A stretch of 63,227 bases of DNA, filler included, from Collodictyon triciliatum (taxonomy: Eukaryota), in the NCBI GenBank assembly GCA_043381765.1. It is 11 parts of 11 records of this genome, joined end to end, with 100 filler letters (N's around TTAATTAATTAA, not from the genome) between each part and the next. Parts side by side here need not be neighbours in the genome. Positions count along the whole stretch, not along the records: positions 46,064 to 51,718 come from JBHJMP010005043.1; 10 more parts are not named here. One strand, written 5' to 3'. Of the stretch, positions 1-63,227 are shown in pieces. Made by a program: the position numbers and the translations under genes. The notes beneath the pieces were generated by a model, which ran no database searches, was not told the origin of the DNA, and saw only the letters and a program-made list of their open reading frames with translations. Position 1 is the first letter of the stretch, and each line of letters begins with the position of its first letter.

Positions 1-13574: not shown

Positions 13575-15179
13575 ATGAGTGAAATTGAGAACAGTCATTT
13601 ACATGAGATATCTGTCTTTGATCAAAGGTATATCTTGGGCTCGTCTATTGATTGAAAGCTACTTTAATTCACAATATTTTAAATATTCATGGTAAAATAT
13701 TGTAGGGTTCGAGAGCAAATGGACGAGTTAAGGCAGACACTTGAAGAACATCTATCAAAATTGAAGGTGCGTAACAAATAGCAATATCTGTAGTTATTTT
13801 CTTTCTTTGTGTAATATGTATAAACCCTTCAATTTTTGAACGCTTATAGAACGAGTATATTGCCGTGATTGATGACCTTAAAAGCAAGAAAGACGCACCT
13901 ATCGAGGCTCCAAAATTTTCTTCTCAAGTGATTGTATTTCGAATGCAGCAGACAGCTTACTCAAAGCAGCAAAAGTAGATCAAATGAATAATCCATTAAT
14001 CATCACAACATAATAATCCAATCAAACGTCGATGTTTATTTTTTTTTTGTTTTATATTTCTAATACACTTTTCAAACCTTCAATTTAAATGCATAGTTTT
14101 GTAGCTGCCCAAAAAGCTAAGGAAAAAGCTGACGCTCTGGTTTGTTACTATGATATTTTCTTATTTTATTTTTCTTTTCTTATTGTTTTCTGTAGATTTA
14201 TTGGAAAAGAATAATATGTACCATATTTTTCCTATGCATAGACTGATGCATTTACATAGAAGCCACTGGATTAATACCATTAATTGAAAATTAACTCTTA
14301 GGAGTACAATGAATTGTGCCAGATGAAGCAGCGGAAAGAGACATACTGCAGCGAAAAAATAGACAGAGCAACTTTTATATATCAGTTAGGGTTTGATGAT
14401 CAATATTTAAACCTCCTTCAATTGCTGAAATGATTATTCCTCTTCTACTAAGGTACTGGATATTGATTATTGTGACGGCATATAGACTCTTGTCCAAATT
14501 CTAACACCAATCACGCAAAACTAGAGAAAAAGTAAAACAATCCAAAACAAAATTCCAATATGAGGCTATGTCTCTACTTGGCAGAGGCAACAGGCAGAAG
14601 CAAATGTCAGAAGTTACACTCAACTTGCAGTTTTTTTTTGATTTTTTTTTGATTTTTTGGAATTCATATAGTAGGCCTGTTATATACGAATCTATGCTGA
14701 ATTACGCACATTCAAATATGTAGAATACTTCAAAGGCACAATCGGAGGAAGGAGCTATTGGCAAAATTATTTTCTGAAGATTTGAAGGTTCTGTCCACAA
14801 AAAGAATCAACGGGCAAGTGCCTACAGAACTATTCCAAGATATGTTTCTGTTGCAAACACAAAGCCTCAGCTCAGTGGTATGTTTATTGGATTCCTTACA
14901 AATATGAAGAAATATGAGTATGATAAGATAATTAGTTTTCTTCTTAGTCACTCTCCAGATTACCTAGTCCAGAGTTGCCCCAGACAAATACATCATCTAG
15001 AAGGTTTTCTTATGTTTTACGACCCAATTTCATACTAAAAAATATGATAATTTAAGGTATCAGAACCTAGAGTTTATTTTTACAACGTACCTAGTAAATC
15101 ACATGCGACGATCACTTTATCCAAATCTACGAAACAATACCTTCAAAGTAGAGTGTCGCAGCCAAGAAGTTCTTCGTAA
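13575..15179 (+). CDS. Hypothetical coiled-coil protein, multi-exon
   Basis: ATG 13575 MSEIENSHLHEISVFDQR|gt, then VREQMDELRQTLEEHLSKLK, NEYIAVIDDLKSKK, ILQRHNRRKELLAKLFSEDLK; GT-AG bounded exons; no family recognised. Confidence 0.5.
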
Positions 15180-15409
15180 TTACTATGTATTTTCCTGGAG
15201 GAATTAGATGGCTGCGACTGAATGCGAAATGAAATTGATTGTATGCATTCCACAGCTGGCTTTTGGAAGGAATGATTTTTTTAATACACAAAAGCTTTTC
15301 ATCTTTATGTATTCTCTTTGAATAACTCATATATATCTAGTCATAGTTCATTCATTAACATTTTTCATTTTGAATAAACCAAATAATTCTGGACTTTTAA
15401 TCATATATT

Positions 15410-16500
15410 CATGAGAACGGAGCATTTTGAAAACTGCTATTCTTGAAACCCAATATCGCTACCTTTGCTCGTTCACTTGTCTGAAATAACCCATGGCATT
15501 TATTTCAATTCCGTATTTTCTGTCAAAATGATGTGAAACAACGTATTTATTCCCATCCGACGCGACGAAAATAATTTTAGTATAATAAGGCAGGAAAATC
15601 AATTATCAGAACTGCATTTCGATAAGCTGTACATTTTGAAGTCATTAATGTTCCCACAATATCTTACCACTTCGCTCATCGCTTTTGTGGAATTGCATGC
15701 TCGCAGATATTATCAACATTAATTTCTCCTGCTATAAATATCTAGTAGTGGCCGATCTCACACTCACGCTTTAATTATGCTAAATGACACCAAACTCCTT
15801 TGTCGTGATTACAATAATTAGGAAGGATTAGTCCTAAAATGTTAATAATTCGTTTGCTTGTCATTTTATTTTGTAATATGCTTGCATATATTGATACAAT
15901 AACACGATGAAACCCACAAGTGATGCGCACATAGTCTAATTCTTGCATGCGCACGAAATGGCAGGTTAACAGGCATTTCACGACACACACCACAAAACGA
16001 GTTACAAGCAAAATAATATCGCCTTCCTATCAGTGCACCGGTGCTTTCGCGTTCCGGACGGATTGTAAACAGGACAGTTGTGTTAGTTAACACATTTAGG
16101 AATCCATGTACTGAACCCCTATACGTCTTAAGAAACTTTGTGAAGTCTTCTAAAGGCAACCAAGATTATGGCTTAACAACGAAGCATTGAAGATTTTTGA
16201 AACGTAGGCGCAAGGATTTCAAGATTTAAGGGCATTCACCTCTATGACCCTGACAGTGTGAATATTCCAAATTTGAAATTGCAACACACGAACAGACAAA
16301 TAATTCGTCTAATTTGTACTTTATTGGAAATTAAATCATCTTTATACAGTCTATTTCTTGACATATTCACTTGAAAAGCAAAACATTCTGCAACTTTCTA
16401 CCTGTACTTTCGTTTGACAAGGCGCCAAGTGAGAAGAGAAAACCAAACCTTCGGGATTCACAGACTCGAATGTCACTGCAAAGGTACATAACACCAGAGA
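15410..16500 (-). CDS. Probable multi-exon hypothetical gene
   Basis: Open exon-like segments (PLEDFTKFLKTYRGSVHGFLNVLTNTTVLFTIRPERES; KLMLIISASMQFHKSDERS|gtaag); boundaries and product unresolved. Confidence 0.3.
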
Positions 16501-17049
16501 AACCCAGCAATGTCACCCAACCACCACAGAAATAGAAGGCCGGAAAGAAAAAAAACGCAACGAGAGAATGATCCAGAGACACAACGCAGCTTTCAGAAAC
16601 GCGCAAGAGCGACCCAACGAGTGGTTTGTAGCGGAGGATAAGGTGTGGATGTCGAGGGACGAGGAAATGCTAAGTCTGGAGGCCATTGCTCATGCGGATG
16701 TGTCATTGAGGCAAGTGCCAGCCAGAACCCAGAGCGAGCTAGAGGGGGAGGGAAACTTGTGAAGCGCTATCGATCGAATTGAAATTCGGGGTGTGCGCTG
16801 GCAGCACTGTCGTCAGGCCGCAAGAAACGTGCGTGTGTTGTCCTTGATGAGTCTGACTCACCTGTCTTCAGTTCCACTCATATATATAAAATACTCCTGG
16901 ACGCTGCGGCCTAACGCATTATTCTCTTCTTCTTCAATATGTATCCTGTTTATCTATTTATTTATCTCCTCTAATGGCCTTCAGTTTGGTAGACATTTGT
17001 TTCGTATGTTCAAGATCACATCCGATGGGATTTTGGTTGTCCCTTGATG

Positions 17050-17183
17050 TTTCTATTGTTTCTATGGTTTCTATGGTTTCTATGGTTTCTATGGTTTCTA
17101 TGGTTTCTATGGTTTCTATGGTTTCTATGGTTTCTATGGTTTCTATGGTTTCTATGGTTTCTATGGTTTCTTATGTTCTTTCT
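17050..17183 (+). repeat. (ATGGTTTCT)n 9-bp minisatellite
   Basis: About 12 tandem copies at the contig end. Confidence 0.9.
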
Positions 17184-17860
17184 NNNNNNNNNNNNNNNNN
17201 NNNNNNNNNNNNNNNNNNNNNNNNNNNTTAATTAATTAANNNNNNNNNNNNNNNNNNNNNNNNNNNNNNNNNNNNNNNNNNNNGTCAAGCGCTACTTCCG
17301 ATAATACCAGACAAACAACGATGTATCGCTTTTTGTCTGAGTCGCCCAGCAAGAAACGCAAGGAAAGTGACCCGTTGTCCCCTCAAAAGACTCACCCTGT
17401 GGAATGAAATAAGATGTAAACCTTGTCTGAGATAGACGGATGAAAGGACTCTTCGGAATCGATTCGATAAGAAACAGCCATGTGCGTACTTTCATCGACC
17501 CGACAACTCTACCCGCTCTTTTACAAGTCTCGAATACAACCAGAAATCGCTTTGGAGCTGATTCACTTCGTGTAGAATAGTCTGCGAGTGAGAACACTTT
17601 CTATCCTTTCTCCTTTATATTATTTTCTTTTTCTTTTTCTTTCTTTCCACCCAAAACACAAAACCTCCAACCACACAATCCGGGGTTTACCACTGTCTCG
17701 TCCACAGCTCATTTTTGTCCTAGAGGCGAAGGCGGTTTCCTCGGCTTTGTTTTCTCCCAATAAACTGCAGAAATAAAAGAAAAAAAAACAACCCAAAAAA
17801 CTCTTCGCAGGCTAGGATTTACTCGACAAGGGCAGCCACACAAAGCCGAGGCTGCCGACG

Positions 17861-20800
17861 ATGGAGAAGACCGCAGCCAAGCAAGCAAACCACGGGGCAG
17901 AACTCGCAGCAGGACTTTCCTCTGCGACAGACTTTGAGCAACTCTGCGACACACTTTCTCAGATTCGAGTTGCGGCACTTTCCACAACACCGGTGTTGTT
18001 TGCGCGCTTTGTGGATGCGACACAGTCTCCGACTCTGTCTCGAGACTCACACGCAGACTCCAAGACTTTTGCTGCGCCCCTGACTGACTCGCGGCCGTCC
18101 ATCGCCTCTGCGATTCTATGCGACGTGACGGTGAACTGGCGCGCGAGAATGACTCGCTCCTTGCAAAACCGCCTTATTCTCGCGCCTTTTCTCGTGGTGC
18201 CGTCGCGCTCGGCTTTTCTCTCGCTGGCCTCCGTCTTTCGGTCTGTAGAGTCGGCGCGTTCGGAGGAGATTCTGAAGGCTGCGGTCGATGTTGTTCGTGG
18301 CAGTGAAGAGAGCCGCGCTTTGTTGCTTCACGCGACTGGTATTTTACAGAGGGTGTTTCTGGAGGATGAGATCCGGCCAGCCGTGGAGGACGCGTCTTTG
18401 GTGGAGTCAGAGACTCTTGTGTTGGGAAAAAGTCGGTTTGTTGAGCTCTTTGCAGAGTTTATCGAGGCCAGTGCTCGAAATGAGGTGATTGTTGGGGCTT
18501 TTTTTCTTTTGGTTTGATATATTGCATCTAATTTCATACCGTCCTATCTTCTTCTTCTTTTTAAAATCTGTATAGAATGAACGCCAAAAGGCAGATTTCG
18601 AGCGTGTCTTTAACATCGTGCTTTCGCTTCCGGACAGAGCCGCAGCCGCATTTTTGGGTCAAATACCAGATGGGTTTCTGCTTTCTGTCGGGTAGAATTC
18701 AACTGTTTTTTTTTTTTGACTCCATCTTACGAAAAATAAAATTATTTACCTTATCAAATGAATAGTCATTTATGATGGTTTAAACCGTGCTGAAATAACC
18801 AAAAAGATTGTACATTCCGCGAGTTGTCCGCTCGGTTCTCGTTGCCGTACAATTGATGCACCGAAGGTTTCCTGACTGCAGCATTAAGTTTGCCAGTGAC
18901 ATCCTGTCTCGATTGATTCGTCTGGGACACGCATGTTCTGATTCATTCCCAAAATCATCATTTTTTTTTTTGAATTTCTTACCGCCCATCGCTTCTTTAT
19001 CTCGAAATATGAAAAGCTTAAAGACCATGTCATATGTCATCCTATTATTTAATGGTAACTCTAAGGGATATTATCATCTTTAGACCATATTGGCAATGAG
19101 CTGCAGGTCTTTCTGAGCTCAGATATTTCGAATAATCAGCCTATTATCCACTCAATAATATGGGGATTCTCTATTGCTGGAATCGAAAACTTGGTCGATG
19201 CAGTTATATCAGGATTTCAAAAACCTTCCAGTAAAACTGAAATTCAGTTCATCCTGCTTATCATAATATCCACCGAAACTCTTGTTTTCTGTCCATCAAT
19301 TTTCGTTTGTTTTGATTTCAAGAAATTCCGTTAGTAAGTCTTGATGTTTGAATCTAATCCGCTTAATTTTTTAAACATATAACCATTAGGTGCATCCAAC
19401 ATATTACAAAGTCTGTTGTTGGTGCCAAAAGAAAACAGTTCGAAAACCATCCAGGATTCCATAAAGAGGTGCTTGACAAATCATTTTCTTTTAAAAAAGC
19501 CGAGGCACATGTTTTTTCTGGAAACGCTGATTGAACTGTTGAGTTTTCACCATGAGAAAGGTACCTTTCAAAGAGAGAATGTTCAATCGCATGATTAAAA
19601 TTTGTATGATTGAGATAAACCGCTCAAGGGCCAAAAATTTTACAATAATTTTACAATAATTTTACAATTTAGTTTCATCTGTACTGCCACAAAGTTCTTA
19701 CCTGTTGTGTGCTCTTGTGAATATACTGGATGTCTGGGGTGATAGCATGTTTGTGAAACAAGCACCGCTTGGGCTTCAAATATGTAATATAATCGGGCTA
19801 ATTTATTGAAGCACATCATATTAACATCGAGTCTATTAAACACTATAACGTTTTTAATGCATTTTATACCATATTAGATGTGACCAAAGCACTCCATTTA
19901 TGTATCAAGCGCTTATCTATCCGAGAGTTAGAGCTTCCTATCATCCTACCTAAACTTCTCCAAGGGATACAACTACACATAGACCACCCCATTCCTGAAT
20001 TTAGGAAACAAGGATTTGTAAGTAATCCCTCAACGTATTCTTCTATCAAAATAAGAAAAGAAAAGGATCGGTTGATATAATCATGCATGCCGAGATACAT
20101 TTGCTTTTCGCTGCCCAAAACATAAAACTATATACCATAATATATTACAAGTATAAACATATCAATAGCCTTTACTTGGTGGCAGTGCAGCTCTACTCAC
20201 AGTAAATCTTTACATTTTCACATCAAAGGCAACTGCAGAAATTTATTCCAAGGTTTTAGATCCGTCAAATCCCCTGAAGCTTCTTTCAGAAGACGAATCA
20301 ATCGAAGAACAGATTATAGAAGAGTTATCACCTCAGTTGACAGAGTCTGAAGTATCAAAAATTATCTCAAATGACTCTTTGGAGAAGAAGGAAACACAGC
20401 TAGGTTTACTTAATTTTTTTTATTTATACATTATAGACTTTGAGAAACAATTTAAATTTTTGATGTTGAATTGCTATGCATTTTTTTCCATTTTTTTTTA
20501 AAAAAGTCTTTTCTTGGAATCACAGTCGACGACCCCGATAGACTTGTGTTCAACCAGAGAAATAATGACGACACCCAAAGCAGCAGCTCTGACTCCGATA
20601 GTGACGACAGCTTCGTTCCGTACGATTTGAAAGATGACCCAAAGAGTGGAAACACAAAAAAGTTTCCAAAATATCCTTTTACTTTACTTTGGGTTTTAGT
20701 CAATCGAAAGTAAAAATAAAGACTGTACCATTAGAGTAGTTTTCCTCCACATGAGTTGATACAACTGATTTTCATTTAACAAAATGAAACGTATCTGCGG

Positions 20801-22675
20801 ACTTGCTGGGAAAACTTACGCTCGCAAGACGCTGAACTTGTTGAGGGTGCTTTGGAAGTTGCTGAACAGCTTATTCGCAGCCTAACGGATGAATTAGGTT
20901 TTTCATCTATAAATTCTGTGTATATCTTTGTATATAGAACAATTCCAAAGATTTTTTTCAAAAAAAAAAAGCTTGATACTCGTCCTAAACTTTAAATATG
21001 TATGCAATTTTTTTTTTTAAAAAAACTTCAGATGAGCTCTGCATTCCGTTTTGTAAAAGTATGATGCATATCGAAAACGAATTCGGCTTGCCAGATTTTC
21101 AGGAACGAAGAAAAAGAATCCTTGTTGCTTTGACCGTGTCCTGTCCGTCGCAAGTAGCAAGGTAACATGCTTGATATATTATTTAGAATAAAAATAGGTG
21201 ATTTTATAATGGCTTGGTTATTGTCTTTTTTTTTTTAAAAAAAAAACATAGTTGCATAGGAACACTCCCTTTTTCACTTTCCTCATATTGTGACTAAAAT
21301 TTTGCTGAAATTAAGCTGTGCATTCGAGATAATTCACTGGTTTTTTTTAAAAAAATTCTTCAAATATGTTTCTTTTAACGATGGCTATCCAAAGGTTCTA
21401 TATGCACCAATTTTATGGGCGTGACTATGGAATTTCACACCGAATTCTGATACTTGAAGTGATTGAGTCATCCGCACAAGAAATTTCTAATATCCATGTG
21501 CGTTTTGATTTCACTTTGAAAATAGAAATACGTATGACAGAAATAACCAAATATTCATATATTTATTTTAGCGAAGCCGTCTAATACACCATTTCTTTAA
21601 TTTGTTACATTAAATTCAGCAGATGACCGAAATGAACAAACTCGCTGAAAATGAGGTTTCCATAAAACTCAATATGAATTTATGTGCATATGAAGTTTTT
21701 TTTTTTTTTTTTGCAAACTTTGAATCATCTATGCCAAAAAAGTAATAATAATAAAAAGAACATCTCCAAAAATTAAAATGTTCTAGAATGCTTCCAAAAT
21801 TGGCCCTCCCATCCAAAAAGTTGGTAGAAACACAAGAATTATACACAAGAAACCGAAGCCAGTCTATTATGCTCCAAATCCATTTCATAATCTAGCACCT
21901 TTGTTCTTCTATGGCCTTTTTGGAAATTACGATAAAACTCCAGCAGGGTGCGTTGTTAATAATACTGAATAGACATTCTGGTACATTAATGTGAAGATGA
22001 ATACATTTCGGTAGTCACCGATTAATAAACAAAAACAAAAATAAAAAATAAATCAAAATAAAAAAAATCAAACAAATCAAAATCAAAAACGGAAATCAAT
22101 CATTAGTAAAGTTTTCGACATGATGCATCACGACAGCATGGTTTTGGGCAGAATGGTCAGAACGCTTGGGTGCGTGGTTGAGTGCGCTGGAAACTCGCCT
22201 CATACACCAACCATGTGCCGCACGCTGTTAGATTTTCTATGGGTTCTGAGGTTGCAACAAACAGATGCTATTCCTTGTCCTTTCTTTCGTTTCCTTTTTT
22301 TTTTCCTTTTTTTCCTTTTTTTCCTTTTTTCCCTTTTTTTTGTTTCCTTTTTTTCTCCTTTTTTTCCTTTTTTTTCCTTTTTTTTCCTTTTTTTCCTTTT
22401 TTTTCCTTTTTTTTTCCTTTTTTTCCTTTTTTTTCCTTTTTTTTCCTTTTTTTTGAAAATCCATCAGCCTTACGTTACTTAATTGATGGACACGAGATTT
22501 AAATGCCAAGATTTGCTACTGAAGGGCCGTTTAAATTATGCAGATATCACCCACAGGCATTTGTACGACAAAATGTTCTCTTTGCTTTGTCTCGTGTATT
22601 GAATGTCCTATCCAGCGCCATATTGCTCGCTATTTTACAAGACGAAAAGGCTGAGCTGGTCGATTGGGTGAAAGG
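17861..22675 (+). CDS. TELO2: Telomere length regulation protein Tel2 homolog (TTT co-chaperone), 3' end truncated by contig end
   Basis: LLQGIQLHIDHPIPEFRKQG; acidic SSSSDSDSDDSFVPYDLKDD (CK2/PIH-binding DSDD-type motif); PKYLRTCWENL...ALEVAEQLIR; FQERRKRILVALTV; FYGRDYGISHRILILEVI; HPQAFVRQNVLFAL...LVDWVK. Confidence 0.88.
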
Positions 22676-22795
22676 TGTGTTTATATCATATATATATTAG
22701 ACAAGTTAATCATGCCACCAAATGACATGGCGATGATGATTGAGTTATCGCTTGGAGAAGATGTACAGTTTTTTTTAATTGATTGATTTGGTGGG

Positions 22796-22924
<129 letters not shown>

Positions 22925-23215
22925 GGCCTCGGCAAATACTNNNNNNNNNNNNNNNNNNNNNNNNNNNNNNNNNNNNNNNNNNNNTTAATTAATTAANNNN
23001 NNNNNNNNNNNNNNNNNNNNNNNNNNNNNNNNNNNNNNNNTTCCGTTTTTTTTTTCCGTTTTTTGTTTTGTTTAGGTTTGTTTTGTGAAAACTCCAGTTA
23101 TTTTTCTAAAGCTTTATTAGTTTTGCTATCAAAATTAAGAGGAAGACAGTAAAGGGGACGGAGGTAGGGATGACATATATACGAAAATAGCTGTCTATGT
23201 ACCAGCGGCGACTGG

Positions 23216-24791
23216 CTAATTAAGCAATGCTGCGAATGACATCTTGTAAATCTTTGCGGGTCCTTTTTCGCTTGTTGGTGTGATCTTTGAGTCGGGCAAC
23301 GTGCATCTTGAGTCGCTCTGAGTAGGAGGGGAGGTGTCTCCAGGTATCGGCTTTGAAGCATCCTCGGTCTGCTGCGAAGAAGATGAATATGTGTATGTGG
23401 AGTTTGAATCGCTGGAGGCAGCCGACGGGTTGTGATGCGGATTTGCGGCTTGGCTCTCTTCGTATTGGAGAAACTTGTTCAGAGCGTAAATGGACTCATT
23501 AGCCATGCGGTCGTCTGGGAGGCTGGAATATGTGTCCGAGGTCGCTCTGGAATGATACCCTCGAACTGATGCGGCCAGACTAGATGTTTTGCTGGTGACG
23601 GGCCATGGAAGAGGCTCTGTTTGGTAGAGGGTGTTTTAAGTCAGTGGCATTGAGGATATGATTGTGTGTGAGAGAGTGAACGTTCTAGATGCTTTGTAAG
23701 TTTTAAAAAAAAAAATAATTCAAATATGCGCTTTATGGTGAAAGAGATATTCTGAAGTCACCTGGATATATTCGCGCGTGGCCAACTCCATCAGAACTTC
23801 CCATACTGGTTTGACCATATTTATTCCCTTCAGGTACGCAACCCGTTGCTTCTCTGGAGTTATTCTGCAGCGCATGCGGTGTTGTGCTGTGTGTTCTGTC
23901 GAGTGCATTGGAGCCAGAATTTGAGGAACCCAAATGACGTGATGCTCGAGAAGATGAGTATATTTGGTAGAGTATTTCAATGGCCTCCATGGACTCCATC
24001 TTGACGTGATGAGCAGCGAATGCACGACCATATTCACGACTCGTGGGTTGAAGTGGGTGAGTCGTAGAATCTCCGTAGTTGCGCTGCGCCTCTTTGACGC
24101 TTTTTCCGTCGGAGTCTTCTTCAGATTCAACGTCCAGAGTGATGGGATTTACTCCCAATCTACCTGTATGTGGCGCAGTCGCGGCTTTGGCCGGGCACAG
24201 TCGCTTCTTGGATCTTGTATTGCCATCATATTGATGTCTCTGGAACCATCGAGAGCGACATTGGATGTCGGTTCTGCCTGGGATTTCGCGGGACACAGCT
24301 GTCCACGCAGTCGGGCCGTATTGCGCAACGGCACTTTCCAGCAGAACGTCTTCTTCTGGGGTCCACGCGCCTTTGCGAATAGAAGGACACAGAACCCGGC
24401 CCCAGCGTTGAAAGCACTGATCCGAGTCTCTGGGCGGGCCGACCTTGCGCTCGGTCAGGGAGTCTGCAACTTTGCGCCAATTGATGCTCTTTCGGTGGTG
24501 GATGTCGATGACAGTTGGCCTCACCAAAGCAGTAGCGAGCCGGGACTGATCGGTGGCATCTCCGAGGATGACGGGTTTAATTAGGGAATCATACTTGAAT
24601 ACCTCTTTAGAGTGCACACATTCCAGCAAAGCCTTGTCCTCGTCGGGAGTCCACGATGTCACACGGCCTCGATTACGTCTCATACTGATACTTTGAGTAT
24701 CTTCTGTTATACTGATGGCTGTATCTCGCTTTAGTGTTCCCATACTCATCTGGTGTAAAGTTTGGTTAGAGAATATACGGTCATCTTTCAT
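23216..24791 (-). CDS. Myb-domain transcription factor (two repeats, R2R3-like), 2 exons (24791-23762, 23626-23216)
   Basis: WTPDEDKALL...INWRKVADSL...RDSDQCFQRW and KGAWTPEEDVLL...WTAVSREIPGRTDIQCRSRW; the intron gtgact...aaacag joins in frame to the 23216..23506 ORF. Confidence 0.9.
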
Positions 24792-27319
24792 TTTTTTACA
24801 GACTTTGTGAATTGGGTGGGATCAAAACAGTCCTTGTAATATCAATTCTTTTTCTCCTTGATGAATATCCTCATACCTCTGCTAGTTGAATCCAATTTGA
24901 AGATATCCCAGTGCTTTGGCTTAAGTTGCGCTTGGCTTATATTGACTACGTCTTTGGTAAAGAGAAAGGATGAAGTGAGATTTTGTGGTGTTAAATGTTA
25001 TAATCACAGCACTTGAGACCCTTATTTAACTTTGAATGAGTCATGAAAATCAAATTGGCAGCGAACTGCAAGAGAACCACGATTCGGCTCTATATGGTTC
25101 AGGATTCGTGTAGACAATCACACACCCGCATTTTCTGTATTTTGAACTGCTAAAATCTTATTCCATTATGGTGATGAATACAAATATAAGAGTTCATTCT
25201 TGGATTGATGGACAGAATGCGAATTGGGTACATCGCACATGCTTCAGCCCGTTGTTGCATCGCAATTATTTCAAGGTTATATGGTGTAAAAAGGAGAAAA
25301 GATTGAATGCCCTTGTTTAAAGTAACCAATTTCACCTGTATGTGGGCGGTGGGAATTGAGAAGCTTTGTTGATCAAAGGAGAAAGTCGAATTCGAGTCTA
25401 TGTCACGATGGATTGCCTTGGTTTTTTCTTTTAATTCCCTTACGAACGAAAGACAGCATCAGGGGGTGGAGAATATAATACAAATATAAGACCCTTTCAA
25501 GCTGGCCATGCAACTAGCACAAATTGATAGAAACATCTTATGGATGTGTCTTTCGAAAAGGAATCAATGCTGGGATGTTTGTATTGAGTAGGCAGCATTG
25601 TCCTGTGATACATAGGCTCAACTCTAGTGGGGGTTGAAGTCGATGCTCGTGTGACAGGGCCATTTTTTGAAAGAATGCTGTTTCGTCCTGGCTTTCGAGT
25701 GTACAATGGTGTATCTGCCTGTGACATTTTTCATTACACATGTATTTAAGTTCACCACTCCTTTTTCTTTTTTTTCTATTATTATATACGGATTGTTTTC
25801 AGCCCAGCCACCACCTAGAAACTTTGTTCTAAATATAAAGATGCACTTACGCGCGCAGTCGCTTGCGGCTGGTTTGCTTGGTTGTTTGGGTGAATGCATT
25901 CCGCGCTATAAGTCAATCCGAATAAAAGCACAAACACAAAACGAGGCAAGGATGGGGGCAGGGGAAAAAAGCAACAAGAAAATTATTAAGGATCCAATTC
26001 CAATGACATATTAGTATGTTTCTGTCACCCCACGAATCGAACATGTTTTATTACTTTTCATATCACCTATTTCATTTGTCTTTTTTTTAGTCCCTGGCCG
26101 CATTTGATGATGTTCAGGAGTTTTTTCGTTTGTTTGTTTTGTTTTTGATTTGTTTTGTTTTGTTTTGTTTTGTTTTTTGTTGTTGTTTTTGTTTTTGTTT
26201 TTGTTTTTGTTGTGGTTAATTTTTCTTATGAGAAGGGATATTTATTTTTAGAATCAAAAGGCTATGCAGGAAGCTGAAACAGAAGAAAAATAATCATGAA
26301 GTAAAACGTTTTTTAAATACATTTTTTCATAGAAACCATCAAAATATGGGTGACGAACCACACATTGTGCGGCACGCGAAAAGTTCCTCTGCCGCCAGGA
26401 AATAGCTTGGGCGACTCCATCCGGGAAGCTGAAATATCCCGATTCCGGATTAAGATTTCTAAAAGTGGATTTTGAACCGAATTCGAAGAAAATATACTCA
26501 AATAGAAAATCCGTGGTCATTTGTTGGGAATTTTGCTTGTGTGCGCGAACCGCACGAGCTGCATTGCTGTGAAGCTGCCCAGAAAGTGCATGTCTTCGAC
26601 ACCCTAATCTACAAAACATGTGAATTTATATATTTTTATCATATGATATAGATATTGATATTAAAGAGTATTAAACTGGTAAAATTAGCAATATTTAGTT
26701 ATCTATTTCTAAAACTATATAAAATCCAAATGTGTAAATTAAACGCGGAAAATAATAACATTAATTATTATTTCTGTTAATTGTCGATATAATTCATTAT
26801 CATGTATTTTATATATAATTAAAAATATGAAAATGTGCTTTATAATCTTCTGGACTTCCTGGAAATCTACCGGGTGGCATTTGCGAGACCTTGTCAAATG
26901 AATCTCGCAGTAAAGCCACGTGAATGCTGCTGTGTTGATCAAAAACCTTTGAGGCATCTGGAGTTCTCGTGCCCAAAAGCACGCAAGGATTTACTGATCA
27001 AAATGGAGCTGCTGAAACTATTTCTCTGAGTGTTTGTGTGTGCCAGTCTTCACATACGCCAACCACCCTTTCTTGGTTTACTAATACTGCAGATATGTCA
27101 GCAAGACTGTTGGCTTCTGATATGGCTCTGCGCAGTCGCTTATTGAGCAATATTCTTTTCCTTATCTCAAGCGAGCACAGAAAACACCAATCACTTGCGA
27201 TTTACGCATCTTGTACTTTCAACCGCACTATAAAACAGTCGAAGATATTTTCTAGCTTCTGCGTCTTTGAAAAAGTTACCTGGCTAGGCAACAACTCGTA
27301 ACCTCTATAAACCCTTCTC

Positions 27320-27413
<94 letters not shown>

Positions 27414-27680
27414 TTCAAAAGAAAATTAGTCTTCAAATGGGGTTCTCTACATTTTATATATAAAAAATGCACGGGGAAAGGCAAAGCGTCCTATAAAGCT
27501 TCTGAAGTGCCCGATGAACTACCTTAATTATCCATTCATTTTGTCGCGGTTCTCCCCTTCAACGAAACTCGTCCTGGGATATCTCTTTCCTCTAAAGTAT
27601 TTCTCCCTCTGAACTAACACGATGTTATATCATTAAAGAAATCAGTTTACCTTTCCCTCCTGCTGACAAGAATTAAAACA

Positions 27681-28696
<1,016 letters not shown>

Positions 28697-29108
28697 NNNN
28701 NNNNNNNNNNNNNNNNNNNNNNNNNNNNNNNNNNNNNNNNTTAATTAATTAANNNNNNNNNNNNNNNNNNNNNNNNNNNNNNNNNNNNNNNNNNNNATGT
28801 TTTTTTATGTTTTTTATGTTTTTTTATGTTTTTTTATGTTTTTTTATGTTTTTTTATGTTTTTTTATGTTTTTTATGTTTTTGCTTTTTTTACAAAGTTC
28901 ATGGACAGTTGCTATTGTGAGTGGCAAATGAAAAGGGAAAAGCAAAGATTGCATACTATTTCTTCGGTTGTGTCATCATCAATCATGTTTTGGGTGAGCG
29001 GGTCAGTAGGAGCATTTTCCTAGGGAATTATGCAAGTTTAGTAGTATTCATGAGGAAGGCAGATGATTCGCGCATATTTTTCTTCGTTTTTTTTCTTCTT
29101 CATTTTGT

Positions 29109-32100
29109 TTAGCAACTTAATACGCGGGAAAATTCAATGTGAAAGAAATCGTTTAAAAAGGAATCTGATGTATTAAAGACATGTGAGGGAATTTGAGAAG
29201 GTTCTGGAGATGCAAGTTTGGTCGGAGATGAGCCGGTATCGTAGAGATTGTCCGTGTTTGAAAGAGGAGATGTTGGTAAGTCAGTCATGTTGTAGCTGAT
29301 TGGATGATGTGCAGTAATGTTTTGCGAAGCAATCAGATGAGAAAACGACTCCATGACTTCATATCCTGCAGCAGTATCTGCACAGTGGGGATATAATCAC
29401 AATCTTGATAACTATTTTTTAAAATGAATGATCGATATGATTTTTGCTTTACTTTATTTTGTTTTATCTTTTTGGCTATGATTACATCGCCCGTACTGGC
29501 ATTATGCTTATCGGTTGTAAGGGCATATCGTGAATGTTACGGATTAAATTGATTTGACAAACCTTTTGTATTTAGTTTATCAAATTCGGTGATTATATTT
29601 GTGCTTTCAGACTTCTACAAAAAAAAAAACCAACTGAGAATGTGAATATCTATCCTTGGCTAGTTCGATGAGGACCTTTGGAAAAAAATTAACAGGAAGC
29701 AACTTGGAGAAGAAAAGAAAAAAAAAAAGGGCACAATACAGAAAAGATTATCAAGGTCAAAGACGAAATTTTACTTTTGGTTCATTTGCGGATGGCTCAT
29801 CGACTTCGGAGGAGATATGCAAATCTTTCATCGTGGATATGAATTGGCCATTCATCGACCAAACATACACTTTCCCATCCAACCCACATGAAGCTAGAGT
29901 CCCCTCCGACAGAGCGGATATACTAAATAGACATAAACAAAAGGATGAGTTCATGTGCAAAAGGGAATCGTGCGAAAATAAGATAAGATAAAATAAAAAC
30001 CCCGTTTAACTATGAATAGCCATATTATTGGTGCTTAGTGCGATTTATATATTCATTTTTGGTCGAGGGTATGTAAAAAGCAGATACCATAAAACGGCTG
30101 ATTTGTGTGCATGCCATTCATAAACTGGTGTGTGAGGTCCTTCATTTTTGGACATTTTGATTGCATCCCAAATCTAAGTGTTCCATTCACGACATTTTTT
30201 TTCGAAAAAAAAAAAGGAAAGAAATTCATTCAAAGTAATTTCTTAATAGATTGCATGTCATAAACGTAAAAAAAAAATTGTATGAGCCCACCCTGATATA
30301 TCCTCTGCCATCTCCAGTTGCAAAATAGCACTCATCAGTTTGCATAATAGCACTCAAAGACTCTTCTCTGTACTCCTTTCCGTTTTATATGCAGGTATTT
30401 TACGATTTGAGAAATGAGATTAATGATTATGGATACTCAGTTAAAACCATTCAGAGAAAGAAGAAACGATTCTGTGATTCATGAGAGCAAAGGTCACATG
30501 GCTATATTCGTCTTCATCGTCGCGGTTGGTGTTCTCTTCGCAATGACAAGAGCTCATACATGTAACCTTTTCAGTCACCCGGACAACCTTTTATTTATAT
30601 TTACATAGCAATCGACAGCCAACAAGTACCGTGTTGCATTTATAAGAATAAGTTTGCTGATAGAAGAGATTGTATGAGACATAAGTTTCTCATGATTGGT
30701 TGGTGTCTTACCTGCACTTTCAGAAACCGGAACTCAGATGCAGATATGATGTGAAAATGGCCTTCGGCGGAATATGCCACAGCAAACCCACGCGGCTTAA
30801 GGTATACCAACTATACACAATTATTGATTATTCATAGCTGGATTACTTTCAGCTCGATTATACCCTATTTGAAATCAACAATATTTGGTATGAACATCTT
30901 TTGTAAGAAAAAGGACAAAATGGGAAGGAAATAGATAGACTTAAGATAATACGGGCATATTTTTAAAAAAATCAGTCACCTTTTTTATTTCAAAAGGATT
31001 TTCGGGCTGCTCCTCATCTTCGTAAAGCCCATATTCAGAACTGTTGTCATGGTCAATTGGGATTTGAATACTCTTCTCGTATGATTCTATGTTAGCAACA
31101 AAAAAAAAAAAAAAATGAAAATTAAGGAGGTTGTTTCCTAAGAGAGGAAATTTGAAGAAAAGCCTTTTAAAGGAAGTAGAATCTCTGTCAGTTGGTTTCG
31201 TATGTGCTTCATGTCATGATAAACAAGATACTTGAATCAACATCCCAGAATCGAACGGAACCATCTGTATATCCCGTGATTATATTTGACGTTGAAACAC
31301 ACATGGAAGATATCTCCAACTCGTTGCTGAATACAAACAAGGTTTACGTTCGCATTACTGGATATTATTTGCATATATAAATCTGTGAATTTTTGACCCA
31401 CTGGCTGAAAGCCCTGTGACTGACGTAAGTGTCTATCTGAAAATCAGGCCAGGCGGCTAACTGCATTTAACAAGAAAAGCGCTCAGGATTCAGAGGTAAA
31501 ATCAGTTTAGGGGTATTCCATTATTTAATGGTGAAGGTGTTGGCTTTGGTTGGGTTTGCATGCTTTTAAATTATGATGTGTGCATGAAGATTGGATTTGA
31601 CATTTTTCTTCATAAAATAAACCTTTCTAGATTCATAGACGCCGACGATGGGTCTCTGATAGGACGGTCGCATGAAGTCAATCAACGAAACTGGCTTTTT
31701 CTTTGGTGTGCTCATGGAGGATATGCAACTCCCACAGTTGAAGTTCCATATCTTCATGGATTCAAATGTACACATGGGATTGATGAAATCGAAACATATG
31801 GAAGAGTGTAAATCATAATTGAAGGAGATAGGGATATTTGCAATATTATAAGGTAAATGCCTTGATTTCTCCGTCGGACGTGCAGCTAATCAGTCTCCTA
31901 TGCCTCGAATCCAGGACAGCACACGTAACCGTTATCTGAAAATATGTATATATAGAAAAGGAAATTTCAACATCCGCAAATAACATGAAAACGAACCAAG
32001 AAAAAATTATTTGAAGTAATCGTGTATGGNNNNNNNNNNNNNNNNNNNNNNNNNNNNNNNNNNNNNNNNNNNNNNNNNNNNNNNNNNNNNNNNNNNNNNN

Positions 32101-32568
32101 NNNNNNNNNNNNNNNNNNNNNNNNNNNNNNNNNNNNNNNNNNNNNNNNNNNNNNNNNNNNNNNNNNNNNNNNNNNNNTAGTAAATAAATCATATCAATAA
32201 GATATTGCATATGTCAGATGGGCGGGTTTACATGCAAATCAGCAACTTTGAATTGCACCAAAAGCTGTCCTGTTGATACTTGCCATACTCTGACAAGCCC
32301 AATGGATGAAATGGCAATCTATGAACAATTTTTATTAGCATATTTTCTGGGTGGTAGTATTTTTTTTTCTCTTAATTCGATTCAAAGTTTTTTTTGGGTG
32401 GTTGTATGATTATAGATAAGATGTAACTGTAGAGATCAAAATTACAATCTGATCGAAGCAATTGGAGTGGAAAAGCCCAATCACAGTTTGTTGTTTCAGA
32501 GCCTGTTCCGATGACGGATTGCTCTGTATTTCCGTGAGGTTACCGATTAAAAAAAGCATGGATTGCTA

Positions 32569-32635
<67 letters not shown>

Positions 32636-34100
32636 GGAAAAGAAGAAAAAGAAGAAAAAGAAGAAGAAAGTCATGAAATTAAGACAGGAATATGGCATCG
32701 TATTTTCACCTCTGTCTGAGATGATTCGAATGACCAAGCCCGAAGTAGGTGCCCACCAGTTAACTGCACCAGAAAAGCATACGTAAACCATCGATTTATA
32801 TATTTACACAAAACAAAAATATGGTAATGTTTCTAGAGATAATATTCAGTTTGCACCAGTCGCTGTCTCTTCACATCAAAGGCTGACACTGTAACAACAT
32901 TCTCAGGCTTATATTTGGCCATATCAAAAAGCGTTTTGACACACTGCATTCTCCTCACATCCCATATTTTTATGGTCTAATTTGAGGGTAAGGTGATGGA
33001 TTAAAATAAAGTCTAGGTTTGATATTGCATATGCTTTTAATCATGCAATAAGAAACAAGTGAGGCACTAATTATAAAGAAAATGGGGTACTTTGTCCACA
33101 GAACATGATATCAACTGGTGGTGACTTTCATTACTCATAACACTCGTTATAGGTGCATAATGACCGTACAGCCTCACCACAGGGTTTTTTCTGATGGGAT
33201 CCCACGCTATTCTGTTTGGATTCCATTTTTTATGTTTTTATTAATCTGATTTTTATGGCATCTCATCATACGTCTATTCAGAAAAAAATTAGGCAAGCAG
33301 TAAAAAAAAAAAAATAATAATAATTGAATTGAAAAATGTAATTGAAAAGAAAACGAGTATTTGTAAATGTCAGTAAAATTTAAAATTGGTGACTTACAAA
33401 TCGTGAGATAGACCTCCACTAAAAATCATTTTGTACATGGAACTATAATCTATAGACTGAACACCCTGTGAACCGATATTATTTTTTTTACAAATTTATA
33501 TTTTATACGGGTCTAATCGACAATTTAGAATACATGTAAAAATATGCATCGCATTTCTGATTTAATAATTTTGACTCTGTGTTAAACAAACCCCTTTGTG
33601 TCCCTTCAATACCGTCGTGACGTCGGGTCTCTCGATTGAGGAAATGCATATTGTAGAGTCCAAAGAACATGTTGTCATTCCAATCTATTTTTATATATAA
33701 TCATTACAGTTATTGACATCGCTGGCTAATTTGATTTATACAAGGAAAAGAACTGTTATCTCCAAAACAGTAGTGAATTCAAGTACAGACCATGCAATAA
33801 ACTGGTAGAATTCAGGCTCATTCCGATGGTGTATAAAAATGAATGCAGAAATAAAGTAATTACTTACCCCAGAAAAATTCCTGACTTCCGTTAGGCAATC
33901 AGAGTGAGGCTTATTCTAATTTTTAAGATATATAATTAATAAGATTTTGGAGCATTCGTATGGAGTAATAACTGTAAAACGGTATAAAACAAGGAAGAAA
34001 GAAAAATAATAGTACACACACCTGGCATATGGGTGACCAGTCGCGGGTATCAAACCAAATAACATCACCCTTTGCTCCTCCGACAAAAGCGATATCCTTT
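29109..34100 (-). CDS. WD40-repeat protein (possibly WDR49/EFCAB8/CFAP337-like), 5' end missing
   Basis: Exons: LYGHYAPITSVMSNESHHQLISCSVDK, TIKIWDVRRMQCVKT, RLISCTSDGEIK-IWNFNCGSC, ITGYTDGSVRFWDV, FATGDGRGYIR-IWD, LASCGLDGKVYVWSMNGQFI. Spans a true N gap at 32030-32177. Subfamily is inference. Confidence 0.82.
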
Positions 34101-34386
34101 AATATAAAATGAGAAAGAAATGGTAATAACAAATCATGTTGACAATAACTCCACTTAAAGATCAATGTTTTTGTATCGGGAGATAACCTTATGACTTGAT
34201 ATATCACTGTAATCAACAACTCCCATACAGAGAGGTATGATTTCTAAAGCTATGCTGCGAATGGAACCATAGGTTAAGTCTTTCTTTTTCCCATAGATGG
34301 TCAGTGATTGATCTGCGTATTTGATAATGAATGTACTTTTTTCTTTTTTTTCTTTTTTTCTTTTTTTCTTTTTTCTTTTTTTTTTT

Positions 34387-34452
<66 letters not shown>

Positions 34453-34993
34453 NNNNNNNNNNNNNNNNNNNNNNNNNNNNNNNNNNNNNNNNNNNNTTAA
34501 TTAATTAANNNNNNNNNNNNNNNNNNNNNNNNNNNNNNNNNNNNNNNNNNNNACAGTCACATGTTTATTCGGTACTAACTGTAAGAAGCAAATAAATATA
34601 CATAAAAAAAAAAAAACGAAAAGGAGAAACTTAACTGCTTCATCACTGCGAACACTCAGAACAACTTCGCCCGCTTTTCTCTTCTGTGATCATCTTTTTT
34701 CTTCTTGTGATAGTTTGGACGAGAAATCATGCAAAAAGGAAAAAAAAGGTTTGTATTTCAAACTTTTGAACCGGAAAAATATTTGTGGAAAATATATTGT
34801 TTTGATCAATTCCAATATATAAATCATAATCTTTCAATCAATATTACTTATTTGTAGTAAAAGATCAATTAAATTGCAGCTTTATAATTTCTCGCATACT
34901 TTATTGGCACAAATCCCCGATCGTCCCACTTACTCAATAACATCAGCGCGTAACTCGCTGTTCCATGCAAACCATTTTCTACTATTGTTGTTG

Positions 34994-35090
<97 letters not shown>

Positions 35091-35178
35091 ACACTATCTC
35101 CTCTTTCGAGATTTCAACACTGCCTCTGTTATCGACCCCAGGCAAAGAAGCCTCCCAGGCCTCTGCGCAACAAGCAAA

Positions 35179-38100
35179 ATGATGATGCAAACATCGATCA
35201 CGGAGGAGTCCAGTGGGACAGAAACATCATCCCAACCGCCAACACCATCCTCGAACGCGGGGCCGATCATGTCGGAGGAAATGAAAGCATCGTCTCACGC
35301 TATGAAAGGCAGACTTAAGAAGGCAAATTCGTTTGGCTGGGGCACCATTGGCCGAAGCAAAGGCCTCAAGGGTCAAGCTCTGGAGCTGCATCGAGCCATG
35401 CAGTGAGTTTCTGTGTTCTTTGACCTCGCAGTATCAAACAGTCTGGGTGATTCTGCCCCGTTTATATCTGCCTTAATGTCTGTATACACATGAGAAAATA
35501 ATTGCACGGGAATGGATTTTCTATGGACATTGACATGTGGTTGTGGTGTTTTTTTTGTTTTTTTGTTTTTTTGTTTTGATATGAGCTATCATGCTCTGGC
35601 TATCATTTGTACCTAGATTTACTCATTCTTATTTATTGGTGGCAAAACCAATTGATTTACTGATATATGGTATATGTGCTGCACGTATATGGTCCCCATA
35701 TTTTTTTTTTGTAACAAATACCGTGTTCTCGTGAATCAATTCAGATTACCATGATATCTGCCCGATAATCATGAATCAGAAAATCCTTCTCTCTCACGTG
35801 CTCTGATTTTTCTCTATTTTATGAACTCAACATTATATAAAAGTCAGCAGCGTCCAAGCAATCGGTGTTTTTATCGTGTAGGAGAGAATTTTCGGATGCG
35901 CAACCTGAAAAGGCAAGAGTATCGCATGATGCCCAATATGACATAGGCCGATGGTGGAGAAATCTATTCTGTATTATCAACGCCTCTATCGGGGTTGGAC
36001 TAATGATGATTGCGGTGGGAACACCTCTACAAATATCTTTTATCAAAGTTTATTTACTCTATCTCATCCATTCCTACCAATTTAAGCTTTATTGTTAATT
36101 AGACGGCCATCAACTGGGACGGCGTTCAGGTGGTGAATTACGAGGCTGGCGATATCTTGAAAGTAGCTGTGTCTGTATCGTCACTGATCCTTGGTAAGTA
36201 TGGATTCAAGCAAGCTTACACACCGATTATTGGAGGGTGTAATGACAGAGCATATATAGTATTCTCTATCTGTGGATCTGCTGTTCTTTATTCAAACTAT
36301 TACCAGTCATTCAGGTGTGCGAATATCACCATTTTAAAGTGGTTTGTATGTTTCGAAAGTATGTGAAAGACATCGATATTCCGTGGATTGCGTTTGCAAA
36401 AGAGGTGATGAAATTTATGAAAAATGTAGTCTATAGTTCAAAACCAGTGATTTGATCTAAATGATTTTGTTTTTGTCCAGGCGCCTCTTCTTTTCCTTGA
36501 ATGCGTCGTTTGTGCTTTTCATATTCCTCCATTCTGTGGTCATTATATTACCGACAAGTGGATGATATTCATGTTCATCCGCTTATATTTGGTTTTGCGT
36601 TTTCTGAGAGACTTGTCACCAATAACGGAACACAAAACTCGAATTATCTCTCTTGGGTACCTTTCATTCCACTTTGATATGCCCTTTCAACAGTCGCTAT
36701 GTTTTTATTTCTAGTCGGTCAAAATTTCTTGTTTACATTCCAAAGTGCATTTTTTTTCTTCCTTGCTTTCACTTACCATACCTAATCATATATACATTAC
36801 ATACCATATGAAACCAAAACATATGATTCATTTTAAATACTATTTCAAAGTAGACTCAACCTATGATAGCGTGTATGGTCATTCACAATCTTTCATGATA
36901 TTTTGAATTATTTTTATTTTTATTTTTATTTTTATTTTTATTTTTATTTTTATTTTTATTTTTATTTTTATTTTTATTTTTATTTTTATTTTTATTTTTA
37001 TTTTTATTTTTATTAACTACCATTTTTAAAAGGTTTTTTCACCTTGGAGGCTCAAGCTTCAACTCATGGATATTTCACATCCGCACTTTTGTTTATCGTA
37101 GACCTGGTTCCTATTATTCATGAATTGATCTATATTTAATAAAATATTTTGCTTCATAAGAAATTTAATTGGTTATGGGAGATGTATACGCATATGCTGA
37201 TTTATTTTCTAATTAAATGTTCATAGGATTTTCTATCGTATCTGTCGTGTCTGTCATATACTTTGTTGTGTCTTTTTCGATATACGTTTTCGAAAGGTTG
37301 AATAAAATTTGAATTTTCTTTATTATTTTGACATAGCAAACATAATATGACGTTTAAGTTAAATTGAATAGCCATATCAAAATTATTTAGAGAAGGCTCT
37401 AATGTGATTCTTCCACACATAGAGAACGTCAGCCAGAGAAATTTACATATAAATCCACTCTATGGGTAAAATATATCGCACATTAATTTATGAAAATAAT
37501 TTATTTCAGTCTGAGTTTTGTCTGCATGAAAGAATAATCATTATTTTCATTTTATTCAAATCGACTTTAGTATACAGCCGTCACTATGACTACCAGTAAG
37601 TTACAATTAATCTTACACATGCTTCTTTTTTCTTTTCTCCTTCTCCTTCTTTTTCTTTTTCTTTTTCTTTTTCTTTTTCTTTTTCTTTTTCTTTTTCTTT
37701 TTCTTTTTCTTTTTCTTTTTCTTTTTCTTTTTCTTTTTCTTTTTCTTTTTATTTTTTTGTTTGTATGTTTTTTTGTTTTTGTTCATGTTATTGTTAACAT
37801 GATAGTAATTTTGATAATTAATGTACTCATATATGTAATTATACATAATTCGCCTAGTTTTATCATTATTATTATTTAAAAAACAATAAGAATTCAATCC
37901 CATGAAATGTTTCTATTATAAGCCCATTATCAAAATAGTTGGATTTGGGGACATGGCAGCCAAAAGCCATATGGGAAGGTTCCTGGCTATGGTATTGTTC
38001 CTACTGTTGTTGGCTAAGAAGAAAAATTGCTCTTTTCATTCAACTTCATTCCTCTATCGTTTAATCACGTAAATTTTTCTATGAATAATTATTATTTGCA

Positions 38101-40050
38101 TCAACAGTTAGCTGGCTCACTTGGAATAACCCTCAGCTCGTTTTGTGTCACAGTGGTCAACAGAGCATTACACTTATCAAAGCACGAAAAAGTTTGGACC
38201 CTCCCTTTCAACCCTGCTTCCTAACGCTTTTCGTTCGCTTTCTTTGTACAAATATTACTGGAGAAATTCAGAGAACCATCAAATGCTATTTATTTAGAAG
38301 CTATCCTTTTACAACCTTAGTGACCAATTTTTCTATGGTTAATAGTTTGCAAATGATTTGGTCGAGATACAAATTATCGAACATAAACGGCTAAACTCTG
38401 CGGCTACAATAATTCAAGTCTTTTAAAATGAATCGAGTGGTGGAAGAAAAAAAAAAGAACAATATGAAATGAAATACATCAGTTTTATGAATGTATGAAA
38501 GCGTAATTTTTTGCTTCGTTTGATTTGTTTTCTGCAGTGTTGGTGGAGGCTTCTCCACTTGCAAAAAGATACCACTGAAGATGCTTCCATCGAATATCAA
38601 TGCCGAAAAAGGCTCATTGAGGAGACGATACGCTTGCGACGCTACAGAAAGTTAGCTAAAACTTTGCATTTCATTCAAAAAGATTATCAAATACTCCTGA
38701 AAATCGCATTTTCAATGCAATCCTACATTGCTCAAGTCATTTCATACAGGCTGCGAAAGAACATATCCAGCTACGGAGAGAACCCTGTTATTCTCACAAG
38801 GCTCCGGCTAGATGGATGCTTCGACCCTTACCTCGACCGCATCCTCAAGGCAGAGAAGAATTGCAAGTAATAATAATTGTATCCTTCGTCATTTTTCCTT
38901 ATACCAAATCAAAGGATTTGTCTTTTGCTGTCTAATAGTATTCTTTCGTATTACATGCCTTTTTTTNNNNNNNNNNNNNNNNNNNNNNNNNNNNNNNNNN
39001 NNNNNNNNNNNNNNNNNNNNNNNNNNNNNNNNNNNNNNNNNNNNNNNNNNNNNNNNNNNNNNNNNNNNNNNNNNNNNNNNNNNNNNNNNNNNNNNNNNNN
39101 NNNNNNNNNNNNNNNNNNNNNNNNNNNNNNNNNNNNNNNNNNNNNNNNNNNNNNNNNNNNNNNNNNNNNNNNAAATAAATCATTAAGCACACAACTTGCA
39201 AACTTTTCCCTTGTCCAATGCTTAATGACTTTCGTACAACAGCAATGCAGAGAGGACGATGAAGGCATGTATATCTTACTTGGTGGATCAAACACCGCAT
39301 TCTCAACCTATTCGCACACGAGGCTATGGGAACTCCTTCGCCATCAAAACAAATCGGGCCTTGTCCTTCCTTCCACCGCCAACTCCAGCAACTGATGTGC
39401 AAGCTCAGTTCCTTCCTCAACCAACAACGTCAGCGTCACCACCATCGACTTCACCCGCATATGAAGAACTGCTCCAAAAGAGTACCAATTCAATCCATTT
39501 GTTTACGATGCTGCATATCTTTTAAGTATCGGTTTTTTTTTATCAAGTTTGTAATTTAATTACGAACTTTTTCGTTTTTTTCTCTCTTACTCACTCACTC
39601 ACTCACTCACTCACTTTTTTCTTTTTTTTAAAAAATTTTTTTTAATATATTTGCTTTGAAATGAGATACTCCATCTGAAAAGTCCAAGCGGATATGTCTT
39701 CTGAACTTGTTAATGTATGCGATGCGAAATGCATGCATTCATCTAGTTGGATTGGTCGTGGACCGCATCGACACTCGCATGCAGGCACTCGAGAAGCGTG
39801 TTTCCCGGCAGCTGGCAAAGCACGAATGATGCGACGCACTGCAATAAATGTGGCATCGACATAACCATATTCATAATCCATCTGCATAGACTTCCTTCTC
39901 AGGAGCGCGCGTATCTCTGCGCCACCGTCGCTTTCCCTTTGGCTTTCGCATAAATTTGGATGGTCTTTCCAATGGTGCTTTTGTATGGAATTCTGTTTTC
40001 TTTCGTTCAAATTCTTCATTATCAACGCGCACTTATTTCTGATCGTACAG
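35179..40050 (+). CDS. 6-TM potassium channel, SK/KCNN-like, multi-exon
   Basis: S1 RWWRNLFCIINASIGVGLMMIAVG; LFLECVVCAFHIPP; MIFMFIRLYLVLRFLRD; pore YTAVTMTT|VGFGDMAAKSHMGRFLAM (37572-37595 and 37938-37992); S6 LAGSLGITLSSFCVTVVNRALHLSKHEK. 3' end uncertain. Confidence 0.85.
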
Positions 40051-40308
40051 GTGACACGCGAAGCCAAATATCCCTTTCCTTTTCGTTATCGCTTCTTTTT
40101 TTTTCCTTTTTCTTTTTCTTCTTTTCTTTTTCTTCTTTTCTTTTTCTTCTTTTCTTTTTCTTCTTTTCTTTTTCTTCTTTTCTTTTTCTTCTTTTCTTTT
40201 TCTTCTTTNNNNNNNNNNNNNNNNNNNNNNNNNNNNNNNNNNNNNNNNNNNNTTAATTAATTAANNNNNNNNNNNNNNNNNNNNNNNNNNNNNNNNNNNN
40301 NNNNNNNN

Positions 40309-40410
40309 AATAACAAATAACAAATAACAAATAACAAATAACAAATAACAAATAACAAATAACAAATAACAAATAACAAATAACAAATAACAAATAACAA
40401 ATAACAAATA
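40309..40410 (+). repeat. (AATAACA)n repeat
   Basis: Directly visible at the contig start. Confidence 0.9.
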
Positions 40411-40634
40411 AACAAGACCTGAGAGATCATGATATTTTGTGGGTTGTACCACTAAGAAATATCCTTCTTGTCTTTTTGACTCCTGTCACAATCACAATAC
40501 GGGGCGAATGAGGCCTGCACATATGATCAAAAGAACTGACTCTCAATCGTGCCAACCCGACTCCACAAGGCCCAAGAAAAATTATCTTCCATCATTGTTT
40601 TCACACAATTCATTTTCCTGCGCACCTTTTCCCC

Positions 40635-41460
40635 CAGGTACAGGGAATGTCGCGGCGCCATCATTCAGCTTCCAAGTCTGCTTCTAAAAGTTCAGATCGA
40701 TCCATGAATGGGAGTCGGATGTTGACCGGGGGCCTCCAGAGCATATTAACAGAGGTATGCTCATTTATAATCACTTTAATTTGATTTTTTTATTGCCACT
40801 TTTTAATGATGTACATTTTTCCGTTCGCCATATATCGAAGCTTTGATTTTGTATTGCCTTCTCTTTTCTTTCATTTTGAAGTTTCGCCGCCCGATGATTT
40901 TGTTTTTCTCTTCCTTTCCTCTCCCAATATTTTTATTTCTTTAATTTTTTTTTTACTTTTTCAAAATGATAATGATAATGATAATGATAATGATAATGAT
41001 AATGATAATGATAATGATAATGATAATGATAATGATAATGATAATGATAATGATAATGATAATGATTCACATTTACATTTACATTTTCGTTATTATTAAT
41101 ACAAATATTGTTAATGTTAAAATCTATTAAAAATTAAGGCCAGTAGACGTTGTCAAGAGTACGTTGAAGAAGGAACAGCTGGTTCAGGAGTCGTACCTGA
41201 AGTAACCCGTCCGCCATTATCTCCCTATTCAAGCCTCTCAAGGGCAATAGATTTTCCACCGATTATACTCTAATTGTACGTAAGCACGGTTCGTTACTAT
41301 TCTAAAATGAATTCCTTCAGAGAGGACAAGGACAGCACAATATCCTATCGAAGTCTGTCTTATTCGAGCCTAGTGAGAACGGAAGTGAGTTACGCTCACG
41401 AAGTTCTAGAGACCACGAAATGAAAATATATGATAAACTGTCTCGCCTTGAAGAGATATC
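40635..41460 (+). CDS. Probable 3' exons of a low-complexity S/P/R-rich protein
   Basis: GT-AG bounded exon-like segments at ~40640-40755, ~41140-41280 and ~41320-41430; no recognisable domain. Confidence 0.3.
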
Positions 41461-41672
41461 TGGGGTAATTAGATGTAATCCCCTGAAGAAATTTTTCTTT
41501 CTCTAAATATCATTTTGTTTTGTTAAAAATAAAGAAACGTATCGGCTGATGAGTGCGCGAATGTAACAACCAGTCATATTTGTAGCACTGTAAATACATA
41601 TCAATCATATATAGGGACACGTAAAGTTGAATCTTCGAAAGGCCCTAGAGGGAGTTCATTCTAGACGAGATC

Positions 41673-44600
41673 ATGGCAGACGAACAAGAGCATTCGTAGA
41701 TACTGGTACCAACTGTGTATAATAATTGGAATTAATATGATGCATTGTATATTTGACTATCTTTCTCAACCAATTTTTTCTGCTTATAAAGATATATTCA
41801 CATGCAAATGTTTTAAAGACTCCTGAATTAACGAATACAATTTAAAAAAAAAAGACCTTGATAGTATTCGGTCAGAAACTGTTGTACATGATGCCAATGA
41901 GGAGGAAACTGATGAAACCGACCGCGAAAATCGAGACAGAAATACAGATACCTCCTTGGCCGAAATACCATTTCGGGATTTCCATTCCCATAGAATCCCC
42001 CGTAAGCTTTCATTTCAAACTCAAATGTTGTCTCATATTATGGAGGTATATTTTTCACTTTGCCACTTTGAATCATTACAAAACATAAATGGCGTTGAAT
42101 AGCTGCCAAACTCTCCATTTCACCAACCAGCAATTTTTTTTATACAAAAACAAATAAGTTCGACCGCCTCAGGACAGTCTGGATTACAAATCAACACCCT
42201 CAAAAGGAGCAAAGTCTTCACATTCTTCACCTCCTAAAAAAGGGAATTCATCGAGTGCTCTGAAGAGTACTTCGGCCATAAGAGAACCACGCGACTCAAA
42301 AGATCAATCTCGGTTTGTACGAGACACAATCTTTTTTTTTTTTTTTTTTTTTACTTTCGAGAAATTAGCCATTATGCATCCAAAAAAAAAGCAAACGAAG
42401 AATGCAAGCAAGCAAGCAAACAAGAAACCAAGTTGATAATATTAATATCAAATAGGTATTCAGCGTGGGGGGATGTTGACTATTTCCCTCTTGAGAGCAC
42501 TGTAGGGAGAATTTCGAGAAATTCACAACGTTCATATCATGACGATAATGACACCAGCGGTTTTGGTGATGTGTCGCTTGATAATCGAATGTCACCTTTA
42601 GTTCACCGATCACATAACGACGACGATGATGAGGTACTTAGTACTCGAGCGTGTTTTGCGTTACATACCCCGATTTTGTGAATTGAATGAATAAAAAAAG
42701 TCACGCTGGTGAATTACTATTTTCTAAATATCGTGTGAAACAGGATGTAATACCAGTAGAGAGAATTCGAGAAGAATTGCTATCTTTCAGCAATATATTG
42801 AAAGTATGTGGAGATCAAATCGCCTGTTCTGTTAGATTATTCATCTTATCCCTATAACATATTAATTTAAAAAGTCTCACCATTTCCCCATTCTATGACA
42901 ATTTGTACTGTTCTCGCATCCTTTTCTCCATTCAAATTGCTCTCACCGGAATGAACTACAGGGTCAATCTGAAGCTTTGCGATTGAGAGAATCCCTTGTC
43001 GAGGAGAAAGAGCAGGATTTGAGGTCAAAAGAAGATGACTTGATCCGCAGGCAGCATGAATGGGAGGCATTCATGGTAATTACATGCAGCCGAAACTCTA
43101 TAAAATCCGCCAATCACTTTCTTTCATTGATACTTTTGCTGAGTAGTAGTTGAATAATTTAATGCGCGGTTTTGAGTAGAAACAAGAGGCCGAGAAAGTA
43201 GATGATGGTAGACACCAAGAGAATGAACTGTTGACTCTATGTACAAATCTTGAAAAAGTGAACAATCAATTAACATCACAGGTATTTGCCAAAGTTTCGA
43301 ATATTTCTTTCTTTTCTATCAATATTCCACGTTTAATATGCCTCCGCAGGGCAAAAATGCTCATGCTACATTTAATAACTGATTCAATATACCCACCAAA
43401 GAAAGACATATCACTATGTGTGCTTTAATATCTGTTAGATTGAAAGGTTGCAGCATCAAGTCTCTGATTTACAAAAGAAACTTCTCCTGGCTCAAGAACA
43501 ATCACAATCTGTAATTTATAGAATTTAATTATTTTTTTTTAACATTCGTCATAATGTATAATACGATGGTTTTTATAATAGCAAGTGTGGTGAAAGTTTT
43601 ATGCATAAGTGATATAAAATTTCCCCTTTATTCGATTCAAAGATTTTTTCCTTTATTCGATTCAAAGTTATTCGATTCAAAGATATTTAAGTGATATAGT
43701 TCAAATAATCTAAATCCATATCAGGTGTCCCATCGATATGAACTACTTCAGCTCCAAACAGCATCTATTCGCCAAAGCCCCAAGCCAAAAAGATCTACAG
43801 AGAGTAAATTTAAATAATCATTAGGGTTCCCCAGCCTTCTTATTACCTTTTTTTTTTTTTTTACTCGCCTTCACTATATTTCCATTTCCATTTACCAAGT
43901 GTGCAAAACCTGGAAATTGTAATATTTAGCCAAATACGAAGGCCATAATTCATTCAATATTTTTTTTTTGGATCAGTCATACAAATACCAACTCATATAA
44001 AAACCGTGATTTCATAAAATAGTTGAGTTTAACGAGTCGATGCTATTGCTGCGCCAAGCTCAAGATATTTTGCTGGTAATCATGGACTCTCATAATGAGG
44101 TATATGCCGATGAGTTTTTCTTTCTTTCATTTATATGTTTTCTTACTTATTTTTTTAGACCTCTGAAAAGACATACTGAGTTCAAATATTTAGTCCCGAA
44201 ATGAGCCCATATCGCACACTTTCTATTCTTTTTTTTTTTTTTCAAACGTGGGATAATTGATTATTCTACTACGATTTTTATACAGTTAAAAAGCAAGGAA
44301 CCTGTATGCAAACACATACTGTTTCCGGATAATCACGAGATTGGTGCAAAGGTACACCACCGAACTTGTAGCAAGGCCTTTGAATTAACGCACAGCCTCG
44401 TTGATTGTGATATGCACACGATTTTTCTCTTAAATCAATTTTCTTTTCTATAATGCCGATAATTTCCTATTTTTTTTTTTAGGTCTTACCCGGACTGCAT
44501 GCAATATTAATGAATCTAGCACCAGAAGACGAAGACCAACAAAAAGTTTTTCTAGAATTTTCCTGGTCTTGTATGCACATGAGTCCGGAATCAATCAGAG

Positions 44601-45830
44601 TTAGACTTTATTTTCTGAATTCACTTAAGCATCATGACATCGCACCTGCATTTTGAATGTTTTTTTCATGTATGGGTGTATTTAATGGCACTTGGTATTA
44701 AGAGGATTCTCTTTCATTTACACATTCTGCAGACATCGATGATAGCTTCTACCGTGAATCGGTTTGTCAAACTCATCACCAACGCAGCAAGAAATACTTC
44801 ACGGCTTCAAGTACTTGGCGAACCACAATTTTTGAAAAAAAAAATCTTGACTACATCTCGAACAATAATGAGCTATTAAATTAACTATATCATCTATCTT
44901 TTTTTTTTTTTTTTGTAATCTCAGTGAGTTCCATTAGATAATGAGTGATAATTTCTTTCCTGCCTGTAGTTCATCGAGTCTAGATTGATTACCACACGCG
45001 TGCTATCTTCGTTAATTGTATTATGGGGAAGCAATCAAGCCGATTTACTCTGTTCCGTGCTTGACTCTCTCAAGACAACTATGACAATCAATGAAGTAAT
45101 TATGTGCATCGCAAAAGACATGTTACTTGGACTCATTAATTTTACGTTTGTCGTAATGCTGAACCGAAACATCTAATAAAAGTTTTATAAATGAGTACAT
45201 TCCAATTTCAAAACAAAGCCGATAACTTTTGGTCCATGTTTCCCGATCATTTTTTTTTATATTCTTACATAATTTAACAAGTAATAATTTTAGGCCAAAG
45301 TTTTGTTCCTTAAATATAATGGGACTTCTGTGTTACTACGGCACTTAAATCAACCAAACCCGGCCATACTCGAAAAAGTCGTAACTTTGTATCTCAGTTT
45401 AACTATCGAGAGTGGTGAGTAGGATTGCGTTACATATTTCATTACCAACAAAGTGGGGATTACAAAACCCCGCTAAAGAATGGGCATACTTTATTTCACT
45501 CTGAAATATATCGCTTCTCATTCTTTCAGAGTTTCTGAACCATTTCCTCGGCCTTTGTTTGAATGAGGATTTCTTCAAGGGCTGTGAGAATGCATTAAGC
45601 TCCAATATTCAAAGTGTACAGGAAAGTCTGTCAGTTGTCCTCCAAAAAGTTAGCAAGCAAAGGTTTTTCTATTTCGATTTGCTCAATTAAAATCCTCTCA
45701 TTTTGGTATATCAGGATTCATACGTATGGATAGCAAAACTATTCGTATTCTATTCTAATGAATTACATAACTCTTCAATTTAGAGGCGCTCATCGTTACT
45801 TTCAGGTGGAAATATTTTGCATAATTGACC
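41673..45830 (+). CDS. CCDC138-like coiled-coil protein, multi-exon
   Basis: ATG 41673 (MADEQEH), S-rich N-terminus and coiled coil, then LSSLIVLWGSNQADLLCSVLDSL, AKVLFLKYNGTSVLLRHL, FLGLCLNEDFFKGC, ESLSVVLQKVSK, which match my recollection of the conserved CCDC138 C-terminal region. Confidence 0.6.
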
Positions 45831-45863
45831 TTGATTGAGTTTTATTCTCATCCTCGCATGATT

Positions 45864-45963
45864 GATAATAATAAAGATAATAATAAAGATAATAATAAAG
45901 ATAATAATAAAGATAATAATAAAGATAATAATAAAGATAATAATAAAGATAATAATAAAGATA
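45864..45963 (+). repeat. (GATAATAATAAA)n 12-bp repeat
   Basis: Directly visible at the contig end. Confidence 0.9.
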
Positions 45964-46076
45964 NNNNNNNNNNNNNNNNNNNNNNNNNNNNNNNNNNNNN
46001 NNNNNNNTTAATTAATTAANNNNNNNNNNNNNNNNNNNNNNNNNNNNNNNNNNNNNNNNNNNNTCTAGTCTTAGAT

Positions 46077-46241
46077 ATGCTACGACTATATACAATGGAG
46101 GGTGAAATGCTCTTTGCTACTTTTGAAGAACTGAAAGAATACTTTGACAAACTCGAGGCATTAAGAAAAAAGGGCAGGAAGAAGAAGGGGCCGCATATGT
46201 ACGGTATCATAGAAGGGCCGGTCAGAGTTAACTTTGATTAA
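46077..46241 (+). CDS. Small basic orphan protein (54 aa from first ATG; may extend beyond contig start)
   Basis: MLRLYTMEGEMLFATFEELKEYFDKLEALRKKGRKKKGPHMYGIIEGPVRVNFD*; below the ORF-track cutoff; the frame is open back to the contig start. Confidence 0.5.
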   Translation: MLRLYTMEGEMLFATFEELKEYFDKLEALRKKGRKKKGPHMYGIIEGPVRVNFD

Positions 46242-46317
46242 CCTAATATGGTATGATTGTGTTTTTATATATTAGTTATTAGATAGAAGTCCCTGAACCA
46301 TCGATTGTATACGGCAG

Positions 46318-46347
46318 ACACTGACACTGAAATTCCAGTGTCAGTGT
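46318..46347. other. Perfect inverted repeat (12-bp stem, 6-nt loop)
   Basis: ACACTGACACTG-aaattc-CAGTGTCAGTGT. Confidence 0.9.
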
Positions 46348-46396
46348 GTGAATTTCTTGCGCTAACCCCAAACCACTTTTACTTAAAAACCTCTAT

Positions 46397-46404
46397 AAAA
46401 TTGA
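46397..46404 (+). promoter_or_regulatory. Mimivirus-type early promoter motif AAAATTGA
   Basis: Exact AAAATTGA ending 46 nt before the TVpol-helicase ATG; related motifs precede the other element genes. Confidence 0.55.
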
Positions 46405-46450
46405 AACTTTAAAAAGAGGCTTAAAAACAATTAAACATAGCTTTATAAAA

Positions 46451-48856
46451 ATGACGACTTCTATTACAAAATACGAGATATTTGACCGTACGATAGCTAA
46501 TCGCCTGCTGAAGGAAGATGACTCTATTGTGACTGCGGAAGAAAAGAAAACAATTACAAAGCTACTTCGCAAGACAAAAAAAAATCTTCTGGAGGTAAAA
46601 TACAACTACGCTAAGGGATACGAGAATCTGAAAGTAGGACGAATGTATCCAAGTGGTCTGCAATCTTTAGGTTGTATGAACGGCAATATAGTTAGGAGTC
46701 CCATGTGTGAGCAATATTATTTTGATATAGACCAAGTAAATGCGCATTACAACATTGCTTATCAATATGCTGATAAACGTGGTATTGAGTGCAAGCATAT
46801 AAAACTGTATTGTGAGAATCGAGAGGAGAGCCTAGGCAAGGTGATGGAAGATTTTGGAATAGATCGTTTCGATGCCAAGATATTGTTTTTAAAGATTGCT
46901 TACGGTGGTAATCTGCCAGATGACGTGCCTGAAATGACAAAACCAATACCTAATGAAAAGCTATTGGGGGCTCTGCCTAAATTGAAAGACGAAATGGAAA
47001 TGTTGGCTGATTATGTTTGGTTGAATAATGTGAATTGGCATAACCTTAGTGTGAAAGGACGTAAGTTGAAAGATAGTGGTCCCAATAAGAAGTTTAAAAT
47101 GTTGTCTCTATTTTTACAAACAGAAGAACGTAAAATTCTTGAGGCCATGAACAAGTACTTCACGGACCAAGGTCGGTCAGTGGACGTCCTTATTCATGAC
47201 GGGTGCATGATTCGTAAAAATGAAGGAGAACTGTGCTTTCCTCGTGAGCTGATGTATACATGCGAAGAGTTTGTAAAAGAGTTTACTGGTTATTCGGTAA
47301 AGTTGGAAGAAAAACCGATTGTGTTTGATTGGGAATTTAAAGAACAAGAAACAACGTCAAGTACTGGTTTTTGGAAGAATCATTTTATGATGAATGGCAG
47401 ACTTTTGAAGGAGAGTCCGTTGTTAGAAAGGCCTGTTGTAATATCACACCCTCAAACCTATGTAATGAAGTACAATGAAGAATTTCCTTGTCAAGCAAAA
47501 GAAATCTTTGATATGATATGCAGTTTTCCAGAACGTGAGTATGATACGTATGGGTTTCATCCGTATGGCAAAGAGTGTCCTTCGAAAGTGTACAATACTT
47601 TTAATGGTTTTGAGTGGACCAAATTATATGATCGACCCGGTAAATTGTCCAACAAAGATTATTACTCGTTGATAGAAGAAATTACCGAAAGACCTGTTAG
47701 CCTTGAGGACACACGTAACTGGAAGAATTCAAAAACAAGGTGGCAGATTGAAGACATTATGTGTCATGACGACAATCCAGAAAAAAAAAATTATAACATC
47801 AAGTACTTTATTAATATCCTGGGTAATAGATTGTTTGCCCCAACAAAGCCATGTGAGAAAGTTCTGTGTTTGAGGAATAACATGGGAGGTTCGGGAAAGA
47901 CGGGTCTCATCGAAAGAAGTTTTGCCGAAAAGTTGCTAGGAGAGGAATATTTTACTTCACAGTCATCTGCAAAGCACGTATTTGGTGACTTTAATGCAAG
48001 CATAGCATCGAAACTGTTTATTTTATGTGAAGAGGCAGAGACAAAAGACACAAAAGAATTTACTGCTAACATCAAAGCTGCAGTAACCCGTAAGCGCAAC
48101 CCTATAAGATTAATGAAGACAGACATATTCAATGAGCAAAATTATTGTGTGTACATTGCGAATACCAATAAGCAAACAGCTTTTGAGTTTGACCCAAAGA
48201 ATCACCGTCGATTCCCACAGATTGATTGTAAAGAGTATCAATTAAGTCAAGAGGAAATTAAAGTTCTAAGAGACGAAACAGATAACCCGTATTACAACAG
48301 ATTGTTTTTTGAGTACATACTGCGCATGTATGATCCCAACTTTAACTTTGAGAAACATCCAGAGACTGAATCTGTCAAGAAACTTGTAGAGCGCTATAAG
48401 GATCCATTCATACAGTTTTTTGAGATAACACTGTACCATTGGGACGACTTTTATAATGAGAAATATCGAGACCCACGCGAATTCAAAAAGTACGACCTGG
48501 ATAAAAAAGCTGAGTGGGAAATTAAAGCAGAAGAGTATTGGCAATTGTTTATTAGTATCAGCAACGATATGGTTTCAAAGAAATACGCTGAAAGTATTCC
48601 GTTTGCTTCTTTCAGACAAAACGAACATTTGTTAGATTTGATGAAAACGTATCCTTTATACTTTAAAAAAACTGTTGTGACTTACTTGAAAAAGGGTGAA
48701 ACAAAAAAACAATTAGGCACGTACTATACAATTAATCTTGGAAAGTTTCGTGAGTTTTACAATCTAGAGTTTATTTCAAAAGAAAGCATGCGAACACTCG
48801 ACGACTATGCAGAGAGTGCTGCCAAGAAACAAAAAGTTCTACATGACCAAGAATAA
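46451..48856 (+). CDS. TVpol (family A-like primase-polymerase) fused to superfamily 3 (D5-like) helicase, 801 aa
   Basis: GRMYP..SL..VR; motif A YYFDIDQVNAH; motif B RFDAKILFLKIAYGG; LFLQTEERKIL; motif C VLIHDGCMI; helicase Walker A GGSGKT, Walker B FILCEE, motif C IANTNK, arginine finger RRF. Confidence 0.88.
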   Translation: MTTSITKYEIFDRTIANRLLKEDDSIVTAEEKKTITKLLRKTKKNLLEVKYNYAKGYENLKVGRMYPSGLQSLGCMNGNIVRSPMCEQYYFDIDQVNAHYNIAYQYADKRGIECKHIKLYCENREESLGKVMEDFGIDRFDAKILFLKIAYGGNLPDDVPEMTKPIPNEKLLGALPKLKDEMEMLADYVWLNNVNWHNLSVKGRKLKDSGPNKKFKMLSLFLQTEERKILEAMNKYFTDQGRSVDVLIHDGCMIRKNEGELCFPRELMYTCEEFVKEFTGYSVKLEEKPIVFDWEFKEQETTSSTGFWKNHFMMNGRLLKESPLLERPVVISHPQTYVMKYNEEFPCQAKEIFDMICSFPEREYDTYGFHPYGKECPSKVYNTFNGFEWTKLYDRPGKLSNKDYYSLIEEITERPVSLEDTRNWKNSKTRWQIEDIMCHDDNPEKKNYNIKYFINILGNRLFAPTKPCEKVLCLRNNMGGSGKTGLIERSFAEKLLGEEYFTSQSSAKHVFGDFNASIASKLFILCEEAETKDTKEFTANIKAAVTRKRNPIRLMKTDIFNEQNYCVYIANTNKQTAFEFDPKNHRRFPQIDCKEYQLSQEEIKVLRDETDNPYYNRLFFEYILRMYDPNFNFEKHPETESVKKLVERYKDPFIQFFEITLYHWDDFYNEKYRDPREFKKYDLDKKAEWEIKAEEYWQLFISISNDMVSKKYAESIPFASFRQNEHLLDLMKTYPLYFKKTVVTYLKKGETKKQLGTYYTINLGKFREFYNLEFISKESMRTLDDYAESAAKKQKVLHDQE

Positions 48857-48875
48857 ATGACTTAGTCCACACAAT

Positions 48876-49310
48876 TTATTGATAATCGTCAGGTGTAGGT
48901 GTTGATTTGAGAGAGTAAGAAATTTTAGGGGGAGAGTCAGGAGGGGTCAGGGCTTTACGGACGCGTTCCGCAGCAGCAATCAGAGAATTAGGGCTGCCAG
49001 ATTCGAGTGAAGAGTTTAGAGAACTTGAAGAGGTTCCTGAGTAATCAACGAGGGGCATCATGGCAGGCGCTTCGACGATTTGAAATTCATGCGAGCCATT
49101 GGTTTGCTTTCTTCGTGATTTTCTATTCACGTATGACTTGTGGTTGCTTCTGCGGAGTCTCCTGGCGATTTCTACCATTTGTCGCACGGCGTCCAGGTTT
49201 TCTCCCCATTCGATAAAACACAGGTAGTTGAGTCGTGCTAGTTCTTCTCCAGTCAGCGTGCGGGTGGTCATGTCGCTCATCTGTTCTTCTCTGTTGACGG
49301 TGCGGGCCAT
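48876..49310 (-). CDS. Orphan protein (~144 aa) with S/P-rich C-terminus
   Basis: ATG at 49310 (MARTVNREEQ...) inside ORF 48876..49427; GC-richer coding-like composition; divergent from the integrase. Confidence 0.6.
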   Translation of the reverse strand: MARTVNREEQMSDMTTRTLTGEELARLNYLCFIEWGENLDAVRQMVEIARRLRRSNHKSYVNRKSRRKQTNGSHEFQIVEAPAMMPLVDYSGTSSSSLNSSLESGSPNSLIAAAERVRKALTPPDSPPKISYSLKSTPTPDDYQ

Positions 49311-49400
49311 TGTTTGCTTAAAGTACTTATCAATTATAACGTAAGGTAAAATTGTCTTTAAGCTGCGTTTTTTACACAAAAAAAAATTATTCTTTATGTA

Positions 49401-50855
49401 ATGAGCAACGCAAGCACTAGTGACCAATACAACGAGAAGCTACAGAAAAGGTACAACGAGCCAGGGCAAGTAAACAGCGTCGAAGCGATGTATCGCCATT
49501 TCAACAAAGAAATACCTCGCAGTTACATTGAGGCTTGGATGAAAAAGAATCCCTATCAACAAATTAGCAAGCCTGCTTACAAAAGCAAGGACGTGACGTC
49601 CTTCAATGTTACCGACCCAAGTTACGCCCAAATAGATTTGATCTACACCAAGGGACTTTATCCAGAAGACCATACTGGAGTGAAATACAATTATCTAATG
49701 ACATGTGTTGTGCTTTTGACACGCAAGGTGTTTTTGTATCCGCTGATTGATAAGACTCTGGCCGAAAGCAAAAAGGCTGTGCTCGAATTCAAAAAAGATT
49801 ACCCTGCGTTAAAAGTTATTCAAAGCGACAATGGCACAGAGTTCAAGTACGAGAAAGCATGGCTACAAGAACACGGCCTCAAGCAAGTCAAGTCGAGTCC
49901 GTACAACCCTACGAGTCAGGCCTATGTGGAGCGCATGAATAGTGTGGTAAAGAATAGTCTCTACAAGTACCATCAAAAGACAGGAGCTACTATTACAAAA
50001 GAAGTGCTAGAAAAAACTGCAGACAGCATTAACGATCAGCCGAATCGTGACACCGGGGTGATTCCTAACAATGCGGCCACGAAAGAAAATCTGACAAAGC
50101 TTATAGAAGCTAACCAGAAAAAATTAGACCGGTCTGCTACATCCGCTAAGGACGACTTGCTAGAAATTGGACAGCTAGTCAGGGTGAACCTGAAGAAAAC
50201 AAATTTGACAACGCAAGAGCGTAATAAATTCAAGACCAATAAAAACTGGATCCCAAAATTCACTGTTGCGTTGTTTGAGATAGTGAGCAGAGAAGTTTCA
50301 AAGGATGGCTTTAAAGCCCCGACATATAAACTGAAGGCACTGAAAGAAAGTGATAAGGAAATATTGAAGGGAAAGAAATTTCTGCGCAGAGACCTACAGC
50401 CTGTAGACAAAGACACAGACAAAGAATTTACACCAAAGGTTGATTTGCTAAAGCGTGACGCTGCTAGTGTAAAAAAGAAGAGGGGGCCGTATCTGGCTTC
50501 GAACGTACAGAGCGCTCGAGCTGACTTTGATAAGAACGTGTGGACACCAGACACAAAGAATTTCACAAACCGCACTGGCAAGAATGCTCCAAGCAAGCCA
50601 GGGCGTCAAGCTGAGCTTGATAGGCTAGAACCGAAAGTCAAGGAAGCATATGAAGCGTTTGTTACTAAACACGGAGACAATCCTAAAATGACAACGCTAC
50701 AAACTAAAAACTTTAATAAGCTAAAAAGGATTATAGGCTCTTTATTGCGAGTTCAGCCTTCGGAAGAAGTAGCTGTAAGCAAACCAATCACCGTCGAGCA
50801 AATCAAGCCGATCAAGCGTCGGAAGATGACCGTGGTTTCTTCGCAGGCCTCTTAG
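49401..50855 (+). CDS. Retroviral-like (rve) DDE integrase, Polinton/Maverick type, 484 aa
   Basis: YAQIDL (D1), IQSDNGTEF (D2), SQAYVERMN (E; 33 residues between D2 and E); Polinton-style N-terminus (YNEP..SVEAMY...IEAWM...YQQ) and C-terminal IGQLVRV...FEIV...PTYKL...FLRRDLQPV. Confidence 0.92.
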   Translation: MSNASTSDQYNEKLQKRYNEPGQVNSVEAMYRHFNKEIPRSYIEAWMKKNPYQQISKPAYKSKDVTSFNVTDPSYAQIDLIYTKGLYPEDHTGVKYNYLMTCVVLLTRKVFLYPLIDKTLAESKKAVLEFKKDYPALKVIQSDNGTEFKYEKAWLQEHGLKQVKSSPYNPTSQAYVERMNSVVKNSLYKYHQKTGATITKEVLEKTADSINDQPNRDTGVIPNNAATKENLTKLIEANQKKLDRSATSAKDDLLEIGQLVRVNLKKTNLTTQERNKFKTNKNWIPKFTVALFEIVSREVSKDGFKAPTYKLKALKESDKEILKGKKFLRRDLQPVDKDTDKEFTPKVDLLKRDAASVKKKRGPYLASNVQSARADFDKNVWTPDTKNFTNRTGKNAPSKPGRQAELDRLEPKVKEAYEAFVTKHGDNPKMTTLQTKNFNKLKRIIGSLLRVQPSEEVAVSKPITVEQIKPIKRRKMTVVSSQAS

Positions 50856-51393
50856 ATTTCTTTATCTCAGTACTGATCTCCTTAGCCAGGGCTACAAGCT
50901 CGTCTGGCTTTTTCTCTCTTTTTTGCGCTTCATCTTTGTCTTCTTCTTGAAGCATTTTTTCAACCTTGGCTACAACTTTGCGTTTCTCTGCACGGGCTGG
51001 GGCATTCTCTATATGTTTTTTCAATCCTTTTTCTCGCTTAGCCTGGTTAGCTTCATCGGACTGTCGATAAATGTCTCCAATGTCCTTTGTGTTGTTTGTC
51101 CAACTTTTGCCATAATTAGTCATACCCAATACTTTGCCTTCTTGATCTTTCCAGAGAGCGTCTCCCACTTCATTCTGAATCAGAGACACAAACCCTTGGT
51201 TGACCTTGGCTGGATATTCCTTGTCTTTGTACGTGCGAGCTTTTACTTCGTACATAATGTAGTCACCTTTCTTGAGGTCACTGTATTGAACCTTTGTGTA
51301 ATCTTTGTCGTCGGTGGGCAAGGCAGTCTTGGTCTTGGGTTTCTTGGCGTCGTCTTCGCTGGGGGTTTTGCGGACATACTTGCGGGGCGGCAT
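50812..51393 (-). CDS. Lysine-rich orphan protein, 193 aa, possible SH3/Tudor-like beta-barrel
   Basis: Clean ATG-start ORF MPPRKYVRK...; central DLKKGDYIMY...GFVS...LGMTNYGKSW..DIYRQ; 3' end overlaps the integrase by 44 bp. Confidence 0.7.
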   Translation of the reverse strand: MPPRKYVRKTPSEDDAKKPKTKTALPTDDKDYTKVQYSDLKKGDYIMYEVKARTYKDKEYPAKVNQGFVSLIQNEVGDALWKDQEGKVLGMTNYGKSWTNNTKDIGDIYRQSDEANQAKREKGLKKHIENAPARAEKRKVVAKVEKMLQEEDKDEAQKREKKPDELVALAKEISTEIKKSKRPAKKPRSSSDA

Positions 51394-51576
51394 ACTGAAT
51401 GAATGATAATGATTTTATAAAACAAACGCGTTTCAATTTACAAAAGTTGCTCGTGCCTATATACTCAGAAGATGGATATATATGGAAGGTAAGCGTTAAT
51501 TGAGGGTGTAATGTTTTGTGGTCAAGGGGCGAGACAGTATATAAACCCCTGAAATTTTGAGGTTCACAAGGTTCGC

Positions 51577-51619
51577 TGTGGAATTTGTAACTCCATAATA
51601 GATAGTTACAAATTCCACA
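51577..51619. other. Perfect inverted repeat (16-bp stem, 11-nt loop)
   Basis: TGTGGAATTTGTAACT-ccataatagat-AGTTACAAATTCCACA. Confidence 0.92.
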
Positions 51620-51828
51620 TAAATCTTATAATTTTTGAAGTGGGGCTGCCATTCACTGCGCTGGATAAAATCTTTTCCTGGGAAAATTCAGATGTTTGGA
51701 TAAATCCTTTTTCTAATTNNNNNNNNNNNNNNNNNNNNNNNNNNNNNNNNNNNNNNNNNNNNTTAATTAATTAANNNNNNNNNNNNNNNNNNNNNNNNNN
51801 NNNNNNNNNNNNNNNNNNGTGTGTGTTT

Positions 51829-51882
<54 letters not shown>

Positions 51883-51981
51883 AAGAGTGCATTAATTGCT
51901 AATTTTCTGGAAGCGAAAAGCGAACGTAATCAAAGAATATTCGTTCACAGATTCAAACTACAAGTGTTGGGCAATCATAGG

Positions 51982-54900
51982 TCACAAGCCTTTTGGCGTG
52001 TAGTAGTTGCCTTTCACAGAGTGCGCCGCACCACTGCCCAGAGTTGCTTTCAGTTCGTATGAGCCGGGTCCTGGTCCGGCCGGAGCTGTCAAATGGTGCA
52101 TTGTCAGGCCGCAAGATGATACATGGTAGCTCATTATTTAGATTATAGCGCACGTTGCTTTTGATAACTGGAAGTTTACAGTTGAGCAAACCTTCTTTCT
52201 TGGTTCTTCTTTCATACAGCGAGTAAGCTGGCGCACTTCCAAGTAATGAAGGAATCATATACTTTCCAGGGCCGGGGACATCCAGTTCTATGTTTTTTGT
52301 CATAAAAAAAAGTGGCTTATATAATTGCGATTTCAAAGCACTAATAAAATGGGTACCACGTGTGGGAAATCAGAAAGAAAAAGAAGAGAGGTATATTCGT
52401 ATACTCTTTTGAGGCGGAATGGCTTCAGATATAGTGAACGACGGCGCTGTGCCAGTTGAGTTCGGATGAGAATAAGCTCCAGGCCCGGGAGTTGAGGACG
52501 CTTTACAACATGCATTTATAAATATTTATTGTGAGCTAACTTTCGGTTTTAAACATATCACTTGGTCAGTATCGTTACCATTATTATGTCAAAAAAAAAA
52601 CCCGAATCAAGCAAACCCGAGCGACTTGGTGCACGTCCTGGCATGGAATACGCAGGTGCTTCACCAAATCTAGAGCGCAGTTGATAAGCTCCAGGTCCAG
52701 GAACATCATCGCCTACATTTCACCATAAATAAGTCTTATTGGGAAGAGAAAAAAGAGCAAGAAAAATATGATGAATAAGGTATAAACGAATAAAATATAA
52801 TTGTGAAATTATATGATTAATTTACATGGACAATTCGAAAATTGAGACCTTTTGGAGGAGGGAACTTTCCTCTTACAGAATATGTGATTACAGGGTCGGT
52901 AAACAATTGGGGGTTGTATGCTCCAGGCCCGGGTGTATACGAGTCTGATTGTTTTTTTGAGAGAAAGAATGAACTTTTAAGTGGTCTACAAGGGTTTAGA
53001 AAAAGTGTTAGTTTATATTACATTCTGTATTATTTTTCTCTAGTCTTTAAATCAACCTTCCTTTGTTGGAGAACGGCCTCGCATAGTCCAGGAGGGCCCC
53101 TCTCCAACAAAACGCGGGGCCTCATACTTTCCGGGTCCGGGCGTGTTCGTTTCTTTTGTGTTTATTGATGACAAGTAGTACCGTGAATATGTAATTATAA
53201 AATATTAATAATTATATCAGCCATCCTCCCATGTTCATGTAGTTCACTGGAAATCATAACAAGCTTACCAGTTGCGCTATTTGATTTTTGCCTCATTGTG
53301 TACGATTCTGATTGCCCTATGTGGCTGTGGCTCTCATACTTGCCTGGCCCCGGATATGATTCGCCTATATTGTGATATATTTCAATATTGATGATAAGCT
53401 ATCTCTAGAGTCATATATAAAGAGAAAAATTCACGTTTTGGGGAGCCCGGTCGGCCGTTCATCGAGTATGCTGGAGCTTGGCCAAGTTTTGCACCAATAT
53501 GGTAAGCACCAGGGCCGGGTGTTTGAAGCGCTAGCAGAAATGAGAGCGAGTAAGATAAACTAATTGTTAATACTGAGTGATTTTTCATATAATTCAAAAA
53601 GAGGAATGTTATAGATGATACATGCCATGAAAAATAGGCTGTGAAGAAAAATTGAGGAAAACAACGAAATGTAGTGCATACACAATAAAAAAAAAAAATA
53701 CATTTTTCATATGCGGAGCGTCCACTCATGGTGTGCGCTTGTGCAATTCCAAAAAGTGGGCTAATTGTATACGATGCAGGTCCTGGAGAGACTTTAATTT
53801 CGGCATCTTTTTTACGCCCATTCATAGAATATGAGGGTGCCGTCCCAAGCAAGGAGTGATGTTGATAAGCACCTGGCCCAGGCGTTTGAAATCCTAACCA
53901 TACAATTTTTTTTTAAAATTATTTCATTTCCAAAACGGCATTGTTTGATTGAGGAGAGGGAATATTTTTTTATTGTTGCACTTTTTCTGATCTAATTTGG
54001 TTACCTGATTGAGTATCTCTCTTATTTCCAAAAGTGTAAGAGTAGCTTTCTCCAATGTAGCTGATTGATTTGTATGCATCTGGAGATGGGGTCAAGTATC
54101 CTGAAAGAAAACAAAATCATACAGTGAAATTTCAGAAGAAAAATAGTTGAATGAATAAGAAATTTTCGTTCCATTAAGGACACCTCGTGTTGGTCTTGGG
54201 CGACCAGGCATTGTGAAAGAAGCCGCCTCTCCTAAACGTGACCGTATTTCATACTTGCCCGGTCCGGGAACATCATCGACTAAAAATAAAGATAAAAAAC
54301 ATACCATAACATTTGAGAAAGGCGAAATGGTTCATATCATAAAATGAATAAACCACTACATGAACTACTGAATAAAGCTAAAAGAGATGTCGATGTATAA
54401 TAAATCAACAAATAATTCGGCCTTGAACAGAATAAAGGAGAAAATGAACAAATGATTAGAATAAAAGAAAAAAAAGGGAACTTATTAGGATTTAATATTC
54501 CCAATATTTCTTAATCTATTTGCCATGTATGCAGTTCAAAATATCCAGCGTATCATATGTTAATTATTTGCCCACTTTTTAGAGTAGGTCTCTTTGCACA
54601 CATCGAATAGGCCGATGACGTCCCGATTTGAGACGGGCTTTCATACGAACCAGGTCCTGGGGTTACATGACCAGCTGCATTCCAAGGCAAATAAGAAAAA
54701 CTGTGGTTGCATCGAAACAGAAGTACAGAAATACAGAAATACAGAAATACAGAAATACAGAAATACAGAAATACAGAAATACAGAAATACAGAAATACAG
54801 AAATACAGAAATACAGAAATACAGAGAGAGAGAGTTTAAATGGTTTACGACCATTGAGGTCAATTAATTGACAGGTTTACCTTTCTTGGTAGTCCGTCGT

Positions 54901-56054
54901 TCATACATCGAGTAAGAGGGAGATTCACCGATGAATGACTTTGAAGAATACACGTTTGGGCCCGGTGTTTGAGGCACTGTAATAAATAAAATACAATAAC
55001 ATGATAAAGTCTTTTAGTAAAGACTATTGATTTTTTCGAGGGACATGTTTCATGAGGAATGGTACATTTTCATCGAAATTATATCCAACTTTTTTCGGGA
55101 CTGTAAGGCCCAGTCATCGTATAAGATGGTGCGCTCCCCACTGATGATTTTATATTGTAGGCTCCAGGACCTGGAGTCAATGGCTCTTTTTCTAGTAAAT
55201 TGCTAAGATTATCAAGTACTCAATAACCATAACCATACAGGCTTCCCCCATCCGGGTTGAATATGATAGATGCACTTCGGAGGCTGATTGATGTACCATT
55301 GTGATTATTCCGTTTTCCACTTTGTCGGCCACTCATAGAATGGGATGGAGCATCGCCGATGTATGACGGTGTGTTGTATGCACCCGGACCAGGCACATCA
55401 AACACTTTCGAGTGGCACAAGTCCAATACATAGATTAATAATAACATATAAGAAGTACGAAAGCGATGTTCTAATCAATTAAATACAGAGAGTCAATTAT
55501 TAGATTAATCTACAATATTACTAGGATAAGGAGACAAAAAGATATATAGATCAAATTTGGCACACATCAAGACAATCCACTTGCATAAATATATATAATT
55601 GAGTTGAAAAGACACGCAATTGGAGGATAATACTAAATAAGATGATGAAACTAAGAAGCCTCAGAATAAAGACGCCAGCTGTTCAAAATCAAACCTGATT
55701 GATACATTATTATGTGTTAGCAAAACGGAGAGAAAAATAGAATTAAATAAAAACTAAATAGTTAATAGTTAAATAACGCCAGGATATAAAAACAAAACAA
55801 AACAAAACAAAACAAAACAAAACAAAACAAAACAAAACAAAACCTTTCGGAGGATTACGCCGCGAGCCCATCGTCCAGCTCCCTGAGTCGGGCAAAGGTG
55901 ATATTGGCGTGTATGCACCTGGCCCGGGTGTCGTTGGGCGAGCCTTGTATTGTGCCAAGGCCGGCATTGCTGAGACAGACATATTGCGCCCTGCTTGGCC
56001 CACTAAAAAGTGACCAGCGGCGATTTGCGCGCGGTGATCAGAATAGAGTCTCAT
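51982..56054 (-). CDS. ODF3/SHIPPO-repeat (PGP-motif) ciliary protein, ~17 repeats
   Basis: Repeated units xTPGPGAY/DVPGPGKY...APAYSM.GR, nearly all on separate short exons; last exon GPGPGSYELKATLGSGAAHSVKGNYYTPKGL* (TGA 51982-51984). Start uncertain (56054 or 55982). Confidence 0.88.
54724..54825 (+). repeat. (ACAGAAAT)n 8-bp intronic repeat
   Basis: Directly visible. Confidence 0.9.
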
Positions 56055-57807
56055 TCAAATCAGACGCAAAGTTGGCCATTATCAAAGAGGGGGAAACGTG
56101 GCTGATAAGCTCGGCTTTGTCAGATCGCTTTGGTGGAGTCCTCTCGTGTTGTTTTCTTTATTCGCGCTGGGAAATGATACAGACTTTGGCAGTCCTGATT
56201 CTGCTGGCTGTGGAACAGAAGCGACAGAAGTGATTTTTTTCCACAGATGGATGCAACTCGTTGCGATTAATAAGGAATGTGGTGCAATATAGATCTGGAT
56301 AATACAATATTTATGTTAATTGGCCCTTCATATGTCAGTTTATATCAATTAGAAAATGTAAGAATGAGAAGACTATATGTAAGTTGTAAGAATACATAGA
56401 GGTCTCTTCATCGCTCACAAGCGACATAGGATAGATAATATTAATACTTCTGAGTTCTGTGTGTCGGGTTCAGCTCGAGTGGTCATACGTATCGAAAGCA
56501 GACCTTAATCTCTTAGATATGAAAGGAAAAGCAGATATGATTACCAGCCACCAGAGCTGGAATCTGAAATCTTTTACTCCAATTAATGCGATATCATGCT
56601 TCACGCTTTCACATTCACATTCACCAGCGCAAAAAGATTTGATTGATATTGTCCCACAAGAACGCGCATGGTATTGTGAGAAGCGAATGTTTTTTGATAT
56701 CCTTATATCGTGTAACCACATCACATCCATCCCTATACATTTATCTATACTTTAATATAGAAAAAGGCGATGTAGCTTTCGATATAGCCTGCACGATGTT
56801 TTCTGACCCAGGTTGTTAGATGAGAGCTATTGGAGCATGTTTGATAGGACATAATACAAGTAATAACGAATCTTTATCATGTAACCCACAGTGTGATATA
56901 CTTGAGATACAGCAGATTCCAGTCTGAGCAGCATCCGACATCCGAAATACATCAGGAAACGAGCGCAGTATAAGCTGACAAGGACATCGCGGCAAAGGAG
57001 GCGGACTTATATTCCAGAGGTTACCGCGAAGCTTCGCTGAGTGCATTGTGTCTATGTGGAAATGAGCGACAGAGAGGCCAACGGAGGAGGAGGTGGCGAA
57101 TGGTAGCGAGCTGGTTGGATGGTGACAGATATCTCAAGATGCTGGGGAGTTGCGAGTTGTGGGTTGTGGGACGGTGCTTTGGATGCAGAGAAGTATGATA
57201 GATAAAAGTATGGGAAATGAGTGTGGAAATTCATAAGCAAAAGAAAAGTGTCGATGGCTGCGACTCATTGAGGTGCAAGGGAGTGACCATAATGGTGATG
57301 TGATATATCTGTGGTTAGTTCTCCTGTATTTAAGGGGCACCAGTCAGAACACCGGTGGTTCGTGCAGCTGATGCTTCGCATCGCTACGCAGTCATCAAGT
57401 CTGTCTCGTGCTCCACATGGGTGCTCGACTACAGACAGCTTCATGCTCTGAACCACAGGCTTCGGCTCATCGTNNNNNNNNNNNNNNNNNNNNNNNNNNN
57501 NNNNNNNNNNNNNNNNNTTAATTAATTAANNNNNNNNNNNNNNNNNNNNNNNNNNNNNNNNNNNNNNNNNNNNTGTGTTTGTGTGTGTTTGTGTGTGTTT
57601 GTGTGTGTTTGTGTGTGTTTGTGTGTGTTTGTGTGTGTTTGTGTGTGTGTGTGTGTGTTTGTGTGTGTTTGTTGTGAAACCTTCTTATGCACGTTGCACC
57701 TATTACCCCTTTGTGTGAGTCATTCAGTTTTGAATTTAATGATGAAATGGGTAATTTATTTGTAAATAACCCAAAACAATTTATTTATTTATTTATTTTT
57801 TTTTAGG

Positions 57808-59121
57808 CTTCGCTCACATCCTTGCGACAACTTTCTGAAGCGCAGCTGGATGCACTTGCCGCAGTGAATCTGACTCTTGGCCTTTTAAACGGCAATGGCA
57901 CGTACGACCGACGTCTCATTCTTCACATAGCCGTCGATTCTGTTAGACATGTGGTAAGTCCATTTACTATTACTATTGTTATTTATTCTTGTAAGTGTTT
58001 CAAATCCCTCTTGTTCGTATTTGAATCATATATAAACTTTGTATGTAACTTATGTATACGGTCTTTTTATTTATTTATTTATTTGAACTCGTTTACTATT
58101 TCTCCAGGAAATTGTGAAAGACCAGGATTGGGAGGATATACAAAAGGGTCTCCGAAAGCTCGATTTCATCTCCAATCTCTATGATGAAATACACAATGCC
58201 ACCAACTGCTACTATCTCTACTGGCATACAAATCTGATCCGTCCTTTCCTGGAGACTGTCTACCAGCAACCAAATCTCGCAAACAAGCTTCACTATATTG
58301 TTGCAGCCTTCCAAGACCCCTCTCCCATTCTTCAGCAGGCCACTCATATTATGAACCACGATGAACTTTTCCAGAAATACAAAAAGGAAGTCGAGGACGG
58401 GCTCTTTGATGTCTGTTTCCCTTAATTACTTCTTTATATTTGTAGATATTTTTGCCTGATGTATATCTCCTAGAAAAAAAATCGGGGGGGGGGGTTTACT
58501 ATAGCCTGGCTGTGTTATCAACCTTTGTGTTTCTATTCCAGGTCATCATTTCACCCCTCTGCCGTGATATTGAAGCAGACTTGCGTCTTCACATTCATTC
58601 TCATCTCTCAGTCAGCGATAGAAATCCGCTCACTACAGCTTTTAAGGACCTCAGCAAGTTCTTGAACTTGAGGCCCATTCGCCTGTTTGATCAGTCATTT
58701 GATATTAAAGGTAAACTGACAACAAGACATTCATATTGATACTCGATAATTTTGTATTCACCTATGTTTTTGTTCGCTCGTCTTCACTCACGCAGATAAA
58801 TAGTCGTATTTCATGCTAGTTGACAGATTTGTCGTGATTAAATCATGTTTGTATCTCAGGACATGTTGCCCACTATCTCGACCAGACTTTCTACAATCTT
58901 ACCACTGTTGCCCTTCATGATTGGAAAACTTATGAGGAAATGAGAAATCTTGCCCTTGAAAAGTATGGACTTCAACTGACAGAGGTTCATTTGCCCGGTG
59001 CCACTTTAGAACAGGTGTCTTTTCTCCCCCATTTCTTTGAGTTTTTGCTTACGTTTTTTTATCCTCATTTATACTTGACTACATCATTTTTTCTGTGTCT
59101 TAAATACCCCCCCCCCCCCCC

Positions 59122-59161
<40 letters not shown>

Positions 59162-61353
59162 CTTTTTCTTTTTTTTTTTTTTTTTTTTTTGAGACTAATA
59201 TATTCCGGACTATTTTGAATGTTTATGGAACTGTTTCGTTTATGGCAGGGTTTGGATATTCTCGAAATTATGCGCAACATCCACATCTTCGTTGGTCGAT
59301 TCAACTATAATCTCAACAATCAGCTCTTTATTGAGGCAACCACTAACGGGAAGTATTTGAATACAATCAACATTCGCCACGCGTCTAACTCAATCCGTAC
59401 TCATGGAACTGGTATCATCAACACAACGGTATAACAAATCATTAATAACTTTTCTGACTTCATACTACGATTATTGAAAGGGTCGTGCATCAATTTCCAT
59501 ATTTTTACGTATGTACTTATGTATGTGTATTGGATTATAGGTGAACTTCACTTACCAGTTTCTTAGGCAAAAGTTTAATATTTTCAGTCAGTTCTTGTTT
59601 GATGATCATATAAAATCCAGATTGATGAAAGACATGCATTGGTTTAAGGTTTGGCTCTCGTTTTACTTAGTTATGTTCTCTGACTTTATTTTCTCCCAAA
59701 TCATATTTGACGAGTCTCGCTCTCCTTTCTTCTTTTCTCGATTGCATACTTAGACAAAGAAAGATGAACTCAACAGTCAATATCCATTCGACCGAGCGGA
59801 GCGTTTCAACAAAGAAATCCGAAAGCTCGGGGTTTCTGCCCAAGGATACACCTATCTTGATCAATTCCGCCGTCTCATTACAGAAATTGGTCCGATTTCA
59901 TCTCATCATCAAATTATACTTGTCCCTTAATTTATCTTTTATATTAACCGCATATACATATTGTTGTCTTTACAGTCTGTTCTATTTTTAAAATAAATAT
60001 ATACTTTTTTTCGATTTCAGGTAATGCACTAGGCTATGTCAGACTGATTAAGGCTGGAGGCCAACATTACTGCGGAAACGCCGTTGCTTATCTTCCAAAT
60101 CTTAGGGAGATTGGCTCGTTTGAGGAAAGCGCACAAAAAGATGGGATGTCCTCTGAGTGCATCTCTGCAGCCAAGTATTATGGACCTTTTATTTTCTGCT
60201 CATATTATGAACTAAAGCTATACTAGTAAAAGAAAAAAGTATGCTATGTTGATTATATTAAGATGAAAGAGAATGTGTATTTCTATCAATCACTTGACTT
60301 TACCCTCCTCCCCTCAAAATCAAAACAATACAGAAATCTTGATAAAGTCATGGACACATTACTGAAAAACTTTGCCGAAGGAACTGAATATTTTAAGTTA
60401 CTTGTTGATGTGTTCGCTGGTGAGTATTAGTGTTTCTTGCTGATATGTATCGTTCGCTTGCTGAAGTAATTGAATGTTATCCACCTAGAAAAATTCCGCC
60501 AGCCCGAGAACACTCATCTTCGCAACTTCCATATGATTATCCCACCACTCACTGTGAATTACGTCGAGCATATTCTGCAGCAGAAGGAGAAGATGACAAA
60601 GAAAGGAAAAGAAACCGGCACATTTACGGATGATGGTTTTGCTATTGGTTCGTTTAGATAAATTGTCAATCGTCTGTTTTGACTCTCTTCTATTATGTAT
60701 TGAATTCCTTAAGACTGTCAGTAAGTCGACTTAATCTAATGATACGATTGATTTATAATCAGGCGTTGCATACATCCTAAAGTTGCTAGATTTGAATAAC
60801 GCTTTTGATTCACTCCACTGGTTCGATGTCGTTCAGCAGTACTATGGCGACGAAAGCCAAAAAGTGATAATTTCATACAGTCTACAACTAGTATATGTAT
60901 AAAGCTATCCATCCCTCGCAATACAAGCTCTCTTTCCTCTTTCAGAGGAGTCCCAACTGTTTGCATAAGGAGAAAAAGAGGTCAATTCAAATACCGATGT
61001 AACATCTTTCTTATTGGCCGACTATATAGGTGGATTCTACAATCCGCACCGTGGTGAAAAAGAAGGATGACGAGCATGCGCAAACTCTCGTGCTCAGCAA
61101 GTATGATGTTCATTTACCTTTTTCTTCACCCTCTTACTTTTCATTTAGACTTCATTAGCCATATTTTTTTCCCCTTTATTATATGGAAGAAGCAAGTAAT
61201 ACTCATCACATCGTCAGCACCTCATTACCCTAGCATATATCTTGTTCTGGTTGTCACTTTTGATCTAATAGGAAGCGACTTCTTGCGTATGGCCATGAGT
61301 TCGAGCTTCTCTTTTACTCCCTCCGTGGCGCTTGCATCTTCTTTAAGGACTAA
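57808..61353 (+). CDS. WASHC4: WASH complex subunit 4 (SWIP/KIAA1033), 3' part
   Basis: [111 protein letters not shown]. Confidence 0.93.
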
Positions 61354-61843
61354 AGATATTCATCTTTAACCACGCTACACTTAAGCTCACTCTCAAAACA
61401 TCCACAGTTTCAAAGCCGCGACATTTCCTCCCAATTCATCCCCCTTGCCGAATAATGAAGGTAAAGAGTTTTGGGCGTGGTGGAGTGTCCCCTGCTATAA
61501 GCGCCTTGTGATGTTTGAGATTGAGTATCTATCAGCAATCAATCACTCCCAATAATAAAACTGAAATGATGAGAAACACTACTTTTTTAAAATAATAATA
61601 ATTAAAAAAAATCATACTGAACCCTCGTTGACAGTTTAAGTCCATCAGACAAGCTATGCCATCTTCAACGATATTCTCATTTCTTTAAACAGCTATTAGA
61701 TAAGCTTGCATCGCAGTGGTTCTTGATATTCGTGTGGTACTTTTTTTTTCTACTTTTCTTTTCTTTTCTTCAAGGGTTGTTTATATGGGGAGTCTGCCAT
61801 CGTTGTGCAGCACTCGTCAGCAACCCGCCTGGCCCAGGTCCAT

Positions 61844-63055
61844 TTATTGGAAAAGGGTATCCAGTGCGCTTGTATCCACGGGGTTAGGCAAAGTCACCTG
61901 GAAGAGCGGCTCCTCAGTCATCGCGTAGGCGGCAGAGTAGAGTGCATTTTCATTGGTCCCATCCCATGCACGCCTCGAAATGCCGTTATTGACATCAAAG
62001 AAAAGCATGTTTCGGGCTTTTCGTGATGCTTCTTCTGTCCCATCCAAGACAAGTCCAAACCCTCCATTGATGGCCTCTCCCCAGCCTGTCCCGCCTCCGT
62101 TGTGGATGCTGACCCAGGTTGCGCCTAACCCCCCCCAAAAAAAAGAAAAGAACAGGAATTGGGTGATGATGCGCCGCATTTTCGTGCTGGTTAAAGGAAA
62201 AAGAACTGGGCCAAGAAAAAAAAGAAGCTGTAAACCTCGGAATGAGTCTCCAATGACATTCTGGATTGCCATATCGGCACAAAACATGGAGCCGTCGCGA
62301 ATGTTAGATGTCTCTCTGTATGGACTGTCGGTTCCGCTCACGTCGTGGTGGTCTCTGCTAAGCACAATAGGGCCCTTGTGTCGTATAGGTGATGTTAATA
62401 CAGCTGTGTCGCAAAGTCTATGATGCAAAAGAACCTTTCGATATTTAATTGCTTATCACCTTGAGCTGCCCAGCGCGGATGGCTTGATTGAATGCCTCCG
62501 CAATTGTAGCGCGTCCCTGAAGAACGTGGTGAGTGAATATGAATAGGGACGATATGGGTGCACAACATATACATATATGATAATCTGGTCTCCAATATGC
62601 TAGGTAATTGTGTCAAACTCGAAATTGCTGCTTTGGTGTACATCATTCACCCAAATAAAGAAATCAAAATAAGAGGATACAAGAAGAAAAACCTTGGCGT
62701 CGCTGTACAGGATTCGAGCCTGAGAACCGACAACCAACCTTTTATTTCATAAAATATAAAAAAAAAATATATGAATTTACTTTATATATATGACTATTGT
62801 GATAATAGGGGTTTATATATAAAACATATAATACCAGTACGTTGATAATTTTTTCCTTTATTCGTGCCAGTATGTTGATAAGAATTTATTTATTATTGTT
62901 TTCTTTTCTAGGATGACATATTTTAATACTTGTGTTCATCAACTTTGCTTATCCAAAGAAAGTTGTCTTCAAACTGTTGCTTCACTCGGACGTCTGGTGC
63001 ATTTTGTCCAAGCTTCTGAACAACTTCCATGGCAATTCGGTCAGTTTCGCTACGA
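61844..63055 (-). CDS. UROC1: Urocanate hydratase (eukaryotic UROC1 type), 3' part
   Basis: VGSQARILYSD, VLSRDHHDVSGTDSPYRETSNIRDGS..CADMAIQN.IGD.FRG|ATWVSIHNGGGTGWGEAINGGFG..LDG, FDVNNGISRRAW. Confidence 0.93.
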
Positions 63056-63127
63056 GGATTCTCATATGTGAAGAATAAAAGGGAATTTGGGAATTTGATA
63101 GCTAGAAATGTGTGTAAGGTCATCGAA

Positions 63128-63129
63128 TC

Positions 63130-63222
<93 letters not shown>

Positions 63223-63227
63223 AACAA
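63128..63227 (+). repeat. (CAA)n microsatellite
   Basis: Directly visible at the window end. Confidence 0.95.

Follow-up and report, generated by a model that had tools for sequence, protein, structure and literature searches.

Gene content of the contig

The window is the whole 63,227-nucleotide stretch of DNA that was analyzed, in which 11 contigs of one assembly are joined. One contig, delimited by spacers, carries the genes described here. It contained five ORFs in 5655 bp, as the first-pass annotation had described. The contig and its genes are as follows.

46064-51718: contig of 5655 bp, flanked on both sides by N44-TTAATTAATTAA-N44 spacers
46077-46241, + strand: ORF0, 54 aa
46451-48856, + strand: ORF1, 801 aa, TVpol fused to an SF3 helicase
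46451..47326, + strand: ORF1 residues 1-292, TVpol, comprising the palm and fingers of a minimal family-A polymerase
47360..48856, + strand: ORF1 residues 304-801, D5/NrS-1-like SF3 helicase followed by a C-terminal helical domain
48876-49310, - strand: ORF2, 144 aa counted from the ATG
49401-50855, + strand: ORF3, rve DDE integrase, 484 aa
50812-51393, - strand: ORF4, 193 aa, lysine-rich

The contig was also said to lack microsatellites. This holds: all 54 TRF rows fall outside 46064-51718, and every one of the other 10 contigs carries one or more. Because it is the only contig of the 11 without a tandem repeat, it stands out as foreign among the host contigs. It is unlike all 10 others in composition and repeat content, and the other contigs of the assembly contain microsatellites and exon-like ORFs. 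Pfam searches bore out the reported absence of PolB, capsid, ATPase, and protease families from the contig. It contains no ORF for a protein-primed PolB, which may lie off the contig. Within this incomplete 5655-bp contig, the two ends are not linked by an inverted repeat. It carries no TSD and no host flank.

Replication protein

The product of ORF1 is a virophage/PLV-type TVpol-SF3 helicase. This identity, proposed from the sequence at first pass, was established by Pfam, alignments of the AlphaFold model, BFVD matches, and invariant residues. The model had a mean pLDDT of 90.4. Residues 1-292 aligned with Klenow with a Z of 15.0 (rmsd 3.9, 272 residues aligned), and with Pol theta (Z 14.9), T7 DNA polymerase (Z 12.3), and T7 RNAP (Z 10.0). 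This part contains the motif-like stretches DIDQVNAH (92-99), RFDAKILFLKIAYGG (139-153), and LIHDG (247-251). The catalytic Asp/Lys/Asp residues D94, K143, and D250 were invariant in 61 sequences.

The helicase part contains a Walker A motif (GGSGKTG, 479-485), CEEAE (525-529), NTN (571-573), and RRF (586-588). Residues G480, G482, K483, and R587 are conserved. Pfam matched residues 432-606 to DUF5906 (E 5.7e-12) and a VapE-like family (E 7e-9). Residues 304-762 of the model matched the NrS-1 C-terminal region (Z 22.4) and vaccinia D5 (Z 15.7), and the helicase part had a Foldseek match in the PDB with an E of 3.6e-12. At full length, ORF1 matched the Qinghai Lake virophage helicase/primase/polymerase (E 6.7e-32) and the Zamilon "DNA replication protein" (E 7.8e-29) in BFVD, over 871-903 columns at a sequence identity of just 17-18%.

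Integrase and the remaining ORFs

ORF3 encodes an intact DDE (rve) integrase. The invariant D/D/E triad, the fold, and sequence matches all support the family first assigned to it. The protein contains a helical N-terminal domain, a catalytic core, a small beta-barrel (252-336), and a long basic tail. D79, D143, and E177 were invariant in alignments of 8 and 12 sequences. The RNase H-like catalytic core matched the MMTV integrase (Z 18.8) and RSV IN (Z 18.5). Pfam rve matched with an E of 5.8e-6 and 26.9 bits, under the cutoff of 32.6; a homologue on a related contig (L044, below) scored 36.5 bits against the same cutoff. The PFV integrase matched by sequence (E 2.7e-5), and the mavirus integrase matched in BFVD over 332 columns (E 5.1e-11). 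No HHCC zinc-binding domain was found in the protein. Residues 1-60 are helical and without Cys, and they weakly match winged-helix DNA-binding domains (Z 7.1). Fold searches gave no separation between a "Polinton-type" and a "retroviral-type" integrase.

ORF4 is convergent with the integrase gene, and the two overlap by 44 nt. Its homologue adjoins the integrase in L044 (32% identity, E 9e-25) and also in two metagenome contigs, L041 and L042. Databases yielded six homologues of ORF4, and the contig of one of them is 15.9 kb long. From this gene order, ORF4 is a conserved partner of the integrase. Neither ORF2 nor ORF4 matched a Pfam family at an E of ≤1. ORF0 was not assigned to a family. 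The reading frame stays open up to the left edge of the contig, and ORF0 may therefore be what remains of the C-terminal end of a longer gene. The stretch 46064-46239 is kept at ≥80% identity in lake-metagenome contigs that reach 1.6-2.4 kb further left.

Noncoding features

The features between and beyond the genes are as follows.

46315..46350: palindrome with a perfect stem, located after ORF0 and ahead of the ORF1 promoter, candidate hairpin at a transcript end
46397..46404, + strand: AAAATTGA, exact mimivirid early-promoter core, 46 nt 5' of the ORF1 ATG
49330..49355: divergent promoter region with two AAAATTGA-like motifs, between ORF2 and the integrase
51433..51440, - strand: TAAATTGA motif, AAAATTGA-like, 39 nt 5' of ORF4
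51468..51490, + strand: core of a 41-bp unit, single copy, candidate terminal repeat or origin region
51577..51619: inverted repeat, perfect over 16 nt with an 11-nt loop, in the right-hand noncoding region

The motif AAAATTGA is described as a mimivirid early-promoter motif that also precedes the recombinase and TVpol genes of PgVV-14T (10.1101/2022.07.28.501842). In the divergent region, ATAATTGA lies on the - strand 19 nt ahead of ORF2, and AAAATTGT lies on the + strand 45 nt ahead of the integrase; both are AAAATTGA-like. The ORF4 and ORF1 promoters have the 10-mer AAATTGAAAC in common. The contig contained 13 AAAATTGA sites at ≤1 mismatch on both strands. All four genes with upstream DNA on the contig have such a site 19-46 nt upstream on the coding strand. 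Composition-matched shuffles gave 0.06-0.11 sites per 70-nt window and a joint value of ~7e-5, for a motif picked after sighting and with overlapping windows for ORF2 and the integrase. L044 was not enriched in AAAATTGA, with a site within 100 nt in 5 of 9 ORFs and ~3 expected.

The palindrome folds as RNA at -24.6 kcal/mol (z -4.75), and 0 of 200 shuffles were equally stable. The inverted repeat gave a z of -6.8 on the + strand and -7.3 on the - strand. The 41-bp unit forms a tandem array in relatives, and their contigs end there.

Freshwater relatives

Two JGI metagenome contigs, L041 and L042, align with 48892-51439 at 92-93% DNA identity and 96-98% protein identity. ORF2 was 96% identical in amino acids and 91% identical in nucleotides to its L041 counterpart. 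The dN/dS against L041 was 0.04 for ORF2, 0.06 for the integrase, and 0.05 for ORF4. Judged by these substitution ratios, ORF2 is a real gene under purifying selection. The ratios show strong purifying selection on all three genes and, at the level of sequence, an active lineage.

DNA of ~92% identity was present in lake-water metagenomes of several studies. One of these relatives was a contig of 8403 bp from one freshwater run. It is colinear with the window contig and contained ORF0, a 2733-nt replacement of the ORF1 region, and ORF2-integrase-ORF4, with the repeat unit at its end. By its coordinates and 30-nt loose ends only, it overshoots the left end of the window contig by 2365 bp. It has one repeat end, and a second end was not seen in it. 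Another contig of 8688 bp begins with the 41-bp unit in the same orientation and then diverges. This sharing is what terminal inverted repeats would give. The two contigs were alike in depth (22.3 and 22.6), which may be coincidence. Over the replicase gene, similarity drops below 80% in relatives whose integrase block is 92% identical.

These data bear on the possibility that the contig is an endogenous provirus in a chromosome of the sequenced eukaryote, perhaps a mavirus-like defense against giant viruses. In favor of it, the assembly is eukaryotic, with microsatellites and exon-like ORFs on its other contigs, the integrase of the contig is intact, and PLV and virophage insertions are described as common in protist genomes (PMC10120064). 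Against this, the host flank, TIR, and TSD are all absent from the contig, and it differs in composition and repeats from the 10 others. An environmental virus, or a protist present in the sample, would likewise account for DNA 92% identical in lake water. We consider an endogenous copy unlikely. The contig probably lies outside the host genome proper. The copy in the assembly may be integrated in the sequenced eukaryote, be located in an associated protist, or be free viral DNA.

Virion genes in distant relatives

ORF1 matched 2934 library proteins at an E of ≤1e-3. Its homologues at 51-53% identity were on contigs of 11.8-16.6 kb. The longest contig for an integrase homologue (P0166, 63%) and an ORF4 homologue (P0174, 49%) was 15,859 bp for both. 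Contigs of only 2-8 kb were found for the close homologues P0001-P0003, P0007, P0009, and P0164-P0168. All 33 IMG/VR loci of distant TVpol-S3H relatives were on contigs of 5.7-31 kb, and 21 of them were on contigs of 19-31 kb. Relatives longer than the window contig thus exist.

The window-type integrase was in 0 of the 33 IMG/VR TVpol loci, so TVpol together with this integrase is not typical of the family. One IMG/VR contig, L036, encodes a TVpol and a related rve integrase together.

L044 was the sole relative contig annotated in full. It contained 10,409 bp and encodes the same pair as the window contig, an integrase at 51% identity and an ORF4 homologue. It also encodes an AEP-primase/DUF5906 helicase, the helicase part of which is 23% identical to ORF1. 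A Pox_A32 ATPase was found with an E of 6.2e-8 and 32.8 bits (cutoff 22.8). A 256-aa penton-like protein matched Nucleocytoviricota DUF5901 clusters in language-model features at 0.98, and a 480-aa protein is fiber-like. A relative with the same integrase and ORF4 pair therefore carries virion-packaging genes. An A32-like ATPase resembling that of L044 was in 3 of the 33 IMG/VR loci. A double jelly-roll MCP was identified neither in any relative nor on the window contig; that of L044, if present, is off its contig. The morphogenetic genes of L044 need not apply to the window lineage, because the integrases are 51% identical and the primase domain is different.

It is extremely unlikely that the contig derives from a giant virus (Nucleocytoviricota), whether as part of its genome or as an insertion within it. 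The mimivirid-type promoter motifs and the helicase fold common to D5 would fit such an origin. The best full-length structural matches among named entries, however, were virophage replication proteins and not D5. The related contigs span 5.7-31 kb, and the L044 genes are PLV-type, not giant-virus-type.

Comparison with known systems

A transpoviron is a ~7-kb linear episome with inverted termini and without integrase or capsid genes. The visible piece of the window element resembles transpovirons in its small size, helicase-based replicase, and lack of a capsid gene. It differs in having an integrase, in having relatives of >8.4 kb, and in that its integrase module is tied to virion genes in L044. 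Polintons/Mavericks have an rve integrase and the life style of an integrating dsDNA virus, which the window element may share. They differ from the window contig, which is without a protein-primed PolB, protease, or TIR and has a replicase of another class.

The replicase of Sputnik/Zamilon and the lake virophages matches ORF1 at full length in structure. In the accounts consulted, their TVpol-S3H is accompanied by a tyrosine recombinase or by no recombinase (PMC4642659, PMC12220804), whereas the window contig encodes an rve integrase. Mavirus and mavirus-like virophages have, as here, a stand-alone rve integrase by the replication gene near the genome end. An "end module" layout is described in the literature (PMC11296320). 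Mavirus is described with a protein-primed PolB and a late giant-virus promoter, in contrast to the TVpol-S3H and early-type motifs of the window contig (10.1101/2022.07.28.501842).

PgVV-14T (Phaeocystis globosa virus virophage) is a PLV that lives like a virophage. It encodes a TVpol-SF3 helicase like that of the window element and has the AAAATTGA early motif before genes, as here (10.1101/2022.07.28.501842). The same source gives it a tail-fiber-like protein, an A32 ATPase, and a penton, all with counterparts in L044. It is described with an OLV11-like tyrosine recombinase instead of an rve DDE integrase, and with all ORFs in one orientation, unlike the alternating ORFs of the window contig. 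It encodes virion genes (ATPase, penton), whereas the window element is known from a capsid-free piece.

Interpretation

The contig is most probably an incomplete replication and integration module of a small freshwater dsDNA virus of the PLV/virophage kind. The first-pass annotation had left two readings, a fragment of a PLV or virophage and a capsid-less element. The former gained from the longer relatives, the homologue contigs of 10-17 kb, and the ATPase and penton-like gene of L044. The latter found no positive support.

A capsid-less element of ~6-9 kb would replicate with its own TVpol-helicase, insert by rve, and be carried inside other viruses' particles, as an integrating transpoviron-like element or self-synthesizing transposon. 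Its absence of structural genes over 5.6 kb and the many short contigs (2-8 kb) of close homologues would agree with this, although metagenome assemblies normally yield short contigs and homologues are also on contigs of 11.8-16.6 kb. The 8.4-kb relative begins at a repeat array, but it has no second end, and the window contig has no inverted termini. A 2026 preprint deals with PolA/AEP replicase genes that may be self-mobilizing, and with transpoviron-like insertions (10.64898/2026.10.13.758929). Against these stands L044, in which integrase and ORF4 occur on one contig with a penton-like gene and an A32 ATPase. We regard the capsid-less element as improbable. A self-replicating, self-integrating form of <10 kb, made up of the TVpol-helicase, the rve integrase, and a few small genes, with 41-bp arrays at its bounds, mimivirid early promoters, and passage in giant-virus or PLV particles, is very improbable. 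Such an "integrating transpoviron," if real, would belong to a type of element so far undescribed.

The pairing of TVpol with rve had been called uncommon, and this agrees with a published count in which only 2 of the 298 PLVs of the TVpol-dominated cryptophyte cluster encode rve (PMC12220804), though precedents exist. A 2026 preprint describes how replication modules are exchanged next to RVE (10.64898/2026.06.19.733378). The pairing is uncommon, yet it is inside the module swapping published for PLVs.

As a PLV/virophage-type virus, the element would use its TVpol-helicase to prime and unwind its DNA in replication. The integrase would put a linear copy into the chromosome of a protist host, in the manner of mavirus and Polintons. 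The capsid module (MCP, penton, A32 ATPase) would lie beyond the left end of the contig, and the right end would be near a repeat-bearing genome terminus, in an "end module" layout. By analogy with PgVV-14T, a co-infecting mimivirid giant virus might transcribe ORF1, ORF2, the integrase, and ORF4 with its early machinery; the chances of this are about even.

The contig adds a freshwater lineage with a virophage-type TVpol-helicase beside a mavirus/Polinton-type integrase, a combination reported to be rare. It also shows module turnover. Close relatives differ in their replicase, and L044 keeps the integrase and ORF4 with an AEP primase replacing TVpol. If the early-promoter reading is true, this would be a PgVV-like virophage able to integrate mavirus-style, and it would bear on provirophage defense in lake protists.

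Contig layout and gene content

The window is built of contigs of about 5.7 kb, and the spacers between them are N44-TTAATTAATTAA-N44. The element reported in the first-pass annotation at 46064-51718 matches one contig exactly, with 5,655 bp between spacers. The contig carries the five ORFs described, on alternating strands. It is also the one microsatellite-free contig, as had been stated: 0 of 54 Tandem Repeats Finder rows fall inside it, and all ten other contigs contain one or more. That observation was right on all checkable points. No inverted or direct repeats linking the two ends of the contig were found.

Features of the contig (window coordinates)
46077-46241, + strand, ORF0, 54 aa; the reading frame runs open into the left contig end
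46315-46350, noncoding, hairpin, z -4.75
46451-48856, + strand, ORF1, 801 aa
48876-49310, - strand, ORF2, 144 aa
49401-50855, + strand, integrase, 484 aa
50812-51393, - strand, ORF4, 193 aa
51468-51490, one core copy of a 41-bp repeat unit
51577-51619, noncoding, hairpin, z -6.8/-7.3

Microsatellites and exon-sized ORFs give the remaining ten contigs the look of ordinary eukaryotic DNA. Three exon-like ORFs on these neighboring contigs, all on the - strand, were read by eye as Myb/SANT-repeat-like (23733-24821), PGPGAY-repeat and sperm-tail PG-rich-like (53382-53912), and urocanase-like (61844-62452). They are consistent with a flagellated eukaryote host.

ORF1 replicase

Pfam recognized only the helicase part of ORF1 (residues 432-606; DUF5906, E = 5.7e-12; VapE-like, E = 7e-9). 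An AlphaFold model was made from 61 sequences (mean pLDDT, 90.4) and compared structurally with 48,161 PDB representatives. Residues 1-292 of the model resemble family-A polymerases. The best match was Klenow (Z 15.0, rmsd 3.9, 272 aligned), followed by Pol theta (Z 14.9), Pol nu (Z 13.1), and T7 DNA polymerase (Z 12.3); T7 RNA polymerase scored Z 10.0. For residues 304-762 the matches were the C-terminal region of NrS-1 (Z 22.4), the primase-helicase of SaPI5 (Z 18.3), and D5 of vaccinia (Z 15.7), and Foldseek concurs. The stretches DIDQVNAH, RFDAKILFLKIAYGG, and LIHDG are what we take to be polymerase-A motifs A, B, and C. D94, K143, and D250 show no variation across 61/61 aligned sequences. 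In BFVD, ORF1 matched replication proteins of Qinghai Lake virophage (E = 6.7e-32) and Zamilon (E = 7.8e-29) over its full length. The predicted structure identifies ORF1 as a TVpol-SF3 helicase (TVpol-S3H), TVpol being a minimal family-A polymerase.

Word-indexed homologues of ORF1 numbered 16 among 7,999 scored candidates, nine of them at 49 to 82% identity. A library of 1.84 billion representatives gave 2,934 matches (107 with E ≤ 1e-30). Homologues occur on contigs as long as 16.6 kb.

Integrase

The Pfam match of the integrase to rve (E = 5.8e-6, 26.9 bits) lies under the curated cutoff of 32.6 bits. A phmmer search found PFV and lentiviral integrases, with a best E value of 2.7e-5. D79, D143, and E177 are unvarying in the family. 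In the predicted structure (pLDDT, 72.6), the catalytic core matches the integrases of MMTV (Z 18.8), RSV (Z 18.5), PFV (Z 18.1), and Ty3 (Z 17.4). There is no HHCC in the N-terminal domain, which is helical, and a small barrel spanning residues 252-336 is weakly similar to Tudor/chromo-like folds (Z 6.0 to 6.3). BFVD returned MELD virus (E = 3.1e-12), mavirus (E = 5.1e-11), and retroviral integrases at comparable values (all E 1e-12 to 5e-11). Because these score alike, the fold neither confirms nor denies the earlier label of "Polinton-type." The protein is an rve integrase that stands by itself, not fused to a reverse transcriptase. It has seven homologues at 51 to 94% identity.

Close relatives and selection

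The integrase alignment, run against JGI metagenomes, gave 427 pattern matches and, from these, 4 loci. L041 and L042 are from lake metagenomes and are 92 to 93% identical to window 48892-51439 in DNA and 96 to 98% in protein. The dN/dS values against L041 (Nei-Gojobori) were 0.04 (ORF2), 0.06 (integrase), and 0.05 (ORF4). These are accordingly genuine genes that selection maintains in the lineage, and not remnants of an insertion in decay. ORF4 has six homologues at 47 to 97% identity. One database homologue of the integrase (P0166) and one of ORF4 (P0174) each list a 15,859-bp contig. A search of sequencing runs gave five hits with a small word share in each (0.05 to 0.07), none of them listed as RNA.

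Integrase protein identity reaches 94 to 98%, whereas the best ORF1 homologue reaches only 82%. In the lake-metagenome relatives the flanks (ORF0; ORF2-integrase-ORF4) are 80 to 93% identical, and in place of the 2,655 nt of window 46240-48894 (the ORF1 region) they have 2,733 nt that are <80% alike. Either an exchange of the replicase gene or its much faster evolution would account for this.

Extent of the element

The contig is not the whole element, which is incomplete here. Logan contigs from four lake or freshwater metagenome runs were compared with it. An 8,403-bp contig contains, in order, the 41-bp repeat unit, an insert of about 520 nt, ORF4-integrase-ORF2 (window 51439-48895), 2,733 nt in place of window 46240-48894 (<80% alike), and ORF0 (46239-46064). 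It extends 2,365 bp past the left end of our contig. A 1,707-bp contig from another run gives about 1.6 kb of leftward extension. An 8,688-bp contig starts with the same repeat unit in the same orientation and diverges after it. Its depth is close to that of the 8,403-bp contig (22.3 versus 22.6), an equality that may be due to chance. We infer that the two starts follow the pattern expected of terminal inverted repeats; if so, the genome would be at least ~17 kb.

L041 and L042 each have an additional small ORF right of the ORF4 promoter, then a tandem array of the 41-bp unit that ends the contig. The repeat core has 0 exact matches in IMG/VR. The extra ORFs (L041 2598-2849; L042 1909-2370) differ despite the near identity of these relatives, and the window has no ORF there, which points to a hot spot of accessory-gene insertion. 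The last 99 bp of our contig (51620-51718) recur in other lake-metagenome contigs, such as one of 1,725 bp at depth 55. These contigs differ left of 51620, immediately beyond the palindrome. The recurrence may reflect a joint made by recombination or a terminal segment that these contigs share.

Virion genes and replicases in distant relatives

L044 is a more distant JGI contig of 10,409 bp. Its integrase is 51% identical to that of the window, and a convergent ORF4 homologue adjoins it (32% identity, E = 9e-25). Its primase-helicase, of 837 aa, shares 23% identity with ORF1 in the DUF5906 helicase. The N terminus has a weak PriCT-2 match (E = 0.0065, under the Pfam cutoff), and its motifs, read by eye, weakly suggest an archaeo-eukaryotic primase. 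This AEP-like primase-SF3 helicase (5106-7619, - strand) replaces TVpol beside the integrase and ORF4, in the opposite orientation. It is a case of domain-level replicase swapping on a common DUF5906 helicase.

L044 also encodes a 240-aa Pox_A32 packaging ATPase (E = 6.2e-8, over the Pfam cutoff). A 256-aa protein resembles Nucleocytoviricota DUF5901 clusters in language-model features (0.98), and its predicted-structure neighbors are all viral. A literature search found nothing on DUF5901, so the protein is labeled penton-like by inference. A short TTAGGG-like tandem repeat (3634-3694; ~5 copies, 73 to 77% matches) sits within the 680-bp gap between the penton-like and ATPase genes. A 480-aa ORF was considered as the MCP and rejected, as ESM Atlas placed it with phage tail-fiber-like clusters (0.92 to 0.94).

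When IMG/VR was scanned with one protein at a time (ORF1, the integrase, or ORF0), no relatives emerged. Distant TVpol-S3H relatives (24 to 37% identity) were found at 33 IMG/VR loci, on contigs of 5.7 to 31 kb (21/33 at 19 to 31 kb). Three of the 33 have an L044-like ATPase, and none has a window-type integrase by tblastn or HMM. Distant integrase relatives were found at seven further IMG/VR loci. One of these, the 27-kb contig L036, encodes a 991-aa TVpol-D5_N (399-3374, - strand) and a 462-aa rve integrase (9512-10900, + strand; Pfam E = 2.2e-16). The pairing of TVpol with rve is therefore rare, not unique.

That the contig derives from a capsid-less integrating mini-element is quite improbable. 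Against it stand the ATPase and penton-like genes of L044 and the leftward extensions. No MCP was identified in L044. Pfam found no capsid or ATPase family among 10 ORFs of L036, recognizing D5_N and rve alone. Eight other large ORFs of L036 have no Pfam family, so any capsid genes there would go unrecognized.

Expression signals

The mimivirid early-promoter core AAAATTGA occurs with at most one mismatch at 13 sites on both strands of the contig. Four sites lie on the coding strand 19 to 46 nt 5' of the starts of ORF1, ORF2, the integrase, and ORF4, which are 4/4 of the genes with upstream DNA on the contig. Shuffled 70-nt upstream windows contained a site in 6 to 11% of trials (joint, ~7e-5, for a motif picked post hoc and with overlapping ORF2 and integrase windows). 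Enrichment was not seen in L044. The PgVV-14T preprint (10.1101/2022.07.28.501842) identifies it as the core of the mimivirus early promoter, conserved in mesomimiviruses; in that virophage-like PLV (Polinton-like virus), which relies on PgV for transcription, it precedes the genes for the recombinase and TVpol. Giant-virus-type promoters are likely on the contig.

Mimivirid transcripts are described as terminating at hairpins (PMC4402537). The two hairpins of the contig might, speculatively, be transcript ends of this type. There is none at the convergent ends of ORF1 and ORF2 (z +0.62).

Comparison with known systems

In Yutin et al. (2015; PMC4642659), PgVV and two PLVs had TVpol-S3H, and a single PLV had an RVE integrase. 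In a study of cryptophytes, one PLV cluster relies mainly on TVpol-S3H as its replicase; a tyrosine recombinase occurs in 232/298 of its PLVs and rve in only 2/298 (PMC12220804). "End modules," as described in PMC11296320, consist of a replicase and integrase adjoining the terminal repeat and undergo turnover. According to two 2026 preprints (10.64898/2026.10.13.758929 and 10.64898/2026.06.19.733378), replicases are often swapped in every PLV group, and the cases include SF3-helicase fusions within the RVE-bearing Maverick-Polinton group 2. The contig agrees with this picture as an end module, here with TVpol-S3H and rve. It probably represents part of the genome of a PLV/virophage-type virus from a freshwater source, with an uncommon replicase-integrase pairing that has precedent and with likely giant-virus-type promoters.

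Follow-up and report, generated by a model that had tools for sequence, protein, structure and literature searches.

Giant-virus-like promoter signals in an endogenous polinton-like virus family of Collodictyon triciliatum

The window analysed here is a stretch of 63,227 nt from the Collodictyon triciliatum assembly (GCA_043381765.1), composed of 11 unrelated contigs of about 5.65 kb each that are joined by N-linkers. One of these contigs holds the end of an endogenous polinton-like virus (PLV) on which its replication and integration genes lie; the PLV belongs to a family with 40 or more loci in the assembly. Its features, with positions counted along the window, are the following:

46064..51718, no strand: stand-alone contig G000:C5043 of 5,655 nt, one PLV genome end, with artificial linkers on both sides
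46064..46067, plus: TCTA, a late-type box (T 13 nt upstream of the ATG of the 54-aa ORF) whose AT-rich 5' part is cut by the contig start
46077..46241, plus: 54-aa ORF, a conserved family gene (15 loci), after the packaging ATPase in longer copies
46318..46347, plus: 12-bp hairpin, 3' of the 54-aa stop and 5' of the TVpol promoter (z -6.0)
46397..46404, plus: AAAATTGA before TVpol, 11.1 bits, 18th percentile of giant-virus early boxes
46420..46429, plus: CTTAAAAACA, the YTTAAA box, a conserved TVpol promoter element, 6.5 bits with the PCNA-trained matrix
46451..48856, plus: 801-aa replicase with a PolA-like (TVpol) N-terminal part and an SF3 helicase (Pfam DUF5906, VapE-like)
48876..49310, minus: 144-aa ORF, divergent from the integrase (14 loci)
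49330..49337, minus: ATAATTGA before the 144-aa ORF, weak early-like, 5.9 bits, kept in the closest copies only
49348..49355, plus: AAAATTGT before the integrase, lacking the TGA core, 4.1 bits
49353..49373, minus: AACGC then CTTAAAGA, conserved, in the promoter region shared by the 144-aa and integrase genes, 8.4 bits with the PCNA-trained matrix
49380..49393, plus: late-type box upstream of the integrase, an A/T run closed by TCT (6.0 bits; C at -9)
49401..50855, plus: 484-aa retroviral-type (rve) integrase (rve in Pfam at E 5.8e-6, which misses the curated cut-off; 23 loci)
50812..51393, minus: 193-aa lysine-rich ORF (22 loci)
51424..51440, minus: TAAATTGA overlapping the palindrome AAACGCGTTT, early-like, adjoining a conserved GCGTT element
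51464..51619, no strand: terminal repeat, with a 43-nt TG...CA hairpin at its end (51577-51619, z -9.8)
51620..51718, minus: flank of 99 nt, from within a 260-aa gene that belongs to a different PLV subtype

The conserved motifs D-x2-N-x-H, R-x3-K...YGG, HDG and Walker were read by eye in the 801-aa replicase, which we take to be of the TVpol type; no PDB sequence match was found for it, and neither the 144-aa nor the 193-aa ORF had a Pfam match. The A32-type packaging ATPase (Pox_A32 E 2e-8; 40 matches in the assembly) is cut off on this contig and lies directly 5' of the 54-aa gene in longer family copies. The double jelly-roll major capsid gene is also off this contig, at loci L034 and L035, where it adjoins the same terminal repeat (84-88% identical). 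A structure model of the capsid (pLDDT 50.6) matched the capsids of iridovirus, PBCV-1, Sputnik and mavirus with E of 6e-13 to 1e-8, and its Atlas neighbours were viral capsid clusters; a single-sequence model was useless (pLDDT 30). The 255-aa family, presumably the penton (minor capsid) protein from its N-terminus, gave only DUF5901 at E 7.7e-5, below the cut-off. The family thus carries a PLV capsid, a packaging ATPase, an rve integrase and a terminal inverted repeat, one end of which is found here and the same repeat beside capsid genes elsewhere, the repeats being judged from partial copies. A transpoviron is a capsid-less episome of about 7 kb, and this identity was ruled out because the family copies also contain ATPase, penton-like and fibre-like genes. 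Related loci in metagenome or viral contigs were not detected with one TVpol protein as query, and alignments were needed instead.

At the end of the element, the 99-nt flank was 100% identical to the intact 260-aa gene on contig C3512, and on sequence grounds the boundary at 51620 is a nested insertion into a gene of another PLV subtype. The flanks of the terminal hairpin vary among other copies, and environmental contigs continue past 51620 with different letters. These environmental contigs also show a replicase swap.

The preliminary description of this DNA had proposed that the giant-virus early octamer, AAAATTGA, drives the genes of the element. The sites and distances on which it was based were correct, with AAAATTGA 46 nt upstream of the TVpol ATG, ATAATTGA 19 nt upstream of the 144-aa ORF, AAAATTGT 45 nt upstream of the integrase and TAAATTGA 39 nt upstream of the 193-aa ORF. 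The TVpol and 193-aa upstream regions do have AAATTGAAAC and TTTATAAAA in common, but the position of TTTATAAAA differs (-9 vs -28). The octamer near 52838, attributed to a host intron, is on a different contig and is no flank of the element, since the window joins unrelated contigs. Only one of the four sites holds the exact octamer, which the window as a whole contains 11 times where 14.2 copies would be expected. When the last 70 nt of the four regions were shuffled, 1 of 5000 shuffles gave every region a site with no more than one mismatch, the mismatch tolerance and the search range having been picked after the sites were seen. Among the four, only the AAAATTGA of TVpol scored within the range of giant-virus early boxes, and this site was absent from most TVpol relatives. 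The TAAATTGA site scored 5.9 bits here and 9.8 in two close copies. The integrase and 144-aa octamer sites were lost in approximately 85% identical copies that retained the neighbouring AACGC-TTAAA element, and the integrase AAAATTGT is probably due to chance.

When positional enrichment among homologues was assayed, as the preliminary description had suggested, it was not found: in the discovery set the exact octamer preceded 2 of 73 genes (0.6 expected) and a one-mismatch octamer at -60..-40 preceded 3 of 73 (4.1 expected), and the exact octamer was missing from all 43 held-out loci. Upstream of non-redundant replication-module genes it was present in 2/50, vs 54/81 giant-virus RPB10 genes, and an early matrix that matched 39 of 40 held-back giant-virus RPB10 upstreams matched 2/20 TVpol, 3/12 193-aa, 1/6 144-aa and 0/12 integrase upstreams. 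Enrichment of the early motif before genes that include TVpol, as in Gezel-14T, was therefore absent from this family; the original claim would have repeated that system. The shorter word AATTGA was present in 12 of 48 replication-gene intergenic regions (4.3 expected) and in 1 of 33 structural ones, several of its occurrences, by eye, encoding Gln-Phe in a small ORF of the opposite strand. The WWWWWTGW motif used in PMC11502894 showed no excess over all genes (26/73 vs 24.0) and reached 8/15 vs 3.2 before TVpol. Giant-virus PCNA genes also had the early box in 6 of 19 cases, so double promoters exist. The early octamer would be at most a lineage-specific extra box before the TVpol and 193-aa genes of this sub-lineage.

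Besides its gene content, terminal hairpin and many copies, three conserved non-coding signals were established for the element, namely a YTTAAA box before replication-module genes, often accompanied by AACGC/GCGTT, a W8-TCT box before structural genes and hairpins just after some stop codons. The PLV motifs and their ranges were picked by eye and then assayed on held-out loci and with matrices trained on giant viruses.

The W8-TCT box was found about 13 nt upstream of PLV structural genes, where a matrix trained on only 63 giant-virus capsid-gene sites matched 36 of 66 upstreams (17/30 in the discovery set, 2.4 expected; 19/36 held-out, 4.0 expected), with C at exactly -12 in 24 of the 36 matches. 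The same matrix matched 1/20 TVpol and 0/21 host upstreams. The W8-T[AC]T half, with T at -15..-11, was present in 28/73 discovery and 18/43 held-out upstreams, and the full 26-column giant-virus late matrix in 1/66 PLV structural upstreams; in giant viruses the second part is TATAA 13 nt after TCT, whereas in PLVs it is TAT 12 nt after, overlapping the ATG. In relatives, an AT-rich run precedes the TCT site of the 54-aa gene, and such sites mostly scored below 5 bits with the giant-virus matrix. A splice-acceptor role was rejected by eye, as at many sites no AG precedes the ATG. The word TGCG was enriched before integrase and 193-aa genes (4/11 and 6/11). It was scarce before structural genes (2/23) and before giant-virus capsid genes (8/72 vs 3.3, within the shuffle range), and for this reason was not equated with the BsV late motif, TGCG.

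The YTTAAA box was located 25-55 nt upstream of the TVpol and 144-aa genes, where a matrix from giant-virus PCNA genes matched 17/20 and 6/6 upstreams, respectively. This matrix was trained on only 24 upstreams from a PCNA scan, two of them not PCNA-like. It matched TVpol in 13/15 discovery and 4/5 held-out cases (the held-out replication genes numbering only 7) and 5/12 193-aa upstreams, its highest score in the element being that of AACGC-CTTAAAGA. Elsewhere it matched 7/66 structural, 9/81 giant-virus RPB10 and 9/72 giant-virus capsid upstreams, all at or below their shuffles. Before 144-aa genes YTTAAA was present in 6/6 and AACGC in 5/6, and GCGTT preceded 7 of 11 193-aa genes. A looser pattern, YTAAAR at -58..-18, was detected in 30 of 31 TVpol genes from very distant clades, a count made without a shuffle control. 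A second PCNA scan added no more than 5 upstreams, none of which had YTTAAA and 2 of which had YTTAAR. In viral contigs, AACGC together with TTAAAAAC was found in 101 stretches; among the 80 listed, 3 were on GVMAG contigs, and the scan was uninformative.

Stems of 11 or more pairs were present after 21 of 127 stops (0.9 expected) and inside none of 91 genes, and hairpins were found at 7 of 16 TVpol ends; those at the convergent gene ends of this copy were not significant. The hairpin at 46318..46347 is a possible transcript end signal.

Host genes, by comparison, had C/A-rich leaders, with TATAWA within 400 nt in 17 of 21, and showed neither of the two conserved PLV signals, W8-TCT and YTTAAA (n=21; YTTAAA 8 vs 7.7, no excess). 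The PCNA matrix reached at least 5 bits in 8/21 host upstreams (7.1 expected), a rate that makes it no sharp test on host DNA. Searches with ubiquitin-conjugating and Ras proteins gave few usable host starts. The proposal of the preliminary description thus held in that the promoters and 3' hairpins of the PLV family are giant-virus-like and host-unlike, but not in making the early octamer the driver of the element's genes.

We consider it moderately probable that the PLV encodes no RNA polymerase and relies for transcription on the factory of a giant virus infecting the same cell, from YTTAAA and then W8-TCT promoters, with at most a minor role for the early octamer. Post-early factors of the helper would start with the YTTAAA promoters of the replicase, the 144-aa gene and some 193-aa genes, and go on to the W8-TCT late promoters of the capsid, penton, ATPase, fibre and often integrase genes. 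As helper factors would read both promoter classes, replication and packaging of the PLV would be confined to giant-virus infection. Such dependence is likely because two conserved signals match giant-virus matrices and host genes show neither; mavirus and EMALE04, with the CroV late motif, and Gezel-14T, with the early motif, are precedents. The promoter motifs are common to giant viruses in general and not to one helper. Searches of the assembly with Capsid_NCLDV and VLTF3 detected no giant-virus gene; neither had a positive control, and they are no evidence either way.

Control could instead be mixed, with host RNA polymerase II reading the YTTAAA promoters in the nucleus and the structural genes alone needing the giant-virus late machinery. 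YTTAAA is a TATA-like word resembling a TBP site and readable by host TBP, and T/C-rich initiator-like words were noted by eye around -10 relative to several starts of 193-aa and 144-aa genes. Host-like alongside virus-like gene sets have also been described in an endogenous giant virus (10.64898/2026.10.09.758095). We nevertheless regard mixed control as unlikely, as host TATAWA is far from the ATG, host genes lack a YTTAAA excess, giant-virus PCNA genes are marked by the same box and 7 of 16 TVpol ends have hairpins.

Two further readings appear improbable to a similar, greater degree. If the element's genes were giant-virus early genes under AAAATTGA, as in Gezel-14T, the four near-matches of this copy, the 11.1-bit TVpol site, the AATTGA excess in replication regions and the early box of some PCNA genes would fit; the early matrix, which recovers nearly all RPB10 genes and very few TVpol or integrase genes, the empty held-out loci and the Gln-Phe codons argue against it. 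Alternatively, an autonomous nuclear PLV might use host Pol II for all its genes, with a virus-coded regulator (e.g. the 144-aa or 193-aa protein), the promoter likeness coming from shared ancestry or AT-rich convergence. Helper-independent PLVs exist, the late-motif spacing is one base off the giant-virus consensus and no helper genes were found in the assembly by the searches without a positive control, but two separate giant-virus-trained matrices pick matching gene classes, and leaders no longer than about 10 nt would differ from those of the host.

Returning to the giant-virus factory, the YTTAAA switches are probably of the giant-virus middle-stage type, and the box, found before both the replicase genes of PLVs and the PCNA genes of giant viruses, is a candidate middle-stage promoter of the latter. 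More tentatively, and with some doubt, the YTTAAA(R)A box with AACGC could be an Imitervirales-type intermediate promoter, this PLV family using intermediate promoters for the replicase and late ones for the particle, and some lineages having gained an early box before TVpol as well. An intermediate motif is said to be undescribed in mimiviruses (PMC5294985), and virophage genes are described as having a hidden timing control (PMC11464507); if the proposal were true, YTTAAA(R)A would be the missing motif and a candidate for that control. No TTAAA-type giant-virus promoter or PCNA-type link was found in the openly readable main texts searched; the novelty of the link may be affected by motif logos that PMC8547959, PMC12126595, PMC11502894 and 10.64898/2026.07.28.741278 show in figures or supplements. 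As sequence alone suffices to match the class-specific promoters of this family to classes of giant-virus genes, it offers a way to predict helper dependence and timing.

Among known systems, Gezel-14T (PgVV-14T), a PLV dependent on Phaeocystis globosa virus (10.1101/2022.07.28.501842), likewise has TVpol, A32 ATPase and capsid genes and a promoter shared with its giant virus, also before TVpol; it differs in its early AAAATTGA motif and tyrosine recombinase, whereas here the integrase is of the rve type and the early motif is mostly absent. Some PLVs replicate without a helper. Mavirus and EMALE04 of Cafeteria burkhardae carry the CroV late motif (PMC8547959, PMC10945749) and are similar in their integrated copies, rve integrase, AT-flanked TCT(A) near the ATG and possible 5-bp target duplication. 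However, mavirus, a virophage, has a family-B polymerase, in contrast to the TVpol-helicase replicase found here, and in the present family TCT is followed by no fixed fourth base and the replication genes use another box. Virophages proper (Maveriviricetes) are marked by a maturation cysteine protease and a capsid of the virophage clade.

The Megamimivirinae late motif, [AT]8T[AC]TN4[AT]5[AG]TA[TG]A, described together with a 3' hairpin rule (PMC11464507, PMC5871332), matches in its first half, W8-T[AC]T, and hairpins follow stops in the PLVs too, but the second half in PLVs is one base closer and overlaps the start codon. The PolA(TVpol)-S3H PLVs endogenous in protists (PMC12220804), in whose main text the word 'promoter' is absent, agree with the TVpol label of the 801-aa replicase and resemble the present family in replicase type, rve integrase, many integrated copies and module swapping; the nested inserts there are retrotransposons, whereas here the target is another PLV.

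The window joins 11 contigs of about 5.65 kb by N44-TTAATTAATTAA-N44 linkers, and the element is a single contig of the genome itself (C5043, window 46064-51718), with ORFs of 54 aa, 801 aa (replicase), 144 aa, 484 aa (integrase) and 193 aa. The replicase contains an SF3-type helicase region (Pfam) and, in its N-terminal part, PolA-like motifs recognised by eye in an alignment of 14 relatives, and the 484-aa ORF carries a weak rve domain (Pfam). We take the replicase to be TVpol; this name agrees with passages of PMC12220804.

Searches of the assembly gave 54 DNA, 44 replicase and 40 ATPase matches, which are matches and not copy numbers. Across 40 fetched stretches, the 54-aa gene is followed by those for the A32 ATPase, a 109-aa protein, the penton-like and the fibre-like protein, and in two loci the capsid gene, whose predicted model matches double jelly-roll capsids, adjoins the terminal repeat type of the element. 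Stops are present in some copies. The family is an endogenous polinton-like virus (PLV) known from partial copies, none of them assembled complete. Its end in the window is marked as follows:

51577-51619, terminal hairpin of 43 nt, TG...CA, at the element end

The sequence flanking this hairpin varies among copies and includes host-like genes, e.g. Roco and kinase. Intron-free Roco-like genes, found among 165 Ras-family matches, form a very large family on many contigs of the assembly, with open frames near 600 aa, and one member adjoins a PLV end (locus L034). At window 51619/51620 the element interrupts a gene for a 260-aa protein that belongs to a different PLV subtype. This gene also bears an insertion about 24 nt from there in two further contigs (L016, 2419-2951; L035, 4361-4615), the two ends lying on different contigs and GGGGC on either side, possibly a 5-bp target duplication. 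A PLV-in-PLV target preference is conceivable.

Replicase swapping was also observed at window 46240-48894, where same-slot copies have neighbours 85-97% identical and TVpol only about 30% identical; one environmental contig has 2733 other letters in that place. The integrase ORF starts late in six loci (L036, L037, L050, L051, L052 and L054), with a short ORF or integrase-like codons upstream in another frame, which could reflect a frameshift or split start. A 12.9-kb contig of this family (L175) and two more distant TVpol contigs are filed in giant-virus bins (GVMAG) of IMG/VR, through either co-binning or mis-binning.

The preliminary description proposed a giant-virus-like early promoter, AAAATTGA, before the genes of the element, and its four octamer-like sites, preceding TVpol, the 144-aa ORF, the integrase and the 193-aa ORF, were all present at the distances claimed. 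The exact octamer occurs 11 times in the window (14.2 expected) and is thus not enriched. All four near-matches were reached jointly in 1 of 5000 shuffles; therefore, this copy is unusual, at a mismatch tolerance fixed after the fact. With an early matrix trained on half of a giant-virus RPB10 set, which matched 39/40 of the other half, the TVpol site scored 11.1 bits and the other three 5.9, 5.9 and 4.1, at or under the 2nd percentile of the RPB10 control.

For the homologues, a discovery set of 148 upstream regions was taken from the 40 stretches and the element. Left out were 20 ORFs rejected manually for internal starts or frames joined across N, together with regions with less than 100 nt or with N upstream; removal of similar ones gave n = 73. 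The held-out set came from 20 further stretches of the same genome and 60 metagenome or viral loci, with 209 ORFs assigned, 137 trusted starts and 43 regions unlike one another and all discovery regions. Related regions were thinned by score cut-off and not by tree, the counts being not fully independent, and motif windows were initially picked by eye. The positive control comprised 120 RPB10 starts (81 non-redundant, 2 Pfam-checked); giant-virus control loci were pooled without classification.

Enrichment of the octamer did not extend to homologues: the exact word was found at -80 to -23 in 2/73 discovery regions (0.6 expected) and in none of the 43 held-out ones, against 54/81 RPB10 regions, and the one-mismatch form at -60 to -40 in 3/73 (4.1 expected). 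The early matrix matched 2/20 TVpol, 3/12 193-aa, 1/6 144-aa and 0/12 integrase regions. The early box is therefore not the promoter of the PLV family, and the proposal is supported in part: the box may be real before TVpol, and likewise may be before the 193-aa gene. Upstream of the latter, the octamer is exact in two close copies, and the word is kept beside differing upstream DNA. In close copies at L020 (3035-3554) and L022 (6258-6722), the 193-aa promoter is preceded by cassettes of about 460-520 nt that differ between the two copies. A 10-nt direct repeat, the AAATTGAAAC word, flanks these cassettes and also stands at window 51430-51439. The terminal hairpin arms of one subtype (L016, L018, L023 and L035) include this word; those of the element read differently.

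The shorter AATTGA was present anywhere in 100 nt in 13/43 discovery regions of replication-module genes (2.6 expected), at scattered positions from -99 to -8, and in 0/23 of structural ones (capsid, penton-like, ATPase and fibre-like). Within apparent intergenic DNA only, the counts were 12/48 (4.3 expected) versus 1/33. By eye, a few of these words encode Gln-Phe in a short, unannotated reading frame of the opposite strand. Held-out regions had no excess (3/43, 3.6 expected).

A different box, YTTAAA, was found at -55 to -20 in 14/15 discovery TVpol regions (2.8 expected), 6/6 144-aa, 7/11 193-aa and 1/23 structural regions, and in 4/5 held-out TVpol regions (0.9 expected), often with AACGC or its complement beside it (20/48, 4.4 expected). 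A giant-virus PCNA set (24 loci, 22 with a start, 4 Pfam-checked) had YTTAAA in 13/19 starts (3.2 expected), one preceded by AACGC. Of the 15 loci from a second scan, 5 were additional to the first; none of these five had YTTAAA and two had YTTAAR. Two of the five were unlike PCNA, yet were kept in the matrix training set (n = 24). The resulting matrix matched 17/20 TVpol, 6/6 144-aa, 5/12 193-aa, 0/12 integrase and 7/66 structural PLV regions, and 9/81 RPB10 and 9/72 capsid regions of giant viruses. Mimivirus replication genes are mostly classed as intermediate in passages of PMC8400408, and passages of a 2017 review give the intermediate promoter as not yet described in mimiviruses (PMC5294985). 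We infer that PCNA of these uncultured giant viruses belongs to the intermediate class.

Before structural genes, a late-type box was detected. A TCT directly preceded by an A/T run, its T at -15 to -11 with a peak at -13, was present in 19/73 discovery regions (0.9 expected; 1.7 when shuffling only the last 30 nt) and 13/43 held-out ones (0.6 and 0.8). Motif search on giant-virus capsid regions alone (144 gene loci fetched, 140 with a start, 72 non-redundant; L236-L379) returned W8-TCT-N10-TATAA in 63/72, in agreement with the late motif published for Megamimivirinae, as given in passages of PMC11464507. Its spread among giant viruses is far wider than the few viruses described in the passages found. 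The whole late matrix matched only 1/66 PLV structural regions, because there TAT lies 12 nt after TCT, not 13, and overlaps the ATG. Its first part matched 17/30 discovery and 19/36 held-out structural regions (2.4 and 4.0 expected), 24 of these matches having C at -12, as well as 5/12 integrase-type, 1/20 TVpol, 0/6 144-aa and 0/21 host regions. T at -1 was found in 47/66 structural and 0/21 host regions.

The tubulins and repeats of the host suggest a flagellated protist. Few genes made up the host control: 21 starts from the histone, tubulin, proteasome, Ras and E2 families, of which 17 were non-redundant. Host leaders are C/A-rich, and 17/21 have TATAWA within 400 nt (8.2 expected), in most cases 135-185 nt ahead of the ATG. 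The 21 starts showed no YTTAAA excess, the PCNA-trained matrix matched 8/21 (7.1 expected), and the A/T-TCT run was absent from all 17 regions. Reading of the replication genes by host Pol II is unlikely. On the next, unrelated contig (window 51819-54000), a host gene has short introns and PGPG repeats, which resemble flagellar STPG/Shippo repeats.

No RNA polymerase gene was found among the ORF families of the fetched stretches, which are partial genomes. An autonomous virus is improbable, and so is the early-promoter model. That the PLV family carries giant-virus-type transcription signals is well supported by motifs other than the early octamer. In a scheme that we hold to be moderately probable, integrated copies would stay inactive until infection by a giant virus, whose post-early factors would then drive the replicase from YTTAAA promoters and the particle genes from W8-TCT ones, and the integrase would return progeny genomes to chromosomes via the TG...CA ends. 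A helper giant virus was not found when the assembly was searched, without positive control, for Capsid_NCLDV and VLTF3.

In 21/127 genes (0.9 expected), chiefly TVpol, fibre-like and capsid, the stop is followed by a stem of 11 or more pairs; such stems occur inside 0/91 genes, and a few post-stop stems are low-complexity DNA. PLV stems after stops are alike to the hairpin rule of mimiviruses. Helper harm or host protection is known for EMALE04 and Tetraselmis PLVs, and the location of the PLV TCT box resembles that of the TCTA motif of CroV and mavirus.

Follow-up and report, generated by a model that had tools for sequence, protein, structure and literature searches.

The contig and its genes

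The window (the whole stretch of DNA that was analysed, 63,227 nt) is not continuous DNA and consists of 11 contigs of 5654-5663 bp joined by ten spacers of the form N(~45)-TTAATTAATTAA-N(~44), where 0.05 would be expected. One of these contigs, 5655 bp in length, carries a gene for a replicase of the TVpol-S3H type, together with a truncated upstream gene, three other intact ORFs, and two hairpins. The features are as follows.

46064..51718 (no strand): 5655-bp contig carrying the replicase gene, with artificial N/TTAATTAATTAA spacers on both sides
46064..46241 (+): 3' part of an upstream gene truncated at the contig edge; its frame is open from the first base onwards and closes with a TAA at 46239-46241
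46315..46350 (no strand): near-perfect hairpin with a 12+2 bp stem, lying ~100 bp before the start codon (ATG) of the replicase (-14 kcal/mol, z -4.6)
46451..48856 (+): replicase gene TVpol-S3H, intact, 801 aa
46451..47335 (+): TVpol domain, residues 1 to ~295, with thumb, palm, and fingers and without exonuclease (model pLDDT 90.8; matches in the PDB and among virophages)
46730..46732 (+): putative catalytic Asp of motif A, D94 (Asp in 210 of 211 relatives, a gap in one)
46865..46909 (+): motif B in the fingers, R139-x3-K143-x3-L147-x3-Y151-G152-G153 (K143 in 211 of 211)
47195..47203 (+): motif C (H249-D250-G251), where a predicted beta hairpin turns between strands 244-248 and 251-255
47351..48439 (+): helicase module of the D5-like SF3 type with collar and AAA+ core, residues 301-663 (Pfam and fold matches)
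47885..47902 (+): Walker A, GGSGKT, residues 479-484 (K483 unchanged in all 44 C-terminal halves aligned)
48029..48034 (+): Walker B, E527-E528
48164..48169 (+): SF3 motif C, T572-N573, the sensor 1 site (at least 90% of the 44 have N573)
48206..48211 (+): Arg finger, R586-R587 (all 44 have R587)
48440..48853 (+): C-terminal tail spanning residues 664-801, for the most part of low model confidence (pLDDT 40-70)
48876..49427 (-): 183-aa ORF between the replicase and integrase genes (DNA ~93% conserved in metagenome contigs)
49401..50855 (+): putative rve/DDE-type integrase, 484 aa (Pfam and NCBIfam matches below cut-off)
50812..51393 (-): ORF193, a Lys-rich protein of 193 aa with a conserved core at ~residues 25-110
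51577..51619 (no strand): hairpin with a 16-bp stem in the terminal intergenic region (-15 kcal/mol, z -5.9)

The replicase frame is uninterrupted from ATG to stop, as an earlier note on this DNA had read it. Given a stop probability of ~7.7% per codon, the chance of 801 stop-free codons, computed from the ORF's own base composition, is ~1.5e-28. The protein is full length at its N and C ends relative to 16 relatives of 697-824 aa, and a second replicase copy is absent within the window. Synonymous sites are saturated because even the nearest DNA relative, locus L057, is merely 58% identical in protein. Recent activity of the replicase, or selection on it, is suggested by the intact frame and by the consensus residues described below, which form the basis of this reading.

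The contig is cut at both ends and represents part of a larger element. Metagenome contigs ~92-94% identical to it extend over both ends, and the remnant of the upstream gene (46064..46241) is covered by metagenome contigs running past the edge. Between elements with ~92% identical flanks, the replicase gene slot differs by 2733 unlike letters, which would fit a speculative swapping of replicase cassettes among near-identical elements. The integrase matched Pfam rve below the cut-off (5.8e-6, 26.9 bits against 32.6) and also fell below the cut-offs of the NCBIfam IS481, IS30, and IS3 transposase models (E values of 1.6e-12 to 1.3e-8, the IS481-like model giving 1.6e-12), while its homologue in locus L058 (38% identity) passes the Pfam rve cut-off with 46 bits. 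In L058 and L060, the gene that immediately follows the replicase gene encodes a homologue of ORF193, and the ESM Atlas search for ORF193 returned no usable match; for the 183-aa ORF, no homologue was found among the loci compared. For each of the two hairpins, none of 200 shuffles folded as well, and the one at 46315..46350 is a candidate terminator, promoter, or origin element. No terminal inverted repeats of at least 18 nt were found between the two contig ends, and no genes for capsid proteins, a packaging ATPase, or a protease were found on this contig, itself cut at both ends.

Independently of what the replicase does, the contig may derive from a free or episomal virophage or polinton-like virus (PLV), or from a co-sampled organism, instead of from the chromosomes of the assembled organism; we regard this origin as possible, though not the probable one. 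It would agree with the unplaced status of the contig, which spacers join to ten others that are likewise unplaced and ~5.65 kb long, with the lack of a host junction on it, and with the presence of 92-99% identical DNA, covering parts of the contig, in contigs from four freshwater or lake metagenome runs of four studies. Five sequencing runs matched the contig DNA, with small shares only, and no RNA run was among those listed. On the other hand, the contig encodes a putative rve-type integrase, and such elements are described as integrated in many protist genomes (in the account of PMC12220804). Microsatellites and split PGPG-repeat ORFs give the window's other contigs a eukaryotic look, and the GC content of the present contig, 0.398, lies inside the range of the neighbours (0.34-0.40). 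Because the contig is unplaced, nothing new is learned about the host.

The N-terminal polymerase domain

The AlphaFold model of replicase residues 1-310 has a pLDDT of 90.8 and a pTM of 0.88. Foldseek returned 136 matches to the PDB at E ≤ 1e-3, and all 50 PDB entries among the matches listed belong to family A DNA polymerases, with Klenow (1kfd) ranking first at E 2.2e-6. In VIA-align, the thumb-palm-fingers fold is shared with Klenow, Taq, Bst, T7 gp5, and Pol theta at Z 14-17, with ~267 residues aligned and an rmsd of 3.4-3.9 Å. Model residues 1..292 correspond to Klenow 530..926 (Z 15.2 and rmsd 3.9 over 269 residues), to Pol theta 2078..2584 (Z 16.9), and to T7 DNA polymerase 218..702 (Z 15.5). 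The earlier claim that TVpol is a divergent family A polymerase fold is borne out by these matches; structure prediction of the palm had been set beforehand as a test on which it could fail, and the model has a PolA fold with the palm present, so that the reading stands.

The domain is smaller than other family A polymerases, at ~300 residues against at least 400, and shares ~10-13% identity with them. Unlike the bacterial and phage family A polymerases, the replicase lacks both 3'-5' and 5'-3' exonucleases. The earlier note had seen no exonuclease domain, and in agreement with this, residues 1..292 already span Klenow 530..926, the thumb begins the replicase with zero residues ahead of it, and Pfam finds nothing N-terminal. 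The model supports a minimal family A polymerase core of the TV-Pol type, without a nuclease domain.

The three polymerase motifs recognised earlier are all present at their places. Motif A lies in DIDQVNAH, which begins at D92 (nt 46724), with the Asp D94 at 46730-46732; motif B reads R139-FDA-K143-ILF-L147-KIA-Y151-G152-G153, in the earlier description R..AK...YGG; and motif C is the H249-D250-G251 at 47195. Family A polymerases have a motif A Asp, a motif B of the form R-x3-K-x7-YG, and a motif C HD, and the replicase keeps the same order and register. The spacing of R139-x3-K143 followed by Y151-G152 is that of PolA R754-x3-K758-x7-Y766-G767. Among 211 relatives, R64, R82, and D94 are each kept in 210, K143, E226, and D250 in all 211, G251 in 209, and R139 in 184. 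The replicase has the commonest family residue at the tabulated near-invariant catalytic and core positions, the exception being the variable position 95.

Profile-profile alignment (hhalign) with seven PolA sequences, taken from annotated records, is colinear and places D94 on D705, Q223 on Q849, and H249-D250 on H881-D882, so that the two aspartates fall on the catalytic positions of Klenow, with a Prob of ~3%. A failure of the aspartates to do so was the second condition under which the earlier note would have been refuted, and it did not arise. The same weak alignment sets R139, K143, L147, Y151, and G152 against R754, K758, F762, Y766, and G767, and G63-R64 and R82 against T-G-R668 and R682. 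From this register, R64 or R82 may be equivalent to the Arg supplied by the beta hairpin preceding the palm. Because the alignment alone is statistically weak, support for the register comes from the motif patterns, from the invariance among the 211 relatives, and from the predicted structure, in which a strand ahead of a helix ends in D94 and a hairpin turn holds D250. Taken together, D94 and D250 match the two conserved palm aspartates of the TV-Pol metal site, as judged from alignment and model.

In sequence, the link to PolA is faint. With hhalign, E. coli PolA alone gave a Prob of 0.2%, the larger alignments gave 2.8-3.0% (pairwise E 0.0055-0.015), and the range over the alignments tried was 0.2-3% (pairwise E 0.0055-0.29). 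None of the 52 N-terminal domains of the family matched Pfam DNA_pol_A (PF00476), even at E 10. Against PDB chain sequences, the family profiles gave no PolA match, and the whole protein and profiles A2 and A3 gave chance-level matches only. The original TV-Pol study is described as having linked the family to PolA by iterated searches through bacterial members (PMC2579912), whereas the profiles used here for this relationship were built without bacterial TV-Pol members.

The active site also departs from that of PolA. The third carboxylate of PolA in motif C, E883, is replaced by Gly in the replicase and in 209 of the 211 relatives, and His occupies the position aligned with the steric-gate E710 (His in 178 and Gln in 31 of the 211). 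The invariant E226 is an extra Glu, on the helix ahead of motif C. With Gly in place of E883 and His at the E710 position, the chemistry may differ from that of Pol I.

Two other assignments of the domain were considered. An AEP primase, the early annotation of Sputnik V13, was rejected since both fold and motifs are those of PolA. A primase domain of AEP or DnaG (TOPRIM) type with a zinc element likewise finds no place in the PolA fold: residues 1-430 have no primase-domain match in Pfam, PHROG, or NCBIfam (the last with nothing for the replicase at all), and the N-terminal domain contains no zinc-binding motif or Cys/His pairs, C468..C473 being the single C/H pair pattern of the whole protein.

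The helicase half and the family of the replicase

The C-terminal half matched Pfam DUF5906 (E 5.7e-12, 46.7 bits, cut-off 27.6), Pfam VapE-like (E 7e-9, 35.9 bits, cut-off 25), and PHROG 'DNA primase' families. The SF3 set that the earlier note had called complete, comprising Walker A and B, motif C, and the Arg finger, was found in full, and G482 of Walker A is also conserved in at least 90% of the 44 aligned C-terminal halves. The C-terminal model has a pLDDT of 77.6 overall and of 83-97 per 10-residue block over model residues 61-340. It matches the C-terminal region of NrS-1 over 306 residues (Z 22.4, rmsd 3.9), SaPI5 with Z 17.9, ASFV with 16.7, D5/E5 with 15-16, and E1 and Rep with ~11. 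The collar and AAA+ fold and the motifs are the same as in NrS-1, poxvirus D5/E5, ASFV PrimPol, and SaPI5 Rep (Z 22.4 to 15), and the assignment of residues 301-663 to a D5-like SF3 helicase, with a D5N-like collar and AAA+ core, is confirmed at the level of motifs and predicted fold. A tblastn search of a phage collection matched 77 records, and all 25 matches listed are confined to query residues 348-795, in the helicase half.

The layout of a primase-polymerase at the N-terminus and a helicase at the C-terminus is shared with the AEP-D5 fusions, which have an AEP-fold N-terminal domain where the replicase has a PolA fold. This swap of PolA for AEP was argued by Iyer et al. (2008) to be a non-homologous replacement, according to the text of PMC2579912. 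The replicase is one more member of an already described and common PolA(TVpol)-SF3 fusion architecture. Such fusions are common in virophages and PLVs, as set out in PMC3671162, PMC4642659, PMC12220804, and bioRxiv 10.64898/2026.10.13.758929, and the virophage TVpol-S3H proteins (Sputnik V13, Zamilon, OLV25, and Qinghai Lake virophage) and the PLV replicases have the same two domains in ~780-800 aa. The set of a conserved Asp, RxxxK, and Arg given for TV-Pol in PMC2579912 is also present in the replicase.

A profile search with the polymerase domain matched 8331 cluster representatives, and 134 of the 150 matches listed are at least 600 aa long. In 52 of 56 viral-contig loci, the ORF measures 681-914 aa, and three of the four shorter ones reach the end of the available DNA. 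The nearest relatives are metagenome and Logan proteins with 49-82% identity, while identity to named virophage proteins is merely ~29%. The best BFVD matches of the N-terminal model are viral replication proteins of 700-1000 aa, including the Zamilon virophage DNA replication protein (E 1.4e-21, TMq 0.78, 29% identity) and the 'helicase/primase/polymerase' of Qinghai Lake virophage (E 2.7e-12).

As in virophages, relatives of the replicase lie on contigs with Sputnik-type capsid genes. Locus L025 encodes a Sputnik-type major capsid protein (1.4e-77) along with a replicase relative (tblastn E 1e-53), L002 and L004 have replicase relatives with a V18/19 minor capsid protein, and L057 and L058 encode an A32-like packaging ATPase, L058 also having homologues of the integrase and ORF193. 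The present contig, a fragment, differs from Sputnik-group virophages in the absence of capsid genes, and the partner of the replicase is a putative rve/DDE integrase, whereas Sputnik is described with an integrase of the phage (tyrosine) type (PMC2579912).

Proposed synthesis and possible priming by the replicase

The ORF probably encodes a replication protein of the virophage/PLV type, in which a D5N-like collar links TVpol to a D5-like SF3 helicase within one polypeptide. The helicase half would form a hexameric ring that uses ATP through K483, E527/E528, N573, and R587 and unwinds the DNA of the element. The tethered TVpol would then synthesise DNA on the exposed single strand, with D94 and D250 as a putative two-metal site and with K143, R139, and Y151 as candidate residues for binding the incoming nucleotide. 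It may start chains de novo, as a primase-polymerase, or at least extend them. The putative rve-type integrase linked to the replicase on the same contig would insert a copy of the element into the host or a giant-virus genome.

For chain initiation itself we lean slightly towards de novo starts by TVpol, by analogy and from the position of the domain and the literature. TV-Pol was defined, and its role as a primase-polymerase predicted, in the study given as PMC2579912. Our literature search found no biochemically characterised TV-Pol from a eukaryotic virus; CcPol is presented as the only biochemically characterised TV-Pol, which alone extends primers and primes only together with its OB-fold partner MP (as stated in PMC7581432 and PMC10061031). 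The catalytic aspartates of CcPol are needed for extension and priming alike, by the account in PMC7581432. The SCCmec system of CcPol-MP and Cch2 resembles the present one in that a mobile element brings together a proofreading-free family A polymerase, a recombinase, and a helicase of the D5/COG3378 type (as portrayed in PMC7581432). It differs in several respects: CcPol is a separate polypeptide, whereas the replicase is fused to its helicase; the sequence of CcPol closely resembles that of bacterial Pol I, whereas the replicase is too diverged for Pfam or HMM detection; and CcPol needs MP for priming, whereas no MP-like partner was identified for the replicase.

This comparison also bears on an alternative that we consider unlikely, in which TVpol is a primer-dependent polymerase only, priming is left to a partner (as in CcPol-MP) or to a host or giant-virus primase, and the fusion serves helicase-coupled synthesis. 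CcPol alone merely extends, with de novo synthesis requiring MP (per PMC7581432), the N-terminal domain has no zinc-binding motif, and the small conserved ORF193 that accompanies the replicase in L058 and L060 would be consistent with a partner. However, the fusion is described as the sole replication enzyme of Sputnik-like virophages, TVpol occupies the position held by the AEP or DnaG primase in other D5-like helicase fusions (both in the account of PMC2579912), and an OB-fold partner was not identified here.

A bolder version of priming by TVpol, which we think improbable, is that TVpol of this clade is a PolA-fold RNA/DNA primase that accepts ribonucleotides and starts chains, with ORF193 as a possible ssDNA-binding priming cofactor, comparable to MP for CcPol. 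A site of this kind would be possible given His or Gln at the E710 position, the change of the motif C Glu to Gly, and the extra invariant E226.

Finally, that the replicase is a decaying endogenous viral relic, its open frame a leftover and its protein no longer functional or expressed, is highly improbable: the contig is short, unplaced, and without structural genes, and its integrase falls under the Pfam cut-off, yet the 801 codons remain open, the family's commonest residues are kept at all the tabulated positions but 95, both protein ends are full length, the other three ORFs are intact, and a freshwater metagenome contains fragments with 98-99% identity.

The reading of the ORF as a TVpol-helicase replication protein of a virophage/PLV-type element makes it an ordinary finding for a genome scan, as it is the replication gene expected for such an element and adds one more intact gene copy to a very large TVpol-helicase family. 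Its practical value is as a compact candidate for a first assay of a virophage/PLV TVpol-helicase, with a TVpol model pLDDT of ~91 and all catalytic residues present.

Contig and gene arrangement

The replicase gene is located on its own 5655-bp contig (46064..51718), and the window comprises 11 separate contigs of 5654-5663 bp, longest first. The spacer between them consists of about 45 N, TTAATTAATTAA and about 44 N and occurs in 10 regularly spaced copies (0.05 expected by chance), and the sequence on the far side of any spacer is unrelated to that on the near side, so readings that cross a spacer or rely on flanking genes need reconsidering. As the window is made of separate contigs joined by spacers, no host junction is present in it. 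A second copy of any gene of the replicase contig was not found within the window.

Features of the window and of the replicase contig
5708, 11468, 17228, 22985, 28741, 34497, 40253, 46008, 51763, 57518, no strand: spacers (pattern match)
46064-46241, +: 3' end of a gene truncated at the contig edge (sequence)
46315-46350, unstranded: hairpin with a 12+2 bp stem, ~100 bp 5' of the replicase ATG (z -4.6; 0/200 shuffles fold equally well)
46451..48856, +: replicase ORF, 801 aa (ATG to stop)
48876-49427, -: ORF183, 183 aa (ORF call)
50812-51393, -: ORF193, Lys-rich, 193 aa (ORF call), with homologues at L058:3720-4202 and L060:1175-1666 (homology)
51577-51619, unstranded: hairpin with a 16-bp stem (z -5.9; 0/200 shuffles fold equally well)

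The uninterrupted 801-aa frame reported in the earlier note was confirmed. At the base composition of this ORF, a random codon has a ~7.7% probability of being a stop, and 801 open codons would thus arise by chance with a probability of ~1.5e-28. The contig also encodes a putative 484-aa rve/DDE-type integrase, which scores 26.9 bits against Pfam rve (under the cut-off of 32.6) and E 1.6e-12 against IS481-like transposase models (under their cut-offs). No relatives of ORF183 were detected by Pfam or among the loci compared; despite their absence among these loci, its DNA is ~93% conserved in metagenome contigs. ORF183 shares 27 nt with the beginning of the integrase gene, on the opposite strand, and its C end is Ser/Pro-rich. 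Both hairpins are near-perfect and intergenic, with one on each side of the gene block, and they may be terminators, promoter elements or origin elements.

The other contigs of the window contain microsatellites and split PGPG-repeat ORFs resembling eukaryotic genes. On the next contig (51953-56054, minus strand), several short ORFs with repeated PGPG(A/V)Y motifs are separated by non-coding stretches, in an arrangement resembling the exons of a eukaryotic PG-rich repeat gene that may be SHIPPO-like; this points to a eukaryotic assembly.

Fold and active site of the TVpol half

Residues 1-430 of the replicase had no match in Pfam, PHROGs, NCBIfam or PDB sequence searches. When residues 1-420 were used to query 5.8 billion proteins through a word index, 16 relatives were recovered (82% to 28% identity, 697-824 aa), all from metagenome or Logan assemblies and with no label more informative than ‘hypothetical protein’. 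A scan of IMG/VR identified 56 loci, and the matching ORF is 681-914 aa in 52 of them; three of the four shorter ORFs run off the end of their DNA, and the fourth is 547 aa (L056). Window residues 1-310 were aligned with the corresponding parts of 51 IMG/VR loci (alignment A2), and the resulting profile matched 8331 proteins at E ≤ 1e-3 (1626 at E ≤ 1e-30) among 1.84 billion cluster representatives. A length of at least 600 aa in 134 of the 150 matches listed indicates fused forms.

The AlphaFold2 model of residues 1-310 built with A2 (pLDDT 90.8, pTM 0.88) has a family A DNA polymerase fold and thus contains the PolA-like palm that the earlier interpretation called for. Foldseek returned 136 PDB chains at E ≤ 1e-3, the best 50 of which are all family A DNA polymerases, led by the Klenow fragment 1kfd (E 2.2e-6, TMq 0.57). 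A second aligner applied to the Foldseek candidates gave Z 14-17 over ~267 residues (rmsd 3.4-3.9 Å), including Pol theta (9au5_A, 16.9), T7 DNA polymerase (6p7e_B, 15.5), Bst (4dsj_A, 15.4), and Klenow (1kfd, 15.2). In the model, residues 1..292 cover Klenow 530..926, the whole thumb-palm-fingers unit, and with no residues ahead of the thumb the protein has no exonuclease domain, as had been noted from the sequence. Among predicted viral structures, the top matches were viral proteins of 700-1050 aa; the ‘DNA replication protein’ of Zamilon virophage matched at E 1.4e-21 (TMq 0.78, 29% identity) and the ‘helicase/primase/polymerase’ of Qinghai Lake virophage at E 2.7e-12, and phage Pol I proteins ranked below these top matches.

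The polymerase motifs were found where the earlier note had read them: motif A (DIDQVNAH) starts at 46724 with D94 at 46730-46732, motif B (R139-FDA-K143-ILF-L147-KIA-Y151-G152-G153) lies at 46865-46909, and motif C (H249-D250-G251) at 47195-47203. Their register was compared by hhalign between a 211-sequence TVpol domain alignment and a PolA reference set taken from annotated records (E. coli polA, five phage Pol I genes, and T7 gene 5). The alignment is colinear over 249-269 columns and statistically weak (Prob 2.8-3.0%, pairwise E 0.0055-0.015; Prob 0.2% against E. coli PolA alone), yet its register agrees with what the motif patterns predict. It places G63-R64 on T-G-R668, R82 on R682, R139/K143/L147/Y151/G152 on R754/K758/F762/Y766/G767, and Q223 on Q849. 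The placement of both aspartates at catalytic positions stood, with D94 on D705 and H249-D250 on H881-D882, at the strength of this weak alignment. In the model, D94 is at the end of a strand (90-95) ahead of a helix (98-109), as in PolA motif A, and H249-D250-G251 forms the turn that links strand 244-248 to strand 251-255, as in PolA motif C. We infer, with good support, that the TVpol residues are equivalent to those of PolA.

The window protein retains the conserved active-site residue set of its family. D94 is Asp in 210 of the 211 TVpol sequences (the remaining one has a gap), D250, K143, and E226 are kept in all 211, R64 and R82 in 210, and G251 in 209. The family differs from PolA in that the motif C Glu is replaced by Gly (residue 251, 209/211), and in that residue 99, which aligns to the steric-gate Glu of PolA, is His (178/211) or Gln (31/211). 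An extra Glu relative to PolA, the invariant E226 (211/211), follows a conserved Gln.

The helicase half and the parent element

The C-terminal half is a D5-like SF3 helicase plus collar. It contains the complete SF3 set described earlier, namely GGSGKT (479-484), E527-E528, T572-N573, and R586-R587; across 44 aligned C-terminal halves, K483 and R587 do not vary, and conservation is at least 90% for G482 and N573. Pfam DUF5906 matches residues 479-587 (46.7 bits, cut-off 27.6), a Pfam VapE-like domain also matches this half, and residues 433-612 are hit by PHROG ‘DNA primase’ families. For residues 301-801, the model reached a pLDDT of 77.6 (83-97 per 10-residue block over model residues 61-340), with low confidence for residues 664-801. 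Its best fold match is the NrS-1 helicase region (Foldseek E 4e-12, Z 22.4, 306 residues, rmsd 3.9), followed by SaPI5 Rep (Z 17.9), ASFV PrimPol (16.7), vaccinia D5 and mpox E5 (15-16), and AAV Rep and papillomavirus E1 (~11).

Among relatives with DNA context, the closest is L058 (50% identity), in which the replicase is accompanied by a directly downstream ORF193 homologue, an rve integrase that clears the Pfam cut-off with 46 bits, and a packaging ATPase of A32-like type; the ATPase is likewise found in L057 (58% identity). More distant relatives occur on viral contigs of 20-30 kb that carry virophage capsid genes, such as the Sputnik-type major capsid protein (PF21915 1.4e-77, PF22031 1.7e-47) and V18/19 of L025; V18/19 also occurs in L002 and L004. 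Four freshwater or lake metagenome runs contain contigs 92-94% identical to 46064-46239 and 48895-51439 that extend past both ends of the replicase contig. Given the gene content of the relatives and this overrun, the replicase contig is therefore probably cut from a longer element of virophage or PLV type.

One metagenome run contains short pieces inside the replicase ORF at 98-99% identity. An 8.4-kb freshwater contig has both flanks ~92% identical to the replicase contig and, instead of the 2655 nt that contain the replicase gene (46239-48895), 2733 letters at <85% identity, reflecting either faster divergence or exchange of a replicase cassette between near-identical elements.

A homologue of ORF193 is also directly downstream of the replicase gene in L060, and the protein travels with the replicase and integrase. 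Its conserved core (~residues 25-110) reads GDYI.Y..K.R.Y ... GF.S.I.NE ... W..N, and no family match was found in Pfam, PHROGs or ESM Atlas; the protein may bind DNA or serve as a cofactor. L002 also encodes a SLATT_4 domain protein, a PDDEXK nuclease, and an N6/N4 DNA methylase (L002:15852-16445, minus strand; L002:8404-9694), and L025 a ribonucleotide reductase small subunit and a D12 methyltransferase (L025:7254-8183).

Proposed role in replication and priming

The PolA(TVpol)-SF3 architecture is already published, and the window gene is an ordinary further member. The fusion is described in Sputnik, OLV, and YSLV1 (PMC3671162) and in PgVV and PLVs (PMC4642659). In one cryptophyte PLV cluster it is the dominant replicase (PMC12220804), and it has been called ‘particularly common’ in these viruses, among which replicases are widely exchanged (bioRxiv 10.64898/2026.10.13.758929). 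Primase plus polymerase activity of TV-Pol was predicted by Iyer et al. on the grounds that it replaces AEP prim-pol domains ahead of D5-like helicases and that it is the sole replication enzyme of Sputnik (PMC2579912). Bench data on a TV-Pol are available for SCCmec CcPol only, an active polymerase with two essential aspartates that primes only with its OB-fold partner MP (PMC7581432, PMC10061031); according to the 2020 CcPol paper, it was then the one characterised TV-Pol. CcPol is far closer to Pol I than the window protein is, and a literature search listed no biochemical work on a virophage V13-type protein.

The observation and interpretation of the earlier note hold as far as computation reaches. 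The assigned identity of the protein is regarded as probable. Because the activity is drawn from the family and CcPol needs MP to prime, the odds that this polypeptide starts chains de novo on its own are put only slightly above even. The protein joins both folds and all conserved catalytic residues in one fusion linked to a putative integrase. By analogy with the family, the SF3 half would form a hexameric ring that uses ATP to open the DNA of the element, and the tethered TVpol half would copy the exposed strand via the D94/D250 two-metal site.
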